Shown here in pieces: positions 1 to 41,227 of a stretch of 41,227 nt of DNA. The stretch's first letter is position 1, and each line of letters opens with the position of its first letter. The notes under the pieces were generated by a model that saw only the letters and a list, made by a program, of their open reading frames with translations, was not told the DNA's origin and did no database searches. The translations under genes and the position numbers were made by a program. Origin of the DNA: Octopus bimaculoides (lineage: Eukaryota). The DNA lies in contig NC_068981.1 in NCBI RefSeq assembly GCF_001194135.2, forward strand, positions 102,851,789 through 102,893,015, given 5' to 3'.

Positions 1-404
1 TATATATATGTTCATATATACATATATTTATATATATATGGAATTACATATATATTTATACATATATATATTACATGTAATTAATCCCCAAAAAGAAACG
101 AGGAAGAACACAAGAAAAAACAACAACGCGTGGGCCTCGTAAATGCAAATTATTTGCAGACGTTCAGGGAAGGAAAGAAAGGTCGTTAAACGTTTCGAGC
201 AATGCTCTTCGTCAGGAATAGGAGACATTTACTTGTGTTTACGGATTCATTATAGCAGACTGATTCACTATTTCCATTTACTTTTTCTTCTGTTTTATGA
301 ATATAATGTATATGCTGTTATACATATTATATTCCTATTATTTAAAGGAAATTAATTCCCCTAGAAGACTAGGTATTGAATCAGTGTTTCCTTGGATGAT
401 ATAT

Positions 405-619
405 ATCATCATCGATTAACGTCCACTTTCCATGCTAGCATGGTTTGGACGATTTTACTGAGGACTGGTGGACGAGGTGGCTACACCAGGCTCTAATCTG
501 ATTTGGCAGAGTTTCTGCAGCCGGATGCCCTTCCTAACGCCAACCACTCTGAGAGTGTAGTGGCTGCTTTTACGTTCCACCGGCACGAAGGCCAGTCAGG
601 TGGTACTGGCAACGGCCAC
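405..619 (-). mobile_element. 3' portion of a SINE/LINE-tail retroposon ending in (GAT)n
   Basis: Minus strand reads ...GTGGTTGGCGTTAGGAAGGGCATCCGGCTGCAGAAACTCTGCCAAATCAG...CGTCCAAACCATGCTAGCATGGAAAGTGGACGTTAATCGATGATGAT. I recognise this as a common cephalopod retroposon tail; family not verified. Confidence 0.6.
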
Positions 620-1732
620 ATCAGCCCTACATATCACGAACAAACGTACACCCAACAGACCACTGTATATACTACAAGTCAACCTTGGATTACAAACCGA
701 CATGTATGAACCTACAGCATAAACCTATACGCCATAAGCCTACATGTGATAAGCTAACGAAAAATTCGTCAATTTTCTCTTGGGACCTATATTCTTTTTC
801 TTTTTTATTTGCGGTGAAGAAGACTGGGGCTATTTTTTGCAATCCGGAAATATATCCACTTAGTGGTGGGTGTCTGTGTCGTAATTTTTATGTGTAATAG
901 ACTGGTGCATATTCTAGCCTTTACACAGTTTCTGCGATTTAAAAATGGAATGTGGGTCGATAGAATTGTTGAACTCTTAAGTACGAGAATAACTGCTCCA
1001 GGCAGACCCACAGAACAAAGTGAATTCACATGGGAAGCTAATAGATAAATTCATGAAAATTAATAGTTAAGCCAGTATTAATCTATTTAATACATAAAAC
1101 CCTAACTAGAAATATTAAATAGGTTAGCACTAAATTAATTTAATCAGCTTATTGCCAAATTTACACTAATGTTACTCTTTGTGCAAATAGCGTAGTTATA
1201 GTGTGTACCTTCTAGCCCTTGAACTGCTATTCCTCCCCTAAAACAGGCTTATACAGCTAACCTAAAAGTGCTGCCCCATAACAGTGATGCTCGGGGTGCG
1301 TTACTGCGCCAGTGGTATATCTCACAACTAAGGTGAATGAAGTCATTTGGTAGTTAATGTGGTACACATCTGCCGGTATAAAATGTAAACCACAGAATTA
1401 TCAACCGATTGTCTATTTCACTAACGACCTAACTTTCCGTTTATAAATTGTAAGGGATTCCCGTCGGTTTCGATGATGAACCACCTGTAAGTGACTGAAT
1501 ATTCCATAGTTAAGTAGACAGAATCAGCGCCACACTCTGTGACAAAGCTGGACTTTTAAACTTCGAGTTCAATCCGTCCAATGCTTCCACGCTTTCTCCG
1601 CCAGCCAAATTTGTCACAAGGCTCGGTTCGACTCCAGGCTGAGATAAAAGGCACTTACTAAAGATGCCACGCATTGGGATCGAAACCAACGGCTCTTTAG
1701 CGTTCCGCCATACTCCACCCGTATAAAGTAGT

Positions 1733-2012
1733 CATCGTCATCATTAAGATCCCTTAATTGATGAAGCTAGTCGTTGGGGTACCACTCTAGACACTTTCAT
1801 AGTCAGCTGTCGCCACTCATCTCTGTTCTGTCATGCGTAGCAGGTTCACTGTGTTGTGACTTGTTCAGTACTTGATATTGCCAAGCCAGGATTTTCTCCG
1901 TTTTCCTCTCTGTCGACTTCCTTCAACTGTGCCTGAAGAATGGTTTTAGGCAGGAAGTTGTAGCGGGATACATGACCATACCAGGCAAACTTCCGTCTTT
2001 TTACATACGCAA
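1733..2012 (-). mobile_element. 5'-truncated RTE-clade LINE, 3' end (pseudogenic ORF2 C-terminus)
   Basis: Minus-strand translation VKRRKFAWYGHVSR..LPKTILQ/GTVEGSRQRGKRRKSWLGNIK (one frameshift) matches the RTE C-terminal pattern RRxxWxGHVxR...ILxGxVxGxRxRG. It ends in an (ATG)-type tail. Confidence 0.8.
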
Positions 2013-2326
2013 GGGGTGGTTCTTGTATTTAAAGTAGTACAGAAATATAAAATAGCAGATGGGAGCACTAGAAATTATAATAGCAAATATAAAATATAAA
2101 ATATAAAATAGCAAATGAAGCACTAGAAATTAAGAGTGTTTGGCTAACTCCAATCAATAGAGTGTCTTATCTAATTTTACAAGTAAAAATAATGTTTTGG
2201 TTGCTTGACAGAAATATCAGTCTGTTGCTACTGAATATCATCACCTCTAATCTGAAGGTTGTTTTTATATGAATGAATGCAGAATGTGAGAAATGGACTG
2301 AGATAATGTACCATCATACTCTAAAT

Positions 2327-2584
2327 CAGCGGTTCTCAACCTTTTTTGCCCGCGAACCCCTTTCATTCCTATATTACTCTGGTAGACGCTAATAGAGCCA
2401 TCAGATATTTTAAAAATCTTATTGATTTTTAGAATTAAATATCATTATGAATTATATTTAAAAAATTGTTAAAATATTTTGTGTATTGTAGAAGCATAAC
2501 CAGTTTAATTGCAGATAAATTTTAACAACAAAATCTTATATGGACCACCCACCAGGGTCATAGAACCCTGGTTGAGAACCACTA
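2327..2584. mobile_element. hAT (Charlie-like) MITE, 258 bp
   Basis: TIRs CAGCGGTTCTCAACC / GGTTGAGAACCACTA. Identical 8-bp TSD CTCTAAAT at 2319-2326 and 2585-2592, fitting the NTCTARAN Charlie preference. Confidence 0.92.
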
Positions 2585-2834
2585 CTCTAAATTATACGCT
2601 TTTACTCTGTGTGTGTTCTGCATGCTGCAATTAATACTATATTTGGAGTAGCAAAATAGTAGAGTGTTTTGTTGCGTTTACTTTCAACTCCTTGCGCTCT
2701 GAGTCTAAATTTCTCTTTTAACCGCATTGGCTTTTATCCCTTCCAGGGTTGATAAAACTAAAGAAGAGACTGTCGAGTCGACTTCTCCTTGAAGCACCAT
2801 TACATATAAACGAATCCTTCTGCGGTGGTCTGGC

Positions 2835-3831
2835 GGATCTTTGTGGTTTTCGTCCCTGTTTACAATTTTTACAATTATCCTTGAAAAAATTTTTTCAATG
2901 TATCATATAGATATGATTTTTGACACTGAATCCGAATTTGCTAATTATTTATACCCCAAAAAATTTTGCAAAAATGTTACAACTGTTCAAAATTTGATAA
3001 TTTTCAGAATTTTCAGCCAATCAAAAAACATCGCGTTCGTTGCCTCTTCCATCATCAGCGGTGGTGGGTGGGACATCGGCTTGTCAAGACATTAAACTAG
3101 CAACAGTAAACAGTGAAAAACGTGAAAACATACGCGAGCAAATTTAATATTTAAACGTTACGAACAAACCAACAGGAATTGCTAGAAATATCAGTCAAAA
3201 CATAAAAATATACACGTGCAAAGTTAACATTAAAGCATTTGCGTGCAAATTTAATATTTAAAGGCTACGAACAAACCAACAAGAGTTGCAAGAAATAACA
3301 GTCAAAATACTATTTAAAACAGACATTTATTAGTTAATATAATTCAAGAACGAAAGTTTGCAATACACTCTAGGATTTTATAAAATAAATTATCTTTCTC
3401 ATATCTCCTTCTCCACATAGGAAAAGTTTAATGTTAAAGCTGTGGCCATCGTCCCAGGATCGAATTCCTACCGTTATGAAAATAAACAATTATAGAATAT
3501 GTGGTGGTTACATTCCTTGTGCGCACGCGCAGCATCTTTGGTTACTATGGAAACAGAGTTCTATGCAATTAGCTATGCAACACGTGGTGCTTCTCTGCTT
3601 TGGTTACTATGGAAACAGAGTTCTTTGCCACGGTGGTGTGTAAAATACTCGCTTCTGATTGGCTAAAATACCCAAATTTTGCAAATTTTAAAGGCTAATA
3701 GTTTTTTAATTGTGGATTTATAGGTAAAATGAATTTCAATTTCATAATGAGCATACAAAACTTAATCCATATATTAAATTTGAAAACAATTGGAACAAAA
3801 TTGTAAACAGTGACGAAAACCACGAAGATCC
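2835..3831. mobile_element. Non-autonomous DNA transposon with long imperfect TIRs, ~1 kb
   Basis: Left GGATCTTTGTGGTTTTCGTCCCTGTTTACAATTTT versus right (reverse complement) GGATCTTCGTGGTTTTCGTCACTGTTTACAATTTT. Weaker inverted similarity continues ~200 bp inward (TTTTCAGCCAATCA / TGATTGGCTAAAA). Flanks GGTCTGGC and GATCTGGC form an 8-9 bp TSD with one mismatch. Confidence 0.85.
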
Positions 3832-3884
3832 GATCTGGCGAAACGTCAACTTTTATGACATGATTTTGCTTTGTTTTGCAGCAT

Positions 3885-4130
3885 CTCTTTTATCTTTTAC
3901 TGTTTACTTGTTCCAGTCATTGACCTGCTGCCAAGCTGGGGCACCATCTTGACAGATTTAGTTGAGCAAATCAACCCTAGTACTTATTTTTCTAAAGCCT
4001 GATACTTATCTTAACGGCCTCCGTGGTAGAATCGCTAGGTTACAGGGGACATAATCAAACCAGCACCGGTTGTCAAGTGGTGGTAGACGCATACACACAC
4101 ATACACACACACACACACACACACTATCTC

Positions 4131-4178
<48 letters not shown>

Positions 4179-4325
4179 AGCTGCTTTCAGTTTCCGTCTA
4201 CCAAATCCACTCAAGAGTCAGGTCGGCCCGGGGCTATAGTAAAAGACATTTTCCCAAGGTGCCACGCGGTGGAACTGAACCCGGTGCCATGTGGTTGGGA
4301 AGCAAACCTCTTAACACACACTTAC
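3885..4325 (-). mobile_element. Composite SINE with tRNA-like head and internal microsatellite
   Basis: Minus strand head GTTAAGAGGTTTGCTTCCCAACCACATGGCACCGGGTTCAGTTCC...GAGTGGATTTGGTAGACGGAAACTGAAAG, then (TA)/(GA)/(TG)n, then 3' module TTGACAACCGGTG...AAGTACTAGGGTTGATTTG...ACTGGAACAAGTAAACAG. The same modules recur at 8975-9410 and 23140-23400. Confidence 0.75.
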
Positions 4326-5580
4326 GTCTGTACTAAATAAATCTAAAAGTCATTAGTTTAAAGATATTTCCAGGGCAGTATTCCCCAATCTTTTCATATC
4401 CATGGACACTTTTTTTTCTATTTAGATGAAATTTCCCACAAACCCCAGGCTTTTGAAAAGTCTGCCTACTCAATAAGCTTGTTATATTAAGTATGGAATT
4501 CATTTTTCCTAGTTTCACATCTCGTTTGAAAATCACATAATCTGAGTAATTATGTTTTACACTGCAGACTTTTACAATTTTGAGCATTGACTTCCAATAC
4601 TATCTCTGTAGAGCTTAGTTTTGGCACCACTAATTTAAGACTACATCAGATAATGTTCTATTCTTATATAAAACATTAAGTAAAGTGTGTGATTTCAGGA
4701 AGGTTTGACTGCTATTTCTAGCAGTTCAGGTAACTGCATAGAGTCTTTTTAGTTCACTTGTTAAACAAATTACTGTTGCTTAACAATAGACTAACCCTGA
4801 TCGTGCAAATCTTTGATTAAAAACATCCCATCCGAACTATATTATTTAATGACTTACCCCTCTTTTAAGAGAGTGGAGTGTGATTTGGAGGAGGTAGGGT
4901 AGCTATTTCTCGTAGGTCAAGCGAGCATGACGAGGCTCCCACACTGGTTCATGTACCCCATTTACATCTAGGTGGACTGGACAGTATAGAATTAAGTTGC
5001 TTTAGCCACGAAAACACCGTAGCGTTGCTGTTGGTATACAAACCATTCCATACATGTCAGTTGTCATCTATGGCTCTATTACTTCTACTATCTGCACTTT
5101 TGTTTGGAATGTTTAGAAGGAATAAAATTCAGTTGCTCTTTCAAAGTACAGCGAAAAATCATTGGTTAGTCGGTTCTACATACTTTCTGTTGTACTATTT
5201 TTATTTATATTTATTTTTTGCTTTATGTTTTTGATTGACAGTCCGACCTGCAGGTTATACAAATGTAGGTTAAGTTTGTTTCTGGTGGAATGAAGGTCAC
5301 AGAGGTTAATCACTACCGCTCCACCACCAATTTCCTCTTCTCTCTGCTCTCCTCCTACATCACTTACCAATTCCGTTCGTTTGAAACTATTCTTCCTTTG
5401 GCAGTTCTCTTTCAGTGACTGTGTTAACTCTTTGTGGTTTCTCAGCGTTAATAACTTACTATTTATTATTACTCATTATATGGAAGGAAGAGCCGTCAGG
5501 TCGATTATGTCATCAATTTATAAGAAACTGCAGAGGCTCACCATCGTCGTCTTAGTCGCAGTCGTTGTTTTTCTTCAGTT

Positions 5581-5760
5581 CCAGATCAGTCCTGGTTGAG
5601 TAAACCTTTGATCAAACACATTCCGACTATGACCATCTCGACACTTTTTTTTTCAAAGATAAGCTATCTACAACCATATTATCCAAAGTGTCTACTTTTA
5701 GAAAACGGTTGGATATAATTTAAATGAACTCTGACTGATAATTCTCGCAAGTCGGACGAT
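5581..5760 (+). repeat. Dispersed repeat family copy (CCAGATCAG...TGATCAAA..CATTCC..CTATGACCATC... family)
   Basis: Similar segments recur at ~4790-4950, 7085-7340, 25085-25240 (minus), 33870-34030, 35855-35920 and 38240-38400. Confidence 0.6.
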
Positions 5761-5953
5761 GACATCCAAGTTACAACCTTTACTGCCGCTTGGGGCAGAG
5801 AGGGGTCACTAATCTAATAAATAATCTCCTAAAGAAGTACAGTTCTCTACTCTCTGGTTAACTGAGTTTTACTGAAGCATTTAAAAATCTATCTTGACTA
5901 ATTTGATATAGTGTAGGATAGACCAGTAGCTTTCAGTCTTCTGAAGCTCATTG

Positions 5954-6071
5954 NNNNNNNNNNNNNNNNNNNNNNNNNNNNNNNNNNNNNNNNNNNNNNN
6001 NNNNNNNNNNNNNNNNNNNNNNNNNNNNNNNNNNNNNNNNNNNNNNNNNNNNNNNNNNNNNNNNNNNNNNN
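5954..6071. other. Assembly gap (N)
   Basis: Run of N. Other gaps: 9619-9773, 11342-12000, 13429-13968, 16329-16428, 17232-17703, 18706-18715, 24901-24961. Most abut microsatellites or SINEs. Confidence 1.
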
Positions 6072-6397
6072 ACAGCCTGTTCGTGAAATTAACGTGCAAG
6101 TGGCTGAGCACTCCACAGACACGTGTACCCTTAATGTAGTTCTCAGGGATATTCAGCGTGACACAGTGTGACAAGGCTGATCCTTTGAATTACAGGCACA
6201 ACAGAAACAGGAAGAAAGAGTGAGAGAAAGTTGTGGTGAAAGAGTACAGCAGGGTTCGCCACCATCCCCTGCTGGAGCCTCGTGGAGCTTTAGGTGTTTT
6301 TGCTCAATAAACACTCACAACGCCAGGTCTGGGAATCGAAACCGCGATCCTATGACCGTGAGTCCGCTGCCCTAACCACTGGGCTATTGCACCTCCA
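6072..6397 (-). mobile_element. tRNA(Arg)-like-headed SINE (resembles octopus OR-type SINEs)
   Basis: Minus head TGGAGGTGCAATAGCCCAGTGGTTAGGGCAGCGGACTCACGGTCATAGGATCGCGGTTTCGATTCCCAGACC carries Pol III A-box and B-box-like motifs. A near-identical head lies at 13358-13428 (+). The 3' end runs into a gap. Confidence 0.8.
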
Positions 6398-7084
6398 CTG
6401 TGCTCATGTTATACACCCGTTTTTCATCAAACAAGCTAATTTTGCACCGTGAATTATAATCCATATTTTCTCACAGTTCTAGTACCTGCCTCGTTTCAGA
6501 TATTTACGCGATTGCTTAAGTGAGCAAGGGTTTATATAATGCAATTCTACTGGACTTTAGCATATCATGAGTCGTGGCTTCTACTCAGTGATAACACAAT
6601 GTCTTATTCATATCTTACTGCTGACATAGATTTCTTTTTGAAAACGTATTCTAATGATGTAAGTATTGTATTTGGTCTAATTTTTTTTATCTTAGAAAAA
6701 TCACGACAGCTAAATGAAAATAAAAAAAAGACTCTCATAACATCCTTCACATGACACTTGTTACCCCCTCGCAAGCTTACAATACCCCCAGTGAGGTTGA
6801 GGTTATCATCCAGATTAAGAACTACCGAGATAGACAATATAAACCTCAACTTCAGAAGCATCATCTCGATAACACCTTCAAACATGTATGTAGTCCAGCT
6901 GCATCGTCTTGTGGTTTCCCTAATTTATTAGTGACTTCATTTTAATTGTTGTTTCTTAGCGGGAAATGGTTCATTTTCCTACAACTTAATTTGTTAATAC
7001 TTATTGAGAAAGGTATGAACATCATGTCTTCTCTGTTTTCTTTTCTCTAACAAAAATAAAACCCAACGAAGTTCTCTGATTGTT

Positions 7085-7340
7085 GTCCAGCTACAGCTTA
7101 GCCCTGACTAAATATATGATTAAAAGCATTGCAAATATCGGATATCTTTCACTAAAGACATACCGTCTGATGACTTAACTGAGGCTGCGTAGCAATTCGT
7201 GGAACCATAGAATATCATAGAGTATCATAAAGTATCATTCAACATGTCCTTGCTTCCTTCCTTTTTAAGGTTAGAATGTAATTTGTAGAAGATTCGGCTA
7301 ATATTTCTACTAGATTTAGTGTCCATGTAGAAACTCCATC
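7085..7340 (+). repeat. Dispersed repeat family copy
   Basis: Shares CAGCTTAGCCCTGA...AAAGCATT...TTCCTTTTTAAG...GTAATTTGTAGAAGATTCGGCTAATATTTCTA..AG with copies at 5581-5760 and 33870-34030. Confidence 0.5.
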
Positions 7341-8094
7341 ATTAATCATCGATTATACTGTCTTATATTTATGTCGCAATTCTTTCAGTATGTTCTCAGC
7401 AGATCGACTCGATCATTCTGTTTCTTGATATGTAATGGAACACACATCACTCATGGAGTAGAGAAAGCCTTGGACAACATGGACTTTTCTCCGAGTTGAT
7501 TCAAGCCAACTGAGATCAACTTCTGATACAAACGTAGTAAGGTGACCGATTACGTACGACTCACAGCCATTTCTCATATGTTAAATCTCTAGTGCTCTTA
7601 TCTAAAAAAAAGTTTCAAAATGTTTCCCCCCACACAAAACAACGAAATCAAAAACAAAGAAATATCTGCTCAGGTCATTTACAGCTTGCTGGAAAAGTCG
7701 TGGTGTGTTTATAGCTGTTGAGAGCAAGAGGAAATGTTTCGTTTTTGATTTGTTATTGATGTTTACCTGTTTAAAATCTCGATCATCTCTGATCGAGATC
7801 GAGTAGACTTATGGACAAAGTAGTTACAACTTTGACCTTTTGGTTTTTTCCTTTTTTATCTTTCTCTTTTTTTTTTTTAATTATTACTATAGACAGATGC
7901 ATGGCTGCGTCGTTAAAAAGCTCGCTTTTCTATCAAGGACTATATTGTTTAATTTGTCCAATGCTTTCTCCCACGTTTCTTTTTCAAATCCTTGGGTATA
8001 AACTGAAAAAAATTTAGCTTCTATTTTTAGCAGATCAAGTGACCATGTAAAGACTTCCCTCACTGGTTTGTTCCTCTTTGATAAAAAAAAAAAT

Positions 8095-8880
8095 AATTAA
8101 TCAATATTCACTATTGTTTGAATATAACTAGGTCGATACTTACTATGGTATAAACACAATTAGGTCAATACTTACTATTGCAAGAATATAATTAGATCAA
8201 TACTTACTATTGTATAAACATATTTAGATCAATATCTAGTTTTGCTTGAACACAAAATTAGGTCAATGCTTACTATTGCATGAACGTAAATAAGTTAATA
8301 CTTTCCTCTCTATGGACATAAAGGTCACACTTATGTGAACATAACTAGGTCACTATTTACTATGGTTTGGATACAATTAGATCTATATTTACTTTGGCAT
8401 GGGCGTAATTAGATCAATATTAGTACTATTGTATATATAATTAGGTAAATACATATTGCATCAGCATAATTGGGTCATTGCTTACTATAACATGGATATT
8501 TCAGTCGATACTTACGTTACCATAGTTAAAGAAATTCTTAGTATTTTGTAAACATATTTAAAGGAATATTTTTTTACAGCTGTGTAATCATAATTAAGTC
8601 AACAGTCATTATTACGTGAAAATAAACGGGTCAATAGTAACTATTTTGTGAACAAAAACAGGTCAATAATCTCGGTTGTTTGGGCACAGATATGTCAATA
8701 GTCACTATTGTGTGGACATAACTCGGTCAATAGTCATAATTGTGTAAACATATATGGATCAATAGTCACTATTCTGTGGGATAGTTGGGTCAAAACTGGC
8801 CATTGCATGGACCTAACTGGGTCAACAGTCACTATTATGTGAACATAAGTAGGTGAATACTTACTATTGTATGAACATTA
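8095..8880. repeat. Diverged ~32-bp minisatellite, about 24 units
   Basis: Approximate consensus AGGTCAATACTTACTATTGTATGAACATAATT in head-to-tail units. 3' units shift to GGGTCAATAGTCACTATT. Confidence 0.9.
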
Positions 8881-8974
8881 TCATAATATACCGGATGAAC
8901 GCAACGAACGCATGGATGAACACAAATAGGTTTTAATTGTTATTATATTTTGTGTACATTAATGCATTTGTATG

Positions 8975-9410
8975 CATGGGTCCAGGTTGTTTCACTGGTC
9001 AGTTGTCTTCTAATAAAGCCTTGGATCGATCAAAGCCTTGTGAGTGGATTTGGTAGATGGAAATTGAAAGAGACCCATCGTATGTACACATACGCACGCG
9101 CACGCACACGCACACACACACATCACAACACACACAGCACACACTTACATGTGTGTGTGTGTAAGTGTGACTACGTGTTTGTGTCTGTTCTCTAAATGCT
9201 TGACGACCGGTGGTGGTTTGTTTACGCCACCGTAACATTAGCAATCCGGCAAAATAGAACAATAGAACAATAGAACAAGTAACAGACTTTAAAACAATAA
9301 GTACTGGGGTCGATTTGTTCGACTAGAATCCTGTTGAGGTAGTGCTCCAGTTTGACCACAGACCAATATATGAAACAATGTAAAAGATAAAAGATAAAAA
9401 ATAACATGAA
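8975..9410 (+). mobile_element. Composite SINE with internal (CA)n/(TG)n tract
   Basis: CAAAGCCTTGTGAGTGGATTTGGTAGATGGAAATTGAAAG, then (CA)n/(TG)n, then TTGACGACCGGTGG...AAGTACTGGGGTCGATTTGTTCGACT...TGAAACAATGTAAAAGATAAAAGATAAA. Same family as 3885-4325. Confidence 0.75.
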
Positions 9411-9773
9411 GCCAATATTTAGCATTGCATTAACATTAACAAAAATTCAATCCCGGTTCTTCGTTAAAATCAACAACTGTTCTACGACGCATCCTTCCTT
9501 CCTGCCAGTTAGTTATACAAAGAAGACGCAAGCAAGAAACACGTTTGTTTATCTTTCTTATTTATATATCTGGTTATCTTTCTCATATGTATGTGTATAT
9601 ATAATATATATGTATATANNNNNNNNNNNNNNNNNNNNNNNNNNNNNNNNNNNNNNNNNNNNNNNNNNNNNNNNNNNNNNNNNNNNNNNNNNNNNNNNNN
9701 NNNNNNNNNNNNNNNNNNNNNNNNNNNNNNNNNNNNNNNNNNNNNNNNNNNNNNNNNNNNNNNNNNNNNNNNN

Positions 9774-10975
9774 AATACGGATTTTTTATACTTTTATTTT
9801 TCAAAATTAAGATAAACAGAGTTCTTTTTTAATCTAGAATATACTCTCCTTCATTTTCTACAATGCCCTTCCATCTATCTGGTAGACTTGCAAGGCCCCT
9901 CTTCCAAAATTCACTTGTCCGTGACGAAAAATACTCCTCCAGTACTGTTCTGGCGTCGTCTATAGAATTCGTATTTTTCCGTCCAAATGATTTTGAAGAC
10001 CGCGGAATAAATGATAATCAGATGGGGAAATGTCCGGTGAATATGATGGATAGGGTATCGTTTCCCATTCAAACTGCACCGGCCTTTGGAATGTCATCCT
10101 CGCTGTATGTAGCCAAGCATTATCCTGAGGGAAGAACACCTTTCGTCTTGAAATCAAACATGGTCATTTTACATCTATCACTGACTTAAGCTGCTCAAGC
10201 TGCTCGCATTAGATCTCCTTTATTAGTGTTTGGTTTGGGCTTAAAAGTTCAAAGTGGACTAAACCTTTCACATCCCACCAAACAGATAACAACACCTTAC
10301 GTGGGAGAAGACCTTCTTTGGCCTGAGGTGCCGGTGTTTCTCCTTTCCTCGACGCTTGACATTTTTATAGAGAACCCATTTCTCGTCACCAGTCACTATT
10401 CAGTCCAAAAAACGTTCATTTGGGAGACGTGACAGCGAAGAAGAACACACATTCACTCTCTGCGTGCGATTAGACTCGGAAAGTTTGTGAGGAACCCATT
10501 GGCCCGATTTGCTGACTTTTCCGATAGCACGCAGGTGTCATAGAATGGTTGAATGATCAAATCCAGCTTCTCTGCTAATTCCTTCACAGTTACGATGGGA
10601 TTTTGTTCCACCAGGGTTTGCAATACGTCCTCGTCGAGCTCTACAGATTTTCCAGGACGAGGCACGTTTTCTAGGCTGTAGTTTCCGGCTCAGAATTTCT
10701 GGAAGCACCGTTGAGACTGGCTTATGCTTATTGTCTGATCCCCATGTTGTCCTTGAAGCAAAATATACCGAATATGCTCCTTTGTCACATTCATTTTCTT
10801 TGAAAAAATAACTGTTAAAATCGAACTGCATTCTTCAAAACTTGCACTAAGAATAAGTGCGAAATAAAATTACTACCTGCTTTTATAGCAAGTTGATGCA
10901 GGTAGTTTATCCCGTCCCCATCCGACTTTTAGTTCATACAATTGAAAAAGCTGCATCATTTATGGGATAACCAAA
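9774..10975 (-). mobile_element. Mariner (Tc1/mariner, DD34D-type) transposon relic, ~1.2 kb
   Basis: 5' TIR on the minus strand TTTGGTTATCCCATAAATGATGCAGCTTTTTC next to (TA)n at 10976+. The 3' TIR mostly lies in the gap, with AATACGGATTTTTT at 9774 as a probable inner remnant. Confidence 0.88.
9829..10794 (-). pseudogene. Mariner transposase pseudogene
   Basis: Motifs MNVTKEHIRYILL, PRPGKSVELDED, WVPHKLS, FLD*IVTGDEKWVLY, QDNAWLH, YSPDISPSDYHLF and GLASLPDRWKGIVENEGEYILD*. It has frameshifts, two TGA stops (10400-10402, 10690-10692) and an apparent N-terminal deletion. Confidence 0.93.
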
Positions 10976-12000
10976 TATATATATATATATATTTTAAAGG
11001 TATTTTAAGGTTTTTTTTTACATATAACTTTTTTATATATTTTTACATGTCCCACATGCTATACCTTCATTTTTCATTTATGTATTCTTTATTATTATTT
11101 TTTTTTCCTGTTGTACCCTTATTTTTATTTTTATTTTTATTTTGATTTTGATTTTAATTCTATTTTTTATTTTTATTTCTATCTTATTTTTGTTGTTTTT
11201 CTTCTGGTCTCTACCACACCTCTGTTTTTACCTCTTGCTCTACATTTGTATGAAACCCTTTGTGAATCTCTGAAGAGGCCTAGCGGTTCGGGCATGTAAC
11301 CCCATTTCAACATGTCATCCGATAATCACTCCGGCAAGAAANNNNNNNNNNNNNNNNNNNNNNNNNNNNNNNNNNNNNNNNNNNNNNNNNNNNNNNNNNN
11401 NNNNNNNNNNNNNNNNNNNNNNNNNNNNNNNNNNNNNNNNNNNNNNNNNNNNNNNNNNNNNNNNNNNNNNNNNNNNNNNNNNNNNNNNNNNNNNNNNNNN
11501 NNNNNNNNNNNNNNNNNNNNNNNNNNNNNNNNNNNNNNNNNNNNNNNNNNNNNNNNNNNNNNNNNNNNNNNNNNNNNNNNNNNNNNNNNNNNNNNNNNNN
11601 NNNNNNNNNNNNNNNNNNNNNNNNNNNNNNNNNNNNNNNNNNNNNNNNNNNNNNNNNNNNNNNNNNNNNNNNNNNNNNNNNNNNNNNNNNNNNNNNNNNN
11701 NNNNNNNNNNNNNNNNNNNNNNNNNNNNNNNNNNNNNNNNNNNNNNNNNNNNNNNNNNNNNNNNNNNNNNNNNNNNNNNNNNNNNNNNNNNNNNNNNNNN
11801 NNNNNNNNNNNNNNNNNNNNNNNNNNNNNNNNNNNNNNNNNNNNNNNNNNNNNNNNNNNNNNNNNNNNNNNNNNNNNNNNNNNNNNNNNNNNNNNNNNNN
11901 NNNNNNNNNNNNNNNNNNNNNNNNNNNNNNNNNNNNNNNNNNNNNNNNNNNNNNNNNNNNNNNNNNNNNNNNNNNNNNNNNNNNNNNNNNNNNNNNNNNN

Positions 12001-12243
12001 GTGTGTGTGTGTGTGTGTGTGTGTATGAATATATATATATATATATGTATATATGTGTTGATATATATATATATATGTATATATACGTATATATATATGT
12101 ATATATATATGTATATATTTGTGCATATATATATATATGTATATGCATGTGCATATATGTATATATACATATGTATATATATATATATGTATGTATATGT
12201 ATATATATGTGCATATGTGTGTGTGTGTGTGTGTGTGTGTGTT
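12001..12243. repeat. Compound (TG)n/(TA)n microsatellite
   Basis: Directly visible. Confidence 0.95.
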
Positions 12244-12416
12244 TATCTATCTCAATGTAGGCAGTGGTTTATGACGCCCAAGGTTTTGTATTCTCCCGAG
12301 ACAGACACTAACAGTGACATAACTGATAGTCATTATCTTACAAGAAGAAAAAAAACGCAACAAATAAAGAAATGATATTAATAATATTAATAATATATAT
12401 AAAATAAAACAAATCT

Positions 12417-12454
12417 TACTACTACTGCTGCTGCTGCCACTACTACTACTACTG

Positions 12455-12515
<61 letters not shown>
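12417..12515. repeat. (CTA)n/(CTG)n trinucleotide repeat
   Basis: Directly visible. It explains the poly-Ser ORF on the minus strand. Confidence 0.95.
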
Positions 12516-12517
<2 letters not shown>

Positions 12518-13357
12518 GTTGTAGTCAGTGGGTGAAAGAAAATAAAGCGCATGGATGGTCGCACTCATCAGCTTGTCTCTCAACAAAAACCGTCGTTCAC
12601 CGTCAGCTCTGCCACCCATCTGACACAACACTCTCTGTCTCTATGCTTTCTCCTTCCTCCAACCCTTTCCGCCCTCTCAAATGTTGTTTGGTTGGCATAG
12701 CAACTTAACTTCCTCGTGCTGGGAAAGCCACATAGCAGAAAATATTTCTCTTCTCACTCATTCTTGTTTGTTTATTATTTTTTATATTGTTATGAGTTTT
12801 ATTTGAAAAAAAAAAAAAAAAAAGCTAGAAAATAAAAGAAAATAACAGAGAAACAGAAAGCTGCTTTATTTTACGTACTCGTTTTACGCTTTTTTTTATT
12901 TAGTTTATTTGCTTGTATATGTATGTATGCATATATATATGCTTGTATGTTTGTGCATATATGAGTATGCACGTATATGTATGTGTGTGTGTGATTGCTT
13001 CCTGCTGTCAGATGGTAACCGTCTCACGCAAGACATCTGCACATCATTAGATTACAGTGACATATACATGTACATGTATATGCTACCCTCTGAATATCCA
13101 TAATTAAATAATCAGTAAGAGGCTAGAGCAAGATGACCGAAAGCTATTTCAACCACAGGTTTTCTATTTTATCACAGGGTCTTCTTTTAGACCTTTCCAA
13201 TAAAAGGTTATTTACAAGTCATAAGAAGTCTGATTTAGGTGCTTCGTTCTCCAAGTGATTCTACTCCTCCTCTTGATTGCAAACCTGAGTTTTTCTACGC
13301 CTATGAGCGCACGTGTGTGCATGCTTGTTTGTTTGTGTGTGTGTATGTGTGTGTGAG

Positions 13358-13428
13358 TGGAGGCGCAATGGCCCAGTGGTTAGGGCAGCGGACTCGCGGT
13401 CATAAGATTGCGGTTTCGATTCCCAGAC
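13358..13428 (+). mobile_element. tRNA(Arg)-like SINE head, truncated by gap
   Basis: TGGAGGCGCAATGGCCCAGTGGTTAGGGCAGCGGACTCGCGGTCATAAGATTGCGGTTTCGATTCCCAGAC; same family as 6072-6397. Confidence 0.8.
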
Positions 13429-13968
13429 NNNNNNNNNNNNNNNNNNNNNNNNNNNNNNNNNNNNNNNNNNNNNNNNNNNNNNNNNNNNNNNNNNNNNNNN
13501 NNNNNNNNNNNNNNNNNNNNNNNNNNNNNNNNNNNNNNNNNNNNNNNNNNNNNNNNNNNNNNNNNNNNNNNNNNNNNNNNNNNNNNNNNNNNNNNNNNNN
13601 NNNNNNNNNNNNNNNNNNNNNNNNNNNNNNNNNNNNNNNNNNNNNNNNNNNNNNNNNNNNNNNNNNNNNNNNNNNNNNNNNNNNNNNNNNNNNNNNNNNN
13701 NNNNNNNNNNNNNNNNNNNNNNNNNNNNNNNNNNNNNNNNNNNNNNNNNNNNNNNNNNNNNNNNNNNNNNNNNNNNNNNNNNNNNNNNNNNNNNNNNNNN
13801 NNNNNNNNNNNNNNNNNNNNNNNNNNNNNNNNNNNNNNNNNNNNNNNNNNNNNNNNNNNNNNNNNNNNNNNNNNNNNNNNNNNNNNNNNNNNNNNNNNNN
13901 NNNNNNNNNNNNNNNNNNNNNNNNNNNNNNNNNNNNNNNNNNNNNNNNNNNNNNNNNNNNNNNNNNNN

Positions 13969-14050
13969 CGATAAAATAGAGTACCAGTTGAACTCTGGGT
14001 TGATGTAATTGACTCCCCCCATCCTTCAAAATTTTTGGCCTTGTGCCAAA
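13969..14050 (+). mobile_element. SINE 3' fragment (family of 34813-35024)
   Basis: CGATAAAATAGAGTACCAGTTGAACTCTGGGTTGATGTAATTGACT...GGCCTTGTGCCAAAAT. Confidence 0.7.
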
Positions 14051-14322
14051 ATAATAAAAGAATATTGTACATGAAGGTGCCAGTAACAAGGAAACTGAAA
14101 TGGTATAGCATTAGACACGCACGCGCGCGCAACAGCAACAACAAGAACAGCAACAAAGATAGAAAAAGTTTTACACGGATAGTAATGGAAAGATACAAAC
14201 CAAACCAAACTGGGAAATCTATCGCTTGATCGAGAGACCAAGTAACTTGGAGACTCTTTAAGATTTTTGAGAGCTATATCTTCTGGAAGCTATATCTATA
14301 TGGCAGTGTGTGTGTGTGTATG

Positions 14323-14391
<69 letters not shown>

Positions 14392-14689
14392 GCATTTTTA
14401 TACTATATGTATGTGTGTATATATATGTGTGTGTGAGTATAAGCTATCTGTATGCGTATATAAGCTATATGTGTGCGTGCTTGTGTGTGTATATACATAT
14501 ATTTGTATATGTGTATATATATATATTTCAATAACTATATATGTATGTATGCTTTGGTCGGCCCGAGGCTATAGTAAAAAGCATTTGTGGATCCCTACAG
14601 GCCGTCATTTTGGAGGGCTGCTGCACCTTTTAAAAGAATCAACCTGAAAGTTAACGGTTAAGGAACAGAGGTCATCTATCAATGCCACA

Positions 14690-16010
14690 TTGCTTCACCC
14701 TGTCGCCTTTTCACTTCTTTATTCCGACAGCAATAATTAGATTACAACCTCAAAATTAAGAACAAATTCAAACAGAAAGACATAGACAGGATTTTATACA
14801 TGAATCCCAAGTGCAAAGAAATGCTATCATAGTTATCACATCTTACTTTAATTTGTAGACTTCAAAAATATTTTGATAATCCGTGCAATGAAGACACTGG
14901 GTGTTGGACAAACTATCTTATAATACGAACAAAGCATCTAATGGCGTTCGAGAATATCAAACTTTAAGAAACTAAATGGATTGCAAGATCAACATTCCCA
15001 GTTTTGTGAGAACATTCGTTTCTCTATAGCTGTCAAGCTATCAGAAGTACTGATCAACTCGGTTGCAGATTGAATGACAAATGGTTACCTTTCTAAATTC
15101 CACACTCAATAATGCTGCTGCCAAAAACATCGAATTTGCGATGAAAAATATATCAAGACTGGCTCAACGAAAACTCCCGTACAATCAACAAATTCCTTAA
15201 TCATATTCACAAGGCCCATTTAGTAATTCTGGATAACTTTTCATCAAACATTCTAGGATAAAAAAAAATCAGTGGTAAGCTCTTCAGACTCAGGCTCAAT
15301 CTCTCCATCGTACCCTAAATTATGATTACAGATTTCAAAATCTCGAGAAATCCAAATTACTACAGATAGCCATGACATGCACAGTTTCTATGATACTCTA
15401 CGCGGCCTCAGTTAAGTCTTTAGTGAAAGATCAATGAGAAAATGTGGAACATTGGGAAGGACACTTAAGCAAGCTCCAATACCAACGTAGACCAGCAGGG
15501 GATTTATGACTTGCCCGTCATCCATCATGTTGGCAACTCACTGACACTTGCTGCAGTTAACTCTCGTCAAAACCTTGAAGACGTCAATGGCACACTGCAC
15601 AATCCTCTCTTATGTCCTCTTCAATACAAAATGATAATTAGTCGCACCCTTGCATTTCAGATAACTAGGTATAGTAATTTCCGACTATAAACTGGATGAA
15701 GAGATTCTAAATCAACAGGTTTGTTTCCTTCAGGATGGGGTCAGAAATAAGCTGTTTTTTTAAACTCCACCCAATGTCGTCTTAAGGTATGAGTACATTG
15801 AGCAACTGTTACCCAGGGGCCTGCCTCACGGGTCAAGAGGTCCAAATCTGATTCGAGTATGCTGTAGCTTACTGACAATGAATAAATACTACGGGGCTCT
15901 GTTCATTGATTTGCCCAGAGGTTTATAGTGCAGCTAAGAGCGGCCCTGAAGCCCTGAAGCCCTGATTTCATCTCTCTGCCCCAACAACAATGTTGCTGTT
16001 TGCGTTTTCA
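14690..16010 (+). pseudogene. Heavily decayed RTE-BovB-like LINE ORF2 (endonuclease end, linker, RT start)
   Basis: Colinear motif remnants across frameshifts: RAM..GCWTNYLIIRTK (~14880-14935), QDWLNEN (15154-15174; RTE QDWFDEN), DSHDMHSFYDTL (~15365), HWEGHLSKL (~15450), EEILNQQVCF (~15700), LFIDLPRG (~15898; FIDLxKAFD) and APTTMLLF (~15975). Confidence 0.75.
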
Positions 16011-16287
16011 CTCTTCTGGATGGGTTGGAGGTATAGACCATAAACTGCTATCACAGTGTACTTCAGGACTTAAACATTTAGTGAATTTAGAAGACCAATC
16101 GGTTATCTGGGGAGTGAAGATTACGAAATTCATCAGAATTCATGAGCGAAGGACACCCACTTCATATGGTAAGCTTAGGAGTAATTAGCGGGATATATAG
16201 AATTAGAAGAAAAGTAGTGACACTGTTTGTGAATGTATATGACTATGTATACAAACAAACGAATATACATGTATCTTAACAAAAATA

Positions 16288-16328
<41 letters not shown>

Positions 16329-18665
16329 NNNNNNNNNNNNNNNNNNNNNNNNNNNNNNNNNNNNNNNNNNNNNNNNNNNNNNNNNNNNNNNNNNNNNNNN
16401 NNNNNNNNNNNNNNNNNNNNNNNNNNNNTATACGTTTATATATATATACATATATACACTTACATACATACATTTATATATAATTGTTAAAGAGAACAAC
16501 AAACGTTGAGGCACAGCAAACATCTCAAGTCGTATATATATATTTATTATTGGAAAAATATTTTCCGATAATGATAATGTTTGTTGTCCTCCTTAATAAT
16601 TTTATATCCGCTGCATCGGAAATCTGCAATGGCTCCATAACTACCATCTCAGCTATAACTTAGGAGCCCTAGTAATTCGTTGCAGCACTTACCTAGCGTA
16701 CCCAATCGTTTAGATCATCTGTGAACTAATCCCCTACACTTTGTAAATTTATATATGCATGTATACACACACACATATACACACAGATGCATAGATAAAT
16801 AGATGGATAGAGAAGTTATACCTATATATACAATGGAAAATCCTTGAAGACCCTGTGCAGTTAAAAATCTGCTTAGAATTATTTACTAGCCTGTATGGTC
16901 TCGCTAAGTCAAAATGGTTTTTGTATTCTTCCTTTTTACTTGGAGAGTTTAAATGTAGTTATAAAAACATGTCCTGTTGAAATGTAATTTCAGTAAATTT
17001 CTATATCTTTGTGCTGCTGAGGATTGTTCTGCATTTTATATTTGATGTAATGTTCACATTGCTTAATTAAATAGAGTCGCATGAAACGATCGTACTGCAT
17101 TAACTTTGGATATCCTTGTTGCTTATTTTGACTTTAATCACCTTATTTTGAAATTGTATGGATAGTACCATACTTAACTCTGGTGCCTAAACTTAAGTAC
17201 CATATTCACCTGAATCTAAATTATATATATANNNNNNNNNNNNNNNNNNNNNNNNNNNNNNNNNNNNNNNNNNNNNNNNNNNNNNNNNNNNNNNNNNNNN
17301 NNNNNNNNNNNNNNNNNNNNNNNNNNNNNNNNNNNNNNNNNNNNNNNNNNNNNNNNNNNNNNNNNNNNNNNNNNNNNNNNNNNNNNNNNNNNNNNNNNNN
17401 NNNNNNNNNNNNNNNNNNNNNNNNNNNNNNNNNNNNNNNNNNNNNNNNNNNNNNNNNNNNNNNNNNNNNNNNNNNNNNNNNNNNNNNNNNNNNNNNNNNN
17501 NNNNNNNNNNNNNNNNNNNNNNNNNNNNNNNNNNNNNNNNNNNNNNNNNNNNNNNNNNNNNNNNNNNNNNNNNNNNNNNNNNNNNNNNNNNNNNNNNNNN
17601 NNNNNNNNNNNNNNNNNNNNNNNNNNNNNNNNNNNNNNNNNNNNNNNNNNNNNNNNNNNNNNNNNNNNNNNNNNNNNNNNNNNNNNNNNNNNNNNNNNNN
17701 NNNATATATATATATATATAGCGAAGGAGATTTTAACAAAGATAGAAAGAGCGTGTGTGTCTCGGCGTGTAATTGATTTTCAAATCATTTGCATGCATAC
17801 AAGCGGCCTTCCTGTTCTTGTGTTGGATAAAGTGCAATAAAGAAGGCATCAACAAAACAACTCCAACAACCATGTTATGCTTAACCTTATGGACGGATGA
17901 CCTCCTTAAGTTATTTAGTTATTTACTTATTATTTATTTATTTTCTGTTTTGTTTGTTTGCCGTGATAACAGACAGTCAGCTTATACTCACAACTGAAGT
18001 TTGTATTGAGAGAGTAGAAACCTCCGACATAAACCGAAAGATTGTATGTCAGACAAGTAAATGGGTATAGGATGAAGTCGAGATAAAGAGATAGAAAGAT
18101 GAGGAGAGTGATGGACAGATAAATTGAGAGAGAAAGTGAGACGGTAGAAGAGAGAAAGAGAGGGGGAGTGAGAGGGAGGGAAATAGAGAGATAATGACGA
18201 TGACTATGATGATGATAATGATTATGTGTAAAACATAAAGTTGATATTCTTTATTAGCTTTCGAGATAAACGGTTATCTTCAGCGGCAAGGGTGATTGAG
18301 GTCACATCTTCAGATTAGAACAGAACTACTTTACAGAGATCATTTCTACTGATGTAATTTTTTTTTATTGATTTATTTGTTGGCAACCAGCGTATCTGTA
18401 ACAGAGAGAGAATGAAAGAAAGACAGAGTGAGAGAGGGGGAGGGAGAGAGATGGAAGGAGAGAGATGGAGGGAGAGAGAGAGGTGGGGTCAGAAGGAGAC
18501 GGCATCTGAAAGGCAAAGCTTTATCTTCAGAGCCAGAAACTACTATGTCTCCCTCTGAACAGTCGACGGTCTTCTACACGGTATACGCATTACACACTAC
18601 ACTTCGTTCGTTATAGTACTAACGGTTCACGTATTTGTGATGGAGCAGTTTACTGCATGCGTATA

Positions 18666-18698
<33 letters not shown>

Positions 18699-18730
18699 TC
18701 TCTCTNNNNNNNNNNTACTGCATGCGTATA

Positions 18731-18786
<56 letters not shown>

Positions 18787-18923
18787 GGCATGTTGGTTAA
18801 TGCAGTCCCTGATTTCGTGCATGAAAGAAGTCGGGCTGGTCATAGTTAGAATGCATTTGATCATAGGCCTGCTTAATCAATGTTGTAATGAACTTAACTA
18901 CTTGCTAGAAAAGATAACAAAAT

Positions 18924-19079
18924 CAGGCACTGTCCCAGGAATTTTTCGAAGGTAGGGGGCATAAGGTCAGAACGGAATACAATTCCAGGAGAAAAGGGCA
19001 TAATAACATTATATAGAAGGGCGCACTTCTTTTTTTGAGATAGGCACTCAGACCCCCAACCTCCTTGGGTCCGCCCATG
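18924..19079. mobile_element. Possible degenerate MITE
   Basis: Left CAGGCACTGTCCCAGGAATTTTTCGAAGGTAGGGG and right CCCCCAACCTCCTTGGGTCCGCCCATG resemble CAGGGGCGGATCCAGG-type MITE ends. The TIR match is partial and no TSD is clear. Confidence 0.35.
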
Positions 19080-21029
19080 AAAATTTCCCTCAAGCCACTC
19101 TCTGCTGTTTTAGAAAGGGACGTGTTAGATAATGTAGTTCTGAGTTCCCTGCACATACAAAAATTAGGGTGGTTACGTTTGGAACGCCGTTCATCAGTAG
19201 ACTACTTGATTAGTGCTGATCTGTGACATCAACAACAACAGTCACCTTGCTACAAAAGACCATTCGGTTATTTGGCAAATCGTTCACTCCTAGAACCTCA
19301 TTACACATACGCCTTTTTATTTTATATCTGTCCCTTTCACCAGTACTAAGAAGTTCTTACTCCTATGAACATCCAAACTGTATATCACTTCTGTTTTTCT
19401 GGCCAACCCTCTTTTGTATCATTCCTGAAACCCAACAAAATACATTTTCCCAATATCTTCCTCAAGAACTGAAGTCTTTTTCCTTCTAACTCCCAGATAT
19501 TATTGTTGTTGGTTAGTTCCTAAACAAGAATACTTACCAAATGCTTTCTAACAGTAACTATCTCTTAACTTTGTAGACAATAATATGTGTGATTTGAGGG
19601 AAAGTTGGCCGCTTGGAGAGACATAGGTGCTAAGCAGCATAATGGCCCCAAAGTCATGCATGTTATTCTCTTATAAAATGAAGAACATGTTACATACATC
19701 ACGTTTTGAAATAAAAGGCAAAGAATTTTTGCGAAGTGGGAGTTAGGAAAACAAATTTCATCTCTGGAGTTACCCATTTGAGCAAAGTATATTTTTTGCG
19801 GCACAACAGGTCGAACGACCTCTTAGAAAGGGAGAGGAAAAATTACACTTAGCACCAGCAGACTCTCTCCATTTAAAGAGGGCCTTCACAGGCTGCTACT
19901 GGAATTTTAACTCTGAAATAAATACACCACTTATGGGAAAAAGCTCAACCGGTTGGAAACGGCAGCTAAATCAACTTTAGATCACGTCGCAGCGATATTT
20001 TTAAAGGACACATTACATAATAAAAGAATGTGGGATGATCAGGGCCGAAACGTCTTTCTTTACTCTACCTGGCCTTGGGTCCTGAAATATTGATGAAGTG
20101 ATAGGATCCTTGTTGTAACATACAAGTGAGCATGTTAAACATGCTCATACATGAGCATGTTAAACTTGGTGGATCCCATCCCTCTACAGACCTGAACACA
20201 GATGATTGTTTCTAGAGGGAAATATAGGGACATAGAAATAAATATGGAGGTAGATACGAGCAGAGAGAGAGAGAGAGAGAGAGAAAAGGTAAAAAATAAT
20301 GGGAGAAAAACCGACCCAGTACTATAGTGGTACTTTATTGATCCCAAAAGAATGAAAAGCAAATTTGATTTCAGCTAGATTTGAACAAACTCCTCAATGT
20401 TTTCTATTCCACATTCTTCGATTTTACTTGATCGGGGTTGTTCTGAGGTTCAACAACTAAAGAAACAACTGCCACAGCAGTCACTTACTTTGATTTATAT
20501 AAACTGACAAATCCATTTAAGAACTAATGATTAACTTTATTTTGCTTAGTTATTAGCTGATTAAGGATAAATCAGACCCCATATTTTTAGTTTTTAAAAC
20601 ACGAAATATCATAAAGTGTTCAATGGTGGTGTACTTCTTCGTACATACGTGTGCGCATCTAGCGTAATACTGATTGGCAGAACGTCATGAAAAGATACAC
20701 TGCAGCCTTTGTCCTACAAATGAGTTGTGTCCTCTCTCTGCTTTTTTCACTGCACTACAATGGTTTCTGCTTATAGGAGTTGGCTGGTGTCGTACCACTT
20801 CCACTCCAGCATTTCCAATTCACTCGTCTCTCTGCCTCCCATCAGCCAAGTTGTGTCCTTCCTTTAGATTCCTCGTTAACCATTACACTTAGTCTTTAAT
20901 TCTTTAAACATCTTCTCTTTGCAATTTCCGCTCTACTTTTACAGAAAATTGTGTAAGTGTATGCATGTATGTGTACTTGCGAGTGCGTGTACGTGTATAT
21001 GTGTATATGTGTATATATGCACGCATGTA

Positions 21030-21101
<72 letters not shown>
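21030..21101. repeat. (TG)n microsatellite
   Basis: Directly visible. Confidence 0.95.
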
Positions 21102-21103
<2 letters not shown>

Positions 21104-22308
21104 GGAATCAGTGAAAGCAGTGAGCATTGACCCTTCCTCTAGACAACAAATAAAACATAAAAATGACCGCAGAGCGCTGAATTAAGAACCCCACCCCCTT
21201 CATTGTACTTATTTTCATTGCAATGTTTATCTCCAGAATCTGCAATGGTAGAAGTAAATTTCGCTGTTCATTTTCTCTCTGAAAGTTGACAGAATAAATA
21301 CCAGTTAAAAAAATGTAAAAAGCTTAAACCGTTATATTTATTATAAAAGTCGTTATAATTATTCTTTGTGTTTGTATTATACTATATAGCATTTAGCATG
21401 GTTGTTCTGATGTAAAACATTTTCATATCATTTTCATCATGGAATAGTAAATATAAAGCAACTGAGCTGAGGAAAATAATTCAGATAAACCCATGGCATG
21501 TATTCAGATAAAGCAAGTAAATGTTGATGTACTGAATGACGTACGCAAAAAGTTTCTGAACGTATTGAGAGTTTTCTCTCCAAGGGAAAAAAATCTTGCA
21601 TTCATAAAGAATAAGGAAAAGCAATTTTAGGAAATTGAGAATTAATTTTAATTATTAATTCTTACGCTTAAGGGGAAAATCTGATCTTTTGCAGGTGACA
21701 GCAGCAGCCGGTAATCTTTCAATTTTATTGGATCTTGTCAGGGCATTCTAAACAACAGGTAGATCTGACAGAAATAGCGAATTAATATCGAGTCTGATTA
21801 AAATAAAAGGGAAGAGCACATTGACCAATGAGGGTAGACTTACATATACAACAAAAGCAAAAACAAAACAAGAAACACAAAAACAGAACAAAACAAAGAA
21901 AAGCAGGAACGGCTTTGATCACGTGTCTTCTCAATCAGCCCTGATTTGAGGTAAATAATAGCAACAGCTGTAGTAGCAACAACAGCAAGTATCAATCTAT
22001 TTTCTGCTCGTTTCCGATTTCTCTTCGGCGCTTATCTATGCCCATCGTATATTTGTTCATCTTCACCAAGAATTTGCACTAACCCACATTTTACCCCCTC
22101 CCTCACATGGTTTATAGACATATTTGGATACAGACTCTGCTTAAAGGGCAGAAATTACACACACACACAAACACACAGAGGAACAAATACATCTCCATCA
22201 TGGCCATAATCCCTGCTACCATCATCACCACCACCATGAACTTCACAGCCATCACTCTATCACTGAGATCAGCACCTCCCGTGCAGAGGCACGTTTGTGT
22301 GTATGTGG

Positions 22309-22309
22309 G

Positions 22310-22388
<79 letters not shown>

Positions 22389-22472
22389 TGTGTGCATGTA
22401 TGTGCGTGCATATATAGTGTGTGTGTGTGTGTGTGTGTGTGCATGTGCGTGTGTGTGTGTGTGTGTGTGTGT
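22309..22472. repeat. (GA)n followed by (TG)n microsatellites
   Basis: Directly visible. Confidence 0.95.
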
Positions 22473-23139
22473 AACCGATAGTATAAGTACCATTTAAACA
22501 CTGGGATCTCTGTAATCGACTAGTCCCTTCCTCCAAAGTTTTAGGCCCCGTTGCCTATGTTTGCCATAGACGCACTAGCTCGAACTGAAGCCCATAAGCT
22601 ATACCATCTTATATCCCTACTTCAGTATACACTGTCAACAGCTGCTTAACATGACTCTTATTGCGATAGACATCACATCTGAGAGTATCCTTTAGAATAA
22701 AAGAAATAAAAAACATAATAATTCCACTGATTTCAACATTTCAAAATAACAACCACCGACCGAGGACAGCTTCTTAAAACCGAAAGTTGTTGAATTTTAA
22801 CAGCCAGTTGAGTAAATGAATACATGCCTATATGTTTTGGATATGGTAGTCGTTGTTTAGTTCTATATCATGTCCTGATTCAGCCGGCCCATGAGAAGAT
22901 AGGTTTAATTCGTGAAAGCCTCACATTTCGTTTGCATATTTTGGTCAACTTAACTAACATATCCTCCCTTGGAATGGCATAAGGAAGATTTCGTTGTTAT
23001 TTCTATGTAGTCAAGTTCATTCGTCAGCTCGACACGTATATTCATTAAATCATTGGTGTCGACAGAATAAATACAAACACTCTGCTTCAAGACGGTCAAA
23101 GCACAGTTCGTGTTCTCTGTTGGTGAACTTTGCGATGCT

Positions 23140-23400
23140 TTTATCTTCTATCTTTCACTTGTTCCAGTCATTGGACGACGGTCACCCTGGGGGTTTAGAC
23201 GAACAAATTGACTCCAGTACTTAATTTTTGAAGTTTGGGACTTATTCTGTTAGCCTCTTTCACCGAATCACCAGGTTACAGGGAAATAAACAAACCAATT
23301 GTCAAGCCGTGGTATAGCGGATAAACACAACACAAATAAATACACGCATACATATACCGTGAGCTTCCCTAACCACTAAGCCACACACCTCCACACTAAA
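23140..23400 (-). mobile_element. Degenerate composite SINE (family of 3885-4325)
   Basis: TTTCACTTGTTCCAGTCATTGG...AAATTGACTCCAGTACTTA...TTGTCAAGC modules are shared with the other copies. Confidence 0.6.
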
Positions 23401-24249
23401 TGTGGGTTAAATTATAATTCACATATAAGGAACCTTTTCTGTAATTGGCGGAGCGTTGGATACAATGCATTACAGCGATTATTCCGGTCCTCTGCTCTCT
23501 GAGTTCAAATTCCGCCTTTGATTTTAGATAAAAATGCACAAAATCGGAATAGCGTAATTGTCAGGGCGCCAAACAAGATGCTTAGCCCTATCTGTTTTGG
23601 CTTTTTGCATTCTGACAGAAACAACTGTTATCCAACTGATAGGAAATGATACCCAGCTTTTCTGAGCTTTTCTGAGCTTTCCCTTGGACAGTATTGGTGG
23701 CGTACAGTGTGTGTGCTGGAACTTGCATACATAGGCAATTGCTAGTCGTCCACAAAATAAACTTTGCTTAAACCTACACATAGAGGTACAGATATATTAT
23801 TAAGTCTTGCTAACGGAGGCCTAAGAGACTGGTTTAAAACAACAATATGTAAGTCTGCCAAATTTTCAAGTGCACTAAGCATCATAAGTGGAATAGCTAT
23901 GACCGAAATTCAGTTTCCAAGGGGATTACACGACATGAAATCTACAAACTTTATTTCCATTATTGAATTGTGTCCTGCCCACTTTCCCACTTTTATCGCT
24001 TCTTAAACACTCTGTCAGTAAGGTGTTTACCAATCATAAATCTCATGACATGGTTTTGAAGTACTTCACTTTTTGAAGTTATTTTTTATCAGGCCAGGTG
24101 ACACCGTCAAACCTAATCCACTTCTAAGTTGCACAGAGACAATATGTATGCTATAAATCTAAACTTTGACTTGAATTGATATTCGTGTTAGGAAAAGTTG
24201 TCCATGCAAATAAAAGTTGACGGCTACCTTGTTACTGTTCAAAGCAAAA

Positions 24250-24470
24250 ATATTTGTTTCAAATTTTGCTACAAAGCCTGCAATTTTAGGGCAAGGGGTT
24301 AGTCGGTTATATTAACTCAGTGCTTGAATGATACTTTATTTTATCGCCCCCAAGAGAATGAGAGGAAAGGTTGACCTTAGCAGAATTTGAGCAGGGGACG
24401 TAAAGAGCCGGAAGAAATGTCGATAAGTATTTGTTCCGACGCGCTAACGGTTCAGCCAGTTCGTCGCGTT
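24250..24470 (-). mobile_element. SINE (family of 34813-35024)
   Basis: Reverse complement of the GGCGAGCTGG...AAATGCTTAG...TTCAAATTCTGCTAAGGTCAACC...ATAAAATAAAGTA family. Confidence 0.7.
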
Positions 24471-26139
24471 TGAATGTAGATATATTTACGAAAATATATA
24501 CGCCAGGTGAGATTATTATGTCTATACTGCTTTACTCTTTCGAACATCACAATCCATTCTCCAATCTTGGTCTAGTGTAGTGAATAAGAACATATTACAG
24601 AGTAAATTCTTGACAATATTCCAGTTGTATTATAGTTGATATCTTCCCAAATTAAAAAGATCCATATGATTGGCGCTTATCTCTTGTTTCTATTCAATTG
24701 TGTAAGTAGATTAATAATAAATCTCTTGCTCAATAGAACCTCTGTCTAAGGCAGAGGGGACATTCCGTTAAATGAATTTAGTTTGAAACTACAAGTCAAT
24801 GAGTTGCTCATCAATTACACACTCCCTATTTAAAGAATGCAGAAGTGTATTATGATATTCAGCATGCTTAATTATAACTTGAACCCAATGAAGAAACCTG
24901 NNNNNNNNNNNNNNNNNNNNNNNNNNNNNNNNNNNNNNNNNNNNNNNNNNNNNNNNNNNNNAAATGAATTTAGTTTGAAACTACAAGTCAATGAGTTGCT
25001 CATCAATTACACACTCCCTATTTAAAGAATGCAGAAGTGTATTATGATATTCAGCATGCTTAATTATAACTTGAACCCAATGAAGAAACCTGAATACTGC
25101 CGCTTGACCAGATAAAAATAGCATCCAGATTCTCTCTGACCACACACCATACCGTTTTTAACGAAAGGTGGACAATGTAATTCTGCATGCCTCTAAGAAA
25201 ACGGGATAGTCACGGCTGCAACGACTTGAGTCACGAGTCTGCTCGGTCGGGATTGATTTGAGCCAACAAAACAATAACAGCACTAGGACATAAACACGCC
25301 AACGTGAAACTGAGTCCGTAATTTAATCGGACCACCTCAAGAATTGTCTCAGCTGCAGTGTCATTGGTCATAAATTTACTCGATGGTGGTTCACCAGGAG
25401 TTATACAACAACCACCACTTCCACAGCAACAAGATGAATAAAAAGTAGGTGTGTTCATTTAATGAGGTACAGCGTTAGCATGATACGAATCTTAGACCTC
25501 TCGGCTGCGTAGCCATGCTCAGAGTATAATGAGGATATTTTAGGAGCGGGCTTTCAAATTTATAACTACAGAATGAAATCGAAGATATAAGCGAAATCTT
25601 TAACATAATAAAATGTTAAGAGGAGCAATAAATTTATTCATTAGAACAGAAATAAGTACATTTATAAAGCATGGAATTTCCACAAGATTAACTACGGAAC
25701 GAAACCGAAGAACTAACAGAATTATTTAACATTATGGAACAAGTTGGATCATAAAATCGAAGATATAAAATTTTAATATAATAAAGCAAAGTTATGAACA
25801 TCTATTATATTATGTAACAAAATAAGAGCATTTATAAAACTGTAGAATTCCACAAGTGTCAACTTTGCCTCTCTCAGGGTCGATAAAATAAGTACCAGTT
25901 GAACATTGGGCTTCATGTATTGAATTCCTAATCAATACACAACAAATGTTGTTCATTTGTTTAAATAATTAAAAAAAAAAACGCCAGTCACATGGCATGC
26001 ACGAGTTTTATGTGAACTTGTCCGGTTGACGTGGTTCCTCCTGATGATGTCTTGAGCTAACTGGATCCTATAAAGGAGCTGTTGTGGTAGCAGACCACGA
26101 AACATGGTTGAAATTCCTTCCTATATATATATATATACA

Positions 26140-26410
26140 TATATAGTGAGAATTTACCCAAAACATCAAAGACGAAGACGCGTGTGTAAACAACAAACAG
26201 ATGTATTAGTTTAACGCTCGGGAAGTGAGAAAGTCTTTTACGTTTCGAGCCTACACTCTTCGACAGAAAGGAACACAGAAATAAACAGGGAGAGAAAATA
26301 GAAAAAGGTTTAGTGGCTAGCGATCTCTCATGGCGAATGCCAGACAGAGGGGTCACGCACGAGAGCTAGGAAGAAGGGGAGATAATAAAGTAGTGGAGAT
26401 AATAAAGTAG
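26140..26410 (-). mobile_element. Penelope-like element terminal (pLTR/UTR) fragment
   Basis: Minus strand TTCTGTCGAAGAGTGTAGGCTCGAAACGTAAAAGACTTTCTC... has the GAAGAG..CTCGAAACG pattern typical of Penelope-like termini, followed by (TA)n. No RT or GIY-YIG coding remnant was recognised. Confidence 0.55.
26235..26270 (-). ncRNA. Minimal hammerhead-ribozyme-like motif (Penelope type), core variant
   Basis: CUUU-CUGUCGA-A-GAG(UGUAGG)CUC-GAAA-CG-UA-AAAG: stem I CUUU/AAAG, stem II GAG/CUC, palindromic ACGU stem III and cleavage triplet GUA. Core position A6 reads U. Confidence 0.5.
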
Positions 26411-27628
26411 TGGTGATCCCAAAACGAAATATCGAGAGGAGGGATCTAGAGAGATACAAGGAAATGTCACGTAGGGTGGGGCACGATGTTAAGGTGACCC
26501 CTCCCAATGAGATCACAAGGACAACTAAAGAAAGGACGATAGTGTACATTTCTAAAATGAAGAAATCAGAGACGGCAACGACACAAGTGGAGAGAACCCT
26601 GAAACCCATCTGGCAAGATATTACTTTGCCAAAGGGAGGAAGATCGTGAAAGTGGAGGTGCGGTTTCTTACCGAGGCAATATCCAGGCAGCATTCAGTAA
26701 CCTCTCTGAAGACTGACGAGGTGGTACTTCTGCCCATATACCTTAGAAGACGTACTCCCAGAGTAAGGGTGGAGAAAACCCCTCCAGAGGTGCATGTGGC
26801 CTGGCTAGTGACAGCAATACTGCTAAGTCTCGAGGAAAAGATTGTGGTCCTCCAAGCAACTAGAACAGCACAAATAAATTTGCAAGGGCAGCGCCTGGAG
26901 ATGGTTATGTAGGCCGCCTCGGGGGACCTGTAGAAGATAGTAGACACCATAACAGTGGGTGAAGACGTGATACTTAGGGTTATGGTGGAGGGCAGGAAGC
27001 CCCGTTGCTACAAGTGTGATCAAAAGACCACATAGGAACGGAATGCCCTCCTCCTCACGTAAAGGCACCAGTGACACTATCAATTGGAAAAGAAACTGCA
27101 CCAACACCTCCTGCGATAACAAATGCTGCAGGAGTAAGTGAGGGAGAATCCAGCAATAAGGAAGAAAAGGAAGACAAAGCACAGGATAAAAGTAAGGATG
27201 AATGGGAAACAACCGGAAAAAAGGAGAAAAAGGAGGACACAAGCTGATGATGTTATCCCCCACCCTATCCCCTCTCCTTACAGACACCAGCCCTCACCCT
27301 ATACCACCAGACATGGACCTCAGCCTGGCAGACACACAAGAGCCACAAATTTCCCCACCCCACCCCGAGAAAAGTACCTTATGGTGTTTTATAGTGACGC
27401 TAGAGAAACTGAGAAAAAAGATTGAAAATTTGAACACTTTGGTAAAAGTGGACACTTCGGATTGTGAGAAGGTGCCCTCTCATGTGAAATGTTCACTCAT
27501 GTCGAGGGAGAACTTTGATAGGCCGGTCAGCGTACTGACTTTTTGTAGAGCTTTAAAATACTGAATTGTCGCAAACTGAATAATAAACGGGGCAATTTGA
27601 TTGGTTAAAATTAATATATAAAAAAAAA
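26410..27628 (+). mobile_element. L1/Tx1-like ORF1 (gag-like: RRM-like region plus CCHC knuckle) pseudogene with no ORF2
   Basis: Motifs ERTIVY, VEVRF, LLPIYLRRRTPRVRVEKTPPEVHVAWLVTAIL and VMVEGRKPR-CYKCDQ(K)DHIGTEC (CX2CX4HX4C at 27006-27046, with a 1-bp deletion). A K/E- and P-rich tail runs to a stop at 27564, then AATAAA (27582-27587) and an A-run (27620-27628). Confidence 0.75.
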
Positions 27629-27676
27629 CTACACAGGTAGTCCAGATTTTGATTTTGCTTCACCTAATCGGCAGTT

Positions 27677-30600
27677 ATGTCAGAATTATCATGTACTTGC
27701 AAAAACGGTAGATGAATTAGTTGCGAAGGATGGTACGGATGTGGATGTACATGTGGAGATAATAAACGCACCGAAAATGTAAATACACGTGCCACAAAAA
27801 GAATACGACTTATGGGAGGTGTCGGCACACGTAAAACAAATGTAAATACAAGAAAACGTAGTGTGTATACGGAACAAGAGAATTTTGAACCAGAAGGTAG
27901 CGATCCATTATGAATTGCTTCAAAAGTGGGGGCATTGTATGAAGCATTTGGTTTAAAATCAGTATCATCATTACCAGGAAAAGCTAAACATGAAAGAACC
28001 CGAATGGAAGACTTTGACAAAGCTGCTAAAAAGCGACTAGTGAAACTAACCAGTACCATAATGAAAAAAAGTATGCGCTATCATTAGTGTGTATGATGCC
28101 GAAGGCCTTATGAAAGAGTTTGTTAAAAATGAAGAAGGTGTCGTCGATGAAGGCAAATTAGCGGAAAATATAATTAAAGTACGAGATGCATTGCCGAGAA
28201 ATGCACAAGCTGATGCTGTTACAACTCCATTAGCGGTATCCTTCGTTTCAAGTATTTTGAACGATCATTTTGGTATTGGTAAGAAGAAAGTAGCTTCATT
28301 AAGACGAGAGTATAAACATATGGCAAGTGAAAAGCAGCTTACACCTTTCAATAGATCAATTATACGATACGATCGTGATCAAATGAAAGCTGCAGTGGAG
28401 TTTGTTTTGTCGGATGCTAATGTATGCTGAATCTCATGGGGTACCAAAACATTTACGATTAATGGCGAAGAAATACATCTCCCCAAGCTGATTAGGAAAA
28501 AGAATACAACTATAATGCTACGTGATTACAAAGAAACCATACCTCAAAATAAACAATTAGGCTTTACATCATTCCGGAAGATAGTCAAAACGTTAACTAC
28601 CAAGGATCAAACAATTAAACAAGCGGTCGATTATGTGTAGAGAGTATTAACGTATGATAATTTTGCACGTTTGAAGACTGTTGTTGCTACTAGTGCCGAA
28701 TCAGAATCTTTGAATGCTATTGTTAATGGTTTAGAAGCTTACATTAAGACAACCTATGAGGGAGACATTTCTACATGTAGTGTCACGGATAAAGAATTTT
28801 CTTGATCCATCTCTGGAGCGGAAATGAAACACTGTGGTGTTGGTTGCTCCCCCAAGCATGTAATACAATACATTAAACGGAAAGTGAGCCCAGAACATAA
28901 AATTCTATTGAATGATGCTATGGAAAAATTATATCTTTTATTTGGTCATCGTGTGAGAATAGTTAATCAACGCAATAGGATTGATGAAATAATGTTCAAT
29001 TTATGTTTAGAAGATGCTATGGTTGTTGTTATGGATTTCAAAACGAAATTCGAAGCTATATACTAAATGGGAAAAAAACTACAGATTTTTACGTTAAGAA
29101 AGGGCCATCGTGGCATGGAGCCATAACGTATACAAGATACACCGACGAGGAACGGCATAATACTGAAAATTTAAAGGATTATCGTATCACTTACTTCGAT
29201 CACATTTCTACCGGGGATTGTAAGCAAGACTATGTGGCTGTTATGTCCTATTTTGAGGCAGTATGTAAACAAATATCGATCAAATTTCCATACATTCGAA
29301 ATCTTTATGTACACTCTGACAGCGCAAGATGTTGTAAGGAGGGAAACTTATTGTTTACATTATATAAAATTGCAGATAGATACAACCTTAAACTTTGTAC
29401 TATTGTACACACTGGTGAACAAAATGGTAAAGGCGGTATCAACGCTCATTTTGCTACAGTTATGAGGCATGTGTATATGCATTGTAATATGAGTTCAGAT
29501 GTTATAAATCCTGTTGAATTAGTTGATGCTTTAGATGCTAATGGCGGTGTATGTAATACAGTGGCAGAATTGGTTGGTATTAATAGGCATGCTGTTGAAC
29601 GGTATGAACAGGAAAACTTGGAGATAATTGGAAAATTACAAAACGTAGGTGATCATATGGAAGTACAGTTTGATTCGACAAGAAATTCCGCTTCGGTTTA
29701 TGAAAATTCGAACTTATTATTGACAGCAACTTACAACCTTATCAATGACACTACGAACGACGTAAATAAACGAAATTGTGAAAGCGAGTCCGATGAAGAA
29801 GATTGTGCTTCCAATGAAAATGAAATATTTGATACAGACACTGTTGAAGATATTGGTGTTGTAGAGAAAGGTAGAGGCAGCTTAACAAAATGTATTGTTT
29901 ATGGTGTTGAGGAGAATATCCCAGAGAAGCATCGTATTGGATTTGCTGTAGCATCAAATATTAATGATTTGGATATGGAATCAGACGATAAAAATTCTCT
30001 TCAATGTAATTTATGTCGTAGGGAATTTGCAACTGCCTACAAAATGGAAAACCATAATTGCAAGGGAGCCTTAAGAGAATAAAATTTAATCAGTCAAGCT
30101 ATTGTTTATGCTAAAGATATATGTGAACAGCATCAATTTGAGGTGATTAATACTTGTTCAAATGTTGAAGAACATGTTTGATACCATTCATGAAGCGATC
30201 CAGCATAATAATGAGTGTTGTGGATTTGAAACAGGATGGGCAAGAACAAGAAAGCACGGTAATAAGTATGGTAGAAAGTATGTGGATCCATTTAAACAAG
30301 AAATTATTGATATGTTTAATTTGGGTAATGAAAACGAAGCTATGAAACGAGGTCCAGGTAAAGTGTTAGTGGAACTTAAACGTAAACATCCCGGGCATTT
30401 GGATTTACGATCGGAAACAGAAATTTGAACTGTTATTTCATGCTTGATGAAAACAAAGAGAAAAGGACAATCAACATTATATAATGCTAGCCGTGGAATT
30501 CATGAACCATTCAAGTCAACAGTGCTGGAAATATTTCGGGAAGATCCTAATATTACGCTACGCAGGGCATGGAAATTGTTCCAACAAAGACATCCTCCAA

Positions 30601-30695
30601 TCGATGATATATCCACGTATCCAGCTGAGGCAAAGTTAAAGAGAAAAATATCTTCTTTAAAGGTTAAGTATAGGAAAACAGGTGAAATACCTTAG
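27677..30695 (+). pseudogene. ~1000-aa DDD transposase pseudogene, Sola3-like
   Basis: One colinear frame is reconstructable across 3 frameshifts (~28065, ~29065, ~30170) and 7 internal stops. Catalytic-type motifs: VVVMDFKTKFE (D 29034), EKTTDFYVKKGPSWHG, YVHSDSA (D 29318) and HTGEQNGKGGINAHF (N 29441, the expected third D, 40 residues after D2). It also has a CNLC-x12-HNC finger (30005-30061) and a GWA-containing C-terminal domain. The Sola3 assignment rests on recalled motifs plus the terminus. Confidence 0.75.
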
Positions 30696-30853
30696 AGATT
30701 TAAAGAAAACATTGTAACTTTTCGAAAAATTGACATTTTCGAGAAAATAAAGTATTTTCGAGAATTTATAAATATGCGACACAGCTATAGCACGATTTTA
30801 CTGAGTTTTGGTAGTTTATGTTTCTACAAAACTGGGTCAAACTTCCATACTCT

Positions 30854-30874
30854 GAGTCGTGTAACGACTCTTAA
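30854..30874 (+). mobile_element. Putative right terminus of the Sola3-like element plus TTAA target site
   Basis: GAGTCGT-GTA-ACGACTC hairpin ending in CTC, immediately followed by TTAA, 175 bp after the transposase stop. Sola3 is described with GAG...CTC ends and TTAA TSDs. Confidence 0.55.
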
Positions 30875-33800
30875 AAAAAAGAAGTTTCAATGAGGTCGCT
30901 GGAAGTGTGGTTTTCGAGTGGCTGTCATTTCATCCATCTATTCTTTTTCCATGTCATCTTATTTCATTCGTTTATTTTTTCCCCACTTGTCCTGTCCTTG
31001 TATTGTCCCTCTGTGTTGTCTCCTTGTGGGTAATAAAGAATCAACAATTGTTTCCATCACTAAAGGATTACGGTTGATGTTGTCACTCCTCATACGTTCT
31101 GCTTGTTGGTTGTGCTTCTGATACAATGAGACAGAATTTCGCAGTGTTTGATTCTTGTTCCTATACCTGTGTTAAGTAAATTACGAAACTTGACACTGGG
31201 GCTGATCTAATCGACTTAGTCCCTCCTCCATAATTGCTGGCCTTGAGCCAAAATTTGAAACCAATATATTATCGGGATTTAATCTCCCTGAAATCGATAA
31301 AATGACCTGGCTGCTGCAGAATTTAGATTTCATGAAATATTTATTTCGTATCTCTCTATTCTGTGCCAATTCGACTGCTCATAAATATTTTAGGTCAATG
31401 TTGTGGATTTGCCAAACGGGTCAATGGATTTTAATTTCTTTTGCGCCAAATCCAAGTAAGTTTCTTTTTAAAACAAACAATGGTAAATGATATATAATTT
31501 ACAGAGAGATCTTCAATACTACTTGTGTAGGCAGATATTAATGATAAATTTTAAAACACTGCAAATTGTTCTGATATTTTGTTGTTAACTGAAGTGAAAA
31601 TTCATAAGATCAGTGAACTTTAATTGTTAAAGAGTAGGTTGGGTAGCACAATATTTTTGAAATCCTAAGTAAGATATTTGACAACCAGTTTACAACCATC
31701 CAATAAGGGAAAACAAGCACTGTAAGAAGATTATACAAGTTGAGGGGAAACTAAAAACAAGTTTTATATTTATTTGGATATGATGTAAGGGTGATGTAAA
31801 TCTGAAGAGTATTTCTCTGACTGGCTTATCTACCAGTCAGCAGAAACAATTTTTATAGGAAATACGAAACAAAAATTAAGTTGGACTTTCTCACAACTGT
31901 AGGATTGCTTAAAATCATTGCGAGAATTATATATGATTTTATGAATCTACAAGATGGGTGACTTACTTTTGTTTTTTCTTTCAGATACGAATCGATTTTA
32001 TTTGACTGCACTTTAATAAGTTACGAAACCTCTTTTTACATAAATATGTTAATCACTTTTAAAAGTTGATGGAAAGAAAATAGAACAATCTAATTTATAG
32101 GTGACCGCAAATACAGAATACGTCATCAACAATTACTCAAAAGTTTTTCTAATCTACTCACTGCCCTGTCTCCACTTGGCTCAAAGAGTAATATATCAGA
32201 AATGTTCTCGTCTCTTCAAATGTCTGAAACGATTTCCGCAAAGAAAATTAGGCTTATTCTTCTATGAATAATAAATCAACTGCTGCAATCAAAACCAAGT
32301 CTTTTGAGAACTTAAGTAACATGTTACTTAAAGAACCACTCCAAGCTAGTTGTCCTATAAAGAATATATTCAAAATTGTTTCACTTTTACGTTGGCAAAT
32401 TTTCTTTAAGCAGAGAATCGAAGTTTTGAATCGAATCTGTCGATAATGTTCAAGTGTTTGCAAAATTGTGTCTTGAAATTAGTTAGCTGAACCTGCGTTG
32501 ACCAGCCTATAATTTTTAGCCTTTTACAACACTTTGGAGCAAATATTTTGCAACTGTTAATAAAACACGAGAATGAAATATAGAATAAGGGAATAGTGTA
32601 TGTGGAGAACTATATAGCTTCATATTTGTAATTAGCTATCTTTTGACCAATGGCATTTAACGAATTGATATTGTTTGCCCAACAAAGTAGATTATGACTA
32701 CCCCAACTTTCTTTTTCAGGAATATTACAGCTCGGACTATAAAATAGTAGAATGTAGTGTGAAAGAAATTTAGCCGTTATTTCTGTCAGGTCGAGTAACC
32801 GTATAAACTCCTTTGTTTGTTCATAATTCAACGAGAATGTGATTCGTGTAATTCAATCTTCTTGAGAAAACTTTTCTTTTCTTTTTTGTAAACATAAACT
32901 TTTTTCCCTTGTACTTACTGGATATATCATCTAAACTTGCTTTCCCGAGAAAAAATTAGCAGTATGGTGAAGACAGTTTTATTGCTTTAGTCATTTATAC
33001 CCAATCTCTTAAAATGTGCTCAAAGGCATCATCATTTGAGAAATAAGGCACGATTCAAGTTGTGGTAACTGGTTTATAAATGATTTATGGAAAATGTAAT
33101 CAATGGAGAAGAAAAACTTAACCCTTTGGATATTTTCAACATTATAGTACTTTATGACACCATAATTAAAGTACTTGTGCCAAGTGATAGGGCATGAAGG
33201 TTTCCTCATATATTTAAAAGTTCTAAGTCATTTATATTTGCTCCATTTTGTATAAATTTGAACTAAAATATTTCATTGTATCAAGCAGTTGTGTTTAGCT
33301 TTTACATTTAAGAACCAAAGATATATTTTATGTAAAATCTCAGCCATAACAATAGATGTACAAATACAATATTACTAATATATTCTATTTATGACTCAGA
33401 TAACAGAGCACCAGACCGCCGTTAAAGACCACTATATTTAGGTGTTATAGATTTTTAAAAACTATTGTTATAGATTTTTTTTGAAGCGAAGAGTAGCGCT
33501 CGTAAGTCTTTATCTAGTCTTCGAAACTACAAGGAGGAAGGGACGAACTTGTCCTCCTACCAAAGATCTAATCTGAGTGGTTGTAATAGAGTGAACTCAG
33601 CTAAAGACATCCAAGAAAAATGTGGTGGTCATAAACCGAGCGACTGATAGTTTACTCTCAAGAACGCGGAATGCAAAGAGCCAAAACAAACGACTCTTTG
33701 TGATATTTGCTCCGCCGATCTATCTTGATCGGTTTTATATTTTGTCAACCTCAAAAAGATGGAAACCAAAGTTGGGTTTGACTGGATTAGAACTAACAAA

Positions 33801-34179
33801 TGCTGTAAGGCATTTTATCCTATTCTGAAAGTACATCGCTACGGGTATAACCGTCTTTTCCTTTCCTTGTTGTTTAACTCAGCTGAACTCTGACTGAGAG
33901 GATCATATGATCAAAATCTCTTCAGCCTTGGTTATCTCATTACGTATCTAACATTATATTAATGTAATAATTCCTTGAAGACAAATTAGTTTGAGGAAAA
34001 CTTGGGCTTTATTACTAGCAGGTTGGACGATAATACATGTTTTTTTTTTCATTCGCTCATGCTGTATATAATTTAATCCTGAGATTTCTATTATCAAATA
34101 ACTACAGTATCAGCTTCGTTTTATATTTAGCTCACTCCTGCAAATACCACAAATATTCTTATATCACATAGAAAGTTAC

Positions 34180-34462
34180 CCTCCAAGGCACAAATCTGGG
34201 CAAGGTTGTTTATGGAAGACCAGCATTCTTCTAGACATATTAGCCTCCCTTCTTTATGCTACCGATATTATCCAAGGGAAAGGCAAAGGCCGATACAGCT
34301 TGGCATCAGCGACGTCGCAACTCATTTCTACCACTGAGTGAACTGGAGCAACGTGAAATAGTGTCTTGCTCAAGGGCACAACGCACAGACCGGTCCAAGA
34401 ATCAAACTCGCTAGCTCATGATTGCAAGTCCGACGTGCTAGCCACTGGGTCATACGCCTTCA
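34180..34462 (-). mobile_element. tRNA-derived SINE (third family)
   Basis: Minus head GTGAAGGCGTATGACCCAGTGGCTAGCACGTCGGACTTGCAATCATGAGCTAGCGAGTTTGATTC...GTGCCCTTGAGCAAGACACTATTTCACGTTGCTCCAGTTCACTCAG. Confidence 0.75.
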
Positions 34463-34812
34463 CATATATATATCAAATATTAATTTTATTATAATATTAT
34501 ATAAAGGGGGGGGGGTGTTAGTTGGTTGAATCGGTGGGACTTAGCATAAACATGCACTCTTTACGTTATATGTTTAATTGCTGACGAGACTACCTAGCCA
34601 TTCCTCTTCTTTCTAAATCTCTAAGCACCATATAAGTACTATGGTCTACGTATTCGCCTTTTTCTTACTGCAAAATGTGACTCCATGTTAGAATTCGATA
34701 TTGTTAAAATATATAATAATTTAAATATTATACATCATAGGAAGCAGAATTGATTAACTTTATATAGAAAAAAAAATCGTTGCTTTTTATAAATTTATTA
34801 CCGCGTTCAAAT

Positions 34813-35024
34813 GCGGCGAGCTGGCAGAATCATTAGCACGCTGGACGAAATTCCAAGCGGTATTTCGCCCGTCGTTACATTCTGAGTTCAAATTCCGCCG
34901 AGGTCCACTTTGCCTTTCATCCTTTCGGGATCGATAAATTAAGTACTCGTGAAACACTGGGGTTGATGAAATCGACTATCCCCTTCCCTCAAATGTCAGG
35001 CCTTGTGTCTATTAATAGAAAGGA
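34813..35024 (+). mobile_element. Full-length SINE with 16-bp TSD
   Basis: GCGGCGAGCTGGCAGAATCATTAGCACG...GAGTTCAAATTCCGCCGAGGTC...GGCCTTGTG. TSD TTATTACCGCGTTCAA (34795-34810) / TTATTACTGCGTTCAA (35025-35040). Confidence 0.88.
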
Positions 35025-35204
35025 TTATTACTGCGTTCAACTACATTTAATTTTGACTGTTTCACAATATTGCTGAGCTACCATAGTGCGCTTCTATGAT
35101 CTGTTCCCAGCTAATGCAAGGTTTCTTTTGCCCTTCATTTAAAGTTAGCACCTAACTCTCGAAGCCTTGTTATCTAACTAATAATGATTTTAATATTGGT
35201 CTCA

Positions 35205-35415
35205 AATTTTGGCACAAGGTCAGCAATTTCGGGAGAGGGAATAAGTCGATTACATTGGCCCAGTACTCAACTGGTCCTTATTTTATCGGGCCCGAAAGGA
35301 TGAAAGGATGAAAGGAAAGTCGACCTCGGTTGTATTAGAACGTAGAAAGTAAAGTTGGAAGAAATGCCGCTAAGCATTTGTCCGGCGTGTCAACGATTCT
35401 GCTAGCTTGCCACTT
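35205..35415 (-). mobile_element. SINE, same family, inverted
   Basis: Reverse complement of the 34813-35024 family (AAGTGGCAAGCTAGCAGAATCGTTGACACGCCGGACAAATGCTTAGCGGC...). Confidence 0.8.
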
Positions 35416-36265
35416 GAATGTAAAATCATAATTGTTAAAACAAAGTAAATATAGCAAGATATTTTCCATAATGTATTCCACTACTACTATGTTGCTCACC
35501 ATATGATGGACGACATTCTGGTCGTTCGTGATTATTGGTTGTTGTTCTTGTTAGAGTAGTAATTACTACAGGCAGTGACTCTCTAGCCTGACACGAACCC
35601 AAGGTTTAACTTGTTCCGGCTGACTGTACCTAGAATGGGCCTCAATCCAGAGTTACGGATTAATTTCTTCTATTTTAGTTTGGTAGCAATCATAACTGGT
35701 CCCAGACTTGTGCTGAGAAAGGGAGTGGTGGAGTTCAAGACTGGCCACTTTGACTTTAGTATTCAAATTGCTACAGAAACATCGTCACTCAATGTCCATG
35801 GTGAGCAGGAAGAGCTATGACTAAGACAAATGTCTTATTGTGTTCTAATCAAAAGTCAACCCCAAATGAGCAGATGTATGATCAAAATCCTTCCAGCTGT
35901 GACCATCCCTTTTTAAGAGCATTCTTTGATATTTTACTGGTTTCAAACATATGGATGTATTCATACAAGGAAGAACATTATTATCTAATGCAATCTTCCT
36001 TAAATTAAAACAGAAATGTGTAATATGAGTGACATTTGGGCTGCCAGTTGAAGCAGGTTGCACGAACACACAAAAAAATTCCTCGGTTCTGAGCTTCTTA
36101 TTCAAATACGAGGTCGCAAATTTGAGGGAGAAGAAAATCAGATTTTGTGGCGTTCATCGTACCTCTAAATGCATCAGACGCAGTAATGAAAAGGGTTTTC
36201 ACTTACTAATAAGAAATATATATCGTAAAACGGATAACAGGTTTGATTATTATTATTTTATTTAA

Positions 36266-36470
36266 GGTGGCGAGCTAGTTGAACGCACGCCGAGCAAAAT
36301 GCTTAGCGCCATTTCGTCCGTCTTCACGTTCAAATTCCGCCGAGGTCGACTTTACCTTTCATCTATTCGGGGTTGGTAAAATAAGTACCAGTTGAACACA
36401 GGGGTCGATGTAATCGATTTACCCCATCCCTTGAAATTACTGGCCTTGTGCCAAATTTTGAGACCAATAT
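36266..36470 (+). mobile_element. SINE, same family
   Basis: AAGGTGGCGAGCTAG...AAATGCTTAGCG...TTCAAATTCCGCCGAGGTCGACTTT...GGCCTTGTGCCAAATTTTGAGACCAAT. Confidence 0.85.
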
Positions 36471-36946
36471 TGAAATCATTATTTGTTATCTAAAAGGGCT
36501 TATTGATTTTGATAGGTGCTAACTTTATTTGAGGTGGGGGCTTGTATTAGATCATATTAGCGTGCTATGAAACCAATAATTATAATATTACATTTTTTCT
36601 TCAAATTTCATGTTGATTGAACAAAATAATGAAATGAATAATAATTTTCATAATAAAAACTACGTATTAAAGTAAAATCAAATCAGATAAAAGAAACTGA
36701 TTATTTGTATATTTGTAATAAATATGTTACCAATTATTTACCGATGTAATATATTGATTAATTCTATATATGATAGCGTGACATTTTTTAGCGTGACCAA
36801 ACAAACGACAAGTATTATTAGCATTGATTAGTATGTTTATATTTAATTTCAAATGCACACACACACATGCAAGAATAATTACACACATATGCGTATATGA
36901 ACCCCCCCACACATATATATATGCGAGAATAATTACAAACATATGC

Positions 36947-37015
<69 letters not shown>
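36947..37015. repeat. (TA)n microsatellite
   Basis: Directly visible. Confidence 0.95.
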
Positions 37016-37023
<8 letters not shown>

Positions 37024-37789
37024 GATTAATGTTAAATTCTGTTATTTTATGAATTATGAGCACGAAGAACAGCGAAAATCAAAACAACGACGTAGATATT
37101 CATCCTTAAAACATCCAGGCAGATTCGAACTTGAATATGCTAATCGCTGTTATAGTTTGCCTTCGACGAACAATTTCTCCTTTCGAGTAATGTGTGTTCA
37201 CAATACATTCGATTCATTTAGGCAATGGAAATTTGAGACCCTGCAGTGTTTGTGTCACTTCAGTGAAAAGCAATCCGGATCAATGATTTTGTCCGTTGGC
37301 TTCTATAAACAAGAGCCAAAGTTCTTGTTTAGATTCATTGATCAAGGGCATCTTCGACTGAAGAGACACAACCACGCTGAAACATCGCGGTGTCTCGAAG
37401 CCCCTTTACTTCAATGAATCAAGTGTATTCTTAGCACACGTTGTGTGAAATAGAAGTTGTTCTCTGTAGACACAATACAACAGCGAGTAGCATATTCACG
37501 TTCGGATCTGCTGGAACGTATTAAGAATGAATATATTGTACTTTTTTTCAAAATATAATAATTTTTATATTCTTTATATTCTATTTTCAAAATATAATAA
37601 TTTGATAGTTGGTTGAGATGATTGTCGCCTCTCATTCACAATGTTTTTAGATTACACTGTGTAACAAATTTCTATTTTTTCATTTTTTGTCTTTAGTCAA
37701 TAAGTGTTATTTCTTATTTGCTTCTATCTAGAAATGAAAGAATATGACTACTATTCCCTTCGGACTTCGCTTTTGTGACCTGGACGTCA

Positions 37790-38030
37790 GTTTTGAAAAC
37801 TGAACTATTTTCCATTACATTTCAGACAGATTCAGTGCTGAGTTGCTAAAGCAGAAATATCGTTATAGCAAATCTATCACAGATTTGCTTGTCAGTTGCT
37901 TCACCGTAACCACTTGAGCATGCCTCTTAGTGGCTGGCAATATGTGCATCTCTGATCATGAGCAGGAGCAGTGAGGGAGCATCATAGCCATGTGTTGAGA
38001 GGGGTTCTTTGGGGTTTGAATAAATGTAAC
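37790..38030. repeat. Dispersed repeat fragment (GATTTGCTTGTCAGTTGC...GTGCATCTCTGATCATGAGCAG...CATCATAGCCATGTG)
   Basis: Recognised from memory as a common octopus repeat. Only one copy is in this window, so it is not internally confirmed. Confidence 0.4.
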
Positions 38031-39109
38031 AAAAGCAAAGTTTGAAGGAAATATTAACCATATTTCATAATTTCTAGAGGTTAGCAAATAGGAAATAACA
38101 GTTGCTACCCAAAGACAAAAGTCGTGTTATAAAGTGTTGAGAAGTAATAAGAAGTGTATGAATTATATATTACAAAATGTATCAACCTACTGGGAACAAC
38201 GATAAATTCAGTACAGCATGTCAATAAAGTTCATCGTCGATTTTACCGCACAAAGCAAAGGCGTTCCAGGTATGACCACCCCATTTTTTTGGACACTGTA
38301 TATCTAGGACTGCAGTATCAAATGTAACCTTCCGCTCTTTTTTCTTTTATTTTTTCTTTTATTTTTTCTTAATACGGTTAGTTAGGATTTGGGAAAACTT
38401 TGCAACTAATTTGTGATGGTCAAATTACTCTAGTAGTGTCCTCTTACGTTGGCACGTAGTATATTGCTAGAATTATGTGATGATCACTACTGTCACGTCG
38501 AAGAAAAATTAAGAAAATTTTACCAGCCATTCAGAACGCACGCTTCACCCTTCAGCAGGAAAACAACGTCTCTCAGACGTATCTTGGAAGCATGGCTGTT
38601 TCCCGTTGAGTTGTTCGAGTCAGAACAAGATTTCTTATCGTTTGAAATAATTTACGAGTTAGTGAAAATATATAATCAATGTTTTCTTGAAAGCAATTTT
38701 CCAAATAGTGTTGCTATGAAAGACTTATTTATACTGCGGCATGAAACAACATGGTTCTTTAGTTGATTCAAAACATTGTGATTTTGGCCTTCATGGAAGA
38801 CTGCCAAAAATATGTTTGAGTTCTTATTGGACGGTGCAGACACACAATCATGGAGAAATCTTATTGGACTGCAACGTTGCACTATATTCTTAGCGGAGAA
38901 ATAAATTCGATCGGTTTTGAGCAGAAGTTTAAAGCAATTCAAATCTTGAATTAATGAATTTTGGCAACTTTTACTTAAAAGACAAAAATTTAGAAAGAAA
39001 AGAAAAAAACAAAAACAAAAAATAGATAAAAAAGAAAACGAAACAAAGAACGAAACAAAAAAAGACAAATAGATAAACCAAAGTTGTATTTTGAAACACG
39101 TACAGCACA

Positions 39110-39540
39110 TAAATCATACACACACATACACACACACACACACACACGCACACACACACACTTATACTTACACTCATATACCTATGATTGGATATATTTG
39201 TTAAGTATATATATTTAGTATGTATATAAATAAATATATATATATACGTATATATGTATTTGTATATATGTATTTATATATTCATATATATGCAAATATG
39301 TCATATGTATCACATATATGTATATCCACACACGTAAGTACATACACAAACGTACGTCATACAAATATGTACACACATAAATGTATAAACATTATACATG
39401 TATACACACGCACACGGAAATATGTATGCGTATGTGTGTATGTATGAATATGTATGTGTGTATGTGTGTGTGCGTGTGTGTCCATATATATACAAATGCA
39501 TACCCACTTGAAATATATACGTATGCACACTCACTTGAAA
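39110..39540. repeat. Compound (CA)/(TA)/(TG) low-complexity tract
   Basis: Directly visible. Confidence 0.9.
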
Positions 39541-40984
39541 TAGTTTGCTAGATGTTTATATAAACCACACCCAAAGCGATAGTCTATTCCTTCAGTCTTT
39601 TGGTATAACTTGTGATTTACCGATATATTAGGCCTATAATAAAAAAAAAAAACTACAATCAAAGATTCTTCAACTGTATCAGTCGTATGTTAGCTAACGT
39701 AGCCCTGAATATCGTTGTGTAGCACTGCATTATATGGTATGTCCTTTTTTTTATATAAGACATTAAGGTGTGATTTTAGACAGATTTGGCTGCCATCTTT
39801 GCGGGCCTTTACACGTTTATGTCATGATCTTCGTTGCAGTAAATGTCTCAGAAGTGAAATTCTCCTTATACATACTGTATGTGAAACACAGGGAGCTGGA
39901 CTGTGAAAGACGTCATCGGAATGTAGGACAAGTGTTTCTGCGATGTTATGCCCCATCAGCGACAAATACCGAATTCCTCGTTCATAGACCACTAAGAGCT
40001 ATCATTCTTATCTGCAAATAGAAAATAATAATTTTACAGGCTTATACAAATCTTTGTGATGCAGAATAAACTAATTAAAGGCACATTAAGTATTGATGAT
40101 TGAGAAAAAGATGCACACATTCATATTCAACAAGTTATAATAGATACTCAAACGTGAAAAGTCTTTCGCTGCAGTAACTCTCTCAGAATAGAAATTCTCA
40201 TGTAAATAACGTTTGTGAAAGCACATCAAACTGGGCCATGAATGACATCAGAATTCTGTAGGCTATGTGTTTCTGCGTCGTTCTGCTCTTTCCCTAGTGA
40301 ATGTTAGCTACAAATCGAATTGATTGATTTAAATTATGCTCTCGTGACACACTTTGCACAACGTAAAAAAGTATTACCTACCAGCTCTCTCTCGAATTTG
40401 TTCTTCTTGCTCAATGTTTTCTCTTTTCTACTATCTTTCTTCTCTTCAACTATTTAAAATATTAAATGGTATCTAGCAATTTAGTCATATCTTTGATGAC
40501 TTGCTTTCGAGCTGTGCAACACGTTTTAACACGTGAGATATTGTTTTGTGTGATATTGGCTTATTGGATATTAATATAATTATTTAAATATGTAATGATT
40601 ATAGTGTTAAGAATAATACAAAGATTATATTAGACAATTTTGCCACAGCTAATATCCTTTAATACAGTTCACTTGGTATAATGTTTTTTCTTAAAGATTT
40701 ATAGTGATGCTATAATTCAACTAGCTATGACGGTTAAATTTCTGTTACACTTCAATAAACGTAAAGGTAAAATCAATAATAGATGTTATTATTCCTTCTG
40801 ACCTATCGCGGGACACTAGACAAAGGTTATGGTTAACAGTTATCAGAAGTAGCAGAACATTAAAATATTAAATAACAACGTGTTAAGAATTAGGATAGAT
40901 AAAGGAAAGAAGAAAATGAAAAAGGGAAAGACGGAGATTTCTAAGTTTTGAAAACCATAATAATAATAACAGTTGTTTCTACTA

Positions 40985-41190
40985 CAGGCACGGCGGCTGA
41001 AATTTTTGGGAAGAGGGTAGTCGCTTACAGTGACTACAGTGTTCTACTGGTACTTATTTTGTCGACCTCTGAAAGGAGGAAACTCAAGATTGTCTCTCGG
41101 CGGAATTTGAACTTAGAATATAATGCCGTAAGAAATGCCTCTAAGCATTTTATTCGATGCGCTAACGATTCCACCCCAGTCCATCGCCTA
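40985..41190 (-). mobile_element. SINE, same family as 34813-35024
   Basis: Reverse complement shows TAGGCGATGG...GAATCGTTAGCGCATCG..TAAAATGCTTAG...TTCTAAGTTCAAATTCCGCCGAGAG...CGACAAAATAAGTACCAGT. Confidence 0.75.
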
Positions 41191-41227
41191 ATAATAATAA
41201 TGATGTTTTATATATATATATATATAT

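Follow-up and report, generated by a model that had tools for sequence, protein, structure and literature searches.

The Sola superfamily, including its Sola3 group, was reportedly described by Bao, Jurka and Kapitonov in 2009, with Sola3-1_HM of Hydra as the reference Sola3 element. We know of no Pfam model, solved structure or functional study for Sola3, and of no experimental transposition of any Sola3 element. Sola3 is clade E.13 in Majorek et al. 2014 (PMC3985635). Sola elements match no Pfam model (PMC5751038). Among molluscs, one transposon survey reported Sola elements that retain intact ORFs from bivalves only (PMC10294476). In Kolobok elements a C/DxxH signature lies after the second Asp and before the last acidic residue, the termini are 5'-RR..YY-3' and TTAA is duplicated (PMC9587614). 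No statement on the termini or target site of Sola3 was found in the literature searched; the original Sola description lay outside that set.

The window is a 41,227-nucleotide stretch of Octopus bimaculoides contig NC_068981.1 (forward strand, 102,851,789 to 102,893,015), and all coordinates below are positions within it. We consider it very likely that a single old copy of an autonomous-type Sola3 cut-and-paste DNA transposon, now dead, occupies the segment from about 27513 to 30870. This Sola3 copy is near full-length and decayed. It is an ordinary fossil from a known, little-studied transposon group. Its features are listed in Table 1.

Table 1. Features of the decayed element and its flank, in window coordinates
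Feature	Position	Strand	Basis
Decayed left terminal inverted repeat, GCCGGTCAGCGTACTGAC...TTTTTGTAGAGC	27513..27564	+	Comparison with L014
5' leader, left repeat to start codon	27565..27676	+	88% identity, colinear with L014
Decayed transposase ORF, about 1012 codons	27677..30695	+	Three-frame translation, alignment A1
N-terminal Cys cluster CTCKNGR*ISCEGWYGCGCTCG, then basic stretch	27692..27757	+	Alignment with relatives
RNase H-like DDD core	29010..29650	+	Motifs, Sola3 core matches, model
C2H2-like zinc finger, CNLCRREFATAYKMENHNC	30005..30061	+	Cys/His positions kept in 5/5 aligned proteins
Conserved C-terminal helical domain, starts GWARTRKHGNKYGRKY	30234..30692	+	Alignment, model
3' non-coding end with right terminal inverted repeat (about 30806-30870), last letters GAGTCGTGTAACGACTC	30696..30870	+	Paralogue comparison
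TTAA adjoining right terminus	30871..30874	.	TTAA flanking in relatives

Three-frame translation and alignment A1 gave a conceptual protein of about 1012 amino acids, from the ATG at 27677 to a natural TAG stop at 30693-30695. It is 44-47% identical to P0006 and P0001 (tblastn E 1e-146) and can be aligned colinearly from end to end with four intact proteins, P0006, P0009, P0002 and P0011. Intact homologues contain 984-1024 amino acids and come from marine eukaryote assemblies. The full-length colinearity bears out an earlier note on this DNA, which had proposed a single protein of about 1000 amino acids hidden in five small ORFs. Judged from the aligned sequences, chance is excluded as the source of the colinear coding remnant. 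The ORF contains three frameshifts, the number given in that note. The first is an A-run at about 28064-28071 that is one A too long, the second is a +2-nt shift inside 29061-29082, and the third lies inside 30153-30178. In-frame stops are present at 27713, 27911, 28428, 28638, 28803, 29064, 30080 and 30426. The tally is eight; the seven counted earlier are reached only if 29064, which lies within the second frameshift, is not counted apart. The majority of the stops are private to the window copy, and the paralogues carry sense codons there that encode the residues of intact relatives.

The core contains MDFK at 29031-29042, with the first Asp at 29034-29036. It contains HSDSA at 29312-29326, with the second Asp at 29318-29320, and GKGGINAHF at 29426-29452, with Asn at the third site (29441-29443). 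The second and third sites are 40 residues apart. All three motifs, the Asp-to-Asn change and the D-40-D spacing are where the earlier note had placed them. Intact relatives have SDNA at the second site and ..IDAHF at the third. The third-site Asp is present in all intact relatives and in the octopus paralogues L012 and L014 (GAC), and the AAC of SDNA is retained in all three octopus paralogues. Across 29 diverse members, Asp432 and Asp527 (P0006 numbering) and the N-A of SDNA do not vary, and conservation of Asp568 is at least 90%. The family has the DDD triad expected of Sola3; the window copy itself is D-D-N. In a confident model of an RNase H-like fold, strand 1 carries the first Asp, the second comes after strand 4, and the third opens the next helix. 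The strand-helix order of this fold was modelled at pLDDT 85-90, and the core model had a pLDDT of 89.8. The best PDB matches of the trimmed core model were generic RNase H-fold nucleases (E 3e-4), with weak Foldseek similarity (TM about 0.35). A fold search with the full-length model returned nothing significant, with piggyBat at rank 50 (E 0.6). A PDB sequence search returned no match.

The N-terminal Cys cluster aligns with CKCKKG.C..C.KC..C.CKC of P0006, P0009 and P0011. It also aligns with the authentic N-terminus that L002 encodes from base 238. The cluster is probably a small zinc-binding DNA-binding module. The C2H2-like finger has a weak Pfam match to zf-C2H2_4 (E 0.14). In the C-terminal domain, GWA.R..G..(Y)G is conserved over 118 family members. 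This domain corresponds to helices 860-992 of P0006, which are confidently modelled.

The Sola3 references were two core fragments of about 130 amino acids from one supplement (Majorek et al. 2014, PMC3985635), and the comparison is one of cores only. By hhalign, the window-family core profile (A3) matched the RNase H core of Sola3-1_HM at 98.6% (E 7e-16). The full-length profile (A1) matched Sola3-1_HM at 94.9% (E 5e-8) and the Sola3 core of C. remanei CRE_08425 at 97.6% (E 3e-12). The window's own broken core also matched CRE_08425 (BLASTP E 2e-7). The control cores Sola2-1_HM (0.6%), Sola1-1_AP (0.2%) and piggyBac (0.4%) were not matched by the window-family profile in hhalign. The Sola3 assignment, an inference in the earlier note, is supported, since the reference Sola3 cores match and the Sola1, Sola2 and piggyBac cores do not. 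Besides this significant core similarity, the window clade shares with Sola3 the motifs FRE..(Y/F)GKKG.S.H and SDNA followed by ..Y 3-4 residues on, and a DDD triad on an RNase H-like fold. A 4-bp target duplication may be a further likeness; within the clade it is seen in the protist relatives. No Pfam family matched the window protein or seven relatives. The same has been reported for Sola (PMC5751038), and the lack of matches speaks against hAT, Tc1/mariner, PIF, MULE, piggyBac, P, Merlin, Transib, CMC, Zator and rve-type transposases. As the comparison is limited to the core, the N-terminal Cys cluster, the C2H2-like finger and the GWA C-terminal domain are given here as features of the window clade. 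The description of Sola3 as rare did not hold; the profile search yielded 3802 protein clusters at 50% identity.

The window clade could instead form a superfamily of its own, not yet described, or a deep sister group, with only the RNase H core in common with Sola3. Such a group would account for the long protein of about 1000 amino acids, the Cys cluster and the GWA domain. It would also fit the span of the reference comparison, a core of about 130 amino acids at 21-30% identity, and the word-index search, which returned just 5 close clusters. However, the family grades continuously to near-reference sequences. P0135, for example, scores E 2.5e-48 with the profile of the window family, and it matches the CRE_08425 core with 39% identity (BLASTP E 2.8e-30). 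More than 110 of the 161 family members match reference Sola3 cores, and the signature strings FRE...(Y/F)GKKG.S.H and SDNA with its following ..Y are shared. We therefore regard a separate group as very unlikely and retain the Sola3 reading. No terminal inverted repeats were found around P0135 (locus L011), the member closest to the reference core.

The right end reads ...GTAACGACTC followed by TTAA, with the terminus at 30870 and GAGTCGTGTAACGACTC at 30854-30870. Homology of L012, L013 and L014-type copies to the window ends at 30870-30876. Since three paralogues cease to be homologous at this point and have different flanks beyond it, 30870 is the true right terminus, and the CTC-TTAA right end reported earlier is confirmed. 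The adjoining TTAA is presumably one copy of a target-site duplication whose matching left copy has been lost in the window. L003 and L013 likewise have TTAA beyond their right ends, and the window copy and L012 terminate in ...CGA(C/T)TC followed by TTA(A/G). From the protist relatives, the terminal CTC was first taken for a private mutation of CTG. This was rejected; CTC is ancestral in octopus, because three octopus copies end in ...CGA(C/T)TC.

The earlier note had started the element at 27677. This position is only the ATG, and homology reaches about 155 bp further upstream. L014 homology starts at 27522 (blastn). The left repeat is recognisable from about 27522, and 27513-27522 is the approximate element start; its outermost 10-13 nt or so and the left TTAA are no longer recognisable. 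The repeat is identical to the left end of L014 (TTAA followed by GAGTCGCTTCGCGGGTCAGAGTATTGAC...) at 40 of 46 aligned positions. It is identical to the reverse complement of the window copy's own right end at 35 of 48 positions, with one indel of about 10 nt. Inverted-repeat detection, a 17-mer search with up to 3 mismatches and local alignment did not find the left repeat within the window alone because of this indel and the lost tip; it was found through L014. An inverted-repeat pair at 27605-27641 and 31518-31554 (I3) was rejected as alternative ends because paralogue homology stops at 30870. The stop-poor upstream region at 26389-27561 had no Pfam match.

Since L014 begins with TTAA followed by GAGTCG, the octopus termini are GAG..CTC at TTAA. 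The ends proposed earlier, GAG..CTC with TTAA, are thus found in octopus, read from different copies, and do not extend to the whole clade. Terminal trinucleotides vary by lineage, and the protist elements end in CAG..CTG or CTG..CAG. No single octopus copy among those retrieved has both ends and a matching TTAA; TTAA duplication is seen only in the protist relatives.

The L002 element is 3416 bp long; its 28-bp terminal inverted repeats are perfect, and TTAA adjoins both ends. L008/L009 and L010 are built in the same way, with terminal inverted repeats and TTAA on both sides. Intact protist relatives have perfect terminal repeats of 25-28 bp, TTAA on each side and uninterrupted ORFs of 984-1024 amino acids. 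One of them occurs in a transcriptome. Members of the window clade may possibly still be mobile in marine protists, a suggestion that we make tentatively. If active, they would be the first Sola3 elements open to experiment and a second DDD system specific for TTAA, one with no sequence kinship to piggyBac. Of the last 16 nt of the window copy, 14 match the right end of L003, a protist element, and the last 16-21 nt or so are nearly identical between octopus and one protist element. This near-identity suggests either very strong constraint on the site that the transposase would bind or horizontal transfer between marine eukaryotes in the past. An NDC10_II/Crypton-like Pfam match beside the L001 homologue was excluded from the family. 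Its source is a chimeric ORF that joins a Crypton-like gene to part of a second copy.

A TTAA target is common to piggyBac and Kolobok, and the element could belong to one of these with a superficial resemblance to Sola3. It is like piggyBac in its DDD triad, RNase H-like fold, TTAA integration and duplication, single gene and short terminal inverted repeats. However, it has no sequence or profile similarity to piggyBac. The Pfam piggyBac model DDE_Tnp_1_7 (PF13843) matched neither the window protein nor seven relatives, the piggyBac core scored 0.4% by hhalign, and the termini of the window clade are not CCC..GGG. It is like Kolobok in its TTAA target duplication, and the octopus tips, 5'-GA...TC-3', fit the RR...YY rule (PMC9587614). 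It differs in that the C/DxxH signature is absent between SDNA and DAHF in the family consensus and in that the protist relatives end in CA..TG, against RR..YY. The comparison with Kolobok is one of described traits. Given the Sola3 core matches (E 7e-16 and 3e-12), we consider membership in either superfamily highly improbable and keep the Sola3 assignment.

At least three more copies, 86-90% identical, are present at unrelated loci in the Octopus vulgaris assembly GCA_951406725.2. The octopus copies have differing flanks, and each has its own stops and deletions. Another copy sits inside the gene model P0004, a chimera with a hexosaminidase whose exons are absent from the window. It is barely credible that the element is a pseudogene of a domesticated, transposase-derived host gene; pieces occur in octopus gene models (P0004, P0069, P0082, P0144), but the unrelated loci and flanks, the individual stops and deletions, the common terminal repeats ending at TTAA and the chimeric nature of P0004 all stand against it. 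Decayed Sola3 copies in Octopus add to the phylum record of the mollusc survey (PMC10294476).

A working element would have been about 3.35-3.4 kb long, with terminal inverted repeats and, in octopus, GAG...CTC tips. It would have carried one intron-less gene for a transposase of about 1000 amino acids. The N-terminal modules (the Cys cluster and helical domains) may bind the repeats. In the RNase H-like core, three Asp would hold metal ions for element excision. The core would also join the element into a TTAA site, leaving TTAA duplicated on either side. We infer this chemistry and the DNA-binding roles of the domains from other DDE/DDD transposases; the mechanism rests on analogy because no Sola3 transposition is experimentally known. 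The window copy is inactive, with three frameshifts, eight stops, the third Asp changed to Asn and SDNA changed to SDSA. Because its left repeat has lost the outer tip, it is probably immobile even with transposase supplied in trans.

The window copy itself is a dead repeat of little significance, to be masked. It explains the small unrelated ORF predictions and chimeric octopus models such as P0004. It also led to a well-defined clade with a confidently modelled transposase of about 1000 amino acids, a conserved D/D/D triad, defined terminal inverted repeats and a TTAA target. The clade includes apparently intact marine protist members. It offers a concrete basis for building a profile model, which annotation currently lacks, and for assaying transposition for the first time.

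The non-coding parts of the window copy have counterparts in L002. The corresponding leader in this intact element is 181 bp from the terminus, and the 3' non-coding region is 184 bp, compared with 175 bp in the window. The 3' region of the window contains the repeat TTTTCGA(A/G)AA three times, at 30719, 30736 and 30755.

The window element is assigned to the Sola3 transposons on sequence comparison with two reference core fragments. Sola3 is a group known since 2009. RNase H cores were taken from the supplement of Majorek et al. 2014 (PMC3985635), which gives those of Sola3-1_HM, a C. remanei protein, Sola2-1_HM, and Sola1-1_AP; the first two belong to clade E.13 of that study and were the only members of our Sola3 reference set. 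The full-length family profile (A1) matched the cores of Sola3-1_HM (94.9%, E 5e-8) and the C. remanei protein (97.6%, E 3e-12) but not those of Sola2-1_HM (0.6%) or Sola1-1_AP (0.2%). The 29-member profile of the catalytic core (A3) matched the Sola3-1_HM core (98.6%, E 7e-16) but not the piggyBac core (0.4%). The damaged core of the window copy matched the C. remanei core in BLASTP (E 2e-7). One family protein, P0135, bridges both groups (E 2.5e-48 against the A1 profile, E 2.8e-30 against the C. remanei core). The core matches and this link support the assignment to Sola3, which the earlier note had proposed.

By analogy, the element would move as other DDD/DDE cut-and-paste transposons do, and it has its TTAA target in common with piggyBac and Kolobok. 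It belongs to neither and fits Sola3. Against Kolobok, the C/DxxH signature quoted in PMC9587614 is not present in the family consensus. The piggyBac Pfam model and core gave no match. None of the papers searched mentions Sola3 in cephalopods, and a mollusc survey reported Sola elements with intact ORFs in bivalves only (PMC10294476).

A Pfam search of the window protein gave no match except a weak C2H2 finger. A word-indexed protein search retrieved five close clusters only. The exhaustive profile search with A1 retrieved 3802 clusters with a cutoff of E<=1e-3, of which 311 reached E<=1e-30, and many of the matched family clusters were 1000-1300 aa in length. The family is therefore large, and not rare as had been claimed. 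One member, P0138, has a Ulp1 protease domain at its C-terminus (Peptidase_C48, E 1e-8). Ulp1-type protease domains have been captured by several other DNA transposon groups.

The window resembles draft animal genome sequence, with about 35% G+C, abundant microsatellites, and runs of N. Scans for tRNA and Rfam families gave no matches in it. At 27677-30695 (+), the three forward frames can be joined as a single conceptual protein, about 1012 residues long. It aligns in A1 with intact proteins of 984-1024 aa from the first to the last residue and is 44-47% identical to P0006 and P0001, two homologous family proteins (tblastn E 1e-146). The three frameshifts and three core motifs named in the earlier note were all located; the stops number eight rather than seven, and the extra one lies inside frameshift 2.

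Coding defects and core motifs of the window copy, catalytic residues of the intact homologue P0006, and Octopus vulgaris paralogues
Feature	Position	Strand	Remark
In-frame stops (n=8)	27713, 27911, 28428, 28638, 28803, 29064, 30080, 30426	+	
Frameshift 1	~28064-28071	+	one surplus A in an A-run
Frameshift 2	29061-29082	+	+2 nt
Frameshift 3	30153-30178	+	
MDFK	29031	+	catalytic core motif
HSDSA	29312	+	catalytic core motif
GKGGINAHF	29426	+	Asn in window copy; Asp in every intact relative
Asp432	P0006 core model		on strand 1
Asp527	P0006 core model		immediately after strand 4
Asp568	P0006 core model		start of helix following strand 5
L012	window 28225-30876		90.5% identical
L013	window 27643-30299 and 30826-30880		86-88% identical
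L014	window 27522-30093 and 30073-30374		88.4% identical

AlphaFold2 models of intact P0006 (pLDDT 85.4, pTM 0.76) and of the core alone (pLDDT 89.8, pTM 0.88) were confident. The modelled core has the strand and helix order of RNase H. Asp432 and Asp527 with the following Asn-Ala are invariant across 29 diverse members; for Asp568-x-His-Phe, conservation is 90% or higher. Foldseek with the core retrieved generic RNase H-fold nucleases only (herpesvirus terminase nuclease, E 3e-4; Argonaute PIWI; uS11), and no solved structure related by sequence to the family protein was found. Conservation also extends to a Cys cluster at the N-terminus, a helical region, a C2H2-like finger, and, at the C-terminus, a helical domain starting GWA.R..G.(Y)G. 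The roles of these parts are putative.

The three paralogous copies were reached through short ORF products with 85-90% identity to the window protein. They lie in GCA_951406725.2, an Octopus vulgaris assembly (PMC10700109). The right end common to all octopus copies is ...GAGT(C/T)GTGTAACGA(C/T)T(C), then TTAA or TTAG. The copies agree up to 30870 and diverge beyond it. This marks 30870 as the true terminus, which bears out the right end proposed earlier, and makes CTC the ancestral state in octopus. The left end of L014 is TTAA followed by GAGTCGCTTCGCGGGTCAGAGTATTGAC..., and 41 of 52 positions are identical to the reverse complement of the window right end. The octopus element thus has imperfect inverted repeats of about 50 nt, together with the predicted TTAA target and 5'-GAG...CTC-3' tips. 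In the window, the left repeat can be recognised from about 27522 inwards (40/46 positions match L014); the left TTAA and the outermost 10-13 nt of the repeat are no longer recognisable. The element thus spans approximately 27513-30870. The start reported before, 27677, is only the start codon, and the element begins about 155 bp earlier. The 3' subterminal region contains three TTTTCGA(A/G)AA copies in 46 bp (30719-30764), where 0.36 would be expected across the whole window. These may be transposase binding sites.

Seven of the eight window stops correspond to a sense codon in one or more paralogues (TGT, CGA, CGA/CAA, TCG, TTA, TAT, and CAA; CGC at the eighth), and these codons fit the residues of intact relatives. 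The third catalytic site is GAC (Asp) in L012 and L014 and AAC (Asn) in the window and L013. The AAC of the SDNA motif is kept in all three paralogues. Frameshifts 1 and 2 occur in the window copy only. Frameshift 3 is common to all four octopus copies, with equal length there; the more distant P0043 reads through. It was probably already present in their common ancestor, which suggests that all four derive from a master element that was itself defective and was mobilised in trans. The window copy is inert because its gene is broken, its active site mutated, and its left tip damaged.

Relatives in marine protists are apparently intact, with perfect ends and nearly identical terminal sequence. 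They are a more interesting by-product than the window copy. Most contigs that carry intact relatives measure 3.4-4.2 kb, close to the length of the element itself. The L002 element is 3416 bp, with ends TTAA-CAGTGGAACCACGAGTCGACC...CACTG-TTAA and a perfect 28-bp inverted repeat. Its true frame starts at base 238, at the Cys cluster. L010 and L008/L009 are organised alike and flanked by TTAA at both ends. The window right end, AGTCGTGTAACGACTC-TTAA, matches that of protist L003, ACTCGTGTAACGACTG-TTAA, at 14 of 16 positions. A further locus, L001 (GCA_014466275.1), contains a full Sola3-like copy with its left end (TTAA-CTGCCAACCC) at 449 and without a right end. A called ORF at 4198-5808 joins a Crypton-like/NDC10_II domain protein to a second, partial Sola3-like copy. 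The fused ORF and missing right end indicate rearrangement between two mobile elements.

In the public gene model P0004, hexosaminidase exons are combined with about 400 residues from a further transposon copy that is 77% identical to the window. This annotation chimera arose because the repeat was left unmasked. Upstream, 26389-27561 (+) abuts the damaged left tip. It is purine-rich, with about 45% G+C and several long stop-free frames, and gave no hit in Pfam. The string KDHIGTECP in one of these frames is like a decayed CCHC knuckle. The region may have been left by another mobile element, or it may be a low-complexity exon. A short interspersed repeat, probably a SINE- or MITE-like family, surrounds the transposon in both orientations (24247-24312, 30992-31040, 31194-31270, and 32506-32549). 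The same repeat is inserted within L014 at 8069-8157. A 32-bp tandem repeat, about 65% matched, also forms two arrays in the window, at 8093-8488 (12.7 copies) and 8581-8878 (9.3 copies).
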